DNA from: Pseudomonadota bacterium
GTDB taxonomy: Bacteria; Pseudomonadota; Gammaproteobacteria; Acidiferrobacterales; UBA6901
Assembly (NCBI GenBank): GCA_021819085.1
Contig: JAKASJ010000011.1
Coordinates: 13,604 to 77,603 of the forward strand
Direction: 5' to 3'
DNA: 64,000 nucleotides
Under the pieces are notes generated by a model. The model made no database searches, was not told the origin of the DNA, and saw only the letters and a program-made list of their open reading frames with translations. Position numbers and translations under genes: made by a program. The first letter of the stretch is position 1; each line of letters begins with the position of its first letter. This document shows, piece by piece, positions 1 to 64,000 of the stretch.

Positions 1-1159
1 CATTTTCATCGAGCTGTCCGACGGTTGCGCCATGGGAACACATGACGTCATCAGCATAGATTTCCAGCTGCGGCTGGCTGTCGGCCTCGGCATCACGCGA
101 CAGCAGCAGGTTGTTGTTAACCTGGCGCGCGTCGCTTTTCTGCGCACCCGGGCGCACGATAATGCGTCCCCGGAACACCGTACGGCCGCGCCCCGACAGC
201 ACGCCGCGGTAGAATTCACGGCTCGTGCAGTGCGACTGGGCATGATCGATATGCGTATGGTTGTCGATGTGCTGCCTGTCGGTGGCGAGGTAGAGGCCGT
301 TGAGATGGCACTCCCCTCCGCTGTCCGCGAGCACTGCGCGCAGATCATTGCGGACCAGTCGCCCGCCGAGATCCAGCGCATGGGTGGTGACCCGGCTCGA
401 CCGGTTGATCTGCATGTGCACACCACTGACGTGAAACGCCGTGCGGTTTTCGTCCTGCACGCGGTAATGTTCCACCGTGGCGTTGTCCGCCGCGAAGATT
501 TCGGTCAGGCTGTTCGTGAAATACGCCATCTCCCCGACCGCCGCGTAGTGCTCGACGATCGTGACCTGGCTGTCCCTTTCTGCAATGATCAGGTTGCGCG
601 GCAGCAGCAGCGCCCCATTGGCCGTCGCCAGGTACAGCACATGGATGGGCTGCTCCATCCTGGTCCCGGCACTAATACGGACGAAGGTACCGTCGGACAG
701 CAGCGCGGTGTTGAGCGCGATGAAGCCGTGGCTATCGTCCGGGATGTACCGCCCAAGATGTGCTGCGAGCACCTGCGGCTGGCTGATCAGGGCATCGGCG
801 AGGGTTGTTACCGTCGCGCCCCTGGGCACACCGCCTAGATCCGAAAGCGGCGCGCTGAAGCGGCCATCGATGAACACCAGCCGCGGTCCGGAAACGCCAT
901 CGAGCCGGAACTGGCTGGCATCCGGGATCCGAGGGGTTGCCGCATCGAGAGGCAGAGGCATGAAGGCGGCGCGCTCGATCGGCCGCACATCGGTATATTT
1001 CCAGTCTTCATCCTGTTGCAGAGGGAACCCCAAATCGGCGAAACGGGCGACAGCCGACTCCCTGAGCGTGCGCAACCATGCCGCTTCACGCGCGACGTCG
1101 TGACGCTCGTGCATGACCTGCACGTATCTGGCAGCGGTATCTGGCGCAGGGTTGCTCAT
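1..1159 (-). CDS. sufD: Fe-S cluster assembly protein SufD, 3' end runs off the window start
   Basis: Absent from the ORF track because its stop lies outside the window. My minus-strand translation from the ATG at 1159-1157 gives MSNPAPDTAARYVQVMHERHDVAREAAWLRTLRESAVARFADLGFPLQQDEDWKYTDVRPIERAAF. In the same frame at the window edge it reads QLEIYADDVMCSHGATVGQLDEN, the conserved SufB/D C-terminal motif. ATGA overlap with the sufC stop. Confidence 0.85.
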   Translation of the reverse strand, partial: MSNPAPDTAARYVQVMHERHDVAREAAWLRTLRESAVARFADLGFPLQQDEDWKYTDVRPIERAAFMPLPLDAATPRIPDASQFRLDGVSGPRLVFIDGRFSAPLSDLGGVPRGATVTTLADALISQPQVLAAHLGRYIPDDSHGFIALNTALLSDGTFVRISAGTRMEQPIHVLYLATANGALLLPRNLIIAERDSQVTIVEHYAAVGEMAYFTNSLTEIFAADNATVEHYRVQDENRTAFHVSGVHMQINRSSRVTTHALDLGGRLVRNDLRAVLADSGGECHLNGLYLATDRQHIDNHTHIDHAQSHCTSREFYRGVLSGRGRTVFRGRIIVRPGAQKSDARQVNNNLLLSRDAEADSQPQLEIYADDVMCSHGATVGQLDEN

Positions 1160-1929
1160 CGCCCATCCTGCATTGTGGCCGGGGCCGGTGCCGGGGTCAG
1201 GTCCGCGTATCCCGTGCGTTCGAGTTCGAGCGCCAGGGCGCGATCTCCCGACTTGACGATGCGACCACCAACGAGCACGTGCACCACATCAGGTACGACA
1301 TAGTCGAGAAGACGCTGATAATGGGTTATCAGAAGAAACGCCCGGTCCGGACTGCGCAGCGCATTGACACCTGCCGCCACGACCTGCAGGGCGTCGATGT
1401 CTAGCCCGGAATCCGTCTCGTCCAGGATCGCGAGGTACGGCGCGAGCACCGCCATCTGCAGGATCTCGCGGCGCTTTTTCTCTCCGCCGGAAAAGCTTTC
1501 GTTGACGGAACGGTATAGCAGCTCCTCTTTCATCTCCACGAGCTGCATGCGGTCCTTGACCAGGGCAAGGAAATCCATCGCATCGAGCTCCTGCTCGCCG
1601 CGGGATTTGCGCACCGCGTTGAGCGCGGCTTTCAGCAGATAGATATTGCTGACCCCGGGGATCTCCACGGGGTACTGGAACGCGAGAAACACGCCTGCGC
1701 GGGCGCGCCCCTCGGGTGGCATTTGCAGCAGATCGACATCCCGGTATTTCACTGTCCCCCGAGTCACCTGATACCGGTCACGGCCGGCAAGCACGTTCGC
1801 GAGCGTGCTTTTTCCGGAGCCGTTCGGGCCCATGATGGCATGCACCTCGCCGGCATTGATCTGCAGGTCGATGCCCCGCAGTATTTCCTTGCCGTCACAA
1901 CTCGCGTGCAAATCCGTGATTGTCAGCAT
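1156..1929 (-). CDS. sufC: Fe-S cluster assembly ATPase SufC
   Basis: ORF 1156..2196 trimmed to the internal ATG at aa 90 (MLTITDLHASCDGKEILRGIDL). Walker A GPNGSGKST, ABC signature FSGGEKKR, Walker B ILDETDSGLD. Lies between sufB and sufD. Confidence 0.93.
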   Translation of the reverse strand: MLTITDLHASCDGKEILRGIDLQINAGEVHAIMGPNGSGKSTLANVLAGRDRYQVTRGTVKYRDVDLLQMPPEGRARAGVFLAFQYPVEIPGVSNIYLLKAALNAVRKSRGEQELDAMDFLALVKDRMQLVEMKEELLYRSVNESFSGGEKKRREILQMAVLAPYLAILDETDSGLDIDALQVVAAGVNALRSPDRAFLLITHYQRLLDYVVPDVVHVLVGGRIVKSGDRALALELERTGYADLTPAPAPATMQDGR

Positions 1930-1969
1930 TCTGTTCTCCTGTGCACCGCACCGTTGGGCATCGGCCACG

Positions 1970-3418
<1,449 letters not shown>

Positions 3419-3516
3419 GGCAACCTCTGCACTCACTCTGACCGGCATGACGGCCCGGACAGATCGTGACCTGCTACCGCGGTCGGGAAAAATCCCGACT
3501 TTATCGGTCGGGAAAT

Positions 3517-3552
3517 AGAATACGAAACCATACTATAATAGTCAACTATTAT
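3517..3552 (-). promoter_or_regulatory. Putative sigma70 promoter of sufBCD overlapped by a perfect AT-rich inverted repeat (operator candidate)
   Basis: Minus strand reads TTGACT (3545-3540), 17 nt, TATTCT (3522-3517), 70-100 nt upstream of sufB. The palindrome ATAATAGT-CA-ACTATTAT (3535-3552, 8+2+8) covers the -35 element. It is an AT island in otherwise GC-rich DNA. Confidence 0.4.
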
Positions 3553-3761
3553 TCAGGGAGCGTCCTAACCGATACGGACAACGTATAAAATACATTTATA
3601 ATCAATACTTTGATCTGGATTTGGTGACGCAAACGTTTGATGCGGAATGGGGCCCGAGGAATCGGCGCCACCGAGGCACTCGGAGGTACGGCCTTTTCAG
3701 GAAGTGAGGCCGGAGAGATCCGCAACAGGCCGCAATGGACCCGGGGGGGCCTCCCCAGCCG

Positions 3762-4226
3762 CTAGAGGTCGCGCGCCAGAATGATGGCGTCTTCTCGTCC
3801 CTTGCGCGCCGGATAATAGCCCCGGCGCGTTCCGATTTCATGGAATCCGAGTTTGCTGTAGACGTGATACGCCACCGGGTTCGAAACGCGCACCTCCAGC
3901 AACGCGGTCTTGGCATGACGCGAGCGTGCGATTTCCAGCATCTGCGAGGTCAGTTCGGTGCCATAACCCTTTCCCTGACTCTGCGGATGAATGCAGATAT
4001 TCAGCAAGTGACATTCGCCCGCGCCCAGCGACATGATTCCATGACCAATGACCCCGCTGCTACCGCTGAGGACCTTACAGACATAGCCGAACCGGATGCA
4101 GTCCCGGAAGATGCCGAAAGTCCACGGAAATTCATAGGCGGCGAGTTCCACCTCCATGACCGTCGGGAGGTCTTCTTCGCGCATGTTGCGCAGCCGTACC
4201 TGACGCCGGAAGGCGACGGCGCTCAC
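3762..4226 (-). CDS. rimI: Ribosomal-protein-S18-alanine N-acetyltransferase (GNAT)
   Basis: 154 aa with a GNAT acetyl-CoA motif (HLLNICIHPQSQGKGYGTEL). GTG start overlapping the udg stop (GTGA). The rimI/udg pairing is common in proteobacteria. Confidence 0.8.
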   Translation of the reverse strand: MSAVAFRRQVRLRNMREEDLPTVMEVELAAYEFPWTFGIFRDCIRFGYVCKVLSGSSGVIGHGIMSLGAGECHLLNICIHPQSQGKGYGTELTSQMLEIARSRHAKTALLEVRVSNPVAYHVYSKLGFHEIGTRRGYYPARKGREDAIILARDL

Positions 4227-4978
4227 GGAGCAGCCTCCACGAGCCTCCGTGCCAAGCGCAGGTCCTCCCAGGCCTTGCGTTTGTCGGCCGGATTGCGCAG
4301 CAGGTAGGCCGGATGGTAGGTCACGACCAACGGAATGTCGTGATAGTTCAGCTGCTGACCGCGCAGCTTACCGAGCGCCAGTTCCGTCCTGAGCAGACTG
4401 TGTGCAGCATGCCGCCCGAGGGCGACGATCATACGCGGCTGGACCAGCTCGATCTGGCGCACGAGATAGGGTTCGCATTGCTGCACTTCGTCGGGTTGAG
4501 GATCGCGGTTATTGGGTGGGCGGCACTTGAGCACATTGGCAATGTACACTTCTTCGCGCGCGAGCCCGGTTGCAAACAGCATGGCGTTGAGCAATTGGCC
4601 GGCCCGTCCCACGAACGGCTCGCCCTGTCTGTCCTCTTCGGAACCCGGCGCCTCTCCAATGAACACCCACCGCGCATGGCGGTTCCCCGTACCGAAAACG
4701 GTCCGGGTGCGCTCCAGATGCAGACGGCACTTCGTGCAACTGCTAACCGCCTGTTCCAGTGCCCCCCAGTCCATTCCGGAAACTGCCGGCTGCCCGCAGC
4801 CCGCGGCAGGCTGAATCGACGGTCGCTGATCCTCCGCGCGAACCGTTCCCCCGGGCGGGAACCCGCAGTTTTCCAGAGCTCCGGGACCCGGATGCGCGGC
4901 ATGCCGCGTGCGACGCTCCCATGCCCGGATGCCCATGGCCGCCAGATACTGTCTTCTGAGGTAGTCGTGCAAAACCAT
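4223..4978 (-). CDS. Uracil-DNA glycosylase, family 4
   Basis: Motifs [24 protein letters not shown] and [17 protein letters not shown], and an upstream CTKCRL Cys pair. The start is uncertain: ATG at 4978 ([12 protein letters not shown]) versus the longest-ORF ATG at 5065. Neither has a clear SD. Confidence 0.85.
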
Positions 4979-5125
4979 ACGGAAAGGATAGCGCGGCTCC
5001 GATCGAACACAAAACCGGCAGGAACGCGGCACACCACTGATCGACGGTTTCCGTTGCCCTGCCATCCGCCCGACACCATCAGGATGGGTGCCACCACCCG
5101 GCCCGGCGTCTCAATGCCGGACTCG

Positions 5126-5151
5126 GGCTGCGGCCGGCCATGGCCGCAGCC
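5126..5151 (-). terminator. GC-rich perfect hairpin 17 nt downstream of the leuA stop (possible terminator or RNA-stability element)
   Basis: GGCTGCGGCC-ggccat-GGCCGCAGCC, a 10-bp perfect stem with a 6-nt loop. No U-tract follows on the minus strand, so it is not a canonical intrinsic terminator. Confidence 0.35.
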
Positions 5152-5168
5152 GGACAGACACACCTGGC

Positions 5169-6716
5169 TCAGATCGGCGTTCCGGCCTGCGGATGCGCGC
5201 GCTCGGCGGGAAGCACCAGTTTGTTCAGCGCGTTGAGATAGGCTTTGGCCGATGCAATGACGATATCGGTGTCGGCTCCGTGGCCGTTGACGATCCGTCC
5301 CGCCCGTTCCAGGCGCACAGTCACCTCTCCCTGCGAATCGGTTCCGCTGGTTATGTTATTGACCGAGTAGAGAAGCAGTTGCGCTTCGCTACCGACCACC
5401 GCCTCGATGGCCCGAAACGAGGCGTCGACCGGGCCGCCGCCCTCCGCGCCCGCGGACTTCTGCGCACCCTGCACCGAGAGGGTTACCGCGGCATGCGGCC
5501 GCACGCCGGTTTCCGAACACACTTTCAGGCTCGTGAGCCGATACTGCTCGTCGACACCCTCGATCCCCTCCTCCGTAACCAGCGCCTGGATGTCCTCGTC
5601 GAATATCTCGTGCTTCTTGTCCGCAAGGTCCTTGAATCGCTCGAAAGCGGAGTTGAACTCTTCGTCGGTCTTGAACCCGATACCGAGTTCCTTCAGGCGT
5701 GTGCGGAATGCGTTGCGTCCCGAGTGCTTGCCGAGCACCATGCGGTTCGCGACCCAGCCGACGTCCTCGGCGCGCATGATTTCGTAAGTCTCGCGCTTCT
5801 TGATCACTCCGTCCTGGTGGATTCCGGATTCGTGGGCGAAAGCATTGGCCCCCACGATCGCCTTGTTCGGCTGCACGGCGAAGCCGGTGATGTTCGACAC
5901 CAGTCGGCTGGCAGGCACGATCTGCGTCGTATCGATGCGCGTGTCGCAGGAAAACAGGTCGCGGCGGGTGCGGACTGCCATGACCACTTCCTCCAGCGCC
6001 GCATTGCCGGCACGTTCTCCGAGGCCATTGATCGTACACTCGACCTGGCGTGCGCCGTTAAGCACGGCCGAAAGCGAGTTGGCCACCGCCAGGCCCAGAT
6101 CGTTATGGCAATGCACGGAGAACACCGCCTTGTCGGAATTGGGCACACGCTCGCGCAATGTCCTGATGAGGTCGCCGAACTGGCCAGGGAGATTATAGCC
6201 GACGGTATCCGGGATATTGACGGTACGTGCACCGGCGGTGATCACGGCCTCCAGCACGCGGCACAGAAAATCGGTCTCCGAGCGTCCGGCATCCTCGGGC
6301 GAGAATTCCACATCATCCGTGAACTGGCGCGCGTACTTTACCGCCTTGACCGCATCCTCGAGGACCTGCGCCGGCTCCATGCGCAGCTTCTCGCGCATGT
6401 GTATCGGCGAAGTCGCGATGAAGGTATGGATGCGGCCTGAACGGGCCGGCTTGATGGCCTCGGCCGCCCGGTCGATGTCCCTGACGATCGCGCGCGCGAG
6501 CGCGCATACCGTGCTGTCCTTGATTTCCTGCGCTACCGCCCTGACTGCCTCGAAATCCCCGGGGCTGGCAATGGGGAAACCGGCCTCGATGACGTCGACG
6601 CGCAGGCGCTCGAGATTCCTCGCAATTCGCACCTTCTCGTCACGGGTCATTGATGCGCCGGGACTCTGCTCCCCGTCGCGCAACGTCGTATCGAATACGA
6701 TCAACTGGTCGTTCAT
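5169..6716 (-). CDS. leuA: 2-isopropylmalate synthase
   Basis: 515 aa. [24 protein letters not shown]-terminus, [14 protein letters not shown] metal motif, C-terminal LeuA regulatory domain. Confidence 0.95.
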
Positions 6717-6968
6717 CCTGCGTTCTCCTCGCAGGCACCCCTTCGGGTACCTGCCGGCATTCGTTCAACGATGGGTGTCTGGTCGCGTGTTTTGGTCCTC
6801 GCCAGGAACAAGTCGGAGTCTTATGCGCTTGCGCGCAGCAGTCGGCAGGAAAGCAGGAAGGAATCCAGGCGGGCGCAACGTCCGCGGAAGCGGGACGCTA
6901 GATTGAAACTCCGGACACGGAGGGCATCGGTAACCATGTTGATAAATATAAACCAGGAAGGCCGATTT

Positions 6969-7745
6969 TCAAAGCCTCGGACCGCCAAGCTCGCGGTGGC
7001 TCAGGCGACGGTAGAACCGGAAGGACGCCAGCAGCGGGCCCGACAGCGAGTAAAACAGAAACATGATAAACAACACCTGCGGGGGATCGAGCGATATCAG
7101 CACAAACACGAGCACTACGGCGAGAATCGCGACGAACGAGACACGCCCCTTGAGATCCAGGTATTTGAAGCTGAAGTAGCGGATGTTGCTGACCATGGCG
7201 CCGGCGGCAAAGACGGTGAAGCCGAGGGCCACGAAGCGCCAGTCCTTGCCCGGCGCGCCGTAGCTGTGCAGCGTCCACACCAGGCCGACCACCAATGCCG
7301 CGGCCGAGGGGCTCGGCAGTCCCTGGAAATTATGGCTGTCGGAGTGGCCCAGCTGGGTGTTGAACCGGGCGAGTCGCAGCGCCGCTGCTGCGGCATAGAG
7401 AAACGCCGCCAGCCAGCCGAGCTTGCCCAGGCCCGACAGGGCCCATTCGTAGATCACCAGTGCCGGTGCCAGACCGAACGATACCATGTCCGAAAGACTG
7501 TCATACTCGGCACCGAAATCGCTCTCGGTGTGGGTCCAGCGTGCAACCCGCCCGTCCAGACCGTCCATGATCATGGCGATGAACACCGCGACCGGTGCAT
7601 GCCCGAATCGGCCATTCATCGCCTGCACGATGGCGTAGAAACCCGCGAACAGACTGGCCGTGGTGAACAGGTTGGGCAGTATATAAATGCCCTTGCGCTC
7701 GTGCTTTTCGTGCACCCCATCGCCCCGCGCGTTGTCTGTCTTCAT
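6969..7745 (-). CDS. pssA: CDP-diacylglycerol--serine O-phosphatidyltransferase
   Basis: ORF 6969..8006 trimmed to aa 88 (MKTDNARG). CDP-alcohol phosphatidyltransferase motif DGLDGRVARWTHTESDFGAEYDSLSD. Multiple TM segments. The upstream part of the ORF overlaps psd. Confidence 0.9.
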   Translation of the reverse strand: MKTDNARGDGVHEKHERKGIYILPNLFTTASLFAGFYAIVQAMNGRFGHAPVAVFIAMIMDGLDGRVARWTHTESDFGAEYDSLSDMVSFGLAPALVIYEWALSGLGKLGWLAAFLYAAAAALRLARFNTQLGHSDSHNFQGLPSPSAAALVVGLVWTLHSYGAPGKDWRFVALGFTVFAAGAMVSNIRYFSFKYLDLKGRVSFVAILAVVLVFVLISLDPPQVLFIMFLFYSLSGPLLASFRFYRRLSHRELGGPRL

Positions 7746-7791
7746 AACGAAGAATCTAGCATATATAAAGCTGCCCGCCCGAATATCCGGG

Positions 7792-8442
7792 TCATTGCGG
7801 GAGAAACCCGAGGATGTCCCGGCCACCTGCCACCCGGTCGCCCAGGGCCACGCGGACCTCGCAGGCAGCCGGAAGATAGACATCGACGCGTGACCCGAAA
7901 CGGATGAAGCCGTAGCGTTCGCCGCGTTGTACCCGGACCCCTTCCTGGACGTAGCACAGGATGCGGCGCGCGATGAGCCCGGCGACCTGCACGACCACGA
8001 CCTCACTGCCCTCGTCGGTGCGTATCAACAGCGCATTGCGCTCATTGTCGCGCGAGGCCTTGTCGAGAGCGGCGTTGACGAAGCTGCCGGGGTGATACCA
8101 GCGGCCCTCGATCGCCCCGGATACCGGAATGCGGTTGGCATGGACGTTGAACACGTTCATGAAGATGCTTACGCGCCGGGCGGTGCGATCGAGGTAAGGG
8201 TCGCGAACCTCGTCGACCGCAATGACCCGGCCGTCGGCCGGGCATATGACCGCCCGCGCCGCCTGCGGAATGCGTCGTGGCGGATCGCGGAAAAACTGGA
8301 CGACGAACAGGCACAGCAGCCACAGCGGCAGCGCCCACAACCAGCCCGCCAGCCACTGAACGATCGCGGCGACCGCCACGGCGACTGCGACATGAACCCA
8401 GCCCTCCCGGGCCAGGATGAACTGGCGCGGGCGCTCAGTCAT
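7792..8442 (-). CDS. psd: Phosphatidylserine decarboxylase proenzyme (short type)
   Basis: 216 aa with an N-terminal TM region and a C-terminal [13 protein letters not shown] (Gly-Ser self-cleavage region). Adjacent to pssA. Confidence 0.85.
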
Positions 8443-8478
8443 GGATGCATCCGCCGGCGCACGGGCAATGCGGATATT

Positions 8479-9600
<1,122 letters not shown>

Positions 9601-10092
9601 CTACAGGTGCAGCCCCTTGTCGCCGCGGGCGATGGCGGACGGTCCCGACCGGACCACCTCGATTATACCGGCCTTTCCCAGCGTCTGGAGGAACGCATCC
9701 AGCTTGTCCCCGGTACCGGTGAGCTCGATCGTGTAGGCTCTGTCCGTCACATCGATGATCCGGCCACGGAATATGTCGGACAGACGCTTCACTTCCTCGC
9801 GCGCGCCATCGGTTGCCTCGACCTTGATCAACAGCATCTCGCGCTCGATGTGCGCGCCTTCAGTCAGGTCTACGAGCTTGACCACGTCCAGCAGCTTGTT
9901 GAGCTGCTTGGTGATCTGTTCGATGATCTCGTCGGATCCGCGCGTCACCAGAGTCATGCGCGAAAGCGTCGGATCCTCGGTTGCCGCGACGGTCAGCGAT
10001 TCTATGTTATAGCCGCGCGCCGAAAACAGTCCGGCCACGCGCGACAGCGCGCCCGATTCGTTCTCCAGCAGAAGCGATATGATGTGGCGCAT
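9601..10092 (-). CDS. ilvH: Acetolactate synthase small (regulatory) subunit
   Basis: 163 aa. ACT-domain N-terminus MRHIISLLLENESGALSRVAGLFSARGYNIESLTV. Its start overlaps the ilvI stop by 1 nt. Confidence 0.94.
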   Translation of the reverse strand: MRHIISLLLENESGALSRVAGLFSARGYNIESLTVAATEDPTLSRMTLVTRGSDEIIEQITKQLNKLLDVVKLVDLTEGAHIEREMLLIKVEATDGAREEVKRLSDIFRGRIIDVTDRAYTIELTGTGDKLDAFLQTLGKAGIIEVVRSGPSAIARGDKGLHL

Positions 10093-11825
10093 TACGCAAG
10101 CTCCCGCTCGGCGCTGGTATCGCGGCGGCAGGGGGACAGCTGCATCTCATGCTGGCCCTTGCCCGCCGCGATCATCGGATAGACGTTTTCCGTCTGATCG
10201 GTAATGAAATCCATGAAAACCAGGCGGTCCTTGAGCTTGAAGGCCTCCTTCAGGGCGCCTTCGACGTCAGACGGCTTGTCGATCTGCATGCCCACGTGGC
10301 CGTAGCTTTCCGCAAGCTTGATGAAGTCCGGAAGCGCGTCCATGTACGAATGCGAGTAGCGGCGATCGTAGAAGAATTCCTGCCACTGTCGCACCATGCC
10401 CATGTAGCGGTTGTTCAGATTCACGATCTTGATCGGCAGGCTGTACTGCTTGCAGGTCGAAAGCTCCTGGATACACATCTGGATGCTCGCTTCGCCGGTG
10501 ACGCAGACGACAGTTTCCCCCGGATGCGCGAACTGCGCACCGATCGCCGCCGGCAACCCGAATCCCATGGTCCCGAGACCCCCGGAATTAATCCAGCGGC
10601 GCGGCTTGTCGAATTTGTAGAACTGCGCGGCCCACATCTGATGCTGCCCGACATCGGAGGTGACGAACGCATCCCCCCGGGTCAGCTCGTAGAGCTTCTC
10701 AAGCACGGCCTGGGGTTTGATCACCTTGTCGCTATGCTCGTATTTCAGGCATTCGAGGCTGCGCCATTCGTTGATCTGCTTCCACCACGCCTGAAGGGCC
10801 GCCTTGTCCGGACGCTGCTTGCTCTCCTTGACGAGCTTGATCATGTCCCTGAGCACGTTGTCCACCGATCCGACGATGGGGATCTCCACAGGCACGTTCT
10901 TGGAGATGGATGAAGGGTCGATGTCCACATGGACAATGCGCGCGTGCGGGCAGAACTTGCTCAGTTCGCCCGTGACGCGGTCGTCGAAACGCGCGCCGAT
11001 GGCGACCAGCACGTCGCACTCATGCATCGCCATGTTGGCTTCATAGGTGCCGTGCATCCCGAGCATTCCGACAAACAGCGGGTCTGTGGCGGGAAACGCG
11101 CCCAGACCCATGAGCGTATTGGTGCAGGGATAGCCGAGCAGGCGCACGAACTCGGTGAGCTGCTTCGAGCTCTCGCCGAGAATCACACCTCCCCCCGTAT
11201 AGATCATGGGGCGTTTGGCCTGCATGATCAGATCCACCGCCTTGCGGATCTGGCCCGAATGTCCCTTGGTGACGGGGGAATAGGAGCGCAGCGAAACCGA
11301 CTTGGGATAGTGGTATTCCGTCTTGTGCGCAGTGACGTCCTTGGGAATGTCCACGACCACGGGTCCGGGACGACCGGTGGTGGCGATGTAAAACGCCTTC
11401 TTTATGGTTTCCGCCAGATTCTTGACGTCCTTCACCAGAAAATTGTGCTTGACGCAGGGGCGCGTGATGCCGACCGCGTCGACTTCCTGGAACGCATCGT
11501 TGCCGATCAGGCTGGTGGCGACCTGGCCGCTGAATACCACGATCGGAATCGAGTCCATGTAGGCGGTGGCGATACCGGTGACGGTATTGGTCACGCCTGG
11601 TCCGGAGGTCACCAGCACCACCCCGGGCTTGCCGCTGGAACGCGCGTACCCGTCCGCCGCATGGGCGGCACCCTGCTCATGCCGGACCAGGACATGCTTT
11701 ACCTCGTCCTGCTTGTAAAGCGCGTCGTAAATGTGAAGTGACGCCCCTCCCGGATAGCCGAACACATACTCAACACCCTCGTCGCGCAAGCAGCGGACAA
11801 AGATCTCTGCACCCGTCAATTCCAC
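10092..11825 (-). CDS. ilvI: Acetolactate synthase large (catalytic) subunit
   Basis: 577 aa. ThDP-enzyme motifs GYPGGASLHIYDAL and GGLGTMGFGLPAAIGA. GTG start. Confidence 0.95.
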   Translation of the reverse strand: MELTGAEIFVRCLRDEGVEYVFGYPGGASLHIYDALYKQDEVKHVLVRHEQGAAHAADGYARSSGKPGVVLVTSGPGVTNTVTGIATAYMDSIPIVVFSGQVATSLIGNDAFQEVDAVGITRPCVKHNFLVKDVKNLAETIKKAFYIATTGRPGPVVVDIPKDVTAHKTEYHYPKSVSLRSYSPVTKGHSGQIRKAVDLIMQAKRPMIYTGGGVILGESSKQLTEFVRLLGYPCTNTLMGLGAFPATDPLFVGMLGMHGTYEANMAMHECDVLVAIGARFDDRVTGELSKFCPHARIVHVDIDPSSISKNVPVEIPIVGSVDNVLRDMIKLVKESKQRPDKAALQAWWKQINEWRSLECLKYEHSDKVIKPQAVLEKLYELTRGDAFVTSDVGQHQMWAAQFYKFDKPRRWINSGGLGTMGFGLPAAIGAQFAHPGETVVCVTGEASIQMCIQELSTCKQYSLPIKIVNLNNRYMGMVRQWQEFFYDRRYSHSYMDALPDFIKLAESYGHVGMQIDKPSDVEGALKEAFKLKDRLVFMDFITDQTENVYPMIAAGKGQHEMQLSPCRRDTSAERELA

Positions 11826-12009
11826 GGCACGTCCTCGGATGGGTCACGATGCCGGCGGAAATGGGCATCAACCCGGATTTTTGGAAACAAGTATGAGAAA
11901 TTACTTATAAGCGTCCCCAGGGTCAAGCCCGCGGGGGCAGAAAACCGCGAAATAGCGTGTTTGCTGAGCCACCCGGCCCGGAAAACCGCTTCCCGGGATC
12001 TACTGCGGT

Positions 12010-13407
12010 TCAGCTGCGACGCCAGGTGGTGCCCGCGCCGGCGTCTTCCAGGATGATTCCCTGACTTTTGAGTACGTCGCGGATGCGATCGGCCTCTGCC
12101 CAGTTCTTTGCGCGCCGGGCGGCCAGCCGCTGGTCGATCAGGCTCTCGATTTCGGCCGCCGAAGGCCCGGCTGCCGTGCCGCTCTGCAGAAAGACCTCGG
12201 GGTCATTCCGCAACAGCCCCAGGATTCCGGCCAATCGCCGCAGTTCGGCGGCGAGCGACGCCGCGGCAGCAGGCTCGGCTGCCTGCAGCCGATTGATTTC
12301 GCGGGCGATGTCGAAAAGCACTGCGATCGCCACGGGGGTATTGAAGTCGTCGTCCATGGCGGCGAAGAACTGCTGCGCATAGTCGGTCCTGGCCTGCGTC
12401 TCGGTGGCGCCGGTCGCCGGGGGGGCATGAATGTCCTTTAGCGACAGATACATCCGGGTGAGCGCTGCCTTGGCGTTGTCCAGCGATTCGTTGCTGTAGT
12501 TGAGCGGGCTGTGGTAATGGCTGGCCAGGATGAAGTAGCGCACCACCTCGGGATCGTAGTTCCTCATCACCTCGCGCAGCGTGAAGAAATTGCCCAGCGA
12601 CTTGGACATTTTCTCGTTGTCGACTCGCACAAAGCCGTTGTGCATCCAGACATTGACAAATTTCTCCCCGGTTGCTGCCTCGCTTTGCGCAATCTCGTTC
12701 TCGTGGTGAGGAAACTGCAGATCCAGACCGCCCCCGTGGATGTCGAAATGATGCCCGAGGCACGCGGTGGACATCGCCGAGCATTCGATGTGCCAGCCCG
12801 GGCGGCCCCGCCCCCAGGGCGAATCCCAGCTCGGCTCCCCGGACTTGGCCGCCTTCCAGAGGACGAAGTCCAGCGGGTCGTCCTTGGCTTCACCGGCCTC
12901 CACGCGCGCACCGACGCGCAGATCCTCCAGAGATTTCCCGGAAAGCTGTCCATAGGCCGGAAAGCGGCGCACGCGATAGTAGACATCCCCGTTTACGGCA
13001 ACGTAGGCGTAACCGCGGTCGATCAGGGTCTGAACCATCGAGATGATCTGCGGCATGTAGACCGTCGCCCTCGGCTCGGCATCCGGAGCGTCCACGCCAA
13101 GCGCGCTCGCATCCTCGTGCATTGCGAGCGTAAATCGTTCCGTCAGCGAACCGGTCGTCTCACCGTTGTCGTTGGCGCGGCGGATGATCTTGTCATCGAT
13201 GTCGGTGATATTGCGCACGTAATTGACACGGTAGCCGCGGGAACGCAGGTAGCGCACGATCATGTCGAATACGACCAGAACCCGTCCGTGACCCAGATGG
13301 CAGTAGTCGTAAACGGTCATGCCGCAAACGTACATGCGCACTTCGCCCGGAACGATCGGCTGGAAGGGTTCTTTTTTCCTGGTAAGGCTGTTGTATATCT
13401 GCAGCAT
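12010..13407 (-). CDS. cysS: Cysteine--tRNA ligase
   Basis: 465 aa. HIGH-type CHLGHGR and KMSKSLGN motifs. Confidence 0.96.
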
Positions 13408-13508
13408 AGTCTCGGATCCGGGCGACAGCCCCGGCAGTGGTGGTTTCGGGTATCGAAGACAGACAGTCTGCCGTCGTCATTGTGTGGGCAAGCGTCCTCG
13501 ACAGCAGG

Positions 13509-14981
13509 TCATTCCGTGCCCGCAAGCTGAGCGGCCTCCTCCAGGCGCCGTCTGATGCGTGCCGGTCCGAGCAGGTTCCATATCCGCTCAAGCGCCGGTC
13601 CGTGCGGCCATACCCTCGGCCACTTGGAATCATATACCGCCCCGGTCAGCGCGGCACGCAACGGCATGAACAGCGATTTACCCTGCACTCCGGTAGCGGC
13701 TCTGAGCGTTCCGCTGAAGCTCCTGAAATCGGCTTCCTTGCCCTGCAGGCAGTCGAGCGCGGAACGGAAAAACGCTTCGCCAGCCCGACCGATCACATCG
13801 CGCGCTTCGCTGTCGTAGGCGACGCCGGCAAACAGGTTCCCCGCCCAGACATACGCATCGAGCGGCGTCATGACGTTTTCCCGCACGGTCTGAACGAACG
13901 CTCCCACCAGGTCCGGGGGTACGAGACGCTCTAACCGCCCGCCGTCCGGATGGACGGCGGCGTTCAACCATTGCCACAGTTCGTCCTCGGGGGCGCGCAG
14001 AACCGCCTCCTTTTGCCAATGGAGAAGCTGCGCTTCGTCGTAGCGCGCCGGTGCACGATGAAGGCGATCGACTCCGAACGCAGCTGCCAGGCCATCCAGT
14101 GACAGCAACTCATTGGCGTCGTAGGTATGTCCGAGGCGTGCGATGTAGTTGTTGATGGCGAGCGGAAGGAATCCGCCCTCGCGCAGCTCCTGCACACTGC
14201 GGCTGCCGGTACGCTTGGACAGCGGCGAACCGTCCGCGCCCACCACCATTGCGATATGGGCATATTCGGGCAACGGCAGGTCCAGGGACTGCAGGATCAG
14301 AATCTGCCGTGGCGTGTTTGCCAGGTGGTCCTCGCCGCGCACCACCAGCGTGACGCCCATCACGGCATCATCGATGGCATTGCTGAAAAAGAATGACGGA
14401 GTGCCATCCGACCGGCGAATGATGAAGTCCCCGATATCCTCGGTGCGGAACAGCTGGCGGCCGCGGACCCTGTCGTCGAACTCGACTGAGGTGCTCCTGC
14501 CTACGTGAAAGCGAAGCGTGGCCGGAGAGCCGGCAGCAAGACGCTCCTGCACCTGCTCTTTTGTCAGAAGGCGGCAGCGGCCCGAATAACGCGGTGGCCG
14601 TCCGGCGGCCATCTGTGCGCGGCGCTCGGCCTCGAGCTCGTGTTCGGTGCAAAAGCACCGGTAAGCGAAGCCCCGCTCCAGAAGAAGGTCAAAATACCGG
14701 GCATAAACCGGTCCGCGCTGTGATTGGAAGTAGGGCCCGTTCGCCCCGCCCGTCTGTGGCCCCTCGTCCCAGACCAGACCCAGCCACCGCAGGTCGTCCT
14801 CGAGTGCCCGTGCATAGCGCTCATGCCCCCGCACGGCATCGGTATCCTCGATCCGGAGCAGAAACACGCCTCGGCGACTTCGGGCCAACAGAAAATTGAA
14901 CAACGCTGTGCGAATATTGCCCAGGTGCAAAAGCCCAGTAGGGCTCGGTGCGAACCGGGTCTTGAAAGAAGTGCCGTTCAT
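13509..14981 (-). CDS. gltX: Glutamate--tRNA ligase
   Basis: 490 aa. FAPSPTGLLHLGNIRTA (HIGH-type), PLSKRTGS (KMSKS-type), Cys cluster YRCFCT...SGRC, full-length anticodon-binding C-terminus. Confidence 0.9.
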   Translation of the reverse strand: MNGTSFKTRFAPSPTGLLHLGNIRTALFNFLLARSRRGVFLLRIEDTDAVRGHERYARALEDDLRWLGLVWDEGPQTGGANGPYFQSQRGPVYARYFDLLLERGFAYRCFCTEHELEAERRAQMAAGRPPRYSGRCRLLTKEQVQERLAAGSPATLRFHVGRSTSVEFDDRVRGRQLFRTEDIGDFIIRRSDGTPSFFFSNAIDDAVMGVTLVVRGEDHLANTPRQILILQSLDLPLPEYAHIAMVVGADGSPLSKRTGSRSVQELREGGFLPLAINNYIARLGHTYDANELLSLDGLAAAFGVDRLHRAPARYDEAQLLHWQKEAVLRAPEDELWQWLNAAVHPDGGRLERLVPPDLVGAFVQTVRENVMTPLDAYVWAGNLFAGVAYDSEARDVIGRAGEAFFRSALDCLQGKEADFRSFSGTLRAATGVQGKSLFMPLRAALTGAVYDSKWPRVWPHGPALERIWNLLGPARIRRRLEEAAQLAGTE

Positions 14982-15030
14982 CCTAGAGGGAATGGTAACG
15001 AAGCATTGCCTGGATTAAAATACGCACTCG

Positions 15031-15072
15031 TCGAAAGGGGCGGGCAATTGTCAAAAAGGACAACCCTTTCGA
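15031..15072. repeat. Nested inverted repeat in the divergent gltX / ppiB intergenic region
   Basis: TCGAAAGGG (15031-15039) pairs with CCCTTTCGA (15064-15072), 9 bp perfect. An inner TTGTC (15048-15052) pairs with GACAA (15059-15063). Confidence 0.5.
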
Positions 15073-15118
15073 TCGTCCGGCTATCTTCTTCGAAAAATAA
15101 ACGAGTGGTAATCATATT

Positions 15119-15619
15119 ATGAAACGGGTACGCATGCTGACAAGCTACGGCGCGATCATCCTTGAACTTGACGAGCAAAGGGCGCCCAAGTCCGCGGCGA
15201 ATTTCCTCGCCTATGTCCGCGAAGGGTTTTTCGATGGAACCCTGTTTCACCGTGTCATCGACAATTTCATGATCCAGGGCGGCGGGTTCAACACCGGCAT
15301 GACGCAAAAGGCCACGCACGCACCGATCGAAAACGAAGCCATGAACGGATTGCGCAACGAGCGCGGCACCGTGGCCATGGCGCGCACGAGCGATCCGCAT
15401 TCCGCCACCAGCCAGTTCTTCATCAACGTGGTCGACAACGATTTCCTGAACTACACGGCACCCAGCCCTGCGGGCTGGGGCTACTGCGTATTCGGGAAGG
15501 TCACCGACGGCATGACCGTGGTGGACCGGATCAAGGGTGTCCCCACCGGCAGCAGAGGCGGCCACAAGAACGTGCCGCTCACCGAAGTCATTATTGAGAG
15601 CGTATCCGAGATCGAATAA
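15119..15619 (+). CDS. ppiB: Peptidyl-prolyl cis-trans isomerase B (cyclophilin type)
   Basis: 166 aa with the [15 protein letters not shown] cyclophilin core. An alternative start is at Met6 (15134). Confidence 0.93.
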
Positions 15620-15654
15620 CCCTGGCGGCGCGGTCTCTTCGCATAATCCACCAC

Positions 15655-16377
15655 ATGGCCACCTTGTTCATTTCCGATCTGCACCTCAGCGCGGAGCGGC
15701 CGGCCATCATCGATCTTTTCCTGCGATTCCTGCGTGAACGCGGCGCGGGCAGCGATGCGCTCTATATCCTGGGCGACCTGTTCGAGTACTGGATCGGCGA
15801 CGATGCTGCCGGCTACAGCGGCTATCTGCCGGTGATGGACGGCCTGCGGTCATTGACCAGCGCCGGAACGCCGGTGTACCTGATGCATGGCAACCGGGAT
15901 TTCCTGCTGGCCGGCGGATTCGAGCAGGCCACGGGCGCACGCCTGCTGCCAGAGCCGGCGTTAATCGACCTGTACGGCGAAGCGGTGCTGCTGATGCACG
16001 GCGACACCTTGTGCACCGACGACATCGAATACCAGAGGTTTCGCGCCACGGTGCGCGATCCTGCATGGATTGCCCAGTTCGTCGCAAAGAGCCTGGAGGA
16101 ACGCCAGGCCATCGTCCGCAACCTGCGCGAAACCAGCAAGGCCGCGACGGCCGCAAAGAAACCGGAAATCATGGACGTGAACCAGAACGCGGTCGAATCG
16201 GTTATGACCGCGCACCGCATCGTCAGGCTGATTCACGGCCATACCCATAGACCGTCAATGCATGAGTTCCCGCTGAACGGGAAGACTGCGCACCGCACGG
16301 TCCTGGGAGACTGGTACGACCAGGGCAGCGTTCTGGTCTGCACGCCGGAATCCTGCGTCCTTGAACAGCTGGGCTGA
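15655..16377 (+). CDS. lpxH: UDP-2,3-diacylglucosamine diphosphatase
   Basis: 240 aa. Metallophosphoesterase motifs FISDLHL, GDLFEYWIGDD, HGNRD. The ppiB-lpxH pairing matches E. coli. Confidence 0.92.
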   Translation: MATLFISDLHLSAERPAIIDLFLRFLRERGAGSDALYILGDLFEYWIGDDAAGYSGYLPVMDGLRSLTSAGTPVYLMHGNRDFLLAGGFEQATGARLLPEPALIDLYGEAVLLMHGDTLCTDDIEYQRFRATVRDPAWIAQFVAKSLEERQAIVRNLRETSKAATAAKKPEIMDVNQNAVESVMTAHRIVRLIHGHTHRPSMHEFPLNGKTAHRTVLGDWYDQGSVLVCTPESCVLEQLG

Positions 16378-16468
16378 TGCCGGCAGTCGGCGGACTCGCC
16401 GGGATCCGCCAACAAATCCGGACGGCGAGCGCGCTTCCGATACACCGCGATCCGCTTGCGGATTTTCC

Positions 16469-17203
16469 TCAAGGACCGGCGCCGCCGGCCATCTGCCCGA
16501 CACTGTAGCGCCGGTAATGGGACGGAAGCGCAAAAAGGCTGGACGCCACAGGCACTGCGGTCCGGAAGTTCAGCAGCTGTCGAGAAGCGCCGGCGTCATC
16601 CCTCTGCCTCACCGGGAATCCTAAATCGAGATAGCGGGCCGGCCTGAATATGTAGTTCGACAGGTCGCACACCGAACGCATCGACCGCGGAGTCCTGGCT
16701 TCGGTGATGGCCTGCTCGCCTGCCAGGACCCGCTGGTATTCACGCAGCGCCGCCACGGCATCCGGCAGAAGGCCGGCGGCGGCATAGACGTCGAAACAGC
16801 GCTTGCCGTTAGTGAAAAACGTGTAGTGCACGACTCTCTTCCCTGCGACCGCCGGGAAGTCGCGCCGGTCCTTCACAACCCGCTGCCGGAATCTGGCCGG
16901 CCGGGGGAATGCGATCTTTTCCGGCGTGATCACCAGGATTGTCCGATCCGACCGGCTTACGCTGTAGACGGTGCGCGTCGCCCGGTTCAGAAGGATGAAG
17001 CCGCCGCCATCTGCGCCGTTATCCATGCGAAGATACTGCGGCGTAATCAACATGCGCGCCTCGTACGGGGCGCCGCCTGTGTCCCGTTCCGAAAACGTCA
17101 GTATGGTCGCCGACTGGGTGGCAGTCACCGCGCGTGCGATGCCGGGTCCCAGTACGATGGCGAGCGCCAAAACGCCGCTCCGGACAATATGCCTGACCGA
17201 CAT
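16469..17203 (-). CDS. Hypothetical exported protein
   Basis: ORF 16469..17563 trimmed to aa 121 (MSVRHIVRSGVLALAIVLGPGIARA/VTA, a signal-peptide-like N-terminus). GAGGAA SD upstream. The ORF's 5' extension overlaps the glycerate kinase gene. I recognise no family motif. Confidence 0.7.
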   Translation of the reverse strand: MSVRHIVRSGVLALAIVLGPGIARAVTATQSATILTFSERDTGGAPYEARMLITPQYLRMDNGADGGGFILLNRATRTVYSVSRSDRTILVITPEKIAFPRPARFRQRVVKDRRDFPAVAGKRVVHYTFFTNGKRCFDVYAAAGLLPDAVAALREYQRVLAGEQAITEARTPRSMRSVCDLSNYIFRPARYLDLGFPVRQRDDAGASRQLLNFRTAVPVASSLFALPSHYRRYSVGQMAGGAGP

Positions 17204-17217
17204 GAGTATGTGTTCCT

Positions 17218-18468
17218 CTATTCCCGCAACGCCAATTTCAGCCCCAGCACGAGGTCGGTCACGTTGGTCCCCGTCGGGCCGGTGTACAGCAGGTCTGCGC
17301 TGGCATCCAGGAAGCTGCCGGCATCGGCGCTGCTGATCGCCGTTTCCTCGTCCAGGCCGGCTGCACGTCCACGATCTACGGTGCCGCCATCCACCAGCGC
17401 TCCGGCATCGATGCCCGGTCCGTCGCTGCCGTCGGTGCCGGCGGCAAGCAGCAGCGCATCGCCATGGCCGCGCAGTCGCGTCGCCGCCGCCAGCGCCAGG
17501 CTCTGATTGCGCCCTCCCCGGCCCGGGTGCGGCGGCAGCCGCACGCCGGTCTCGCCACCCCATACGTGCAAGGTCATGCCGGAACTGCCGAGAAGTTCAC
17601 GCGCGATCCGCCGTCCGTTCTCGGCGGCATCGCCCCGGATCGCCGGAGCATGCACGATAGCCCGATAACCCAGCCCGCGTGCCGCGTCGGCAGCCGCCTG
17701 CATGGCATCCTCAAGCGTGGCGACGATATGGTATCTGACGTTTCCGAACACCGACGGTTCCGGATCCGCTGGCTGCCCGACATGTTCGATCAGCGCACGC
17801 AGCAACGGTGGAAAATCCTCCGGCAACGCCATCACCGGGCGCACATCGTTCACCAGCAGCCCGGAACCGATCGTCGCGGCGTCATTGCCTGGCACGTCCG
17901 AAATCGCAAGGCATAGCACTGGCCGCGGTGCCAGCAGGCCAGCAAGTCTTCCGCCCTTGATCAGCGACAGGCGCTTGCGCACGGCATTGATGGCGGCAAT
18001 ATCGAGTCCCGATGCAAGCAGCCATTCGTTTATTGCCCGCAGTTCGATGAGGCCAATCCCGCACGTCGGGCACTCCGCCAGCACCGATGCTCCGCCCGAA
18101 AGCAGCACCAGCACGCTGGCTTCGCGGGGCAGGCGCCCAATATAGTCGAGCAGGCCCGAGCCCGCCTCGATGCTGCGGATATCCGGCAGCGGGTGGCCCG
18201 CCTCGAGCACCGGCCAGGGCAGAACCTCCGCATGACCGTGCTTGGTGACCACCCAGGCGTCGCCGACCGCCGCGCCCAGCACCTCGCCCGCGGCACGCGC
18301 CATCGGACAGGCGGCCTTGCCGAGGGCGATGATGCAAACGGGACCAGTCAGCGGATGCGCACGCAGGAATGCCTCGACCCGGCTAGCGCCATGGACCGCC
18401 GCCAGCGCCGAATGAAAAATGCTCAGCAGATGGTCGCGCGGGCCACGGTATCGCGGTGCTCCGGACAT
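17218..18468 (-). CDS. Glycerate 2-kinase / hydroxypyruvate reductase-like protein (DUF4147 + MOFRL architecture)
   Basis: 416 aa. N-terminal IIALGKAACPMA and VLLSGGASVL motifs. The C-terminal LLAAGTDGSDGPGIDAGALVD and TGPTGTNVTDL are typical of MOFRL-family glycerate kinases. Confidence 0.8.
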   Translation of the reverse strand: MSGAPRYRGPRDHLLSIFHSALAAVHGASRVEAFLRAHPLTGPVCIIALGKAACPMARAAGEVLGAAVGDAWVVTKHGHAEVLPWPVLEAGHPLPDIRSIEAGSGLLDYIGRLPREASVLVLLSGGASVLAECPTCGIGLIELRAINEWLLASGLDIAAINAVRKRLSLIKGGRLAGLLAPRPVLCLAISDVPGNDAATIGSGLLVNDVRPVMALPEDFPPLLRALIEHVGQPADPEPSVFGNVRYHIVATLEDAMQAAADAARGLGYRAIVHAPAIRGDAAENGRRIARELLGSSGMTLHVWGGETGVRLPPHPGRGGRNQSLALAAATRLRGHGDALLLAAGTDGSDGPGIDAGALVDGGTVDRGRAAGLDEETAISSADAGSFLDASADLLYTGPTGTNVTDLVLGLKLALRE

Positions 18469-18485
18469 CGTCGGTCCGCCGCGAA

Positions 18486-19084
18486 CTACGAGCGGCGCGC
18501 GGCGCCGACGCCACGCAGCCGCGCTTCCATCAGTCCGACAAGGGCGCTCGCGGTACCGGATCCACCCAGCCGCAGATGCTCGATGGCCTGCCGCCGGTCC
18601 TCCTCCGGCCGAGTCTGGCTGGGCTTGAACTTTCCCGGTATGTCGGTGATCCCGATCTCGAAACCGACGATCTCGGCGAGCAGCCGATCAGGCTCTGTTT
18701 CGGGCAGACCAGGTTTCCATGGCTGCACACGGCGCGACTCGTGTTCGGTGATGAGCTGCTCAAGCATGGAGCGAACGGTCGGAGCATGATCGATGATCCG
18801 GCCCTCGCCATACACATGGACCGCGGCGCAGTTCCAGATCGGCACACCGAAGGACCGATACCCCGGGGGCAACACATATGCATGCGGTCCCTGGAATGTT
18901 ACACGGACCGGATTGCCGCGCACCATATGCCCGAGCAGCCGGCCGTTGGCTTCCCCGGTGACGTCGCGCAGGAAGGGAATATGGCACGCGGCCGGGCACG
19001 CCGTCACAGACCGAAGCGGTGGTTGCAAATGGAATTGCCCAGGCATTCGCGCCCGTCTTCCCGGAAATGCGCCGGAACATACAT
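18486..19084 (-). pseudogene. paiB: PaiB-family FMN-binding regulator with frame disruptions near the 5' end
   Basis: The body (ORF 18486..19046) ends in the PaiB-like IGFEIGITDIPGKFKPSQ. The canonical N-terminus MYVPAHFREDGR, with strong SD GGAGAGGA, starts at 19084 in a different frame and hits a stop after 26 codons. The conserved FAT motif (AIPFATTASVCDG) is in the third frame. Confidence 0.6.
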
Positions 19085-19119
19085 AGTGCTGTCCTCTCCC
19101 GACCCGCTACCGGTCGGCC

Positions 19120-20304
19120 CTATTTCAGACCGCGCTCCAGGTCCTCCTTGAGATCTTCCACATCCTCAAGTCCTACGGAAATGCGCACCAGGCCGTCGCT
19201 GATACCGGCCTGGGCGCGTTCCTCGGGCGTCAGCCGTCCATGGGTCGTGGTCGCCGGATGGGTGACGGTGGACTTGGTGTCGCCGAGATTGGCGGTGATC
19301 GAAATGATGCGCAATGCGTCGATGAGCTTCCAGGCTGCCGCCTTCCCCCCTTCCAGCTCGAAGGAGATCAGCCCGCCGAAATCCGATTGCTGGCGCTGCG
19401 CCAGAACGTGCTGCGGATGCGACGGCAGACCCGGGAAAAAAACGCGCCCGATACCGGGCTGGTGCGACAGCCACTGCGCGAGCACGTTGGCATTCGCACT
19501 GTGCGCCTTCATACGCAGCCCCAGGGTCTCCAGGCCCTTGAGGAACACCCAGGCGTTGAACGGACTCATGCTCGGACCGGCGGTGCGAAGAAAGCCGAAC
19601 ACCTCCTTGCCAACGCGTTCGCGGTCCCCAACCACGGCGCCGCCGAGGCAGCGGCCCTGCCCGTCGATATACTTGGTAGCCGAATGAATCACAATGTCGG
19701 CGCCGAGCAGAAGCGGGCGCTGCAGCGCCGGTGTGCAGAAGCAGTTATCGACCACCAGCAGGCAGCCGTGCTCGTGCGCCAACCGCGCCAGCGCCTCGAT
19801 GTCCGCCACTTCCGTGAGTGGGTTGGACGGCGTCTCGAGAAAAAGCAGGCGGGTATTTTTCCGGATCGCACGCTCCCATTCCCCGATGTCGGTGAGCGAC
19901 ACGAAACTCGTCTCGACGCCGAAACGCCCAAGATAGTTTCTGAACAGAACCACGCTCGTTCCGAAGATGCTGCGCGAGGCAACCATGTGGTCGCCCGCCT
20001 TCAGCAGGGCCGCACAGGTCGCCAGAATTGCCGACATGCCCGAGGCGGTGGCGACACAGGCCTCGCCACCCTCGAGCGCCGCCAGCCGCTGTTCGAACAT
20101 GCGTACGGTCGGATTGGTGAAACGCGAATAGATATTTCCGGGGCTCTCTCCGGAAAATCGCGCGGCCGCCTCGGCCGCACTCGAGAAAACGAAACTCGAG
20201 GTCGGAAAAATGGGCTCGGAGTGTTCCCCCTCGCTCGTATGTATCTGGCCAGACCGTACGGCGCGCGTGTCGAAACGCCAATTCTCGCGATCATCCTGGG
20301 ACAT
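19120..20304 (-). CDS. metZ: O-succinylhomoserine sulfhydrylase
   Basis: 394 aa. Cys/Met-metabolism PLP family with the PLP-lysine motif HSATKYIDGQGR. The N-terminus RFDTRAVRSGQ and the position next to purF match the Pseudomonas metZ. Confidence 0.88.
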   Translation of the reverse strand: MSQDDRENWRFDTRAVRSGQIHTSEGEHSEPIFPTSSFVFSSAAEAAARFSGESPGNIYSRFTNPTVRMFEQRLAALEGGEACVATASGMSAILATCAALLKAGDHMVASRSIFGTSVVLFRNYLGRFGVETSFVSLTDIGEWERAIRKNTRLLFLETPSNPLTEVADIEALARLAHEHGCLLVVDNCFCTPALQRPLLLGADIVIHSATKYIDGQGRCLGGAVVGDRERVGKEVFGFLRTAGPSMSPFNAWVFLKGLETLGLRMKAHSANANVLAQWLSHQPGIGRVFFPGLPSHPQHVLAQRQQSDFGGLISFELEGGKAAAWKLIDALRIISITANLGDTKSTVTHPATTTHGRLTPEERAQAGISDGLVRISVGLEDVEDLKEDLERGLK

Positions 20305-20360
20305 GCCCGCACCTCGTCTTCAAGTTCTGTTGGGTCCGGCAGCGACGGTCGGGGAGCGGG

Positions 20361-20452
20361 AACGGAAAACCCGCTTGCGCACAGCAGAAGCGGGTTCGTC
20401 TCGCTTTAGCGGTATTTTTACCGCGCCCGCAAGCTGAAGCTCAAATCGGCGC
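20361..20452 (-). promoter_or_regulatory. Structured 5' leader of metZ: helix/pseudoknot-like element followed by an intrinsic terminator (riboswitch or attenuator candidate)
   Basis: Minus strand reads GCGCC-GAUUUGAGCUUCAGCUUGCG-GGCGC. This overlaps hairpin GCGGUA-AAAA-UACCGC, followed by GCUAAAGCG. Next comes AACCCGCUU-cugcugugcgc-AAGCGGGUU (9 bp, 20396-20368) followed by UUUUCCGUU. It lies 56 nt upstream of the metZ ATG. Confidence 0.4.
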
Positions 20453-20463
20453 CGTTATCGAAA

Positions 20464-20492
20464 ACATTATCCCAGTACAGGCGCTTGGTCAA
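20464..20492 (-). promoter_or_regulatory. Putative sigma70 promoter for the metZ leader
   Basis: Minus strand reads TTGACC (20492-20487), 17 nt, TAATGT (20469-20464). It sits just upstream of the structured leader and about 70 nt downstream of the purF stop. Confidence 0.4.
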
Positions 20493-20561
20493 TCGGAAGT
20501 CGCGCGCCCCGCCCCGGAAGGACCGGCACGCCGGCTGTCGCTCCCGGTGGCCGGCAATCCC

Positions 20562-22073
20562 TCAGGGATAGGTATGCAGCTCCGGAGTTGCGAGCGCGGT
20601 CGGTACATCCGTGGAGCGCTTGGAGTCGCAGCGCGTGCGCTCGAGTCGATCCAGGTAGTCCTGGCTTACGTCACCGGTAATATACTCGCCGCTGAAGCAC
20701 GAGGTATCGAACTGGGTGATTCGCGGATTGCCCTCATGGGCGGCCGCGATAAGGTCATCCAAGTCCTGAAAAATCAACCGGTCGGCGCCGATGACAGCCG
20801 CGATCTGCGACTCGTCGCGCCCGTTCGCTACCAACTCGTGCACCGACGGCATGTCGATTCCGTACACGTTCGGATAGCGCACCGGTGGCGCAGCCGAGGC
20901 GAAGTACACCTTGCTGGCACCCGCCTCGCGCGCCATCTGTATGATCTGCTTCGACGTCGTTCCGCGCACGATGGAATCGTCCACCAGCAAGACATTTTTG
21001 CCGCGGAACTCGAGATCGATGGCGTTCAGCTTCTGCCGCACCGACTTCCTGCGCTGCGCCTGGCCGGGCATGATGAACGTCCTTCCGATGTAGCGGTTCT
21101 TGATGAACCCCTCGCGGTACTTGAGATCCATCGCGTAGGCCATCTGCAGCGCTGCCGTGCGACTGGTGTCGGGAATCGGTATCACCACGTCTATGTCGTG
21201 ATTGGGCCACTCGCGCAGTATCTTGCGCGCCAGCTTCTCCCCCATGCGCAACCGCGTCCGGTAGACCGAGATCCCGTCCATGATCGAATCGGGACGCGCC
21301 ATGTAGACATGCTCGAAGATGCACGGGACGTGACGCGGATTCTCGGCGCATTGCTGGGCGTGCACCTCTCCGTTGAGATCGACGAATAGAGCTTCGCCGG
21401 GCTCAATGTCGCGCACCAGATCGTAGCCCAGCACGTTGAGCGCAACGCTTTCCGAGGCAATCAAATGCTCGGGCCCCTCGTCGGTCTCGCGCTTGCCGTA
21501 CACCAGCGGCCGGATGCCAAACGGGTCGCGGAACGCCAGGATGCCGTAGCCAACGATCAGCAGGGTAACGGCGTAGGAACCGCGGCAGCGTCTATGGACT
21601 GCGGCGACCGCGCGGAATATGTGGTCCGGCGTGAGTTGCAGGTTGGCCTGCGCCTCGAGTTCATGGGCAAACACATTGAGCAGGATTTCGGAATCGGAAC
21701 TGGTATTGATATGCCGCAGATCCTCGCGGAACAATTCGTCCTTGAGCTGCGCGGCGTTGGTGAGGTTCCCGTTATGGGCAAGCGCCAGTCCGAATGGGGA
21801 GTTCACGTAGAATGGCTGCGCCTCGGCAGCGGAATCCCGGCCCGCTGTGGGATAGCGCACATGCCCGAGCCCGAGGTTCCCCTTGAGTTCGCGCATGTGA
21901 TGTGCTTGAAACACGTCACGCACCAGGCCATTGTCCTTGCGCAAGTGAACGCGCTGGCCATCGCTGGTAAGGATTCCCGCCGCATCCTGGCCGCGGTGCT
22001 GCAGCACCATCAGGCCATCGTAGATTGACTGATTTACCGGGCCCTTGGCCAGGATGCCGATGATACCGCACAT
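20562..22073 (-). CDS. purF: Amidophosphoribosyltransferase
   Basis: 503 aa. MCGIIGI N-terminal nucleophile and PRTase motif [13 protein letters not shown]. Confidence 0.96.
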
Positions 22074-22248
22074 AGGGAAAACCCTCCGACGCGTGAGCGG
22101 ATCGAACCATTGCCGCGGGCCGCTAGAAAAGCGGCGGCGTCACCAGCACCCGGGCCGGAGCCTGAATGCGGAAGATCAGCACAGCGAGTGCAAAGCAAAC
22201 GCGTATTTTGCGATTTAAGATGTCAAAAGTCCATGCAAGACTGGCAGG

Positions 22249-22737
22249 TCACGTAAAGCGGAACTGGTGTGCCACTTTCTCCGGCAGCATGCCACGCACC
22301 GTGAGCGCTGCGGATTCGAAGTAGGGCACCAGGGCCGAGTCGCGCCACCAGGATTTCTGCGGAAATGCGGTCAGCCCGGCAAGCAGCACCAGGACCACCA
22401 CCACGACCGCACCACGGAAGGCACCGAGCATTCCGCCGAACAGACGCCCGGCAACCCCCGGCATCGACGCGAAAAACAGCAGCCGCAGCACCAACGCGGC
22501 CAGCGTTACCGCGATGAACACCGCGGCAAACAGCAGGGCGAAGGCCACCACCTGGCGCAGCATCACACTCCCAACCCACGGAAACCAGCCGCCGATGCTG
22601 TCTGAGAACAGGTACGCGACGGAAATCGAAACGATCCAGGTCACGAGCGAGATTAGCTCGCGCAGCGCGCCGCGCAATACCCCGATCCCGGCGAAAAGCA
22701 GGACCATGATCGCGATGATGAAGTCGAGCTGACTCAT
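22249..22737 (-). CDS. cvpA: Colicin V production membrane protein CvpA
   Basis: ORF trimmed to MSQLDFIIAIMVLLFAGIGVLRG. Four hydrophobic segments. Lies in the conserved dedD-cvpA-purF position. Confidence 0.85.
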   Translation of the reverse strand: MSQLDFIIAIMVLLFAGIGVLRGALRELISLVTWIVSISVAYLFSDSIGGWFPWVGSVMLRQVVAFALLFAAVFIAVTLAALVLRLLFFASMPGVAGRLFGGMLGAFRGAVVVVVLVLLAGLTAFPQKSWWRDSALVPYFESAALTVRGMLPEKVAHQFRFT

Positions 22738-22770
22738 AAAAGCGAAGTTCGATGCCAGAACATGCTGCAA

Positions 22771-23391
22771 TCAGGGATAGATCAGCACCACGCCCTTGAT
22801 GCCCGTCTGGCGGGCAATATGGGCCTCCAATATCCCCGCCTCTCTGCGGCTTCTGACCGGACCCACCCGCACGCGAACGCCCCGACGGTGTCCGATCCGC
22901 ACGTCATCCAGCTCCGCTCTGAATCCTTTGTGCTCAAGGGCCTGCCTGACACGCAGGGCATTTTGACGGCGCGAAAACGCGCCGAGCTGTACGATCCAGC
23001 CGCGCGCGACGTGCACGGCGGAATGCACCGGCGCGCGGCGCCGCACGCGCACCGGCACCGCTTTCGGTCTGGGTCGGGGCACCGCTTCGGGTAGTGCTGC
23101 GGCTGCCTGAGGCTGGGACGGTGCCGGTGCCGCGGGTGCCATCGGCGCCGCGGCTGCGGCCGGAGGAGGCACGTTTCCGCCCGGCGTCATCGGCAGCGGC
23201 GGCGCAGACGGCGGCACCGCAATCGTTCCCGAGGGTGCAGCTGCCGATACCGAGGGTACAGGCTGCGACTTGGATTCGCGGTTCCTGAGAATCAGCGGGA
23301 TCAGAAGTACCGCCAGCGCTACCAGAACGACTGCGCCTATGATCCGGTGTTTGGGATTGAAATGATGGCTGGTATCTTCTGGCTCGGCCAA
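22771..23391 (-). CDS. SPOR-domain cell-division protein (DedD-like)
   Basis: C-terminal SPOR domain (GWIVQLGAFSRRQNALRVRQALEHKGFRAEL...GPVRSRREAG), one TM (IIGAVVLVALAVLLIPLIL) and an Ala/Pro-rich linker. I place the start at TTG 23391 (GGGAGG 4 nt upstream). The rest of the 415-aa ORF overlaps folC. Confidence 0.7.
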   Translation of the reverse strand: MAEPEDTSHHFNPKHRIIGAVVLVALAVLLIPLILRNRESKSQPVPSVSAAAPSGTIAVPPSAPPLPMTPGGNVPPPAAAAAPMAPAAPAPSQPQAAAALPEAVPRPRPKAVPVRVRRRAPVHSAVHVARGWIVQLGAFSRRQNALRVRQALEHKGFRAELDDVRIGHRRGVRVRVGPVRSRREAGILEAHIARQTGIKGVVLIYP

Positions 23392-23402
23392 GGTGCCTCC
23401 CT

Positions 23403-24716
23403 TCAGGAACCGTTTAGACCATGCATTGACGGGACCGCGCGTAGTATAGCACCCACCGTATGAAACGATCCAAAGACCACGATGCGGTCTGCAGGTCCGG
23501 CCTGCCGAAGCGCTTCCGAATAGGCGGCGGCGACATCCGGATGCAGGGTAGCCGGTGTGCCAATTCCAGCCGCGGACAGCGCCGCATGCAGCTGTTCGGC
23601 GCTGGCGCCGCGCGGTGTGTCGAGCGTCGCCAGATGCCAGGCATCGACCACGGCGCTCGCTTCGGCCAGAACGTCTGCCATGGGTTTGTCCTTGAGCATT
23701 CCGACTACGGCCAGGGTCTTGCCGGTCACCTTCTGTGTGGCCAGGGTTGCAGCCAGTGATCGCGCCGCCTGCGCGTTGTGCGCGACATCCAGAACCCGAA
23801 CCGGCACGCCGGACAGCGTCTGGAACCGGCCCGGCAGCACCGCTTCCTGCAGGCCCGCACGGACATCCGCCTGACTTGCCGTAAAGCGCGGCGCCAGCAG
23901 TTCCAGCGCCATCAGCACGCTCGAGGCATTGTAAAGCTGGTAGTCGCCGCGCATTGCCGGATAAGGCAGCGCCGCACGCATGCGCCCCGTCCCGCAATTC
24001 GGGCATCGCCAAGTCCACCCGGTCGCACCGCGCTCAAATCCGAAATCCCGCCCCACCAGCCGAAGATCGGCACCGATGGCCGCGGCACGTTCCTCGATCG
24101 TTGTCGGCGGCGCCGGGTCGCCGCATACCGCAGGCTGGCCGGCACGGAAAATTCCCGCCTTTTCTCGTCCGATCGATTCGCGGTCGGGGCCGAGCCAGTC
24201 GGTATGGTCGATGCCGATCGAACTGATCACGGCAACATCAGCGTCCCAAAGGTTCACAGCGTCCAGCCGCCCCCCCAGACCCACCTCGAGAACCGCGATG
24301 TCGACATGCTGCGAGCGCAGCAGTTCGGCGGCGGCAAGCGTGCCGAATTCGAAATAGGTCAGCTTGGTGCGCCCGCGCTGCGCTTCTACCCGCTCGAAGG
24401 CAGAACACAGCTCGGCGTCGCTCGCCGCAATTCGCGCCGTGCGAACACGCTCGTTGTAATCCAGAAGGTGCGGCGAGGTATAGGCGCCGACACGATAGCC
24501 GGCTTCGTGCAGAATCGCCTCCAGCATCGCGACCGTCGAACCCTTGCCGTTGGTGCCAGCAACGGTCACCACCGGAAACGGCAGGCGTTCGAGTCCCATG
24601 CGCACCGCGACTTCTCGCACCCGATCCAGGCCGAGATCGATCACGCGGGGATGGAGCGTCTCCATCCACGCAAGCCAGCTTGCCAGGGAGTCTGGCGTGC
24701 GCGACCCGGGATTCAC
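23403..24716 (-). CDS. folC: Bifunctional folylpolyglutamate synthase / dihydrofolate synthase
   Basis: 437 aa. Mur-ligase P-loop [13 protein letters not shown] start overlapping the accD stop (GTGA). Confidence 0.92.
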
Positions 24717-25591
24717 GCGGCTGGAAACTGGCTCTTCGACCTCGCGTCCATGAACAGCGACAGCAGCACTGACAGTCTGTCGCGCATTTCACGCCGGTCG
24801 ACGATCATGTCAATGGCGCCATGGTCGAGCAGAAACTCCGAACGCTGGAATCCCGCGGGCAGGGTTTCGCGCACCGTCTGCTCGATCACGCGCGGACCGG
24901 CAAATCCGATAAGCGCCTTGGGCTCAGCCACGATAATATCCCCGAGCATTGCGAAGCTCGCGGAAACGCCGCCCATTGTCGGGTCGGTCAGTACCGATAT
25001 GAAAGGCAGTGCCTGCTCACCCATGCGGGTGAGCGCAGCACTGGTCTTGGCCATCTGCATCAGCGAAAGCAGCGCCTCCTGCATGCGCGCGCCGCCGCTC
25101 GCCGAAAAGCAGACCAATGGCATGGCATGTTCGATGCAGGCATTGACACCCCGCACAAACCGCTCACCGACCACCGAACCCATCGAACCGCCCATGAAAC
25201 TGAACTCGAACGCCGCCGCAACAAGCGGCGCACCAAGCAATTTTCCCTGGAGCACCACCAGCGCATCCTGCTCGCCGGTCGTCTTCTGCGCTTCGTCGAG
25301 GCGGTCTCGGTAGCGCTTGCTGTCCTTGAACTTCAGCGCATCGACAGGACGCAGGTTCGTCCCGATCTCCACGCGCGGCTCCTTGTCCAGAAACTGATCG
25401 AGCCGCCGGCGCGCACCGATGCGCATGTGATAGTCGCATTTCGGGCAGACGTCCATGTTGCTCTCGATCTCGGCGCTGTAGAGCACTGCGTTGCAGCCGG
25501 GGCATTTGCGCCACAGTCCTTCAGGCACGGCCTTCCTGCCGGCGCTGCTGCTTTTGATCTTGGGTGGCAGCAGCTTGTCGAACCAGCTCAT
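24713..25591 (-). CDS. accD: Acetyl-CoA carboxylase carboxyltransferase subunit beta
   Basis: 292 aa. N-terminal zinc ribbon [26 protein letters not shown] and a carboxyltransferase core. Confidence 0.95.
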
Positions 25592-26436
25592 GCCCGCACC
25601 CCCGAAGTCGATCCGCTCGCAGATGCGGTCGCACCGTCCATCGCCGCGCGCAGCTGCGCGACAAACGCCGCCGCTTCCGTCGCAATGCGGTCGGGCTGGG
25701 ACGCGAGCGCGGCGATACGCCCCACCAGTGCGCTGCCGACGATCACGGCGTCAGCGACCCCGGCGACCTTCGCGGCTGCGTCGGGACTGCTGATACCGAA
25801 ACCGACGCCAACCGGCAAATGCGTCTGGGCGCGGATCAGTCTCAGCTTCTGCGCAACCTCGGTCAGGTCGAAATTAGCGGCACCGGTGACGCCGCGGAGC
25901 GAGACATAATAGACGAACCCGCCGGCCAGCTGCACGATCCGCCGTATGCGTTCGGCATCGCTGGTCGGCGCAAGCAGAAATACCGGGTCGATGCCGCGCG
26001 ACCTGAGGGCGGTGACGAGCTCCTGCCCTTCCTCCGGAGGAAGATCCACGGTCAGGACCCCGTCCACGCCAGCCTCATGCGCGCCAGCCGCGAAACGATC
26101 GTACCCCATGGCTTCGACCGGATTGAGATAACCCATCAGCACGACCGGGGTATGCGGGTCTTCAGAGCGGAACTCGCGCACCATCGCCAGCACACCGGCA
26201 AGACTCATGTGGTGGGCCAGGGCACGCTCGCTCGCCTTCTGGATCACCGGACCATCGGCCATAGGATCGGAAAATGGAACACCAAGCTCGATAATGTCGG
26301 CGCCAGCCTCGGCCAGGGCATGCATGAGTGGCACCGTAATCCTCGGCTCCGGATCACCGGCGGTGATGAACGGAATGAGTGCCGTCCGGCCGCGGACCTT
26401 AAGCGCCTTGAATCGATCTGCCAGCCGGTTCGTCAC
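25588..26436 (-). CDS. trpA: Tryptophan synthase alpha chain
   Basis: 282 aa. [10 protein letters not shown] and [17 protein letters not shown] motifs. GTG start overlapping the trpB stop. Confidence 0.94.
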
Positions 26437-27629
26437 AGGGTTATGCCCTCACGTGCCGCGATCGTATGCACATCCTTGTCGCCGCGCCCGGACAGGTTCA
26501 CGACGATGCACGCATCCCGGCCCAGTTCACGGGCGAGACGCCCGGAATAGGCGATTGCATGGCTCGATTCGAGGGCCGGCATGATGCCTTCAATCCGCGT
26601 CAGCAGGTGGAAGGCCTCGAGGGCCTCGTCATCGGTCACCGCCACGTACCGCGCCCGCCCCGAATCCTTGAGCCAGGCATGTTCCGGGCCAACCCCGGGA
26701 TAGTCAAGGCCGGCGGAAATCGAATGGGTCTCGATGATCTGGCCGTCGTCGGTTTCCATCAGGTAGGTGCGGTTGCCGTGCAGAACTCCGGGCCGTCCTG
26801 CCGACAGCGATGCCGCGTGTTGCCCGGTGGCGAGCCCCCTGCCCGCAGCCTCGACGCCAAACAGCGCAACCGCGGGATCATCGAGAAACGGGTAGAACAG
26901 GCCCATGGCATTCGATCCGCCACCCACACAGGCGACCAGCGCATCCGGCAGACGCCCTTCGAATTCCATAATCTGGTAGCGCACCTCTTTTCCGATCACA
27001 GCCTGGAAATCGCGCACCATGGCCGGATACGGGTGGGGGCCCGCCACGGTGCCGATGATGTAGAACGTGTTCTCGATGTTGGTGACCCAGTCGCGCATGG
27101 CTTCGTTCAGCGCGTCCTTGAGGGTCCGCGAACCGGACGTCACGGGCACGACTTTCGCGCCGAGCAGCTTCATGCGGAATACGTTGATGGCCTGCCGCTG
27201 GATGTCTTCGGCGCCCATGTAGATGACACATTCAAGACCGAGGCGTGCGGCAACGGTAGCCGTTGCGACGCCATGCTGTCCGGCACCAGTCTCGGCTATG
27301 ACACGCGTCTTCCCCATGCGCTTCGCCAGCAGCGCCTGGCCCACGGTGTTGTTGATCTTGTGCGCGCCGGTGTGATTGAGGTCTTCGCGCTTCAGATATA
27401 TGCGCGCACCGCCGAATTTCTCCGTAAGGCGCCGTGCCGGATACAGCGGCGACGGGCGTCCGACGTAGAGACGCAGATCCTCGCTGAACTCCTCCTGAAA
27501 AGCACTGTCCTGGCGCAGGCGCTCATAGATTTCCTGCAGCTCGAGTAACGGCCGCATCAGCGTTTCCGAAACGAACCGTCCACCATACCTACCGAAGTGC
27601 CCACCTTCATCGGGCAGTGCATAACCCAT
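26433..27629 (-). CDS. trpB: Tryptophan synthase beta chain
   Basis: ORF trimmed to [28 protein letters not shown]-lysine region [16 protein letters not shown]. Confidence 0.95.
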
Positions 27630-27630
27630 T

Positions 27631-28263
27631 TTAACGTGCTCCACCTGAAGCGATCGTGACACTTCGCATGAACGCGTCGATCCTGGCCGCATCCTTGATC
27701 CCCTTGCTGCACTCCACTCCGCTGCTCACGTCCACCGCAAACGGCCGGACTTCGCGGATGGCCTCGGCGACATTCTCGGAGGTCAGCCCGCCGGCCAGAA
27801 TTAGGCGCCGGCCAAGTCCCTGCGGCAACCACCGCCAGTCGAAGCGGCGACCGATGCCGCCGGCCGCTTCCGGGCTGTAGGCATCAAAAACGAGCGCCAA
27901 AGCGTCCTGGTACAGGCGCAGCGCGCGCTGTGGCTCCGAGCCGTCTCGCATATGAACCGCCTTGAGATACGGCCGCCCGTACTGCCGGCACTCTCCCGGG
28001 TCCTCCTGGCCGTGAAATTGTAGCAAGCCCAGGGGCACTTCGGTGAGAACCTGGCGGATACGCTCTGCAGGAGCGTCCACGAACAACCCGACGATCGTCA
28101 GAAACGGGGGCAGAGCCAGAGCGATGGCACGCGCCTGCTGCGGCTCGATGAATCGCGGGCTCCGCTCCTCGAAGACGAATCCGATCGCATCGGCGCCAGC
28201 ATCGGCCGCTGCCAAGGCATCTTCTAGGCGGGTTATCCCGCAAATCTTTACGCGTGTACGCAT
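27631..28263 (-). CDS. trpF: N-(5'-phosphoribosyl)anthranilate isomerase
   Basis: ORF trimmed to [31 protein letters not shown]. Its stop is 1 nt from the trpB start. Confidence 0.9.
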
Positions 28264-28288
28264 GCTTATCCAGACCCGACCGGCCAGC

Positions 28289-29068
28289 TTACCAGAGGCC
28301 CGAGATGGGCGGAAGCCGGGGAATTCCGTCATTCACCGGATATTCCACCGCCGTCAGATACAGGCCTTCGGCGGGAGCGGTAATGCCGCCAACGGTGCGG
28401 TCGCGCGCGTCCAGCACGTCGCACGCCCAGTGCTCCGGCCTCTCGCCGGCACCGATGGCCATCAGCACACCCGCGAGATTTCGCACCATATGGTGGAGAA
28501 AGGCGTTGGCCGTCACGGTCATGATCACAAGATCGCCGCGGCGCTCAAAGTCGAGACGGCGCAGTTCCCGCACCGGAGACTTTGCCTGACACTGGACGGC
28601 CCGATACGACGAGAAATCGTGGGTGCCGATGAGTTGCCCCGCAGCCGACTGCATGCGCGCCACGTCAAGCGGCCGATATTCGTGGCTCACGCGCCGGGCC
28701 AGGAAGCTTGGCCGCACGCTGCGATTAAGTATCACGTACCGGTATTCGCGTCCGGTAGCGGAGAAGCGTGCATGAAAACCAGGCGCAACCTCCGCGGCCC
28801 AAAGCAGTGCGATTTCCGGGGGAAGATTGCTGTTGGCTCCGCGCAGCCAGGCATGACCGCTGCGCGCCGCATTCGAATCGAAGTGAATCACCTGTGCGCA
28901 GGCATGCACCCCGGCATCGGTTCGTCCGGCTACGGTTGCGCGGATCGGTTCGTTTGCGACCCGCCCGAGCGCCTCCTCCACACAGCCCTGGACGGTGCGT
29001 GCGCCTTCCTGCCGCTGCCAGCCGCAGAAACCCGAGCCGTCATATTCGATGATCGCCGCCATCCGCAT
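28289..29068 (-). CDS. truA: tRNA pseudouridine(38-40) synthase
   Basis: 259 aa. AIIEYDGSGFCGWQRQ and the catalytic GRTDAGVHA. Confidence 0.93.
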   Translation of the reverse strand: MRMAAIIEYDGSGFCGWQRQEGARTVQGCVEEALGRVANEPIRATVAGRTDAGVHACAQVIHFDSNAARSGHAWLRGANSNLPPEIALLWAAEVAPGFHARFSATGREYRYVILNRSVRPSFLARRVSHEYRPLDVARMQSAAGQLIGTHDFSSYRAVQCQAKSPVRELRRLDFERRGDLVIMTVTANAFLHHMVRNLAGVLMAIGAGERPEHWACDVLDARDRTVGGITAPAEGLYLTAVEYPVNDGIPRLPPISGLW

Positions 29069-29156
29069 AGGCGGGGTATTCTACACGCATTCGCTGCCAC
29101 GCCCGGACGATGCGCTCCACGGCAGACATGCGCCTGGATACGCTGCACCGGATCCC

Positions 29157-31481
29157 TCATCCGGTCTGCGTCTCGATGTCAGTGACTTCCTGGTACCCGC
29201 GCGGCAGACGACTCCCTCGCAACGCGCGCTCGCCGATGTATTGATCGATTTGCTTGCCGGCATGCAGCACCAGCTCGCCCTTGTCTGTACGCAGAACCAG
29301 GGACTGGCCTTCCCGGAAAACGGCAACGCCTGCGAGATACTCCTCACGCTTGGCGACCCTGGAAGCGGGGATATTGAGCATCCTCTCGCCCTTGCCCTTC
29401 TCCATGCGCGGCAACTCGGCCGCCAGGAACACCAGGATATTGCCCTTGTTGGTGACGGCCGCGAGCCAGTCGTCCTCCACGCCCGATACTCGCTGTGGCG
29501 GCAATGCCTTCGAACCCTTGGGCACCTTGAGCACCGCCTTGCCGGCGCGGCGGTCGGTGACCAGATCGCCGAGGCTGCAGACGAAACCGTAGCCGGCGTC
29601 CGAGGCAACCAGATAGAGGTCTTCCGGCGCACCCATCATGACACCTGCCCAGGTGGCCCCGGGCGGGGGATTGAGGCTCGAAGCCAGGGGTTCTCCGTGA
29701 CCGCGCGCCGACGGCAGCTTGTGCGCCGGCAGCGTATACGAGCGTCCGGTGGAATCGAGAAACACGACGATCTGGTTGCTCTTTCCACGTGCAGACTGCA
29801 GGAACCGGTCCCCGGTCTTGTAGTCAAGCGCACGGGCATCGACCTCGTGGCCCTTGGCGGCACGCACCCATCCCTTTTCCGAAAGCACCACGGTAATGGA
29901 TTCGGTCGGAAGCAGCTGCGCCACGTCAATCGCCTTGGCCTCGCCGCGCTCGACCAGGGGCGACCGGCGCGGATCCCCGAATTCCTCGGCGTCGGAGATG
30001 ATTTCATCACGCACCTTGTCCCGGAGCTTGTGATTCGACCTGAGAATCGACTCGATCTCCTCACGCTCCGTCTTGAGCTCTTTCTGCTCGCCGCGGATCT
30101 TCATCTCTTCGAGCTTGGCAAGATGGCGCAGCCGGGTCTCGAGGATCGCTTCGGCCTGGATGTCGGACAGACTGAAGCGCTTTATCAGCACCGGCTTGGG
30201 ATCTTCTTCGGCGCGGATGATGCGGATTACCTCGTCAAGATTGAGATAGGCGGTCAACAGGCCATCCAGTATATGGAGGCGTGCGGTGACCTTGTCCAGA
30301 CGGTGCTGCAGGCGACGGCGCACAGTCCCGATGCGGAAAGTCAGCCACTCGCCGAGCAGTTCCTTGAGGCTGAATACATGCGGCCGCCCGTCGAGGCCGA
30401 TCATGTTGAGGTTCACCCGGTATGAGTGCTCCAGATCGGTGGTCGCAAACAGATGGTCCATTAGCTCGGCCGGATCCATCCGCCCGCTGCGCGGAACGAT
30501 CACGAGCCGGATGGGATTTTCGTGGTCGGACTCATCGCGCAGGTCTTCGACCATGGGCAGCTTCTTCTGCTGCATCTGCTGCGCGATCTGTTCCAGGACC
30601 TTGGCCGGGGAGACCTGGCACGGCAGGGCGCTGATGACGATATTCCCGTCTTCGCGCTGCCACTTTGCCCGCGCCCTGATCGACCCCGTGCCGCTGTTGT
30701 ACATGGCCCGGATCTCAGCCTTGGGCGTGACGATCTCGGCCTCAGTGGGATAGTCCGGACCCTGGATATGCTTCATCAGCTCGCCCGTGGTCGAATCTGG
30801 CTTCTCGAGCAGGCGGACGCAGGCGGCCGCCACTTCGCGGACGTTATGCGGCGGAATGTCCGTGGCCATACCGACGGCAATGCCGGTTGTACCGTTCAAC
30901 AGCACATGCGGCAGACGCGCAGGCATGATTCTGGGCTCTTCCAGAGTGCCATCGAAGTTCGGCTGCCACTCGACCGTGCCCTGCTCGAGTTCCGACAACA
31001 GCACCTGGGCGAAGGGCGTCAGACGCGATTCCGTATAGCGCATGGCAGCGAACGATTTCGGGTCGTCGGGAGAGCCCCAGTTTCCCTGGCCATCGATGAG
31101 CGGATAGCGGTAGCTGAATGGCTGCGCCATCAGCACCATCGCCTCATAGCAGGCGGTATCGCCGTGCGGGTGGTACTTGCCGAGCACATCACCAACGGTG
31201 CGCGCCGATTTCTTGTACTTGGCAGCTGCAGAGAGCCCGAGCTCGGACATCGCATACACGATCCGTCGCTGTACCGGCTTCAGACCGTCGGCGATGTTCG
31301 GCAGCGCGCGATCGAGGACCACGTACATCGAGTAGTCCAGGTAGGCCTTTTCGGTGAACGTGGCCAGCGGCAGCCGCTCTACCTGCGCGATGCGCAGTCG
31401 CGCTTCGATGGCGGCGGCTTTGGCGCGCCTGGGGGCTTTGTCCTTCCCGGAATGTGGCTTTCCGGATGCTTTCTTGGTCAT
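29157..31481 (-). CDS. parC: DNA topoisomerase IV subunit A
   Basis: 774 aa. [36 protein letters not shown], active-site [16 protein letters not shown] upstream of the ATG. Carries a Lys/Ala/Pro-rich N-terminal extension of about 35 aa. Confidence 0.93.
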
Positions 31482-31607
31482 TCGTTACCTGGCCATGCTT
31501 GGGTAGTGTCGAAGGGCTCCTGTCCTGCCGGAGTCATGCCGACCCCGGCGCGGACCTGATCCGGCGGGCGCCGACCGAATGCAGCAATGCGAGGCAATGC
31601 CGGGGAC

Positions 31608-33500
31608 TCAGGTCACTTCCGCCTTGTTGCCGTTTTTCTCCAGCCATTCCTTGCGGTCAGGAGCGCGTTTCTTGGCAAGCATCATGTCCATGATGCGGTT
31701 GGTGTCGTCGCCGGTCCTGATTTCCAGCTGCACCAGCCTGCGGGTGTTCGGATCCATGACAGTCTCACGCAACTGCATTGGATTCATTTCGCCGAGGCCC
31801 TTGAATCGCGTGATGGTGGGGCGCGCACGTGGATTTTCCTTCTGGATCCGTTCAAGGACCTGCCTGCGCTCGTCCGCATCGAGCGCGTAATACACCGACT
31901 GCCCGACATCGACACGGAACAGCGGCGGCATCGCCACATGCACGTGGCCGGCGGCCACCAGCGGCTTGAAGTGCCGCACGAACAGCGCGCACAGCAGCGT
32001 CGCGATATGCGCTCCGTCGCTATCGGCATCCGCCAGAATGCAAACCTTTCCGTAACGCAGGCCGCCGAGGTCGCTTGAACCCGGATCCACGCCGAGCGCC
32101 ACCGCAATGTCATGCACTTCCTGAGAAGCAAGTACCTGTGCAGGATCCACCTCCCAGGTATTCAGTATCTTCCCGCGCAGCGGCATGATTGCCTGAAAGT
32201 TCCGGTCACGTGCCTGCTTGGCCGACCCTCCGGCGGAGTCGCCTTCGACCAGAAAAAGCTCAGTCATGGCCAGGTCTGTGGAGAGGCAGTCGGCGAGTTT
32301 GCCAGGCAGGGCCGGCCCGTTGCCGACTTTCTTGCGTTCGACCCGTTTTGCGGTGCGCTGCCGTTCCTGCGCCGAATCTATCGCGAGGTTGGCGATCCGC
32401 TGCGCGTCCGCGACATGCTGCATGAGCCATTGGGCGAACGCGTCCTTGACGACAGAGCCGACCAGGGCGGCGGCATCGCGCGAGGTCAGGCGCTCCTTGG
32501 TCTGCCCGGAGAATTGCGGATCACGCAGCTTGCAAGAAAGCACGTAGGCGGTCTGCCCCCAGACGTCCTCAGGCGCAAGCCGCACTCCGCGTGGCAGCAG
32601 ATTGCGGAATTCGCAGAATTCGCGCAGCGCATCGGTCAGGCCCTGGCGGAAGCCGTTCACATGCGTTCCGTCCTGTGGAGTCGGAATCAGATTGACATAG
32701 CTGTCCATCAGGGGCCGGTCATTCTCCGGCACCCAGACGATCGCCCAGTCGAGTTCGGCGTCATTGTCCTTGAATTGGCCGACGAACGGTTCGGCCGGAA
32801 TCAGTTCCTGCCCACCCGCTTCGCTGAGCAGGTAATCCCTCAGTCCGTCTTCGTAACACCACTGCTCGCTGTTCGCGGGATCGGACTCGTCGGAAAATGT
32901 GATCCTCAACCCGGGACACAGCACCGCCTTGGCACGTAACACGTGCTTGAGTTTCGGGACGTGAAACTTCGGGCTGTCGAAGAACCTTTCATCCGGCCAG
33001 AAGCGCACGGTGGTGCCAGTCGTGCGCGCACCTACCGATCCGGTCGCCTTCAACTCCGCGGTCTTTTGCCCATTGGCGAACGTCATCTTGTATTCCTTGC
33101 CTGAGCGCCGGACGTACACCTCGAGCTTCTTCGACAGGGCATTGACCACTGACACGCCAACACCATGCAATCCGCCGGAAAAATCATAGTTCCTGTTCGA
33201 GAACTTCCCGCCGGCATGCAGGCGTGTAAGAATCACCTCCACCCCTGAAACGCCTTCGCCTTTGTGCCTGTCCACCGGCATACCACGGCCGTCGTCAGTC
33301 ACCGCCAGCGAGCCGTCGCTGTGCAGCACCACGTCTATGCGCTTAGCGTGACCGGAAATTGCCTCGTCCACCGAGTTGTCGATGACCTCCTGGGCAAGGT
33401 GATTCGGGCGCTGCGTATCAGTGTACATCCCGGGGCGCTTGCGCACGGGCTCGAGGCCGGTGAGTACCTCGATTGCAGACGCGTCGTAGGATTGGCTCAT
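31608..33500 (-). CDS. parE: DNA topoisomerase IV subunit B
   Basis: ORF trimmed to MSQSYDASAIEVLTGLEPVRKRPGMYTD. GHKL motif EVIDNSVDEA. Toprim LFLVEGDSAGGSAKQARDR. Confidence 0.93.
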   Translation of the reverse strand: MSQSYDASAIEVLTGLEPVRKRPGMYTDTQRPNHLAQEVIDNSVDEAISGHAKRIDVVLHSDGSLAVTDDGRGMPVDRHKGEGVSGVEVILTRLHAGGKFSNRNYDFSGGLHGVGVSVVNALSKKLEVYVRRSGKEYKMTFANGQKTAELKATGSVGARTTGTTVRFWPDERFFDSPKFHVPKLKHVLRAKAVLCPGLRITFSDESDPANSEQWCYEDGLRDYLLSEAGGQELIPAEPFVGQFKDNDAELDWAIVWVPENDRPLMDSYVNLIPTPQDGTHVNGFRQGLTDALREFCEFRNLLPRGVRLAPEDVWGQTAYVLSCKLRDPQFSGQTKERLTSRDAAALVGSVVKDAFAQWLMQHVADAQRIANLAIDSAQERQRTAKRVERKKVGNGPALPGKLADCLSTDLAMTELFLVEGDSAGGSAKQARDRNFQAIMPLRGKILNTWEVDPAQVLASQEVHDIAVALGVDPGSSDLGGLRYGKVCILADADSDGAHIATLLCALFVRHFKPLVAAGHVHVAMPPLFRVDVGQSVYYALDADERRQVLERIQKENPRARPTITRFKGLGEMNPMQLRETVMDPNTRRLVQLEIRTGDDTNRIMDMMLAKKRAPDRKEWLEKNGNKAEVT

Positions 33501-33668
33501 CGGACCGGAAGGGGTGTGCCGGAAGCGGAAACGCTGCCGAAATAAACGGAATGCCGCGGATGTATGCGCGACCGGTCTGCGACCAGCTGCCCGCATGCTC
33601 TAGGTACCACGATAAACAGCTTGGCTTCTGTCATTGGCGGCGCATTATAGCGTGCCGCGCACAAAGCG

Positions 33669-34286
33669 TCAGCCGGATAAATCGCGCGCGAGTGCTGCGC
33701 GCACCTCGTCCGGCAGCTTCTCGACGGAATGGGAGTAGGCGGGATGTTCGATGCCCATGGCTAGTGCCGCACCGGATTTCACGGCCTGCACCATGGCGGG
33801 ATCGAGCTCGAAGCGCAGAAAATGAACGGATGAGGTCTTTTCCGATGTGGCACGTTCCAGATCCTCGTCGGCGATCGCCCAGACACGATCAAATCCCGCC
33901 ACGCGCACCCAGACCCTGCGTTCGACGCCGATCATGCTTGCCAGCGCCGCCTGGCGCTCGTCTTCTCGCGCGTACTCGATCATGAAGGTGGCTTTCCAGT
34001 TGCGGCCGTCCGGAATTAGCGGATTATAGGTTGCAATCTCTTCCTCGATGCCCTGTGCCTCGAAAATCCGCTCGGCACGCAACATCTCCTGCACCTGGTA
34101 ACGCATCGTGAGCGCGTCCTCGAAGTAAAGGGTCGCGTGCGGTCCGATCGGGACCCTGCGATTGAGTTTGTGCGCCATCACGGTGGCGCGAAAGTCGTTG
34201 CGCACCCGGTCGTACTGCTCCAAGGACAACAGACCCTCGCGGGTGAGTTTCTGCGTAGCAATGGTATCGGCGTCAGTCACGGGCAC
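33669..34286 (-). CDS. DUF3501-like protein of unknown function
   Basis: 205 aa, soluble, GTG start 3 nt after the stop of the upstream EncFtn-like gene. The DUF3501 assignment is from memory of that family's size and its association with rubrerythrin / CCG Fe-S genes, and was not verified by search. Confidence 0.6.
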   Translation of the reverse strand: MPVTDADTIATQKLTREGLLSLEQYDRVRNDFRATVMAHKLNRRVPIGPHATLYFEDALTMRYQVQEMLRAERIFEAQGIEEEIATYNPLIPDGRNWKATFMIEYAREDERQAALASMIGVERRVWVRVAGFDRVWAIADEDLERATSEKTSSVHFLRFELDPAMVQAVKSGAALAMGIEHPAYSHSVEKLPDEVRAALARDLSG

Positions 34287-34289
34287 ACC

Positions 34290-34589
34290 CTACGACTTGT
34301 GCTTCCCTTCCAGGGCAACGATAGGCTTGTCGGTGAACACATAATCGCGCAGCTCCTTGTCAAAAGCCGGATCGTGACGACGGATCCACTCCAGGATCAT
34401 GGCCGCATGCTCCTTTTCCTCGTCACGATTGTGCGCGAGGATCGCGCGCAACTCCTTGTCCTTGCACGCGTCAACGCGCTGATTGTACCAATCAGCTGCT
34501 TCCAGTTCCTCCATCAGGGAAATGATCGCGCGATGCATGTCGCGCGTTTCCTCGCGCAACTCGGTTTCGTGATAGCCCTCGCTTGCCAT
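34290..34589 (-). CDS. EncFtn-type (encapsulated-ferritin-like) mini-ferritin without a cargo-loading tail
   Basis: 99 aa. HRAIISLMEELEAADWYNQRVDACKDKELRAILAHNRDEEKEHAAMILEWIRRHD closely matches my recollection of the Rhodospirillum rubrum EncFtn core, including the ExxE/W and EEKEH metal-site residues. It ends ...FTDKPIVALEGKHKS with no Gly/Ser linker and no LxIGSLK-type targeting peptide. Confidence 0.75.
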   Translation of the reverse strand: MASEGYHETELREETRDMHRAIISLMEELEAADWYNQRVDACKDKELRAILAHNRDEEKEHAAMILEWIRRHDPAFDKELRDYVFTDKPIVALEGKHKS

Positions 34590-34666
34590 ATCATCTCCTC
34601 AGCTATTGAAGCCAATAGTTCACGCCGGTCATGCGGGCTGGCTGCTGCCTCGGACAAATGCCGCGC

Positions 34667-36013
34667 TCAGATCCCGTATGCTGCGCGCAGCAGAGACAGC
34701 GGGTGCTCCGGCGCCTTTCCGGTGGCGAGACCGTTTTCGATCTGATGCCCCGCCATGGGGCAATCGCTACTGAAGTGATCCGCCGCCGCCTGCCGCACGC
34801 GCTCGACCACCGGTCCTGCGATCTTCATCGAGCTTTCGTGGAACTCGCTCTTGACCGCATAGGTTCCATCGTGTCCGGAACAGCGCTCGATCGCATCGAC
34901 CTGCGTCTGCGGCACCAGCTGCAGCAGATCGCGCGTCTTCATGCCGATGTTCTGCACCCGCAGATGACAGGCGACATGGTAGGAGATCCTGCCGAGCGGC
35001 TGCTTGAAATCGGTACGCAGCTTGCCGTCCTTGTGACGCAGCATCAGGTACTCGAAGGGATCGAAAATGGCAGCGCGCACCTTGGCGACGTCCGGATCCT
35101 CGGGAAACATCAGCGGCAGTTCCTGCTTAAACATCAACACACAGGAAGGCACCGGTGCGACGATGTCCCAGCCTTCGTCCACCAGGCGTGCCAATAGCGG
35201 AATATTGACCTCTTTGGCACGTTCCACTGCACCCAGATCACCGAGTTCAAGCTTCGGCATCCCGCAGCAGCGCTCCTTCTCGGCAACGGTGACCGGGATG
35301 CCGTTATGGCGAAACACCGCGACAAGATCATCATTCAGCCGTGGCTCATTGTAATTGCCGTAGCAGGTGGCGAACAGCGCCACGCGCCCGCGTGTGGCGG
35401 TAGTGGGCTCGGCCTGTGCCGCTACGGCGCTGTCATCGTGCCACCGCCTGAGGAAAGTATCGCTGTGATACGCCGGTACGGGAGCACGGGGATGGACATG
35501 CAGAGTCTTGTCGAGCACCTTGCGGAACAGACCGTTTCGATTCGCGGCGTTGACGAACTGCACGACCACGGGGATGCCTGCCAGACGTCCGACCGTATCG
35601 GTGCTTGTCAGGATGCGATCCCGCACTCGGGTATCACCCTTGCGGAACTTTACCGCCTTGGCGCGCAGCATCAGGTGCGGAAAGTCCAGGTTCCAGGGAT
35701 GCGGCGGCACGTAGGGGCACTTGGTCATGTAGCACATGTCGCACAGATAGCAGTGGTCCGCAATCTGCCAGAACACGGACTTCGGGACACTATCGAGTTC
35801 CATCGTCTCGGAGGCATCGATGGCGTCAAACAGCGTCGGGAATGCCTGACACAGACTGAAGCAGCGGCGGCAACCATGGCAGATGTCGAAGACCCGCTCC
35901 ATCTCCTTGATCAGGGCGCCTTCGTCGTAGAACTGGGGATTCTTCCAATCCAGCGGATGGCGTACCGGGGCTTCAAGATTCCCTTCGCGGCCACCCTGAG
36001 TGGTTACAGCCAT
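34667..36013 (-). CDS. (Fe-S)-binding oxidoreductase with HdrD/GlpC-like architecture (2x[4Fe-4S] + two CCG-type domains)
   Basis: 448 aa. Ferredoxin motifs CHGCRRCFSLC and CYLCDMCYMTKCP. Cys-rich CCG-type segments ATCYGNY...ERCCGMP and PSCVLM...CSGHDG...DCPMAG. Confidence 0.85.
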   Translation of the reverse strand: MAVTTQGGREGNLEAPVRHPLDWKNPQFYDEGALIKEMERVFDICHGCRRCFSLCQAFPTLFDAIDASETMELDSVPKSVFWQIADHCYLCDMCYMTKCPYVPPHPWNLDFPHLMLRAKAVKFRKGDTRVRDRILTSTDTVGRLAGIPVVVQFVNAANRNGLFRKVLDKTLHVHPRAPVPAYHSDTFLRRWHDDSAVAAQAEPTTATRGRVALFATCYGNYNEPRLNDDLVAVFRHNGIPVTVAEKERCCGMPKLELGDLGAVERAKEVNIPLLARLVDEGWDIVAPVPSCVLMFKQELPLMFPEDPDVAKVRAAIFDPFEYLMLRHKDGKLRTDFKQPLGRISYHVACHLRVQNIGMKTRDLLQLVPQTQVDAIERCSGHDGTYAVKSEFHESSMKIAGPVVERVRQAAADHFSSDCPMAGHQIENGLATGKAPEHPLSLLRAAYGI

Positions 36014-36141
36014 AATCTGCCCTGCCCATGGTTGAACTGGCTCATGTAACGCATCGCGGCGCGTCGCCCGATCCCGGCGCCTGACAGCCCAGCCGACAAC
36101 CGCGCCTGGGGACGGGGAAACCCGCCCCGCGGCGCTATTGA

Positions 36142-36564
36142 TTACTTGCCGAGACTGTCCAGAGCTTTCTGAAAACGGTTGGCATGAGAGCGCTCGGCTT
36201 TGGCGAGGGTCTCGAACCAGTCCGCAATCTCGGTAAAGCCTTCCTCGCGTGCGGTTTTGGCCATGCCGGGATACATGTCGGTGTACTCATGGGTCTCGCC
36301 AGCGATGGCCGATTTCAGATTGTCGCCGGTGCTTCCGATCGGCAGGCCGGTGGCCGGATCACCCACAGCCTCCATGTACTCGAGATGCCCGTGCGCATGG
36401 CCGGTTTCCCCTTCGGCGGTGGAGCGGAATACGGCGGAGACATCGTTGAATCCTTCGACGTCTGCCTTGGAGGCGAAATACAGGTAGCGGCGGTTGGCTT
36501 GGGATTCGCCGGCGAAGGCGTACTTCAGATTCTCGTGGGTCTTGCTGCCCTTCAGACTTTTCAT
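36142..36564 (-). CDS. Rubrerythrin-family diiron protein lacking the rubredoxin domain
   Basis: 140 aa. Diiron ligand motifs [40 protein letters not shown]. The whole protein contains no cysteine. Confidence 0.88.
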
Positions 36565-36593
36565 ATTCAGGTCTCCATGTTGTCAGACTCTTC

Positions 36594-36630
36594 AAATAAG
36601 CGAATATGCTTATTTAGAATAAGTCTAAAT
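36594..36630. promoter_or_regulatory. Two adjacent AT-rich inverted repeats 30-66 nt upstream of the rubrerythrin start (operator candidates)
   Basis: AAATAAGC-gaatat-GCTTATTT (36594-36615, 8+6+8 perfect) and ATTTAGA-ataag-TCTAAAT (36612-36630, 7+5+7 perfect). The half-site AATAAG recurs three times. A TTGACA hexamer (minus strand, 36651-36646) lies just upstream. Confidence 0.45.
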
Positions 36631-37376
36631 CTATCCCACCAACCCTGTCAACGATCATACTAGGGTTGAAACACCTGACGAACCATGATCTCAGTCAAAT
36701 CCTGGTGACGAGCAACCGCCCGGGGGCCAAACGGAAGCTCAACCCCTGGACCGGACCGCAATCATTGCGGTATCCGCGGCAGCGCGGACCCGCCGCACTG
36801 CCGGGATTCTGCGCTGGGGAAACGCCGGTTCGTGCGATCGGGCGTGCGCGGCCATCCGGGCGAGACGCCCTCGCCGGGTGGCCGTTTGGCAATGACGGCC
36901 TGACGCCGGTCCCGGAGTTGCGGAACCCCGATGATGGATCCGACCGCGGTTCGGTGGCTGACGGGTTCATCGGGTCGATCAGGTTCCACATGCTGCGGCT
37001 TGTCCGCGGCTTTCTATCACAATCCTGAGCACGATCTGCCCGCGATCACCGCAGGAAGGCCAGACTCGCGCCGCCACGCACCGCCAGTGCGTTCCCGTTC
37101 GGCCGGGTATGGTATTTCCGCATTCCGGAACCGGACTGGATCGCCGGGCCGCCGAACCGACACAGGTAGAATAAATGCCGGCGGACGGCACCTGCTCCGG
37201 CCGCAGACCGCATATGATGATATTGCTGTCCAATCCGGAAACCGGCCCCAGACAACCTGCCGTGATGCACGAAATGAAATAAAGGATTGGCGAACCGGAT
37301 TATCTCATCTAATATTGATTAAAAGACATCGATATCTCGCCCCGACAACATCTTTTCAATTATTGATCAAAGGGAT

Positions 37377-39098
37377 ATGGCAACTCCGAATCCGGCAAAC
37401 AGCTTGAGCGGCTTGGCGCTGAGGCTGGTGCGCGATGGGCTGTTAAGCGCGGGCGACGCAGAACGCCTGCAAAACGAGGCGGCTGTCAAAAAGCTTCCGT
37501 TCGTCTCTCAGCTCGTTGAAAGCAAAAAACTCAACAGTGCGGTCATCGCCCGCGCGGCATCCGAAGAATTCGGCATTCCCCTGTTCGAGATCAACGCTCT
37601 TGACCTGGAAACGGCACCAGTAAAACTGGTGGATGAAAAGATCATCCGGCGTCATCGCGTGCTGCCGATCTACAAGCGCGGCACCAAACTGTTCGTGGCG
37701 ATCGCCGACCCCACGAACCTCCAGGCTCTGGACGAAATCAAATTTCATACCGGCCTCGGGGCAGAACCGATCCTGGTCGAGGAAACGAAGCTCGGCGCCG
37801 CCATCGACAAATGTCTGGAAGCAGCCGACACGACGCTGATGGATCTCGCCGGCGGCGACGACCTGGAGGGGCTCGAGATCTCCTCCGATGAGGACTCCAA
37901 GGCAAAAGGATCAACCAGCGACGAAAACGATGTCAATGACGCGCCGATCGTCAAGTTCGTGAACAAGGTGCTGATGGATGCAATCAATCACGGTGCTTCC
38001 GACATCCACATCGAACCTTACGAAAAGTCCTACCGTGTCCGCTTTCGCCAGGACGGGATGCTGCACGAGGTGGCCAGCCCGCCCCTGGCCCTGGCGGGCC
38101 GCATCGCGGCGCGCATCAAGATCCTGTCAAGACTCGACATAGCCGAGCGCCGCATCCCCCAGGACGGGCGCATGAAGCTGCGGATCTCCAAGAACCGCGC
38201 CATCGATTTCCGCGTAAGCACTCTGCCGACTCTGTTCGGCGAAAAACTGGTGATGCGCATCCTGGACCCGGCGTCCGCCACCCTTGGGGTCGAAAAGCTC
38301 GGTTTCGAACCGGCACAGAAGCAGCTGTTCCTGGAGGCCATCGAGCGCCCCTACGGCATGGTGCTCGTGACCGGGCCGACCGGAAGCGGCAAGACCGTCA
38401 GCCTGTACACCGCCGTCAACATCCTGAATACCCCCGACCGCAACATTTCCACCGCCGAAGATCCTGTGGAAATAAACCTTCCCGGGGTCAACCAAGTCAA
38501 CGTCAGCGACAAGGCGGGGCTTACGTTCTCGACCGCCCTGCGTGCATTTCTGCGTCAGGATCCGGACGTGATCCTGGTAGGTGAGATTCGCGATCTTGAA
38601 ACCGCCGAGATCGCCATCAAGGCGGCGCAGACCGGTCACATGGTGCTGTCTACCCTGCATACGAACGATGCACCGGCGACCCTGAGCCGGCTGGCCAATA
38701 TGGGTGTAGCACCGTTCAACATCGCGTCGGCGGTAAACCTGATCGTGGCCCAGCGCCTTGCCCGGCGGCTGTGTCCGGCCTGCAAGAAACCACAGGACAT
38801 TCCGGTACCGGCACTGCTCGAGGCAGGCTTCAATGAAAGCGAGGTCGCGGACCTTAAGCTGTATGGGCCCATAGGCTGCGACCAGTGCACCGATGGCTAC
38901 AAGGGGCGGGTCGGCATTTATCAGGTCATGCCAGTGTCCGAGGAAATCGGTGCGATCATCATGCGCGGCGGGACTGCGCTCGACATCGAGGATCAGGCAC
39001 GCAAGGATGGCATTCCCGACCTGCGCATGTCGGCTCTGAACAAGGTCCGCGACGGCGTCACCAGTCTTGCGGAAATCGAACGCGTAACCAACCAATAA
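37377..39098 (+). CDS. pilB: Type IV pilus assembly ATPase PilB
   Basis: 573 aa. Walker A GPTGSGKTVS. GspE/PilB Asp and His boxes. Tetracysteine CPACKKP...CDQCTDGY. Confidence 0.95.
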   Translation: MATPNPANSLSGLALRLVRDGLLSAGDAERLQNEAAVKKLPFVSQLVESKKLNSAVIARAASEEFGIPLFEINALDLETAPVKLVDEKIIRRHRVLPIYKRGTKLFVAIADPTNLQALDEIKFHTGLGAEPILVEETKLGAAIDKCLEAADTTLMDLAGGDDLEGLEISSDEDSKAKGSTSDENDVNDAPIVKFVNKVLMDAINHGASDIHIEPYEKSYRVRFRQDGMLHEVASPPLALAGRIAARIKILSRLDIAERRIPQDGRMKLRISKNRAIDFRVSTLPTLFGEKLVMRILDPASATLGVEKLGFEPAQKQLFLEAIERPYGMVLVTGPTGSGKTVSLYTAVNILNTPDRNISTAEDPVEINLPGVNQVNVSDKAGLTFSTALRAFLRQDPDVILVGEIRDLETAEIAIKAAQTGHMVLSTLHTNDAPATLSRLANMGVAPFNIASAVNLIVAQRLARRLCPACKKPQDIPVPALLEAGFNESEVADLKLYGPIGCDQCTDGYKGRVGIYQVMPVSEEIGAIIMRGGTALDIEDQARKDGIPDLRMSALNKVRDGVTSLAEIERVTNQ

Positions 39099-39103
39099 CC
39101 ATC

Positions 39104-40336
39104 ATGGCACAACCCGCGGCACAGACTGCCAAAACAAAGCTCAGCACCTTCAACTGGGAGGGCGTCGACAAGAAAGGGCGGCGTCTTAAGGGCGAAACCC
39201 AGGGCATCAGCGTGGCTTATGTGAACGCCGTTCTGCGCCGTCAGGGCATCAATCCCCTGAAAGTACGCAAACAGGCCTCGGCGCTGTTCAAACGCAAGCG
39301 CCGCATCACCCCGAAAGACGTGTCGATATTTACGCGCCAGTTCGCAACCATGATCCAGTCTGGCATACCGATCGTGCAGTCATTCGAGATCGTCGGGAAG
39401 GGTCATGACAATCCCAGCATGCAGGAACTTCTGGCATCGATCAGGCAGGACATAGAATCCGGCACGAACCTGAGCACCGCCCTCGGCAAGCATCCGCTTC
39501 AATTTGATGCTCTTTACTGCAACCTGGTCGCAGCAGGCGAACAGGCGGGCATTCTCGATACAATCCTAGAGAAGGTGGCCACTTACAAGGAAAAGGTCGA
39601 GGCAATCAAGGGCAAGATCAAATCGGCCCTGTTCTATCCATCCGCGGTAATCGTTGTGGCGTTCGTCATCACGGCGATTTTGATGATTTTCGTGATTCCC
39701 GAGTTCAGCAACCTGTTTAAGAGCTTCGGCGCCGAACTGCCCGCCCTGACCTTGCTTGTGATCCATATCTCCAACATCTTCCGGAGCTATTGGTGGGCGA
39801 TTTTCGGCGGCCTGATTGGCGCGATATTTTTCTTTGGATATTCCTATAAACGCTCGGTGAAGATGCAGCACACCCTCGACCGCATGATCCTGCGGGCCCC
39901 GGTGGTCGGGCAGATTGTGAAGAAAGCAACCATAGCTCGCTTCGCCCGTACCCTAGCGACAATGTTCGCAGCCGGCGTTCCGCTGGTGGAAAGTCTTGAA
40001 GCGGTGGCCGGTGCCGCCGGCAATCGCGTGTATTATGACGGCATCGTGGATATCAAGGCCGAGGTCAGCACCGGCAGTCAGCTGCAGTCGTCTATGGAAC
40101 ACACCGGCCTGTTCCCGAACATGGTGATCCAGATGGTCGCCATCGGCGAGGAATCCGGCGAACTCGACGCCATGCTCGGGAAAGTTGCCGATTTCTATGA
40201 AGAGGAGGTCGACAACGCCGTCGACTCTCTCAGCAGTCTGATGGAACCCGTGATCATGGTGGTACTGGGTGTTATTGTCGGTACCCTTGTGATCGCCATG
40301 TACCTGCCCATATTCAAGCTCGCCTCGGTGGTATAA
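39104..40336 (+). CDS. pilC: Type IV pilus platform protein PilC
   Basis: ORF 38885..40336 trimmed to MAQPAAQTAKTKLSTFNWEGVDKKGRR (aa 74). Duplicated GspF-type domains with three TM segments. The ORF's 5' part overlaps pilB. Confidence 0.93.
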   Translation: MAQPAAQTAKTKLSTFNWEGVDKKGRRLKGETQGISVAYVNAVLRRQGINPLKVRKQASALFKRKRRITPKDVSIFTRQFATMIQSGIPIVQSFEIVGKGHDNPSMQELLASIRQDIESGTNLSTALGKHPLQFDALYCNLVAAGEQAGILDTILEKVATYKEKVEAIKGKIKSALFYPSAVIVVAFVITAILMIFVIPEFSNLFKSFGAELPALTLLVIHISNIFRSYWWAIFGGLIGAIFFFGYSYKRSVKMQHTLDRMILRAPVVGQIVKKATIARFARTLATMFAAGVPLVESLEAVAGAAGNRVYYDGIVDIKAEVSTGSQLQSSMEHTGLFPNMVIQMVAIGEESGELDAMLGKVADFYEEEVDNAVDSLSSLMEPVIMVVLGVIVGTLVIAMYLPIFKLASVV

Positions 40337-40369
40337 GGGCTCCGCCTGCACGGCCGGGCAGGTGACACG

Positions 40370-41257
40370 ATGCTGCACATGTACCTGCAATCCTATTTCC
40401 AGGCCTACCCCGCGATGTGGATCGTGTTCGCGGGCGTGCTCGGACTGGTCATCGGAAGTTTTCTCAATGTCGTGATACACCGCCTGCCGGTCATGCTCAC
40501 CCGCGGCTGGCGGCGTGAATGCCGGGAACTCCTGGGCGAGACGGCCGACGCACAGGACAATTCCCCATACAATCTGGTGTTCCCGGGTTCGCGCTGCCCG
40601 CATTGCGGCCACACCATCCGCGCCTGGGAAAACATACCGGTTCTGAGCTACCTCTGGCTGCGTGGCCGCTGTTCGGCGTGCGGGCAACGCATCTCGCCGC
40701 GCTACCCGGTGGTGGAGCTGACTGCCAGCGGCCTGGCCGCGGCGGTCGCCTTCCATTTCGGGTTCGCTGTGGCGGCCCCCGCAGCGTGCGGGCTGACCTG
40801 GGCGCTGGTGGCGCTCGCATTCATCGATTTCGATCACCAGCTGTTGCCCGATGCCATCACTCTGCCGCTGCTGTGGGCGGGACTCATAGTCAACAGCTTT
40901 CATGTGTTTGCTTCGCTGCACGCGGCTGTGGCGGGGGCCGTGGCAGGCTATCTGTCGCTGTGGCTGGTATATCACGGGTTCCGGCTCGTCACCGGCAAGG
41001 ATGGCATGGGGCATGGGGACTTCAAGCTGCTTGGCGCACTGGGCGCGTGGCTCGGGTGGCAGAGCCTGCCCCTGATCATCCTGCTGGCATCGGTGGTCGG
41101 CGCCCTTACCGGCCTTGGTCTCATTTTGTTCCGGGGCCGGGACCGGGCACAGCCGATGCCATTTGGACCCTTTCTGTGCGTCGCAGGCTGGATAGGTATC
41201 CTGTGGGGTGGAGCGCTCACCCGCTACTACCTGCAACTGGCACACTTCACAGGCTGA
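40370..41257 (+). CDS. pilD: Prepilin peptidase / N-methyltransferase PilD
   Basis: 295 aa. N-terminal Cys pairs CPHCGH and CSACGQ. Catalytic DGMGHGDFKLLGALG. Confidence 0.93.
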   Translation: MLHMYLQSYFQAYPAMWIVFAGVLGLVIGSFLNVVIHRLPVMLTRGWRRECRELLGETADAQDNSPYNLVFPGSRCPHCGHTIRAWENIPVLSYLWLRGRCSACGQRISPRYPVVELTASGLAAAVAFHFGFAVAAPAACGLTWALVALAFIDFDHQLLPDAITLPLLWAGLIVNSFHVFASLHAAVAGAVAGYLSLWLVYHGFRLVTGKDGMGHGDFKLLGALGAWLGWQSLPLIILLASVVGALTGLGLILFRGRDRAQPMPFGPFLCVAGWIGILWGGALTRYYLQLAHFTG

Positions 41258-41268
41258 GTTCAGACACC

Positions 41269-41889
41269 ATGCTGCGCGTCGCCCTGACCGGGGGCATCGG
41301 AAGCGGGAAATCCACGGTAGCCCGAATGTTCGCAGCGCACGGCGCGCCGGTGGTCGATGCCGACGAGATCGCGCACCGTCTGGTGCAGCGCGGTCAGCCC
41401 GCCTATCTCGAAATCGTCGAGGCGTTCGGCACGGAAATCCTCGGTGCGGACGGCGAGATCGACCGGCCACGTCTGAGCGGGCGGATTTTCGACAGTGCCG
41501 ACGAGCGCAGGCGCCTCGAGGCCATCGTCCATCCCCGGGTGCGGCACGAGATCGTCGAACGGGTTCCGGCTTTGCACGCACCCTACTGCATCATCGTGGT
41601 TCCGCTCCTCATCGAGGCAGGCATGCAGGACCTCGCCGACCGGATACTCGTGGTCGACTGCAATGAGCAGCAGCAGATCGAACGGGTCCGGAAGCGCAGC
41701 GGTTTGAGCGAAGATCGAATCCGCCGGATCGTGGCGGCCCAGATCAGCTCCTCTGAACGCAGGAGCCTGGCCGATGATGTGATCATCAACGACGCTGACC
41801 TGGTCCAGGTTCAGGCACAGGTAGACCGGCTGCACGAACTCTATCGCGCGTTATCCGGTGCCGAACCGCATCCGCCCGCGACCCGCTAG
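41269..41889 (+). CDS. coaE: Dephospho-CoA kinase
   Basis: ORF 40519..41889 trimmed to MLRVALTGGIGSGKSTV (aa 251). The upstream part of the ORF overlaps pilD out of frame. Confidence 0.9.
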   Translation: MLRVALTGGIGSGKSTVARMFAAHGAPVVDADEIAHRLVQRGQPAYLEIVEAFGTEILGADGEIDRPRLSGRIFDSADERRRLEAIVHPRVRHEIVERVPALHAPYCIIVVPLLIEAGMQDLADRILVVDCNEQQQIERVRKRSGLSEDRIRRIVAAQISSSERRSLADDVIINDADLVQVQAQVDRLHELYRALSGAEPHPPATR

Positions 41890-41911
41890 ACGCCTGCGCT
41901 CGCCCCAGCCC

Positions 41912-42907
41912 TCACGCCAGCGAGGCGACCACCGACTCCGGCACGGCCGCGCTCCACACCCCACTAAGCATGGCGATCCCCTGGGCACCGGCACGCCGGG
42001 CGCTGCCGAGGTCTTCCATGCGCATTCCGCCCAGGGCATAGACCGGCAACCCGGCAGCTGCGCACAGCGCCCCAAACCTATCCCAACCCAGGGGCACGGT
42101 CAGCGGATGGGACTGGGTCGGGTGTACCGGTGACAAGACGATGAAGTCTGCGCCGAGCTGGCGCGCCCGCTCCACCTGCACGGAATCGTGGCAGGACGCG
42201 GCCACCCAGTAGCGGTCATCCAGCGGCCGCGTCTCGAACTGCTCCAGTCGCCGGCTGTTGAGATGGATGCCGTCGGCACCGCACTCGAGCACGCACTCGA
42301 CCGGGGCATTCAACAGCACCCGTGCCTGATGGCGGTGACACAGCGCGATCACTTCCAGCGCGTAGGCCCGGAAGTCCTGCGGGGAGAGATGGGGCTCACG
42401 CAGCTGGATCAGTCTCGCTCCGGCAAGCAGAACGCGCTCGAGGTGCCGAAGAAACACCTCCGGTCCGAAGCGGCGCGAGTCGGTAAGAAGATACAATACG
42501 GGCAATCGCAACGCCCGCAGCACCGGCCGGTCGGCCAAGGGAAACTCGAATCCGTCCAGGTCCTCCACAGCAACCCAGAGGACGGGCTGGCCCTCGCGCC
42601 CATGCGCGATTCCGTGATAGCGGTCCACCCTCCAGACCTCAAGCTGGACCGTCCTGTCGGGATAGGCATGCCGGATGCTGACCAACGGATGTGCGGTGTC
42701 GACGGCGATGCCGAGCTCTTCCATCAGTTCGCGCACAAGCGCATCGAATGCACTCTCTCCGGGCTGCTTTTTGCCGCCCGGAAACTCCCATTTTCCGCCC
42801 TGATGGCTGCCAGCGCTACGACGCGCGATCAATACCCGGCCGTCAGCGTCGGTGACGACTCCGGCCACCACGGCCATGACTGCACCGTCATGTCCGGTAC
42901 TCGGCAT
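41912..42907 (-). CDS. Nudix (MutT-like) hydrolase fused to a ThiE/TenI-like domain
   Basis: Nudix box GGKWEFPGGKKQPGESAFDALVRELMEELGI, followed by about 200 aa of ThiE/TenI-like TIM-barrel sequence (LYLLTD...IQLREPH...ADFIVLSPV...PVYALGG). The start is uncertain: ATG 42907 (overlaps argJ by 20 nt), ATG 42877, or the longest-ORF start at 42970. Confidence 0.8.
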   Translation of the reverse strand: MPSTGHDGAVMAVVAGVVTDADGRVLIARRSAGSHQGGKWEFPGGKKQPGESAFDALVRELMEELGIAVDTAHPLVSIRHAYPDRTVQLEVWRVDRYHGIAHGREGQPVLWVAVEDLDGFEFPLADRPVLRALRLPVLYLLTDSRRFGPEVFLRHLERVLLAGARLIQLREPHLSPQDFRAYALEVIALCHRHQARVLLNAPVECVLECGADGIHLNSRRLEQFETRPLDDRYWVAASCHDSVQVERARQLGADFIVLSPVHPTQSHPLTVPLGWDRFGALCAAAGLPVYALGGMRMEDLGSARRAGAQGIAMLSGVWSAAVPESVVASLA

Positions 42908-44108
42908 TGATCCGTATATACTCGTGCGACAGGTCGCTGGTCCATAACCGGGTGGTGGCGGACCCCGCACCGAGATCCACCTGCAGCGTAATCTCGGCCT
43001 CGGCCATCACCGCCCGACCCTGCGCCTCAGTGTACTCCGGAGCACGCGCACCGCCGCGCACGATACACGCGCCATTGAGATGAATGGACACGGACCCGAC
43101 GTCCAGCCGCCCGATCCGGGCGCGGCCCACTGCGGCGAGAATGCGGCCCCAATTCGGATCGCTCGCGAAGAATGCGGTCTTCACCAGCGGTGAGTGCGCG
43201 ATTGTCTGCGCCACCTCCAGACACTCGTCCTCACTCCGCCCGCCGCTCACTTCGATGGTAATGAATTTCGTGGCGCCCTCAGCGTCACGTATGACAGCCT
43301 GGGCGAGCTCGGTGAAGACGCGCGTGACCAGTTCGCTCAATGCCTGATACGTCGCACCTTCCGGTCGCTCGATCTGCGGATTCCCGGCGCGTCCGGTGGC
43401 AAGCAAAATGCACGAATCATTGGTCGACGTGTCGCCATCTACCGTGATGCGGTTGAAGGAAACCCGTGCCGCGCTGCGCACCAACGCGTCCAGGGCAGCC
43501 TGCCCCACCGATGCGTCGGTCGCGACAAATGTGAGCATTGTCGCCATGTTCGGACAGATCATTCCCGACCCCTTCGCAATCCCGGTTACTGTGACGACGG
43601 TACCGCCAATCTCACCGCACACGGAACTTCCCTTGGGCAGGGTATCGGTAGTCATGATTCCGGATGCGGCATCGGCCCATCCGCGTTCATCCAACGTTGC
43701 TATACAGGACGAAAGTCCCGCGATAATTCGCTCGACCGGTAACCGTTCACCGATCACACCGGTGGAAAAGGGAAGAATCTCGGAGGCGCGCACACCGATC
43801 CGCTGCGCGAGCTCCTCGCAGCAGGCGACTGCGTCATGCATGCCGGGTTCGCCAGTCCCGGCATTGGCATAACCGGTATTGATCACCAGGGCACGCGGCT
43901 GCGCCGCACCCAGATGCCCGCGCGCAACCAGCACCGGGGCCGCACAGAACCGGTTCTGCGTGAAAACCGCGGCGGCACGGGTTCCGGTGGCACATTCGAT
44001 AACAACCAGATCGCGGCGATCCCTCTTGCGGATGCCGGCCATTGCGGTGCCTAGCCGGATTCCGGAAACGGGATGCAGTTCGGTCAGCGGAGGAAGATTG
44101 ACGGCCAT
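42888..44108 (-). CDS. argJ: Bifunctional glutamate N-acetyltransferase / amino-acid acetyltransferase
   Basis: 406 aa. Self-cleavage region MICPNMATMLTFVATDA. C-terminal DLSHEYIRINAEYRT. Confidence 0.94.
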   Translation of the reverse strand: MAVNLPPLTELHPVSGIRLGTAMAGIRKRDRRDLVVIECATGTRAAAVFTQNRFCAAPVLVARGHLGAAQPRALVINTGYANAGTGEPGMHDAVACCEELAQRIGVRASEILPFSTGVIGERLPVERIIAGLSSCIATLDERGWADAASGIMTTDTLPKGSSVCGEIGGTVVTVTGIAKGSGMICPNMATMLTFVATDASVGQAALDALVRSAARVSFNRITVDGDTSTNDSCILLATGRAGNPQIERPEGATYQALSELVTRVFTELAQAVIRDAEGATKFITIEVSGGRSEDECLEVAQTIAHSPLVKTAFFASDPNWGRILAAVGRARIGRLDVGSVSIHLNGACIVRGGARAPEYTEAQGRAVMAEAEITLQVDLGAGSATTRLWTSDLSHEYIRINAEYRT

Positions 44109-44188
44109 GGCTCAGAGCAACGCTGTTTCAATCCCCGGGGCGGGCACTGCCCGGGAAAATTCCGGCATCCCCGAGACCGTGCCCGGGC

Positions 44189-46882
44189 CTAGGTCAATTT
44201 TCCGTGACACTGCTTGTATTTCTTTCCCGAACCACATGGGCAGGGATCGTTGCGGCCGATCTTCGGCTGCGTGCGCACCACCGGCTGCTGCGGGGCGACC
44301 GCCACCTCCTGATCATCGGATTCGCTCTGCACCGAAGGATGCTCGAATTGCATCTGCCCAGGATGCTGCCTCTGGGCCTCGAGCAGCGCCACATCGTCGG
44401 GTTCGCGGACTTCGACCCGAGTCACCAGGCTGATGACCTCGCGCTTTATCCTGTCCAGCATGCTGGAGAACAGTTCGAACGCCTCACGCTTGTATTCCTG
44501 CTTGGGATCCTGCTGCGCATAGCCGCGCAAGTGTATGCCCTCTCTCAGATGGTCCATGGCCGCCAAGTGATCCTTCCACTGGGCGTCGAGAACCTGCAGC
44601 ATGACGGCCTTTTCGAAATTGCGCATCACCTCGGGACCGACCGTGGCGCTTTTCGTGGCATGGACACGTTCAAGCTCCGCGAGAATACGCGCACGCAGCT
44701 GCTCTTCGTGCAGCGTCGAATCCTCCTTGAGCCACTGCGCAATCGGCAGTCTCAGATCAAACTCGCGGGCCAGATTCTCCTCGAGTTCGGGGATGTTCCA
44801 CTGCTCCTCCAGACTCTGGGGAGGAATCGAATTGCTGACAAGCTCATCGACCACGTCGCGCCGGATCTCCGTAATGCTGTCGGAGATGTCATCAACCTCC
44901 ATCAGGCGGTTGCGCTGCTCATAGATGACCTTGCGCTGGTCGTTTGCGACATCATCGTACTCGAGCAACTGTTTGCGGATATCGAAGTTCCTGCTTTCGA
45001 CCTTGCGTTGCGCATTCTCGATCGCGCGCGACACCCACGGATGCTCGATTGCCTCCCCTGGCTGCATGCCGAGCTTCTGCATGAGGCCGGACACGCGATC
45101 CGACCCGAAGATGCGCAGCAGATTGTCTTCAAGCGAAAGATAGAACCGGCTTGATCCCGCATCTCCCTGCCGTCCGGAGCGTCCACGCAACTGATTGTCG
45201 ATTCGCCGCGACTCATGGCGTTCGGTGCCGATGACATGCAGCCCGCCGGAGGAGAGAACCTGGTCGTGCACCTTCTGCCATTGCGCCCTGATGCCTTGCT
45301 CTTTCTCCTTGTCCCCGGCGGCCGCCGCCAGATCGATGTCGATGTTGCCGCCCAGCACGATGTCCGTTCCTCGGCCGGCCATGTTGGTCGCTATCGTCAC
45401 GGCGCCCGGCCGGCCTGCCTGGGTAACGATATGCGCCTCACGCTCATGCTGCTTGGCGTTAAGGACCTCGTGGTCGATGCCTTGTTTTTTCAGCAACCGG
45501 GACAGGTGCTCAGAACTCTCTATGGAGACAGTACCGACAAGCACCGGCTGGCCACGGCCGTTGCAATCGCGTATGTCGGCGATGATGGCGTCGTGCTTTT
45601 CCTGGGCGGTGCGGTAGACTTGATCGCCGAAATCCTTGCGAATCATCGGACGGTGGGTGGGGATGACAACCACTTCGAGACCGTAGATTTGCTGGAACTC
45701 GAATGCCTCGGTATCGGCCGTACCCGTCATGCCGGACAGTTTGCCGTACATGCGAAAGTAATTCTGGAAGGTGATCGAGGCAAGCGTCTGGTTCTCATTC
45801 TGGATTTTTACGCCCTCCTTGGCTTCGACTGCCTGATGCAGACCGTCCGACCAGCGCCGTCCTGCCATCATGCGTCCGGTGAACTCGTCGATGATCACGA
45901 CTTCGTTGTCCTTGACGATGTAGTCGACCTCCCGCTTGTAAAGCGCATGGGCGCGCAGCGCGGCATTGAGGTGATGCATCAGCGAGATGTTCTGAACATC
46001 GTAGAGATTGCTGCTTTCGTCCAGAATCCCGGCGCGAACGAGAAGCCTCTCGCAGGTTTCATGGCCTGCCTCCGTGAGGTATGCCTGACGGGCCTTCTCG
46101 TCGACACTGTAGTCGCCGGGGCCGTCCTCCGCCTCCTGACGGGTGAGCTTGGGGATGATGGCGTTTATCTTGTAATAAAGATCCGTATTGTCCTCGGTGG
46201 GACCGGAAATGATAAGCGGTGTACGGGCTTCATCGATCAGGATGGAGTCCACCTCGTCAACGACGGCGAAGTTGAGGCCGCGCTGTACCCTTTCCTCGGC
46301 GCGAAACGCCATGTTGTCGCGAAGGTAATCGAACCCGTACTCATTGTTGGTGCCATAAGTGATGTCGGCGGCATAGGCGGCCCGCTTGGTCGCGGTGTCC
46401 TGTCCAGAGACCACCACGCCCACCGTCAGCCCGAGAAAGTTATAGACCTTGCCCATCCACTCGGCATCGCGCCGCGCCAGGTAGTCGTTCACCGTCACGA
46501 CGTGTACGCCCTTTCCGGCCAGGGCATTCAGGTATACGGCCAGGGGGGCAACCAGTGTCTTGCCCTCGCCGGTGCGCATCTCGGCGATCTTGCCCTGATG
46601 CAGTACCATGCCGCCTATGAGCTGTACGTCGAAGTGGCGCATGCCGAGGGCCCGCTTGGACGCCTCGCGCACGACCGCGAACGCCTCCGGCAGCAGATCA
46701 TCGAGCTTCTCGCCGTGGGCAAGGCGGTTGCGGAATTCGATGGTCTTGGCGCCGAGCGCGGCGTCTGAAAGCACGGCAATCCCGGACTCAAGCCCATTGA
46801 CGCGGACGACTTCCCGCATCATCTGTTTGATCAACCGGCTATTTCTGCTTCCAAATACTCTGTTAAGTAGGCTTACGACCAT
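44189..46882 (-). CDS. secA: Preprotein translocase ATPase SecA
   Basis: 897 aa. N-terminus [16 protein letters not shown], Walker [11 protein letters not shown]-terminal zinc finger [14 protein letters not shown]. Confidence 0.97.
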
Positions 46883-47008
46883 GAATCAATACCCGAAGAC
46901 CCTGCGGGGGCAGTGGAGAAGGCCGGATTATGGAGGAAAAACGCCGGAACTTAAATACAAGGGGCAGGCCGATCGCGGAAATCTGCTGCCGGACCCCAAC
47001 CCGGAACG

Positions 47009-47938
47009 CTAGGAGGAGGAAGCGGAAGAGCGCAGATAGGGCATGGGATTCACCTCGTGGCCATGCTCCAGCACCTCGAAATGCACGTGCGGACCGGTGG
47101 AATAGCCGGTGGATCCCACGAGGGCGATCTCCTGACCTTTCTTGATCCACTCGCCGACCTTGACCAGAATCTTGCTCGTGTGGCCATAGCGCGTGGACAG
47201 ACCATCCCCATCGTTGATCTGGACCATCTTCCCGTAGCCGGCATCGAGACCGGCAAAGCTCACCACACCGGCGGCCATGGCGAAGATCGGGGTACCCATC
47301 GGCGCAGCGATATCGACCCCCTCGTGGAACTCCGGGCGACCGGTAAAGGGGTCTAGGCGTGGACCGAACCCTGAAGAGATCCAGCCACCGCGCGTAGGCC
47401 ATCCGGCCGGCGACACTTCGGCCTGAAGTTGCCGGTCCATCAGCACGCTTTCCAGGGCATGCAGACGCGGTCCCTTCTTGTCCAGCTGCTTTTCCAGATT
47501 GTCCAGGGTTTTCATGAAATCCGGAACCGAGACGCTCGGCGCCAGATCCGTCTCCGGACCGCCCACCGGCGGGTTCTCAGAAAAGTTGAACTCACTCTTG
47601 TCCAGCCCAGCCATGTGCGTCAGACGTGCGCCCAAGGCATCGAGCCGTGTAATCTGCGCCTGCATCAGTCCCAGACGCTGCGCCAGCGCATCGAGGTGCA
47701 ATTCCGCATTGCGGCGTGCATCGGCGATCTCACGCTGCTGCCTGGAAAGTTCACGCGCCTGACGCGCGAGATAGCCGTCCCGCGACCCGCTGAGCATGGC
47801 GTCGATATGAAATGCGGTGATCCCAATCAGGGCCGGCAATACTACCAACACGGCTAGCGCGAACGCCAACGTCTGGTGCCGGCTCAAGCTGATATGCCGC
47901 CCCTTGCCGACGCTTTTTGGAACGAGAATTACATTCAT
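47009..47938 (-). CDS. M23-family metallopeptidase with N-terminal TM and coiled coil
   Basis: 309 aa. LytM-type motifs FHEGVDIAAP and GPHVHFEV. Coiled-coil-like Q/R/L-rich region after a single TM. Confidence 0.85.
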   Translation of the reverse strand: MNVILVPKSVGKGRHISLSRHQTLAFALAVLVVLPALIGITAFHIDAMLSGSRDGYLARQARELSRQQREIADARRNAELHLDALAQRLGLMQAQITRLDALGARLTHMAGLDKSEFNFSENPPVGGPETDLAPSVSVPDFMKTLDNLEKQLDKKGPRLHALESVLMDRQLQAEVSPAGWPTRGGWISSGFGPRLDPFTGRPEFHEGVDIAAPMGTPIFAMAAGVVSFAGLDAGYGKMVQINDGDGLSTRYGHTSKILVKVGEWIKKGQEIALVGSTGYSTGPHVHFEVLEHGHEVNPMPYLRSSASSS

Positions 47939-48018
47939 TGCCGCTCTTTCAAGTTTCTATATATTATTATGATGCTGCGATTCGCTTCCCTGACTGCGCC
48001 GCACGCGGGCGCCACGAA

Positions 48019-48930
48019 TCAGACGGCTGGTGCGGTGCGCATGAACGAAATGGCCGCTTTGTCCGTTTCAGCATAGGACACAAGCTCCCAGGCTTCCTGA
48101 TCTGCGATTAACGCACGCAAAAGTCGGTTGTTGAGCGCGTGGCCAGACTTATACGCGCTGAACGCGCCAATCAAGGGATGTCCGAGCAGATACAGATCGC
48201 CAATGGCATCGAGCACCTTGTGCTTGACGAACTCATCCTCGTAGCGCAACCCGTCATCATTGAGAATCCGGAAACTGTCCATCACGATGGCGTTGTCCAG
48301 TCCGCCGCCGCGCGCCAGCCCCGCTTGCCGCAGCGCTTCGAGGTCGCGCATGAACCCAAAGGTCCGGGCACGGCTCACTTCCTTGACGAAAGAGGTCGTG
48401 GAAAAATCCACGCTGGCGACCTGGGTAGAATTGCGGAACAGCGGATGATCGAAATCAATGGAGAAGGAAACCTTGAACCCGTCCCAGGGTTCGAAACAGA
48501 CCCATTTGTCACCATCTTCGATGCGAATGCTCTTCTTGATGCGCATGAATTGCTTGGGCGCGGGCTGTTCCTCGATACCTGCCGACTGGATGAGGAACAC
48601 GAATGGACCGGCGCTCCCGTCCATGATCGGCACTTCGGCAGCCGTGACATCGACATAGGCATTGTCGATCCCGAGTCCGGCAAAGGCCGACATCAGGTGC
48701 TCCACCGTCGATATCTTGACTCCGCGGCTTTCCAGCGTGGTGGAAAGACGGGTGTCGCTTACGTTTTCGGGGCGGGCCTTGATTTCAACCGGCTCGGCCA
48801 GATCGGTCCTGCGAAAGACTATCCCCGAATCGACCGGTGCCGGCCTCAATGTGAGATAAACTTTGTCGCCTGTATGGAGCCCTACGCCCGTGGCGCGGAT
48901 CACGTTTTTCAGAGTACGTTGTTTAATCAT
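48019..48930 (-). CDS. lpxC: UDP-3-O-acyl-N-acetylglucosamine deacetylase
   Basis: 303 aa. [32 protein letters not shown] and [14 protein letters not shown]. Confidence 0.96.
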
Positions 48931-49231
48931 TTCCTTAACTTGCCGCCTGTCCTCTCCATTTCCGAAGACGCAAAAAACTACGTCGCGTTTCCCGCAAGTC
49001 GGTGGTCTGCCAGTGATTGAGTCTGAACCGCCGAACAGCTAAATGGCGCTTGCCGCTGATTCGACAAGTATTTCGTGTTCCCCGCGTCCTGAATTTAAAG
49101 GTAAACATAGACTATTGTCCAGCCTTTTCCAGGCATTGTCGGCACTTCGGTAAGCCATCCCCGACGAACGGGCAGGTCACGCGTACATCCTGTCTCCAAC
49201 CCATTTCTGGCAAATATACGCCAGATACCCC

Positions 49232-50365
49232 TCAGTCCGCCTGTTTTCTGAGGAATGCCGGGATATCCAGATACTCCATTCCCGCCTCGGTCAGCGCCTT
49301 GGGCTCCACGACACGCCGATTCCTGATCACGGTGGGCGTGTCGAGCTGCTCGTAATCTGTTGTTCCGGTTCCCGTTTTTATGACCTTGTAGGGGGTGCTC
49401 TTTTTCTGACCCTGCCCCAGGCCGGTTGCAACGACTGTGACACGCATCTCACCCTGCATTGTGGGATCAATCACAGTTCCAACAATTACGGTGGCGTCCT
49501 CGGCTGCAAACTCCTTGACCGTATTGCCCACCTCCTCGAATTCTCCGATCGAAAGGTCCTGGCCAGCAGTCACGTTGACAAGAATGCCCCGCGCACCGGA
49601 GATGTTGATATCTTCGAGCAACGGACTCGATACCGCCGCGCGAGCCGCCTCGCTGGCCCGTTGATCGCCGCGTGCACTGGCCGAGCCCATCATGGCCTGG
49701 CCCATTTCAGACATAATGGTACGCACATCGGCAAAATCGACGTTGACCAGGCCAGGACGGGTGATCAGTTCGGCAATGCCCTGGACCGCCCCCTGGAGCA
49801 CCTCGTTCGCCTTGCTGAAGGCATCGAGAAGACTGGCTCCCTTGCCGACCACGGACAGGAGCTTTTCGTTGGGGATGGTGATTACCGAATCGACGAATTC
49901 GCTGAGCTCCTTTATTCCCTGTTCGGCCACCGCCATGCGTTTTTTCCCTTCAAAAGGAAACGGCTTGGTGATCACGGCAACCGTCAATATATCCAGATCG
50001 CGCGCCACCTGCGCCACCACCGGTGCAGCGCCCGTGCCAGTTCCGCCGCCCATGCCGGCTGTGATGAACACCATGTCGGCTCCGCTGAGGACTTCGGCGA
50101 TGCGCTCCCGGTCCTCGACCGCCGCCTGACGGCCCACGGTCGGATCGGCGCCAGCACCGAGCCCCTTCGTAAGATTTGCTCCAAGCTGAAGGACGGTGCG
50201 CGCCCCGGATCGCTTCAGGGCCTGTGCATCGGTATTAGCAATAATGAACTCCACGCCCTCTATGTTGGCTGCAACCATGTGATCGACCGCGTTGCAGCCT
50301 CCACCGCCGACCCCTATCACCTTAATAACGGCCTGCTGACCGTAGGTATCCATGAGTTCAAACAT
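49232..50365 (-). CDS. ftsZ: Cell division protein FtsZ
   Basis: ORF trimmed to MFELMD (aa 28) with AGGAGA SD 6 nt upstream. Tubulin signature GGGTGTGAAPVVA. C-terminal DIPAFLRKQAD. Confidence 0.96.
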   Translation of the reverse strand: MFELMDTYGQQAVIKVIGVGGGGCNAVDHMVAANIEGVEFIIANTDAQALKRSGARTVLQLGANLTKGLGAGADPTVGRQAAVEDRERIAEVLSGADMVFITAGMGGGTGTGAAPVVAQVARDLDILTVAVITKPFPFEGKKRMAVAEQGIKELSEFVDSVITIPNEKLLSVVGKGASLLDAFSKANEVLQGAVQGIAELITRPGLVNVDFADVRTIMSEMGQAMMGSASARGDQRASEAARAAVSSPLLEDINISGARGILVNVTAGQDLSIGEFEEVGNTVKEFAAEDATVIVGTVIDPTMQGEMRVTVVATGLGQGQKKSTPYKVIKTGTGTTDYEQLDTPTVIRNRRVVEPKALTEAGMEYLDIPAFLRKQAD

Positions 50366-50424
50366 GATATGTCTCCTGTGGCTGATCCGAATAGACAGTT
50401 TTGTCCCGTTTCGCTGCTCTGCTG

Positions 50425-51669
50425 CTAGAAATTCCCCTGAAACCAACTCTTCATCTTGTGAAGCATCCCGCTTAGGCTCGGGACCTCCCGGCGCGCATGC
50501 AGGTCGTAGTGCTTGCCGTCGCGGTCCTTCGCTCCGAACAGCACCAGACCGACGCCCGTCGCGTAAATCGGGTTATGCACCGCGCCGCTCAGGCCTCCCA
50601 CGTACTGCGGAATACCGAGCCGCACGGGCATGTGAAACACTTCCTCGGCCAGTTCGATCATGCCCTCCATCTTGGCACTGCCCCCCGTCAAGACGATGCC
50701 GGAGCCAACCATGTCCTCGAAACCGCTGCGCCGCAGGTCGGCAAGCACTAACCCGTAGAGTTCCTCTACGCGCGGCTCGACAACTTCGGCCAGGGTCTGG
50801 CGCGCAAGCTTGCGCGGCGCGCGATCGCCGACGCTGGGCACTTCGATGGATTCGTCCGACCGGGCAAGCTGCGTGAGCGCACAACCGTACTTCTTCTTGA
50901 TTTCTTCGGCATGCTGGGTCGGCGTACGCAATGCGACTGCGATATCGTTGGTCACCTGATCTCCGGCGATCGGAATCACCGACGTATGGCGGATGGCTCC
51001 TTCGGTGAATACCGAAATATCGGTGGTGCCGCCGCCGATATCGATCAGGCACACACCCAGTTCTTTTTCATCTTCCGTCAGAACCGACAAGCTGGACGCG
51101 AGCTGCTCGAGGATGATGTCGTCGACCTCCAGGCCGCAGCGACGCACGCACTTAATGATGTTCTGGGCGGCGCTCACCGCCCCGGTCACGATGTGCACCT
51201 TGGCTTCCAACCGCACCCCGCACATGCCGATCGGTTCGCGTACACCTTCCTGCTTGTCGATGATGAATTCCTGCGGCAGGATGTGCAGAACCTTCTGATC
51301 GGCAGGAATGGCAAGCGCACGCGCCGCCTCGATCACCCGATCCACGTCACCGCGGCCGACTTCCTTGTCCTTGATCGCGACGATTCCGTGGGAGTTGAAG
51401 CTGCTGATGTGGCTGCCGGCGATTCCGGCGTACACGGAATGGATCTGGCAGCCAGCCATCAGTTCGGCCTCCTCGACGGCACGCTGGATCGACTGCACCG
51501 TCGACTCGATATTCACGACGACTCCTTTTTTCATGCCGCGCGAGGGATGGTGGCCGACACCGATTACCTCTACCTCCCCGGACGGCGACACTTCTCCAAC
51601 TATTGCCAGCACCTTTGAAGTGCCTATATCAAGGCCCACGATCAGATTTTCGTCGCCTTTTCTGGACAT
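50425..51669 (-). CDS. ftsA: Cell division protein FtsA
   Basis: 414 aa. Actin-fold LIVGLDIGTSKV and IDIGGGTTDI. Confidence 0.96.
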   Translation of the reverse strand: MSRKGDENLIVGLDIGTSKVLAIVGEVSPSGEVEVIGVGHHPSRGMKKGVVVNIESTVQSIQRAVEEAELMAGCQIHSVYAGIAGSHISSFNSHGIVAIKDKEVGRGDVDRVIEAARALAIPADQKVLHILPQEFIIDKQEGVREPIGMCGVRLEAKVHIVTGAVSAAQNIIKCVRRCGLEVDDIILEQLASSLSVLTEDEKELGVCLIDIGGGTTDISVFTEGAIRHTSVIPIAGDQVTNDIAVALRTPTQHAEEIKKKYGCALTQLARSDESIEVPSVGDRAPRKLARQTLAEVVEPRVEELYGLVLADLRRSGFEDMVGSGIVLTGGSAKMEGMIELAEEVFHMPVRLGIPQYVGGLSGAVHNPIYATGVGLVLFGAKDRDGKHYDLHARREVPSLSGMLHKMKSWFQGNF

Positions 51670-51672
51670 GTT

Positions 51673-52443
51673 TCAACCCTCTGCGCCCGAAGCAATTTCA
51701 GCACCCGCGTGGTCCCGCCACTGCACCGCGAAGCCGTTTGAATAGCGCAGGTCTACCCTGCGCATCCATTTACGCTGGTTTACCAGCGCCTGCGTATATA
51801 CCGTCAAAAAGCGTGTCACTTTCGCCTTCAGCGCGTGTCGTCCGAGAACAAGAAGCAAGTTGTGGTCAACCACAGTCCTCCAGGTATGGCGCGCGGTGAG
51901 CGTCAGACTCACGATGGGCAGGCCCACAGGCGCCAGAAGCGCGTTCAACCGCTGGTACTGACCAAACACCTGCGTCTGCGTGCCGTCCGGGCCGCTCAGC
52001 TTGGGAAGATCCAATGGGCCGCGACGTCCCTGGAGGTTCACCAGATCGCCCGCCGTGTTGATCCACAGCGCATCGCCCCACTGCGCAGCCAGAGTCTGTT
52101 CGGTGAATCGGATATGCACCCCACCCGGCCATTGACGGCGCACTGAAACCTGATAGACCCACGGCACCGATTCGGCGCGCGCCTTGATCGCATCCAGGTT
52201 GAGAAGCAGCAGGTTGCCCGAAACCACCGGCGCAACCGCACGCGCGAGCGCCTCTTTGCGAACATGCTTGAACGGTCCCTCAAAACTCACGCTTCGCACC
52301 GGCAAAGTATCCGGACGCAGCACATAGTTGATCCCGAACAGCACCGGAATGGACACCGCAAGTATCATCAACCCCACGAGCACGTTGCGCTGGGACAGCA
52401 ACGGCTCTTCGAAACTGGTCGCACGGTTCTCAGCAGGGAACAT
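51673..52443 (-). CDS. ftsQ: Cell division protein FtsQ
   Basis: Single TM (VLVGLMILAVSIPVLFGI) followed by POTRA/FtsQ domains. Start placed at Met13 (MFPAENR), which has GGGAGGAGG 6 nt upstream. The longest-ORF start is at 52479. Confidence 0.88.
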   Translation of the reverse strand: MFPAENRATSFEEPLLSQRNVLVGLMILAVSIPVLFGINYVLRPDTLPVRSVSFEGPFKHVRKEALARAVAPVVSGNLLLLNLDAIKARAESVPWVYQVSVRRQWPGGVHIRFTEQTLAAQWGDALWINTAGDLVNLQGRRGPLDLPKLSGPDGTQTQVFGQYQRLNALLAPVGLPIVSLTLTARHTWRTVVDHNLLLVLGRHALKAKVTRFLTVYTQALVNQRKWMRRVDLRYSNGFAVQWRDHAGAEIASGAEG

Positions 52444-52509
52444 CACCCGCCTCCTCCCGGCCGCGTAGCCAGGGCCCATGCCGCATGCCTGTGCCGGTCC
52501 GATCGCGAC

Positions 52510-53412
52510 TCACGATTCGACTCCAATGATCCGCACCTCCGGCTCCAGCTTGACGTTCTGCGCGGCCAGAACGCGTTCCTGCACAATGGCAATCAGGCGT
52601 TCGATCTGGGCCGCGGTGGCTTTGCCGCGATTGATGATGAAGTTCGCATGCAGCTCGGAGACACAGGCGTCGCCCTCGCACGTCCCTTTCAGGCCCGTCG
52701 CCTCGATCAGGCGTGCAGCGTGATCACCCGCAGGGTTGCGAAACACCGATCCAGCATTGGGCTGCTGCGTGGGCTGGGTCGCGCCGCGCTTCGCAAGCAG
52801 TGACTTGATCAATGCCTTGCCATCGGCCGCAACCCCTGTGCCAAGCTGAAAGTGGCCGGCGACAAACCATTCCTGGTCCGGTCCGACAACGCTGCGGTAG
52901 GAAACCCGGTAATCGGCCGGAAGCCGGGTCCGGATCTGGCCGTGCCGGTCTATCGTCTCGACCGCGGCGACGATTCCCCATGTCTCGCCACCGAAGGCCC
53001 CAGCATTCATTGCGAGGGCCCCGCCGACAGTTCCGGGGATACCAGCCAGAAATTCAGCTCCGCTCAGGTCGTGCCGCGCACAGAAGCGGGCCAGCTGCGC
53101 ACAGGGAACGCCGGCTTCCGCCCGAACCCGATTTTCGGCAACCGCCGTCAGGCTCTTGAGCCGTCCAGTCACGCACAGGACCGTTCCGCGCACGCCACCG
53201 TCGCGCACCAGGAGATTACTGCCCAGACCGATCCAGTGAATCGGCTCGTGCGCAGGCACAGTCCGAAGGAAGTGCACCAGGTCATCAAGGTCAGCAGGCT
53301 CATAGTACCGGTCCGCCGGACCGCCCACCCGCCAGCTGGTATGCCGCGCAAGCGGTTCGTCCAGCCGCAGCGTGCCGCGCAGACCAGACCCGGTGTTCGC
53401 CCGCGGCATCAT
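52510..53412 (-). CDS. murB: UDP-N-acetylenolpyruvoylglucosamine reductase
   Basis: ORF trimmed to MMPRANTG (aa 58). FAD-binding [12 protein letters not shown]-terminal GSVFRNP...AGLIE-like [16 protein letters not shown] overlap with the murC stop. Confidence 0.9.
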
Positions 53413-54803
53413 GTCCCGGCCACCAGCGTTTTGGGCAGGTTGGCCGCAACCTGTCCGATGTTGCCCGCCCCGAGCGTCAGCAACAGATCCCCGGGGGCAA
53501 GCACCTCCCGCAGAACACCCGGAAGTGCATCGACTTTTTCCAGAAAAATGGGATTGCCTCCGCGTGCGCGGATCGCCCGGCACAGGGCGCGTCCGTCGGC
53601 ACCTGCAATGGGCAGCTCGCCGGCGGCGTATACCTCGGTGATCAGCACAGGATCAAGACTGCCCAGCACTGCGCAAAAGTCGTCGAAGAGGTCGCGTGTA
53701 CGCGTGTAGCGATGGGGCTGAAAGGCGACAACCAGCCTGCGTTGCGGCCAGCCGGCGCGCGCGGCGGTGATCGTAGCGGCAAGCTCGGTAGGATGGTGCC
53801 CGTAGTCATCGACCAGCATCACGTCCCCGCCGTCCAACGCGACCGTGCCGTTGATCTGGAACCGCCGCCCAATACCCGCAAACCCTGCCAGTCCGTCGAA
53901 AATCGCCTGATCGGAAACATGTAATTCGTGCGCCACCACGATCGCGGCAAGCGCGTTCAGAACATTGTGACGACCCGGCTGGTTGAGAACTACCTGCATC
54001 CCTCCCGGCATGCCCGGCAGGGTGGCGGTGAAGTGCATCTGCATGCCGCGCTGCACGATGTCCTGCGCCTGGGCGTCCGCATCCGCGCTGAGGCCGTAGG
54101 TCCGTATCGGCTTGTGCACTTTGGGCATGATTTCCCGCACTACGGGGTCGTCGATGCAAAGTACCGCCAGACCGTAGAACGGCAGATTGTGCAAAAAGTC
54201 GATGAACGCCTGTTTCAGGCGGGAGAAATCACCGCCGTAGGTTCCCATGTGGTCGGCGTCAATGTTGGTCACAATGGCCAGATAGGGCTGCAGATGCAGA
54301 AACGAGGCATCGCTCTCATCAGCCTCCGCAACAAGATAATCGCCTCGACCCAGACGTGCGTTCGCTCCGGCGCTATTCAGGCGTCCGCCTATGACGAACG
54401 TGGGGTCAAGTCCACCCTGCGCCAAAACACTTGCCACAAGACTGGTGGTCGTGGTCTTGCCGTGCGTGCCGGCAACGGCGATTCCATGCTGCAGCCGCAT
54501 GAGTTCACCGAGCATTTCCGCACGCGGGATCACCGGAATCTTGGCAGCGTGCGCCGCCATGACCTCCGGGTTCTGAGCGTCAACCGCGGACGAGACCACC
54601 ACGACATCGACTCCCCCGATCAGTGCGGCGTCATGCCCGATATGCACCGCCACGCCTAGTTCGCTCAGCCGGTGTGTGTTGGCGTTTTGCTGGGCATCCG
54701 ACCCGGAAACCTCAAATTTCAGGTTGTGAAGCACTTCGGCAATGCCGCTCATCCCGGCTCCACCGATTCCCACGAAATGAATGCGCCTTACCCAGTTACG
54801 CAT
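53409..54803 (-). CDS. murC: UDP-N-acetylmuramate--L-alanine ligase
   Basis: ORF trimmed to [25 protein letters not shown] (aa 47). Mur-ligase [10 protein letters not shown]. Its start overlaps the murG 3' end by 8 nt. Confidence 0.93.
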
Positions 54804-55872
54804 GGACCGCCTCCACACACAGGCGCGCGACCGCCTCGGTCGCGTCCGGCATGGCGCAGGCACGCGCATTGATCGCCATCTTCTGCAGCAACTCGCGGTT
54901 GGCGGCAAAACCGGCGAGCAACTCGGCGACGCGCGCGGCATCGAATTCGGACTGCGGAACCAGAACCGCTGCGTCTCTGTCGTTCAGAAACCGGGCGTTT
55001 GCCGTCTGATGATCGTCGACGGCATGCGGATAGGGAACAAGGATGGCGGCAATGCCAGCCGCGGCGATCTCGGCGATCGTCATCGCCCCAGCGCGGCATA
55101 TGAGCACGTCAGCCCAGGCGTAGGCCTGGGCCATGTCATCGATGAATGCCGTAACGCGCGCCTCGACCATCGATGTCCGGTAAGCACGTTCTGTAGACTC
55201 ACGCTCGCTGCGCCCGGCCTGATGCCAGACCTGGGGGGAAAGCTGGTGCGCAAGCCTTGCCATCGCCTCGGGCATCACGGTGTTGAACACGTGCGCACCC
55301 TGACTGCCGCCGACCACCAAGATGCGCAATGGCCCCTGACGGGCGCCTAGGCGCTCGGTCGGTGCGGGCAGTGCAAGGATCTCGTCGCGTACCGGGTTCC
55401 CCACATGGCGCGCGCCGGGCAGAGTCCCGAAGGCCTCCGGGAAACCGCACATCACGGTGTCGGCAACATAGGCAAGCCAGCGATTGGTGAGCCCGGCAAT
55501 TGCATTCTGCTCGTGGATCAGCAATGGCCGACGCAACAGGCGCGCCACCAGCCCGCCGGGTGCAGCCACGAACCCCCCCATTGCCAGCACGGCATCGGGC
55601 TGGAGACGGCGCATGATGCGCCACGACTGGAACATGGCAACCGCCAGGCGCAACGGCATCAGCAGCCATGACGTGTAGCCCTTATGTCGAATACCTCGTA
55701 TGGTGATCCACTCCATCTCGAATCCGGCTGCCGGCACCACACGCGCCTCAAGTCCTCTGCGTGTTCCAACCCATACGACCACAACGCCCTGATCGCGCAG
55801 CTTTCGGGCAACTGCAAGCGCCGGGTATACGTGGCCTCCGGTCCCTCCGGCAAGGATCAGCACCGTAGTCAT
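54796..55872 (-). CDS. murG: Undecaprenyldiphospho-muramoylpentapeptide beta-N-acetylglucosaminyltransferase
   Basis: ORF trimmed to [21 protein letters not shown] (aa 191). ATGA overlap with the ftsW stop. Confidence 0.93.
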
Positions 55873-57035
55873 GTCTTCTCCGGCCGGCGCTGGCGCGTTT
55901 CGCGATCCACCAGCAGCAGCAACGCAACTGCGATGCAGCTGGCAACCATGCTGCTGCCGCCATAGCTGACGAACGGAAGCGTCAACCCCTTGGTCGGCAA
56001 CGCTCCCATGTTCACGCCCATGTTGATCATCGCCTCCCCGCCGATCAGGATGCCGACGCCCTGGGCCAGGCGGGCTCCATAGATCTGGCCCAGCCTCTCG
56101 GCAGCGCGCGAAATCACGAATGCGCGCCAGACGATGATGACGAAGAGCCCAATGATGACGAGTACGCCGATCAGGCCCAGTTCCTCGGCCAGGACGGCGA
56201 GCAGGAAGTCGGTATACGCAGCCGGCAGATAGAACAGCTTCTGCACACTGCCCCCGAGTCCGACTCCGAATACGCCTCCACGCCCGAAGGCGATCAGCGC
56301 CTGGGTCAGCTGGAACCCTTTGTTGAGGGGATCGGCCCACGGGTGGAGAAACCCGGTGATGCGCGCCATGCGATACGGCGAGTAAATCGTAAGCAGGATC
56401 ATTCCACCGAGCCCCGCCGCGACCACGACCATGAAGTGCCAAAATCGCACGCCGCCGAGAAACAGCATTATGAAAACCGTGATGCTGATCACGACAACCG
56501 TGCCCAGGTCAGGTTCCTGCAGAAGCAACGCTCCGATTATGGCCACGACAATGCTGACCATCAGAATGCCCTGGGTAAAATATCGCAGTTCTTCCTGCTT
56601 GCGCACCAGGTACCCGGCGACATACACAACCATGAAATCCTTTACAAGCTCCGACGGTTGAAGCTTGAATAACCCCAGACGCAACCAGCGCGAGCTACCG
56701 TTTACATGCACTCCGATACCCGGCACCATGACCAGCACCATCATTCCTATCCCCGCAAGAAGCAGGTACGGTCCAGCGTGTTCCCACAGCCTGACGCGGG
56801 TCCGCATGACCAGCGCGCCCGCAACCAGGCCGAGCACGATACTGAGCAGGTGACGCAGAAGAAAATGGAAGCTGCCTCCGGTATACCGCTCTGCCGTAGG
56901 TATCGAGGCCGAATACACCATGACAATTCCGACCGCGAGCAGGATTCCCACGCTGCTCACCAGCCACGGGTCGTACGCAGGGCGGGTCCGGCCGGCAGCC
57001 CTGGTATTGCGGTTATTGATCAGCACGGTGCTCAT
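55869..57035 (-). CDS. ftsW: Peptidoglycan glycosyltransferase FtsW (SEDS family)
   Basis: Polytopic SEDS protein (YSASIPTAE, ...LPTKGLTLPFVSYGGSSM). The longest-ORF start at 57044 is TTG, so I use the ATG at 57035 (MSTVLINN). Confidence 0.92.
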   Translation of the reverse strand: MSTVLINNRNTRAAGRTRPAYDPWLVSSVGILLAVGIVMVYSASIPTAERYTGGSFHFLLRHLLSIVLGLVAGALVMRTRVRLWEHAGPYLLLAGIGMMVLVMVPGIGVHVNGSSRWLRLGLFKLQPSELVKDFMVVYVAGYLVRKQEELRYFTQGILMVSIVVAIIGALLLQEPDLGTVVVISITVFIMLFLGGVRFWHFMVVVAAGLGGMILLTIYSPYRMARITGFLHPWADPLNKGFQLTQALIAFGRGGVFGVGLGGSVQKLFYLPAAYTDFLLAVLAEELGLIGVLVIIGLFVIIVWRAFVISRAAERLGQIYGARLAQGVGILIGGEAMINMGVNMGALPTKGLTLPFVSYGGSSMVASCIAVALLLLVDRETRQRRPEKT

Positions 57036-57126
57036 CGTCCGCAATCCCTGGCGAAACTGGGCGCGCGCCGGCCGCGGGGCTCTGCCACCCGCAATGCATG
57101 CCGCACGGCTGCGTTCCCGATCTCGC

Positions 57127-58467
57127 TCATCCGATAACCTTGGCGACTACATCGCGAAACACGTCTCCGCGATGTTCGTAGTTGCGAAACATGTCGAAAC
57201 TGGCGCACGCCGGGGACAGCAACACCGCATCGCCGCTAAGTGCCAGGGCGGCAGCCTTCTGCACCGCATCGCGCATATCGGCACCGTGTACTACCGGAAC
57301 GAGATCGCCGAGCGCCTGCTCGAGCAACGGAGCATCGCGCCCGATGAGCACCATGCCGCGCACCCGATCCCTGACCGCGCCGCGCAGCTGTGAAAAATCA
57401 GCACCCTTTCCATCCCCGCCTGCGATCAGGATAACCGGCCGATCCATGCCGTTCAGTGCTGCAACCGTCGCACCGACGTTTGTGCCCTTGGAATCGTTTA
57501 TCCATAGCACCCCGTCGCGCTCACCCACCACCTCCGTGCGATGGCGCAGGCCTTTGAAACTGGAAAGCGCACGCCGCATCGCGTCGAACGGGACTCCGAT
57601 CACGTCGGTCAGCGCGGCCGCCGCCAGCGCATTGGCCACATTGTGACGTCCCGCAAGCTGCAGCTCGGCCACTGGCATGAAGGCGCGCGCGCCACGCGTA
57701 AGCCAGTCGTCGCCGCCTTTGCGCACAAGACCGTAATCGGATTCATCGCGCGGCTGCGACAGCCCGAAGCACATCGCCCGCCGACCCACCCTGGCCATGG
57801 CCATCACCCGCGAATCGTCGCGATTGAGCACGATCACCCCGTCGCCGTGGAAAATACGTTCCTTGGCAGCGGCATACTCCTCAATGTTGCGATAGCGATC
57901 CATGTGATCGGGAGTTATGTTCAGCACCGTTGCCGAACGGGCATTCAGGCTGAATGTGGTCTCGAGCTGGAAGCTCGAGAGTTCCAGGACGTAGACATCC
58001 GGCTCGGGGTGGCGCAACAGATCGAGCGCCGGTATTCCGATGTTCCCGCCCACTGCGGCATCAAGTCCGGCCGCACGACATATCTCGCCTGCCAGGGTTG
58101 TCACCGTACTCTTGCCGTTCGCGCCGGTGATCGCGATGACCGGCGCGGTAGCCGCACGCGCAAACAGTTCGATATCTCCGACTGCGGTCGCGCCGGCGGC
58201 CAGAGCGGCGGCAATTTCCGGATCGCGCAGCGATAGACCGGGACTGACCACAAGCAGGTCCGCGTCGCGAAAAACACGGCTGTCCCATGGTCCGGTATGC
58301 ACCGGCATGTCAGGGAACTCGGATCGCAGCGACGACAACATCGGCGGTGCCGACCGGCTGTCCGCGACCCGCACCCGGTAGCCGTGCGCGCTCAGATAGC
58401 GCGCGCAGGACAGGCCCGTAGCACCGAGTCCAAGTACCAGCGCTGTCTGCGGATTGTTACGTGCCAT
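57127..58467 (-). CDS. murD: UDP-N-acetylmuramoylalanine--D-glutamate ligase
   Basis: The 701-aa ORF is trimmed to MARNNPQTALVLGLGATGLSCARYL (aa 256). An alternative ATG is at 58482 (MQAACMARNN). Mur-ligase ITGANGKSTV. The 5' extension overlaps mraY. Confidence 0.9.
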   Translation of the reverse strand: MARNNPQTALVLGLGATGLSCARYLSAHGYRVRVADSRSAPPMLSSLRSEFPDMPVHTGPWDSRVFRDADLLVVSPGLSLRDPEIAAALAAGATAVGDIELFARAATAPVIAITGANGKSTVTTLAGEICRAAGLDAAVGGNIGIPALDLLRHPEPDVYVLELSSFQLETTFSLNARSATVLNITPDHMDRYRNIEEYAAAKERIFHGDGVIVLNRDDSRVMAMARVGRRAMCFGLSQPRDESDYGLVRKGGDDWLTRGARAFMPVAELQLAGRHNVANALAAAALTDVIGVPFDAMRRALSSFKGLRHRTEVVGERDGVLWINDSKGTNVGATVAALNGMDRPVILIAGGDGKGADFSQLRGAVRDRVRGMVLIGRDAPLLEQALGDLVPVVHGADMRDAVQKAAALALSGDAVLLSPACASFDMFRNYEHRGDVFRDVVAKVIG

Positions 58468-58484
58468 GCATGCCGCCTGCATAG

Positions 58485-59567
58485 TCAGCGAATCTTCAAC
58501 GTCGCAAGCCCGATCAACACCAGGATCAGGGTAATAATCCAGAAACGCACGATGACGCGCGGCTCCGGCCATCCTTTGAGTTCGAAGTGATGGTGCAGCG
58601 GCGCCATGCGGAAAATGCGACGCCCGGTCAGCTTGAACGACACCACCTGCAGCATCACCGACACGGTTTCCATCACGAATACTCCGCCCATGATGAACAG
58701 CACAATCTCCTGATGCACCACCACGGCGATGACCCCCAGGGCTGCACCCAGGCCGAGCGCTCCGACATCCCCCATGAACACCATTGCCGGATAGGTATTG
58801 AACCAGAGGAACCCGAGACCAGCGCCAACCAACGCGGAGCAAAACACCAGCACTTCGCCCGCACCGGCGATGTAAGGAATTCCGAGGTATTGTGAAAACT
58901 GGTAGTGGCCGGTCACGTAAGCGAAGATTCCAAGCGCGCCTGCCACCATTACCGTCGGCATCACGGCCAGGCCGTCCAACCCGTCGGTAAGATTGACAGC
59001 GTTGCTCGATCCCACGATCACGAAGTAGGTCAGCAGTATGAACCATGGGCCCATGCCGATAGCCACATGCTTGAAGAACGGAACGATCAGCTCGATCTCG
59101 ACTGGTGAGCGGGCCGTATAATATAGGAACAGCGCGGCGCTGAGACCCGCCGCGGATTGCCATAAGTATTTTGCCTTGGCACCGATCCCGCGCGGATTCT
59201 TGCTGACGAGCTTCTTGTAATCGTCTGCCCATCCTATGGCGCCGAAGGCAAAAGTTGTGAACAGAACCACCCAGACGAATCGATTGGTCAGGTCAGCCCA
59301 CAGCAGCGTGGTAATAAACACGGCGACCAGAATTAGCGCCCCGCCCATCGTCGGGGTCCCGGCTTTCGTGAGATGGCTCTGCGGGCCGTCGTTTCGCACC
59401 GTCTGCCCGATCTGGTATTGGCTGAGTTTGCGGATCATGATCGGGCCGACAATGAAGCAGATCGCGAGCGCAGTGAGCACCCCGAGGATGCCGCGCAGCG
59501 TGAGGTAGTGAAAGACATTGAAGAACGAGATGTCATGTGCCAGTCTCTTGAATAGGTAGAAAAGCAC
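58485..59567 (-). CDS. mraY: Phospho-N-acetylmuramoyl-pentapeptide transferase
   Basis: 360 aa, polytopic. [13 protein letters not shown] motif. GTG start overlapping the murF stop by 1 nt. Confidence 0.95.
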
Positions 59568-60964
59568 TAAGAGGTCCTCTCCCCGTTTTTGTCCAGATCT
59601 GCGCCCGCGGCTGCATTCCGGCCGCCATCATCGTCATCCACAAGTCCGTGCACGACGCGCTCCATGTGCATCACACGCGATCCCTTTACCAGAATGGTCA
59701 TATCCCGATGCATGACATTGCGAAGGCTTTCCACGAGGGCATCATGCTGATCGAAGTGCAGGGCGCCGGTTCCGAAACTCCGGACAGTCGGCCAGGTCAG
59801 CGCACCGATAGCGTACAGACGGTGGATGCCTGCCTGCCGCGCAAGCTCGCCGGCGCGGCTATGAATCTCTTCCGCAGCATCCCCGAGTTCGGCCATGTCA
59901 CCGATCACCAGCACGCGTTCTCCGTTGGCGTGGCCAAGGACCTCTATGCCGGAGCCGAGCGATCCAGGGTTGGCGTTGTACGTGTCGTCCAATACGCGTG
60001 CGCCCTTGAAGCCGGACTTCGCCTCCAGTCTGCCGGGAGCGGGCTTCAGCTTCTGAAGCCCGCTTCTTATATCGTGCAACCCTGCTCCGGCGGCCATGGA
60101 AGCGGCAACTGCGGCAAGAGCGTTCATGACGTTGTGTCGGCCAAGCAGGGCGAGTCGCAAGTCCGCCTCCCCTTCCAGAGTCTTCAGGCGTACCGCGCTT
60201 CCCAGCGTATCGAGCTCATAATCGGCGCTGACGTCGGCGGCAGACTTCAGCCCGAAGCTCAACTGCCGCCGATGACCGGCCAACTTGCGCCAGAGCTCGG
60301 CATACGGGTCGTCGGCGTTGATAATAGCTATGCCGTTTTCATCCAGGCCCGCGAAGATTTCTCCCTTTGCGCGCGCCACCGCAGCAACGCTGCCCAGTCC
60401 CGCAAGGTGTGCCTGGGCCGCATTCGTAATCAGCGCGATTGTGGGCCGGGCGAGGCGCGTAAGGTAATCGATCTCGCCCGGGTGGTTCATGCCCATCTCG
60501 ACGACTGCGTAGCGATCGCGGGCGCGCAGCCGCAGCAAGGTCAGAGGTACCCCGATGTCGTTATTGAGATTGCCTTCGGTCGCAAGGCCGGTGCCGGTCT
60601 CGGCCATGATCGATGCCAGCATGCCTTTGACCGTGGTTTTCCCGTTGCTCCCGGTAACTGCGATCAGCGGCACATAAAAGGTGCCTCGCCAATATGCTGC
60701 CAGCGCTCCGAGACTCCTACGCGTGTCGGTAACGCGTACTGTAGGCAACCCGCTGTCCGCGGCCCGGCTGACGATGGCTCCAGCAGCACCGGCACGCGCC
60801 GCGTCGGTCAGGAAGTCGTGACCGTCAAAGCTGGGGCCAATCAATGCGACGAACAGGTCTCCACGCGCAAGCCTGCGGGTGTCGCTGCCCACACCCGTGA
60901 ATTCCGCGTCGCCGCCGGACAGGCTGCCGTGCAGCACGCGCGCTGCGGCATCCAGGGTCATCAT
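59567..60964 (-). CDS. murF: UDP-N-acetylmuramoyl-tripeptide--D-alanyl-D-alanine ligase
   Basis: 465 aa. [14 protein letters not shown]-loop. ATGA overlap with the murE stop. Confidence 0.93.
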
Positions 60965-62439
60965 GCGGCAACCCCCAGGATCTGCATCACGACCTCCCTA
61001 TCGCTGAACTTCACGCGTCTGTCTCCGATCTGCTGATAATTCTCATGGCCCTTGCCCGCGACCAGGACTGCGTCGCCGGCCTTCGCGCCACCGATCGCCA
61101 TGCCGATCGCGCGCGCGCGATCCCGCACGATGGTTGGAGTTGAATGCATACCGCTGGCGATATCGGCGATGATCTGGTCCGGCGGCTCGTGGCGGGGGTT
61201 GTCGTCGGTAATGATCACGATGTCCGCGAAATCCTCGGCAATCCTGCCCATTTGCGGCCGCTTGCCGCGATCGCGGTCGCCACCACAGCCGAACACACAT
61301 GACAGGCGCCCCGGGGTATGCTCGCGCAGTGCCGCCAGCGCCTTTTCCAGGGCGTCGGGCGTATGCGCATAATCAACCACCACCAGCGGCACGCCACCGC
61401 CACCGAACCGCTCCATTCTTCCGGCGACCGGGCGTGCCTGTGCCAGCCGCTCCACGGCACGTGTCAGCGGCATACCTGCGACCAGCAGCACCGCCAGCAC
61501 TGCCAACAGATTCATCGCGTTGAATCGTCCGATCAGCGGGCTGCGCAGCGTTGCCGCACCGGCCGGCGTCGACACTTGCATGCTCAGGCCGTCAGGCGTC
61601 GGCATGACCTCGGTCGCGCGGACGTCGGCTTCACCAAGCCCGAAAGTCGTAACCCTCAGGCCTCGCCCGACCGTTTTCGCCAGCTGACATCCGACGGTGT
61701 CGTCGCTGTTGATGACAGCCGCTTGCAGGCCGGGGAAACCGAACAGACGCAGCTTGCTCTGGGCATAGGCTTCCATCGTGCCGTGATAGTCCAAATGATC
61801 GCGTGTGAGGTTGGTGAACACCGCCACATTGAAGGCAACCCCTTCGACACGTCCCTGGTCAAGGGCATGCGACGATACTTCCATGCACGCCCACGCTGCA
61901 CCCGCATCGACGAAATCTGAAAGCAGGCGGTGCACGCTGATCGGATCGGGAGTGGTGTGACTAGCCGGATCGAGTCTGCCCGGAAATCCGGTTCCCAGAG
62001 TTCCAATCAGGCCACAGCGCCGCGGAGGCTCGTCCAGTACCTGGGCCAGAAGATGTGTGCAGGTCGTCTTGCCGTTGGTTCCGGTAACCCCGACTACGAA
62101 TAGTTTCCGTGAGGGCGATCCGAAGAACCGGTCAGCGATGAGTCCGATGCGATCCCTGAGCCCGGACACGGGGATCGCGGGTACCGCGATCGCGGGTGGC
62201 GCAAACCGCGCCCCAGAGGACAGCTTCTCATCCTGCTCGAACACCACGGCTGCAGCGCCACGCGCAATCGCGCCACCGACATACTCGCGCCCATCACCAC
62301 GGACACCGGGCGCGGCAAGAAACAGCCAGCCCGGCTCGATCGTCCGGCTGTCGCTGCTGATCCCGAGGATTTCCGGGTCGGAACCCAGACCGAGGTCCGC
62401 CAGACCATCGAGCAGCCGGCTCAGCCGCATCCCCGTCAC
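60961..62439 (-). CDS. murE: UDP-N-acetylmuramoyl-L-alanyl-D-glutamate--2,6-diaminopimelate ligase
   Basis: 492 aa. VTGTNGKTTCTH P-loop and the DNPR motif (ITDDNPRHE) typical of mDAP-adding MurE. GTG start overlapping the ftsI stop. Confidence 0.93.
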   Translation of the reverse strand: MTGMRLSRLLDGLADLGLGSDPEILGISSDSRTIEPGWLFLAAPGVRGDGREYVGGAIARGAAAVVFEQDEKLSSGARFAPPAIAVPAIPVSGLRDRIGLIADRFFGSPSRKLFVVGVTGTNGKTTCTHLLAQVLDEPPRRCGLIGTLGTGFPGRLDPASHTTPDPISVHRLLSDFVDAGAAWACMEVSSHALDQGRVEGVAFNVAVFTNLTRDHLDYHGTMEAYAQSKLRLFGFPGLQAAVINSDDTVGCQLAKTVGRGLRVTTFGLGEADVRATEVMPTPDGLSMQVSTPAGAATLRSPLIGRFNAMNLLAVLAVLLVAGMPLTRAVERLAQARPVAGRMERFGGGGVPLVVVDYAHTPDALEKALAALREHTPGRLSCVFGCGGDRDRGKRPQMGRIAEDFADIVIITDDNPRHEPPDQIIADIASGMHSTPTIVRDRARAIGMAIGGAKAGDAVLVAGKGHENYQQIGDRRVKFSDREVVMQILGVAA

Positions 62440-64000
62440 AACTTGCCTCCCGCGCCGGCATCGCCGCCCTGCGCATTGATACGCACGAATCCGCCGCCGA
62501 TACCCGGCGCGGGCGCCTGCGCAACCCAGCGCTGCGGATGCGGCAGATTGTCCGGTGGAATATTGAGCAGACGCAGAGCACCGGTCATCACTCTGCTGAA
62601 GACCGGGGCCGCAACCTCGCCTCCGTAGTAGTCACCACCACGCGGATTGTTCACCATGATCACCATTGCCAGGCGGGGGTCGCTGGCCGGCACAAAGCCC
62701 GAAAACGACGCGAAGTAGCTGTTTGGCTCATAGCCGTCGCGACCGAGCCTGTGGGCGGTTCCGGTCTTGCCGGCCACCTGATAGTCCGCCACGGCGGCCG
62801 CTGGCGCAGTGCCACCATTACTGACGACTAGTTCGAGCATCGAGCGCAATTCCCGCGCCGTGGTCGCAGTCATGATGCGTCTGCCGGCAACCGGCTGGTC
62901 GCGCCGGAGGATCGTCAGCGGCATCATCACGCCGTCGTTGGCGATGCCGCCGTAGGCCTGCGCGAGCTGCATTACGCTTACCGAGATTCCGTAACCGAAA
63001 GACATGGTTGCCTGTTCGGACGGCACCCATTGCTGGAAAGGCCTGACGAATCCGGAGGCCTCGCCGGGAAGTCCTACGCCGGTAGGCGCCCCGAATCCTA
63101 CCAGATGGAACATGTTCCACATCGTTTCGGGATCGAGCGACAGAGCGATTTTAGTGGCCCCCACATTGCTCGATTTCTCGATGATCTGGGCCACCGAAAT
63201 AATGCCGGAATCCTCATCGTCGCGGATGGTGTAGCCGCCAACGCGGATGCTTCCGGGAGAGGTATTAATCAGCGTGCCCGGCCGGTACTTTCCGGTTTCC
63301 ATGGCAGCGGCGATGGTAAACGGCTTGAGCGTCGACCCCGGTTCAAACACATCTGTCACGGCGCGGTCACGAACCAGGCTGCTGCGCAGACCGCTGCGGT
63401 TGTTCGGGTTGAAGCTCGGCACGTTGACTACGGCCAGCACCTCGCCGGTACGGACGTCGACCACGACCGCGCTGGCTGCGTGCGCATGGAACTTTTTGAC
63501 TGCCGCCTTGAGCGCGCGGTAAACCAGAAACTGTATGCGCCGATCTATGCTAAGGGTGAGGTTCTTGCCGGGTACCGGCAACGAGATGCTTTCAACCGGC
63601 TGCACGATATTGCCGTAGCGGTCCTGCAATACGCGCTCCTTGCCCGGGATGGCACGCAGCCAGCTGTTGTAGGCGAGTTCGACTCCTTCCTGCCCCACGT
63701 CGTCCACGTTGGTAAAGCCGATCAGCTGACCGGTAACCGGACCGGCCGGATAATAGCGGCGATACTCACGCTGCAGGGCAACCCCTGGTATATGAAGAGC
63801 CATGACGCGCCTGGCTGTTTGTGGAGCAATCTCGCGCTCTATGTACATGAATTGGCGGCCCGCATTGCGCTTGACTGCCTGAGCCAGCTCGGAGAGCGAT
63901 ATGCCCAGCAGTCTGGCAAGGGCCGGCCAGCTGCCGCGGCCCTGCGCGAATTCCTCTGGATTGGCCCAGACCGAGTCGACCGGCGTGCTGATGGCGAGTG
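62436..64000 (-). CDS. ftsI: Peptidoglycan D,D-transpeptidase FtsI (PBP3), 5' end beyond the window end
   Basis: Transpeptidase motifs GSTLKP (SxxK), KSSNVG (SxN), AGKTGTA (KTG). The frame stays open upstream of the track's first Met (63848) to the window edge (...VWANPEEFAQGRGSWPALARLLGISLSELAQAVKRNAGRQF-MYIERE). Confidence 0.93.
   Translation of the reverse strand, partial: LAISTPVDSVWANPEEFAQGRGSWPALARLLGISLSELAQAVKRNAGRQFMYIEREIAPQTARRVMALHIPGVALQREYRRYYPAGPVTGQLIGFTNVDDVGQEGVELAYNSWLRAIPGKERVLQDRYGNIVQPVESISLPVPGKNLTLSIDRRIQFLVYRALKAAVKKFHAHAASAVVVDVRTGEVLAVVNVPSFNPNNRSGLRSSLVRDRAVTDVFEPGSTLKPFTIAAAMETGKYRPGTLINTSPGSIRVGGYTIRDDEDSGIISVAQIIEKSSNVGATKIALSLDPETMWNMFHLVGFGAPTGVGLPGEASGFVRPFQQWVPSEQATMSFGYGISVSVMQLAQAYGGIANDGVMMPLTILRRDQPVAGRRIMTATTARELRSMLELVVSNGGTAPAAAVADYQVAGKTGTAHRLGRDGYEPNSYFASFSGFVPASDPRLAMVIMVNNPRGGDYYGGEVAAPVFSRVMTGALRLLNIPPDNLPHPQRWVAQAPAPGIGGGFVRINAQGGDAGAGGKL

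Follow-up and report, generated by a model that had tools for sequence, protein, structure and literature searches.

Four co-directional genes lie on the minus strand at positions 33669 to 36564 of the analyzed window, a 64-kb stretch of DNA (Table 1). Their reading frames have the coordinates originally predicted and are separated by 128, 77, and 3 nt, as also predicted. The group is flanked by unrelated genes, with a parE/parC annotation on one side and pilB on the other, and the region upstream of it carries a sigma-70-like promoter and two palindromes. Annotation with profile hidden Markov models upheld the four family assignments made from the sequence: a rubrerythrin (PF02915; gene rbr), a CCG Fe-S oxidoreductase (PF02754; here RFO), a short ferritin-like protein of the EncFtn type (PF22277; here s-FLP), and a DUF3501 protein (PF12007).

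TABLE 1 Positions of the genes and candidate regulatory elements in the 64-kb window
Feature	Coordinates	Strand	Basis
-35 hexamer TTGACA	36646..36651	-	Consensus scan, 18-nt spacer
-10 hexamer TAGACT, within left arm of operator palindrome, ~58 nt upstream of rbr ATG	36622..36627	-	
Candidate operator, 17-bp palindrome TTTAGACTTATTCTAAA, ICE/Irr-box-like	36613..36629	.	Uniqueness, conservation
Inverted repeat AATAAGC-N6-GCTTATT, directly after operator	36595..36614	-	Read from sequence
rbr, aerobic-type (sulerythrin-like) rubrerythrin, 140 aa	36142..36564	-	PF02915 and structure-entry matches
rbr-rfo spacer, GC-rich, weakly structured, without T-run terminator	36014..36141	-	Fold, terminator scan
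RFO, CCG Fe-S oxidoreductase, 448 aa	34667..36013	-	PF02754, invariant Cys, Foldseek
s-FLP, short EncFtn-like protein (NE0167 type), 99 aa, without targeting peptide	34290..34589	-	PF22277, 3K6C match
DUF3501 protein, 205 aa; alternative start 34280	33669..34286	-	PF12007, AF2 model

The rbr product matches PF02915 over residues 11 to 134 of 140 (E value, 1.7e-30), with its diiron ExxH motifs located at EGETGH and KAERSH, and we confirmed that it has neither cysteines nor a rubredoxin domain. It is ~85% identical (E value, about 2e-77) to the Burkholderia pseudomallei rubrerythrin of PDB entries 9ONM, 4DI0, and 8FUH. These structures show metal binding, but activity or partner data are not part of them; the protein binds Fe, Mn, and Co promiscuously (PMC12154734). 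The B. pseudomallei operon has the same layout of RBR, Fe-S oxidoreductase, and DUF genes, yet has been described with three genes only. A more distant relative in sequence is the archaeal sulerythrin of Sulfolobus tokodaii (1J30; E value, 6e-53), which is likewise a rubredoxin-less, domain-swapped diiron four-helix bundle and for which peroxidase activity has been reported.

For RFO, the prediction of two ferredoxin motifs and two CCG domains was largely but not wholly correct. Both ferredoxin motifs are complete, although the second reads CxxCxxCxxxxCP (C88/91/94/99) rather than CxxCxxCxxxCP. The first CCG repeat (C217/C249-C250/C291) passes the Pfam model (E value, 8e-13), whereas the second is degenerate, with CSG in place of CCG and only three invariant cysteines (C349/C378/C418). 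Across 70 sequences, 15 cysteines are invariant. A profile search found no PDB relative of RFO by sequence. Its AF2 model (pLDDT 75) matches LutA (TM 0.77 on the target), HdrB, and EtfD in Foldseek, and the whole C-terminal half is predicted to fold like LutA and HdrB, both double-CCG proteins. The HdrD/GlpC/LutA/EtfD family combines two [4Fe-4S] ferredoxin motifs with a double CCG module downstream. RFO resembles this architecture in part, its second repeat being degenerate; it misses every equivalog cutoff, and no glpAB, lutBC, hdrE, or ETF genes lie near it. We found no membrane domain or anchor and no flavin domain in RFO. GlpC models give the top NCBIfam hits, though below cutoff (NF008369, 238.7 bits versus 278; TIGR03379, 166.9 versus 279.9); we rejected an identification as GlpC on these scores and on the neighbors, which are rbr, s-FLP, and DUF3501 in place of glpA and glpB.

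The EncFtn-type identity of the 99-aa protein was likewise confirmed (138.5 bits; E value, 6e-41). Over residues 1 to 91, it is ~80% identical to NE0167 of Nitrosomonas europaea (PDB 3K6C; E value, 1e-44), with which it shares a length class of 95 to 101 aa, the ferroxidase-center residues, and the absence of a targeting peptide. The s-FLP class is defined in PMC11202242. In the 3K6C crystal, the protein forms a decamer, as the encapsulated ferritins do; the entry is an unpublished structural-genomics deposition that describes no function or context, and the Nitrosomonas loci that we examined have an rbr cluster lacking s-FLP within 6 kb. Residues E28/E58/H61 align with the ferroxidase center E32/E62/H65 of Rhodospirillum rubrum EncFtn, and E27/E30/W34 align with its entry site E31/E34/W38, so that the predicted ferroxidase site of s-FLP is intact. 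EncFtn itself (Rru_A0973, PDB 5DA5) belongs to the same two-helix fold family, but it carries a disordered tail of 10 to 40 aa ending in a targeting peptide and has an adjoining encapsulin gene, and s-FLP has neither. The targeting-peptide motif L(F)-x-V(I)-x-x-L(I) (PMC11202242) was not found in s-FLP, whose chain stops 8 to 12 residues past the fold; among 19 homologs, the tails past the fold are variable and about 4 to 12 residues long, ending in KPIAHD, KPIVALEGKHKS, or KDYTDIGHHDH. No Linocin/encapsulin Pfam match occurs in any of the annotated neighborhoods.

The fourth product matches PF12007 over its full length (245.6 bits; E value, 5e-73), confirming the DUF3501 assignment. In public annotations of the identical sequence, this gene begins at the second GTG (window position 34280), which gives a protein of 203 aa and a spacer of 9 nt. 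The AF2 model (pLDDT 93) has a single fold relative among PDB entries, 3FJV, the B. pseudomallei DUF3501 protein, which has the same fold (TM 0.87 to 0.92) at 52% identity. In Nitrosomonas, RFO and DUF3501 are fused in a single open reading frame of 668 to 671 aa (loci L090 and L091). This natural fusion argues for an RFO/DUF3501 complex, and DUF3501 is therefore better described as a probable physical partner of RFO than as the accessory or chaperone component initially proposed.

Three of these families have been seen together before. RBR, RFO, and DUF3501 were described as a conserved co-occurring cluster, with 185 genomes containing all three (Cardenas, Quatrini and Holmes 2016, PMC5114695), and the name "aerobic-type rubrerythrin system" is applied to the trio in mitochondria as well (PMC7050145). 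The trio has been cataloged and named since 2016; the original statement that no experimental description exists does hold for RFO and DUF3501, and the literature searched yielded no biochemical or genetic data on RFO, DUF3501, or s-FLP from any organism. We surveyed 80 species-level genomes anchored on DUF3501 and found RBR-RFO-DUF3501 to be collinear in 66 of the 80 loci; for the three-gene core, this goes clearly against the lack of conserved co-occurrence that would have refuted the original proposal. Gamma-, beta-, and alphaproteobacterial loci share the three-gene order, and the four-gene order occurs again in a different genomic context (locus L004).

With a ~140-aa rubrerythrin and co-localized DUF3501 and RFO, the present locus has the gene-level features of the aerobic-type system: the three families and their order agree, and the rubrerythrin is rubredoxin-less. 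As judged from gene content, it is a four-gene variant of this cataloged system, with a predicted function in peroxide defense. The originally proposed electron transfer from RFO to the rubrerythrin appears most plausible, an idea already in print: RFO was proposed in 2016 to offset the lost rubredoxin domain as electron donor (PMC5114695), and a 2025 preprint on the B. pseudomallei rubrerythrin restates this hypothesis (PMC12154734). What is new here is the facultative s-FLP, the RFO-DUF3501 fusion, and an ICE-like palindrome over the -10 hexamer. The 2016 study does not describe an s-FLP between RFO and DUF3501 (the string "encapsul" occurs 0 times in it), nor does it describe the operator. 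The aerobic-type system is widespread, occurring in proteobacteria, Aquificae, Crenarchaeota, and protist mitochondria, and the locus sharpens, without answering, the questions of what reduces rubrerythrin and what DUF3501 does.

As predicted, the EncFtn-like gene belongs to the group, but only as a facultative member. About 16 of the 80 clusters (~20%) contain it, and its close homologs stand alone in unrelated contexts at 34 of 45 informative loci (~75%); no neighbor family recurs among those 34 loci. Among the clusters that carry it, 14 of 16 from genomes and 10 of 11 from metagenomes have the gene between RFO and DUF3501. Its sequence identity is 71 to 94%, versus 57 to 76% for DUF3501, and copies within clusters show no systematic sequence difference from stand-alone copies. 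A sister genome (L046) retains a decayed remnant of the gene, marking a recent loss in one lineage. We conclude that s-FLP is a facultative fourth member of the rubrerythrin operon; since ~80% of clusters lack it and most copies stand alone, any role that it has in the system is dispensable. The Fe(II)-scavenging role originally suggested for it is a plausible prediction. With this locus, the orphan s-FLP class (PDB 3K6C) acquires a first functional context that recurs.

Upstream of rbr, the TTGACA-18-TAGACT promoter (36651-36622) matches the consensus at 10 of 12 positions and is sigma-70-like. At 12 other loci, a TTGACA match of at least 4/6 occurs at the same spacing of 16 to 19 nt from the operator. 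The inverted repeat that follows the operator (fold, -8.6 kcal/mol; z = -1.9) is probably a 5'-UTR hairpin; about a third of loci have a hairpin in this position, with a sequence that varies (z < -1.5 in 12/35 loci versus 2/35 controls). A scan found no promoter-like or terminator-like sites between the four genes, and we infer their co-transcription from spacing alone. The 128-nt rbr-rfo spacer folds at -65.8 kcal/mol (z = -2.2) and could attenuate transcription.

The operator palindrome is unique in the 64-kb window, where 0.01 occurrences are expected by chance. More than half of the gamma- and betaproteobacterial loci have it upstream of rbr: at 34 of 63 species loci, an exact TTAGA-N5-TCTAA lies in the 250 nt ahead of the gene, and this region accounts for 37 of the 39 exact sites in 796 kb. 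None of 64 stand-alone s-FLP copies has it. The palindrome matches 13 of the 14 specified positions of the iron control element (ICE) consensus of alphaproteobacteria, TTTAGAA-N3-TTCTAAA (Rudolph 2006; Rodionov 2006, PMC1698941), and its overlap with the -10 hexamer implies the geometry of a repressor (PMC1698941, PMC3413700). The Irr/ICE circuit has been thought confined to alphaproteobacteria, and a survey published in 2006 detected no ICE and no Irr in the gamma- and betaproteobacteria (PMC1698941), in contrast to the ICE-like motif seen here. That survey did predict "minimal" Irr/ICE regulons holding only ccp or a rubrerythrin-like gene. The classic Irr target blr7895 is an MbfA-type exporter and not an rbr-type rubrerythrin (PMC3413700). 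The 64-kb window holds no Fur/Irr-family gene. Loci L046 and L055 have an Irr-like gene next to rbr and ccp; the site upstream of ccp is exact, and that upstream of rbr has 1 mismatch. At L096, such a gene adjoins ccp, again with an exact site. Irr and IrrA are the best models for the L055 regulator, which falls below the equivalog cutoffs (116 versus 150 bits); for the Irr-like genes of these loci, scores of 116 and 112 bits compare with cutoffs of 150 for IrrA and 170 for Irr. The conserved operator provides a concrete regulatory hypothesis and a handle on expression conditions.

We think it fairly likely that an aerobic-type RBR-RFO-DUF3501 system, in a four-gene variant with a nonencapsulated s-FLP, explains the locus as a whole. 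A thiol or quinol donor would reduce the CCG module of RFO, and the electrons would then move through its two [4Fe-4S] clusters. DUF3501, bound to RFO, would dock the domain-swapped rubrerythrin dimer, whose diiron site would reduce H2O2 to water. In this scheme, s-FLP would be an autonomous decameric ferroxidase put into the operon by some lineages, and its coexpression would allow the Fenton reactants Fe(II) and H2O2 to be removed together. One sigma-70 promoter would drive all four genes, and the repressor would be an Irr/PerR-like member of the Fur family whose gene lies elsewhere in the genome. Under such repression, the system, which needs >10 Fe atoms, would be made only when iron status and/or peroxide relieves the repressor. 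In Pelagibacter, rbr rises slightly under iron limitation, which makes the direction of operon control uncertain.

The placement and conservation of s-FLP bear on a different reading, in which it is an integral fourth subunit whose decameric ring docks on RFO/DUF3501 and either loads the rubrerythrin with iron or provides a second diiron site for RFO to reduce. The gene is inserted, with spacers of 3 to 9 nt, exactly at the junction that is fused in Nitrosomonas, it keeps that position, and it is strongly conserved in sequence; the metal promiscuity of the B. pseudomallei rubrerythrin would also suit an iron-specific metallochaperone. We nevertheless regard this as unlikely, as ~80% of clusters work without s-FLP, a sister genome is losing it, its homologs mostly stand alone, and in-cluster copies are not systematically distinct. 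The 99-aa protein might instead be an encapsulin cargo with its shell encoded elsewhere, its place in the operon serving only to co-regulate iron storage with peroxide defense. It marginally passes TIGR04535, "encapsulin-associated ferritin-like protein" (127 versus 125 bits), the 3K6C decamer is that of encapsulated ferritins, and s-FLPs could in principle be encapsulated (PMC11202242). The short, variable tails without a targeting peptide, and the absence of a shell gene beside s-FLP in the window, at the 16 + 11 cluster loci, and at the 34 stand-alone loci, make this very improbable.

Genes that store or use iron, bfr and mbfA among them, are typically under ICE/Irr-type control (PMC1698941, PMC3413700), EncFtn-fold proteins are ferroxidases, and the Pelagibacter rubrerythrin is annotated as a putative ferroxidase; the module might therefore serve mainly in iron homeostasis instead of as a peroxidase, with RBR and s-FLP oxidizing and holding iron and an RFO/DUF3501 reductase releasing it, as in Bfd-Bfr. 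This seems quite doubtful to us, because a storage cavity is absent from both the 140-aa domain-swapped dimer and the open decameric ring, sulerythrin has peroxidase activity, oxidative or UV stress induces rubrerythrin in betaproteobacteria, and the same operator ahead of a di-heme cytochrome c peroxidase gene points to a peroxide regulon. The linkage might also not reflect an operon: rbr could be monocistronic, as the GC-rich, structured 128-nt spacer behind it would allow, with the downstream genes or s-FLP alone transcribed separately and s-FLP a neutral hitchhiker, consistent with its patchy distribution and its decay in L046. We give this little credence in view of the scan of the intergenic regions, the downstream spacers of only 77 and 3 to 9 nt, and a gene order conserved across three proteobacterial classes.

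A broader proposal, that an EncFtn-fold s-FLP serves as a dedicated, encapsulin-independent peroxidase component and that an Irr/ICE circuit operates in gamma- and betaproteobacteria, is a speculative pair that we hold only tentatively. In its first part, an s-FLP ring docked at the RFO-DUF3501 junction would be an iron-loading chaperone or a second diiron site reduced by RFO. In its second, gamma- and betaproteobacterial sulfur and iron oxidizers would have a compact Irr/ICE peroxide/iron regulon comprising rbr-rfo-(sFLP)-DUF3501 and a di-heme cytochrome c peroxidase gene. For the s-FLP variant, the sister pair L055/L046 and cultured Thioalkalivibrio strains offer a natural comparison with and without the gene.

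The original prediction placed four co-directional genes between parE and pilB, and all four minus-strand open reading frames were found exactly where it had them, with intergenic spacers of 128, 77, and 3 nt. Profile searches matched each product to its proposed family, and the cluster is bordered by parE/parC on one side and pilB on the other. Public gene calls for the identical contig start the DUF3501 gene at its second GTG, which gives a final spacer of 9 nt. No Rfam match was found in the cluster at an E value of ≤1, or anywhere in the window at gathering thresholds, and the window contains no tRNAs. The spacer between rbr and rfo folds weakly better than shuffled sequences (z = -2.2), and we dropped it as a structured feature.

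Coordinates of features in the window and in comparison loci from other genomes and metagenome-assembled genomes (MAGs), designated by L numbers
Feature	Location	Strand	Basis or remark
rbr, PF02915 rubrerythrin (RBR), 140 aa	36142-36564	-	Profile search, E 1.7e-30
rfo, PF02754 CCG-domain Fe-S protein (RFO), 448 aa	34667-36013	-	Profile search
s-FLP gene, PF22277 EncFtn-like, 99 aa	34290-34589	-	Profile search, E 6e-41
DUF3501 gene, PF12007, 205 aa	33669-34286	-	Profile search, E 5e-73
Sigma-70-like promoter, TTGACA-18-TAGACT	36651-36622	-	Site scan
17-bp palindrome, TTTAGACTTATTCTAAA	36613-36629		-10 embedded in palindrome
Hairpin-forming inverted repeat	36595-36614		Directly 3' of the operator
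GC-rich middle of rbr-pilB region	36700-37280		Up to 66% GC
Promoter-like CTGACG-17-TATAAT	33672-33644		Overlaps DUF3501 stop codon
Weak terminator-like hairpin	33572-33553		Before parE
Irr-like gene and ccp, L055	1707-3544
Irr-like gene and ccp, L046			Region equivalent to L055
Irr-like gene and ccp, L096	1197-2845
s-FLP pseudogene, L046	5760-6000
Intact s-FLP gene, L055	5626-5901
Stand-alone s-FLP locus, L008	6332-6547		Also in L009, L010
DUF3501 then s-FLP gene, L039	6001-6935		Thiomargarita MAG
Transposase_mut (PF00872) gene, L005 and L007	1058-2302		Between dxs and ispA
RFO-DUF3501 fusion, L090	4567-6582		Nitrosomonas MAG
RFO-DUF3501 fusion, L091	4609-6615		Nitrosomonas MAG

The rubrerythrin of the window lacks a rubredoxin domain, has no cysteines, and is ~85% identical to B. 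pseudomallei rubrerythrin structures. This "aerobic-type" lineage was defined by Cardenas, Quatrini and Holmes in 2016, who reported its co-localization and co-occurrence both with DUF3501 and with a COG0247 Fe-S oxidoreductase, named RFO by them; all three genes were present together in 185 of 4461 genomes, and RFO was proposed to make up for the absent rubredoxin (PMC5114695). Later papers, including work on protist mitochondria (PMC7050145), and the Acidihalobacter literature likewise regard the trio as a functional module, and a preprint from 2025 on the B. pseudomallei structures restates the electron-partner hypothesis (PMC12154734). The combination had been put forward to us as uncharacterized: as a catalogued gene set it dates from 2016 (PMC5114695), although the literature we found reports no biochemistry or genetics of RFO or DUF3501, and that on the trio does not mention the EncFtn-like gene. 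The locus is a variant of a known, still uncharacterized system; the earlier interpretation finds partial support, and most of it was already in the literature. What this locus adds is a recurrent association with the short EncFtn-like ferritin-like protein (s-FLP) and an operator resembling the Irr iron control element (ICE) outside the alpha-proteobacteria; relative to the published trio, the operator and the regulation proposed from it are new here.

We surveyed gene neighborhoods with a scan anchored on DUF3501, which returned 80 loci at 57 to 76% identity, each from the genome of a different species. The scan pattern came from a closer 10-sequence DUF3501 subset, because the diverse 45-sequence alignment was too divergent for a pattern-based genome scan, and gene content at each locus was assigned by tblastn with the four window proteins. 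Conserved co-occurrence was borne out for the three-gene core: RBR, RFO, and DUF3501 are encoded in the same order and on the same strand in 66 of 80 loci. The majority of the other 14 are interrupted by contig ends, and the few true variants include RBR-DUF3501 without RFO (L018 and L020) and DUF3501 alone (L084). The s-FLP gene accompanies this core only in part, being found in ~20% of clusters (14 loci have it between RFO and DUF3501, and 2 have it immediately after DUF3501) and missing from the rest; among its carriers are Chromatiaceae, lucinid-clam symbionts, and cultured Thioalkalivibrio strains such as ALJ21 and AKL19 (L088, L089). At L004 the four-gene order recurs in a quite different context, adjoining xseB-ispA-dxs, which indicates that the cluster moves as a unit. 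Some strain variants of this L004-type locus carry a transposase gene near the four-gene cluster. In the Thiomargarita MAG, DUF3501 and s-FLP form a pair detached from the remaining system genes, with RBR and RFO absent within 6 kb upstream.

The nearest solved relative of s-FLP is NE0167 of N. europaea (95 aa; PDB 3K6C; E 1e-44), an unpublished structural-genomics decamer. A 2024 review describes the s-FLP class as short, devoid of a targeting peptide, and originally seen as non-encapsulated (PMC11202242). The ferroxidase-center ligands of R. rubrum EncFtn (E32/E62/H65) are kept as E28/E58/H61, and the entry-site residues E31/E34/W38 as E27/E30/W34. A second scan, of metagenomes and anchored on s-FLP, gave 45 informative loci at ≥77% identity, of which 11 lie inside rbr clusters and 34 are stand-alone. 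One stand-alone type (L008, L009, and L010) encodes a 95-aa protein 85% identical to the window copy, followed by a conserved 71-aa open reading frame without a Pfam match, in a trehalose/glycogen gene neighborhood.

RFO has 15 invariant cysteines among 70 sequences. Both anticipated ferredoxin motifs are present (C45/48/51/55 and C88/91/94/99), the second with the spacing CxxCxxCxxxxCP; of the two CCG repeats, the first (C217/C249-C250/C291) is canonical and the second (C349/C378/C418) is degenerate, with CSG. Its best NCBIfam matches are GlpC models, at scores under their cut-offs, and no PDB relative was found by sequence profile. An AlphaFold model from database homologues (pLDDT 75 overall, 80 to 95 in the C-terminal half) matches the folds of LutA (TM 0.77 on target), HdrB, and, over ~400 columns, mycobacterial EtfD, suggesting an HdrD-type architecture. 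In characterized Hdr, GlpC, and EtfD relatives, the CCG module performs thiol/disulfide or quinone chemistry. DUF3501 is modeled at a pLDDT of 93, and the only PDB structure related to it is 3FJV, from the B. pseudomallei protein of that family (other matches are noise, with TM < 0.3); since the function of 3FJV is unknown, the fold gives no functional clue. Two Nitrosomonas MAGs encode RFO and DUF3501 as a single open reading frame of 668 to 671 aa with a low-complexity linker of ~30 residues, confirming a fusion noted earlier by Cardenas et al. (PMC5114695) and arguing for an RFO:DUF3501 complex.

The palindrome upstream of rbr occurs once in the window, where chance would give 0.01 occurrences. 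Its form TTAGA-N5-TCTAA, commonly TTTAGAAT-N-ATTCTAAA, lies upstream of rbr, at a distance of ≤250 nt, in 34 of the 63 loci with enough upstream sequence, the site-bearing loci being gamma- and beta-proteobacterial. Across 796 kb of loci there are 39 exact sites, 37 of them ≤250 nt upstream of rbr. In the window and at 12 other sites, a good -35 faces the left arm, which serves as the -10, and the remaining rbr-upstream palindromes lie just 3' of an upstream promoter; both placements are geometries of a repressor site. The motif is that of the ICE, 5'-TTTAGAA-N3-TTCTAAA-3' (PMC1698941), making this a candidate Irr site. A distribution survey saw ICE and Irr only in alpha-proteobacteria, where "minimal" Irr regulons comprise a cytochrome c peroxidase gene (ccp) or a rubrerythrin-like gene (PMC1698941), and the literature we found naming both Irr and rubrerythrin is all on alpha-proteobacteria. 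We considered blr7895 as an aerobic-type rubrerythrin precedent among Irr targets, and rejected it as MbfA-like. In Pelagibacter, iron limitation slightly raised rbr levels, which makes the direction of control uncertain. No ICE-like operator was present at stand-alone s-FLP genes (0/64), so s-FLP would come under operator control only when embedded in the operon.

The two exact sites not upstream of rbr precede a di-heme cytochrome c peroxidase gene (ccp) in L046 and L055, sister symbiont genomes in which the gene between ccp and rbr encodes a Fur-family protein that lacks Cys and contains an HHHH motif. The best NCBIfam matches of this regulator are IrrA (116 bits) and Irr (112 bits), below the respective cut-offs of 150 and 170, with PerR next. 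The combination of an Irr-like gene with ccp and an exact site recurs at a third locus, L096. This pairing points to a possible small peroxide/iron regulon outside the alpha-proteobacteria. The Irr-like/ccp loci belong to gamma-proteobacterial symbionts and MAGs. Irr-like proteins are abundant in gamma-proteobacterial sulfur oxidizers (3667 matches at E ≤ 1e-10); within the 64-kb window, tblastn searches with E. coli Fur and with the L055 regulator, as well as an HMM search, detected no Fur/Irr gene.

Drawing on what is observed (families, gene order and spacing, conservation, fusion, intact metal sites, lack of encapsulin features, and a conserved operator), we propose that the CCG module of RFO would accept electrons from a thiol or quinol, and that two [4Fe-4S] clusters of RFO would relay them. 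DUF3501 would bind RFO and dock the rubrerythrin dimer, whose diiron site would reduce H2O2. In parallel, s-FLP would oxidize Fe(II), so that both Fenton reactants would be removed, and an Irr/PerR-like repressor would gate expression of this iron-expensive system. Our confidence is high in the identity of the module and moderate to low in the individual mechanistic steps; the mechanism as a whole is, on balance, probable.

Other roles for s-FLP deserve weighing. Its gene in the window sits at exactly the RFO/DUF3501 junction that is fused in Nitrosomonas, a position compatible with an integral subunit or iron chaperone. Its presence is patchy on the RFO tree, and L046 retains a decayed remnant where L055 has an intact gene: both gene ends are kept, the start codon is lost, and an internal deletion of ~150 nt removes the metal-binding core. 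The two genomes form a natural with/without pair. Patchy presence, stand-alone copies, and this decay argue that s-FLP is autonomous and widespread, kept in the operon by some lineages and lost by others; the core system can do without it, and we regard a subunit or chaperone role as unlikely. Less probable still is a module serving iron storage and release.

Kinship with EncFtn also raises the question of encapsulin cargo. The 19 cluster-linked homologues are 95 to 101 aa long, with short, variable tails devoid of the targeting-peptide consensus, and no neighbor family recurs in >3 stand-alone loci, which excludes a conserved encapsulin partner for this s-FLP clade; we give this reading very little credence. 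Equally improbable is that the four genes fail to form an operon, with s-FLP as a hitchhiker: optional carriage would fit, but a site scan found no intrinsic terminator or promoter between the four genes.

At the downstream end, the promoter-like site at the DUF3501 stop codon means that parE may have its own promoter; transcription of the rbr operon may also continue into parE-parC. The hairpin directly 3' of the operator varies in sequence among loci and has equivalents in L014, L021, L044, L053, L072, L073, L081, L088, and L089; 12 of 35 loci gave folds with z < -1.5, whereas control segments taken upstream did so in 2 of 35 cases, and the hairpin could be a 5'-end mRNA stabilizer or part of the operator. 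At 812 nt, the rbr-pilB intergenic region is longer than its 446-nt equivalent in the closest relative. The GC-rich middle of the window's region has no counterpart in related loci, no repeat elsewhere in the window, no Rfam match, and no conserved open reading frame, and conservation is limited to the 95 nt nearest pilB.

Follow-up and report, generated by a model that had tools for sequence, protein, structure and literature searches.

The 99-residue protein encoded at 34290–34589 of the window, by which we mean the whole 64,000-nucleotide stretch of DNA analyzed here, is a genuine member of the EncFtn family, and its independence from an encapsulin shell is well supported. It is an ordinary member of a known, functionally uncharacterized class, the shell-less EncFtn relatives termed 'Non-EncFtn' by He et al., 2016 (PMC5012862), whose short forms a 2024 review terms 's-FLP' (PMC11202242). 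The shell-less state is that of the majority of EncFtn-bearing genomes in the taxonomic class that we surveyed. EncFtn biology has so far been framed around the shell, with a ring that oxidizes iron and an encapsulin that stores it, and a large, highly conserved shell-less branch carrying all of the iron ligands raises the question of what the EncFtn ring does alone. To what was known of the class, our analysis adds a quantitative case against encapsulation of s-FLPs, a recurrent placement as an added fourth gene in a rubrerythrin operon, and putative control of ICE/Irr type outside the alpha-proteobacteria.

Family membership, metal sites and C-terminal tail

The gene and its translation start signal are:

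34290–34589, minus strand: shell-less EncFtn-family gene (s-FLP or Non-EncFtn class), 99 amino acids, ATG start; assigned by profile, PDB match, structural model and alignment.
34595–34600, minus strand: Shine-Dalgarno sequence GAGGAG, 5 nt 5' of the EncFtn ATG; read from the sequence.

A preliminary description of this DNA had placed the protein in the EncFtn family and had suggested a profile search against EncFtn and other ferritin-like families, a whole-genome search for an encapsulin gene, and a comparison of the C-terminus with known cargo-loading peptides. The placement was confirmed. The ORF matched both Pfam PF22277 (EncFtn-like; 138.5 bits, E = 6e-41, profile positions 6–85 of 85, cut-off 27) and NCBIfam TIGR04535 ('encapsulin-associated ferritin-like protein'; 127 bits, cut-off 125, profile positions 6–94 of 114) above their cut-offs, and the TIGR04535 match stops at position 94, indicating that the profile's C-terminal tail is missing from the window protein. 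In the PDB, the protein matched 3K6C, the structure of NE0167 from Nitrosomonas europaea, with E = 1e-44 and 74 of 91 residues identical (81%); identity to the core of Rhodospirillum rubrum EncFtn was 66%. The whole genome holds exactly one EncFtn-like gene.

An AF2 model of the window protein, built with 25 homologues as input (pLDDT 82), has helices at residues 13–41, 45–72 and 74–85, that is, two long antiparallel helices and a short C-terminal helix, followed by a low-confidence tail. The top 50 Foldseek matches to this model were all EncFtn structures, with 3K6C first (TM 0.74–0.80). In the EncFtn family, two chains contribute the Glu/Glu/His and Tyr ligands of the ferroxidase center symmetrically. 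In R. rubrum EncFtn, this center consists of Glu32, Glu62, His65 and Tyr39, the entry site of Glu31 and Glu34, and the outer site of His57, Glu61 and Glu64 (He et al., 2016; PMC5012862). Alignment to this protein, at an offset of 4, gave E28, E58, H61 and Y35 as the ferroxidase center of the window protein, E27/E30 as its entry site and H53/E57/E60 as its outer site, so that all nine metal-site residues are kept. These positions were invariant across an alignment of 87 sequences, in 69/69 shell-less and 18/18 shell-linked homologues. The window protein is therefore like R. rubrum EncFtn (Rru_A0973, PDB 5DA5) in having identical ferroxidase-center, entry-site and outer-site residues and the two-helix fold. 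It differs in having neither tail nor shell, whereas R. rubrum EncFtn carries a disordered linker of ~40 residues ending in SLGIGSLK and has a shell gene adjacent to it.

The closer comparison is with NE0167, the type structure of the class, which was solved in 2009. The 3K6C entry contains 10 chains; He et al., 2016 solved their own structure by molecular replacement with it (PMC5012862), and the 2024 review, which describes s-FLPs as decamers, gives it as an unpublished, apo structure (PMC11202242). From the 81% identity to 3K6C and the work on R. rubrum, we infer that the window protein very probably forms a decamer, and ferroxidase activity is also probable. The two proteins belong to the same length class (95 residues in NE0167 and 99 here) and share the fold, the metal ligands and the lack of a targeting peptide. 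They differ at the C-terminus, where NE0167 ends in ...NKPIAHE and the window protein in the 15-residue variant FTDKPIVALEGKHKS, at residue 34, which is Trp in the window protein and Leu in NE0167, and in genomic setting, as the window gene, unlike that for NE0167, is embedded in a rubrerythrin operon. With its 99 residues, short tail and lack of an associated encapsulin, the window protein fits the s-FLP class (~95–100 residues), its tail being of the LExxHK variant and not of the review's consensus, LFTD(E/N)KPIAHE.

The tail of the window protein, FTDKPIVALEGKHKS, contains neither a Gly/Ser linker nor a targeting peptide, as the preliminary description had stated. Its count of 15 residues after the last helix agrees within one with the 14 residues, TDKPIVALEGKHKS, that follow helix 3 (residues 74–85) in the AF2 model. 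Also as described, no neighbor has an HK97 fold, the flanking genes encoding DUF3501, a GlpC-like Fe-S protein with a CCG domain and a rubrerythrin that lacks the rubredoxin domain. The search for a shell elsewhere in the genome (99.98% complete, in 78 contigs) returned no match at E ≤ 1 to PF04454 (Linocin_M18, the family-1 shells), PF19307 (SrpI-like, which we take to be the family-2 shells) or PF05065 (Phage_capsid, the HK97 major capsid proteins, presumably including the family-3 shells). The features that define an encapsulin cargo in the strict sense, a targeting peptide and a shell gene either adjacent or elsewhere in the genome, are absent here, and because the protein has no cargo-loading peptide and its genome no shell, it would work free in the cytoplasm.

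EncFtn genes and shells across the class

We surveyed 300 species-representative genomes of the same taxonomic class with the profiles PF22277, PF12007 and PF04454 and fetched 87 EncFtn loci. An EncFtn-like gene was present in 82 of the 300 genomes; a Linocin-type shell accompanied it in 18 of these 82 and was absent from the other 64. The shell-independent EncFtn pointed out in the preliminary description is not a new kind of protein, given that the class was already recognized, that 3K6C is so close a relative, and that 64/82 genomes are shell-less.

Every shell gene in the survey has an EncFtn gene directly upstream. Among these 19 shell-adjacent copies, 17 carry a linker and a targeting peptide and two are fused to the shell. 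The 17 linkers are 19–45 residues long and rich in Gly, Ser, Ala and Glu, and the peptides end in LGIGSLK, LTVGSLK, FTIGSLK, STIGPLK, FTVGDLK or similar sequences. The window protein has nothing comparable, and the targeting-peptide motif was found in 0/69 shell-less copies. Shell-less copies end instead in FTDKPIAHE/K/D/G (9 residues counted from the Phe) or in FTDKPIxxLExxHKx (15 residues), the latter being the type of the window protein. Six genomes contain both forms, a tailed copy beside the shell and a tail-less copy elsewhere. Mapped onto the protein tree, the shell/no-shell label was clustered, requiring 3 changes, and 0/500 shuffles gave a number as low. In addition, among 80 close relatives (GTDB genomes) no shell lay within ±6 kb of the EncFtn gene. 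In one surveyed locus (L084), RBR, DUF3501, a peptide-bearing EncFtn and a shell lie in a row.

These data bear on the idea that the window protein is still an encapsulin cargo, its short tail being an unrecognized signal for a shell that is itself unrecognized or encoded elsewhere. Whether the short s-FLP tail, LFTD(E/N)KPIAHE, could be a targeting signal was left open in the 2024 review, and a tail of 8–10 residues could physically reach the shell (PMC11202242). The tail is also conserved, as KPIxxLExxHKx or KPIAHE, which would suit a signal. We nevertheless consider this reading very improbable: no gene of the family-1, SrpI-like or Phage_capsid (HK97) type occurs in the genome, most EncFtn-bearing genomes have no Linocin-type shell (64/82), the 80 relatives have none nearby, and a shell-adjacent copy always bears the canonical peptide or is fused to its shell, even where a tail-less paralogue coexists with it, as in the six genomes above. 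The survey thus argues against the review's residual idea of encapsulation for s-FLPs and provides an answer at the genomic level, with most s-FLP genomes lacking a shell gene and the docking peptide found only on the shell-adjacent paralogue. The annotation 'encapsulin-associated ferritin-like protein' is misleading for the shell-less branch.

The rubrerythrin operon and its predicted operator

The EncFtn gene is the third of four co-directional genes on the minus strand (36564–33669), in the order rubrerythrin, RFO, EncFtn, DUF3501. The other features of this unit are:

36622–36651, minus strand: sigma-70-like promoter, TTGACA-18-TAGACT, upstream of the rubrerythrin gene; from a consensus scan.
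36613–36629, no strand assigned: ICE-like (Irr-type) operator, TTTAGAC-TTA-TTCTAAA, overlapping the -10 hexamer.
36142–36564, minus strand: aerobic-type rubrerythrin (RBR), 140 amino acids, without a rubredoxin domain; PF02915 (106.6 bits) is its sole domain.
34667–36013, minus strand: RFO, a rubrerythrin-associated GlpC-like CCG-domain Fe-S oxidoreductase, 448 amino acids; PF02754 CCG match, GlpC models below their cut-offs.
33669–34286, minus strand: DUF3501 gene, 205 amino acids, with a GTG start 3 nt past the EncFtn stop; PF12007 (245.6 bits) and PDB 3FJV (E = 3e-58).
33553–33572, minus strand: terminator-like hairpin ~100 nt downstream of DUF3501, perhaps marking the 3' end of the unit; from a consensus scan only.

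The profile matches to PF02915, PF02754 and PF12007 in co-directional genes bear out the earlier assignment of the EncFtn gene to a rubrerythrin/Fe-S operon. A rubredoxin-less RBR, a CCG-domain RFO (a name taken from PMC5114695) and DUF3501 together constitute the aerobic-type rubrerythrin system of peroxide defense, and the window has all three on one strand in the customary order, as in the published system. Published descriptions of this system, however, name no EncFtn, and 'HYP' is all that appears in figure 3 of the Cardenas paper (PMC5114695). In the literature that we searched, which yielded only descriptions of the EncFtn class and of the three-gene system, none named EncFtn as a component of the rubrerythrin cluster. 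The same paper describes a DUF3501-RFO fusion for Nitrosomonas (PMC5114695); in a surveyed genome with these two genes fused (G283), and in contrast to the window, EncFtn does not adjoin the cluster.

Two further leads concerning EncFtn and DUF3501 led nowhere. The two genes share a reading frame with a single stop codon between them, and we dropped the idea of a read-through fusion because the same frame occurs in ~1/3 of cases, the chance expectation. An AF2 model of the DUF3501 protein (pLDDT 86.9) gave no functional hint either, its sole structural match being the family's own structure, 3FJV, described as a 'novel protein of unknown function'.

On the strand of the four genes, no site upstream of them other than the sigma-70-like one at 36651–36622 resembles a promoter. 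This one promoter, which overlaps the ICE, appears to drive the whole four-gene unit. The operator matches 13 of 14 positions of the ICE consensus, TTTAGAA-N3-TTCTAAA (Rodionov, 2006; PMC1698941), a consensus from alpha-proteobacteria, whereas the host is gammaproteobacterial. Searching the 3.42 Mb genome for TTTAGA-N5-TCTAAA with one mismatch allowed returned a single site, the one at the rubrerythrin gene. The 1.68 Mb of fetched loci contained 19 ICE-like sites, 17 of them located 30–86 nt upstream of an RBR start and covering 15 of 26 RBR-containing loci. No ICE was found upstream of EncFtn in the fetched loci at stand-alone (0/119) or shell-linked (0/19) copies. Upstream of the stand-alone copies, Fur-boxes were not enriched over shuffles and only Shine-Dalgarno k-mers recurred; with the count of 0/119 for ICE, we rejected a shared operator for these copies.

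A candidate regulator is also encoded. The genome has three Fur-family proteins, and the best NCBIfam matches of one of them are IrrA (123.8 bits, cut-off 150) and Irr (116 bits), both below cut-off; the translation of this protein, encoded at 1375–1878 of locus L174, shows an HHH motif and lacks a CxxC pair. In alpha-proteobacteria, the only group for which Rodionov et al. reported Irr and ICE, Irr acts at low iron and its predicted targets are mostly iron-storage and iron-using genes, with 'minimal Irr regulons' in three species made up of a gene for either a rubrerythrin-like protein or a di-haem cytochrome c peroxidase (PMC1698941). The predicted regulon here, with the rubrerythrin gene as its sole target, resembles the minimal regulons of Pelagibacter, R. 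rubrum and Magnetospirillum. It departs from the known Irr/ICE system (Rudolph, 2006; Rodionov, 2006; PMC1698941) in that both this genome and the related loci come from gammaproteobacteria rather than alpha-proteobacteria. Because the apparent single promoter overlaps an Irr-type ICE, iron shortage probably represses the four-gene unit, and by analogy with the alpha-proteobacterial regulons the operon, including EncFtn, would be switched on in iron-replete cells. The slot between RFO and DUF3501, under a predicted iron-responsive operator, offers a concrete context in which to study both s-FLPs and DUF3501.

Linkage to the operon and possible roles of the ring

The exact order RBR-RFO-EncFtn-DUF3501 was found in 15 surveyed genomes, our own included, all from different families and with near-zero spacing to DUF3501, and the closest relatives of the window protein (94% and 86% identity; loci L093 and L094) share its four-gene arrangement. 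More broadly, 19/70 shell-less copies (27%) lie directly beside DUF3501. Counted from the side of the rubrerythrin system, EncFtn adjoins DUF3501 in 19–20 of 122 DUF3501-bearing genomes (~16%). The remaining 51/70 shell-less copies stand alone, away from the rubrerythrin cluster, and 17 of their genomes are without any DUF3501. Beyond overlapping-frame noise, these stand-alone copies have no conserved neighbors, the best being an ABC ATPase at 6/51 loci. Among the 80 close GTDB relatives, 68 have an EncFtn that does not adjoin the rubrerythrin cluster. On the EncFtn tree, the operon-embedded label required 17 changes for 18 tips, the same as in shuffles. EncFtn is an optional and labile extra in the rubrerythrin operon, and not a constant component, because 51 copies stand alone and the operon label is unclustered on the tree. 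We rejected the idea that the operon-embedded copies form a separate clade: shuffled labels cluster to the same degree and the 99-residue tree is largely unresolved, which leaves no basis for arguing either one origin or repeated insertion.

This pattern could mean that shell-less EncFtn is a stand-alone housekeeping iron handler, encoded by a mobile gene that lands in iron and oxidative-stress neighborhoods, with its position in the operon incidental. The 51 copies that look monocistronic and lack a conserved neighbor, and the 68/80 close relatives not adjoining the cluster, are what such a gene would produce; orphan copies have their own strong Shine-Dalgarno sequence and no ICE, and they interleave with operon-embedded copies on the tree. 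We think this reading quite unlikely, however. The insertion point RFO/EncFtn/DUF3501 recurs across many families; genome-wide, DUF3501 is found in 53/70 genomes with shell-less EncFtn vs 69/230 others (odds ratio 7.3, Fisher p = 1e-11, uncorrected for phylogeny); and operon-embedded copies carry the longer xLExxHKx tail more often than stand-alone copies do (10/18 vs 5/51, p = 2e-4).

The explanation that we favor, and hold to be reasonably likely, is that the window protein acts as a free, decameric ferroxidase with di-iron centers and helps, together with the rubrerythrin system, to defend the cell against peroxide and iron. By homology, the two-helix subunits would pair into four-helix di-iron ferroxidase centers and assemble into an annular decamer with five such centers, at which Fe(II) would be oxidized and the product not stored. 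Acting unencapsulated in the cytoplasm, the ring would use O2 or H2O2 to oxidize labile Fe(II), and in parallel rubrerythrin, with electrons from RFO, would reduce peroxide; the removal of Fe(II) and H2O2 together could limit Fenton chemistry when iron is replete. EncFtn may also give iron to, or take iron from, di-iron and Fe-S partners. The preliminary description had likewise proposed a different role for the protein, either as a pure ferroxidase or in iron delivery to di-iron/Fe-S partners, and such a role remains plausible. For the narrower claim that EncFtn is functionally coupled to the rubrerythrin system, and does not merely adjoin it, we see the chances as about even.

Several observations weigh against this explanation. 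As detailed above, 51/70 shell-less copies lie off the rubrerythrin cluster without conserved neighbors, 17 of them in genomes without DUF3501; the operon-embedded label is unclustered (17 changes, 18 tips); stand-alone copies have no ICE (0/119); and in most genomes the rubrerythrin system is a three-gene module that EncFtn does not adjoin (it does so in 19–20/122). Since the operon link exists for only ~1/4 of shell-less copies, the operon alone cannot define the function of the class. Moreover, R. rubrum EncFtn needs its shell to store iron, characterized EncFtn rings alone being able to oxidize it and not to store it (PMC5012862), so this explanation offers no destination for the Fe(III).

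A closer relationship with the operon is also conceivable. Mean pairwise identity is 77.8% among shell-less copies vs 61.7% among shell/cargo copies, and a C-terminal His on the outer rim of the ring is present in 64/69 shell-less copies vs 2/15 shell copies. Together with the placement between RFO and DUF3501, this higher conservation and the His hint at a closer partnership, either as a second di-iron redox enzyme or through iron hand-over, which we rate as unlikely, since the majority of copies are neither linked to the operon nor under ICE control. In the first form, EncFtn would be a second di-iron redox enzyme or a subunit of the rubrerythrin system, with its dimer re-reduced by RFO and DUF3501 perhaps serving as an adaptor; its four-helix bundle, like that of rubrerythrin, would retain its iron while turning over as a peroxidase or O2 reductase. 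Its position in precisely the slot between RFO and DUF3501, almost abutting the latter, and metal sites that are invariant despite the absence of a storage shell would fit such an enzyme, as would the higher identity of shell-less copies, expected if extra partner surfaces are constrained, and the rim His. This form is nonetheless unlikely, given that most shell-less copies are unlinked to RFO/DUF3501 and 17 genomes have no DUF3501, that a catalytic peroxidase role has been reported for no EncFtn, and that the entry and exit sites for iron transit are kept as well.

Stated most broadly, the shell-less ring would be regulated by iron and dedicated to a partnership with the aerobic-type rubrerythrin machinery, and the operon-embedded copies would reveal the function of the whole s-FLP class. 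One option is that DUF3501 docks on the His-bearing outer rim, with the ring re-reduced by RFO or exchanging iron with its partners. We give this broad statement a low probability; if it were true, the s-FLP class, which spans hundreds of species, would be a cytosolic di-iron enzyme of peroxide and iron defense that never needed a shell.

Finally, we asked about shell-less EncFtn as a general substitute for classical ferritins and rejected this idea, because PF00210 proteins (E ≤ 1e-15) are equally common with and without it (49/70 genomes with shell-less EncFtn vs 164/230 others; odds ratio 0.94, p = 0.88). In the genome of the window itself, the one PF00210 protein is the product of a carboxysome-linked Bfr-like gene.

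A predicted Irr-type operator upstream of rubrerythrin

The rubrerythrin gene that opens the four-gene unit is preceded by a sequence resembling the iron control element (ICE), the operator of the iron-responsive Fur-family regulator Irr, and elsewhere in the genome (G000) lies a Fur-family reading frame:

Window 36613-36629, upstream of the rubrerythrin start: predicted ICE-like (Irr-type) operator, by motif match.
G000:C69:161748-162029 (locus L174:1375-1878), plus strand: Fur-family ORF, by NCBIfam matches.

Across rubrerythrin loci, the sites match the pattern TTTAGA(A/C)-N3-(T/G)TCTAAA. In a motif scan of 26 gammaproteobacterial rubrerythrin loci, 15 carried such a site 30–86 nt before the rubrerythrin start (the window, L013, L014, L020, L022, L032, L040, L049, L067, L068, L093, L094, L102, L116 and L154). 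A whole-genome scan of G000 found the window site and no other. Irr and ICE had been reported from alpha-proteobacteria only (Rodionov 2006, PMC1698941), whereas the sites predicted here lie at gammaproteobacterial rubrerythrin loci. The top NCBIfam matches of the Fur-family ORF are IrrA (123.8 bits) and Irr (116 bits), both under cut-off; its sequence has an HHH motif and lacks CxxC pairs. Judged from sequence, this ORF is the candidate regulator for the window site.

Another perfect palindrome, AATAAGC-N6-GCTTATT (36595-36614), lies directly downstream of the ICE-like site and shares 2 nt with its end; the -10 hexamer precedes this palindrome, and the rubrerythrin start follows it. The 77-nt spacer between RFO and EncFtn contains a small hairpin, CTATTG-gctt-CAATAG (34604-34619, minus strand), just upstream of the EncFtn Shine-Dalgarno sequence.

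EncFtn with and without a shell

A C-terminal His, either among the final few residues (AHE, AHK, HKS) or as part of a His-rich tail (HHGHG, DHEHGERD, GGHEHQHD), was present in 64 of 69 shell-less EncFtn copies (from loci L003-L089) versus 2 of 15 shell-linked copies. By homology, this His maps to the ring's outer rim, where it may serve to bind a metal or a partner.

Four shell-less homologues (P0005, P0031, P0042 and P0065) are publicly annotated as 'encapsulin-associated ferritin-like protein' because TIGR04535 clears its cut-off, by 2 bits for the window protein. The name misleads where a genome lacks any encapsulin.

Two genomes of the same class encode EncFtn and Linocin-type shell domains in a single open frame, measured stop-to-stop as 432 aa (L062, G114:C6) and 492 aa (L089, G274:C197). 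This is the architecture of the EncFtn-shell fusions described mainly from archaea, e.g. Pyrococcus (2024 review, PMC11202242). At L084 (G077:C6:23584-33832), rubrerythrin, DUF3501, EncFtn and an encapsulin shell gene are consecutive on one strand, and this EncFtn carries a canonical targeting peptide, ELTVGSLIK; thus, the rubrerythrin module can also adjoin a true encapsulin system.

Search for classical ferritins in the same genome

Searching G000 with PF00210 (E<=0.01) returned, besides rubrerythrin, a single match:

G000:C16:77561-77950 (locus L090:1465-1917): weak Bfr-like ORF, by PF00210 and TIGR00754 matches.

The TIGR00754 score of this ORF, 54.5 bits, falls short of the 125.6-bit cut-off, and as the ORF is the sole non-rubrerythrin match, the search found no clear Ftn, Bfr or Dps in this genome. 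The ORF directly before it resembles, by eye, a BMC-domain (carboxysome shell-type) protein and the one after it a ParA/McdA-like protein; these flanking ORFs suggest that the Bfr-like ORF lies in a carboxysome locus.
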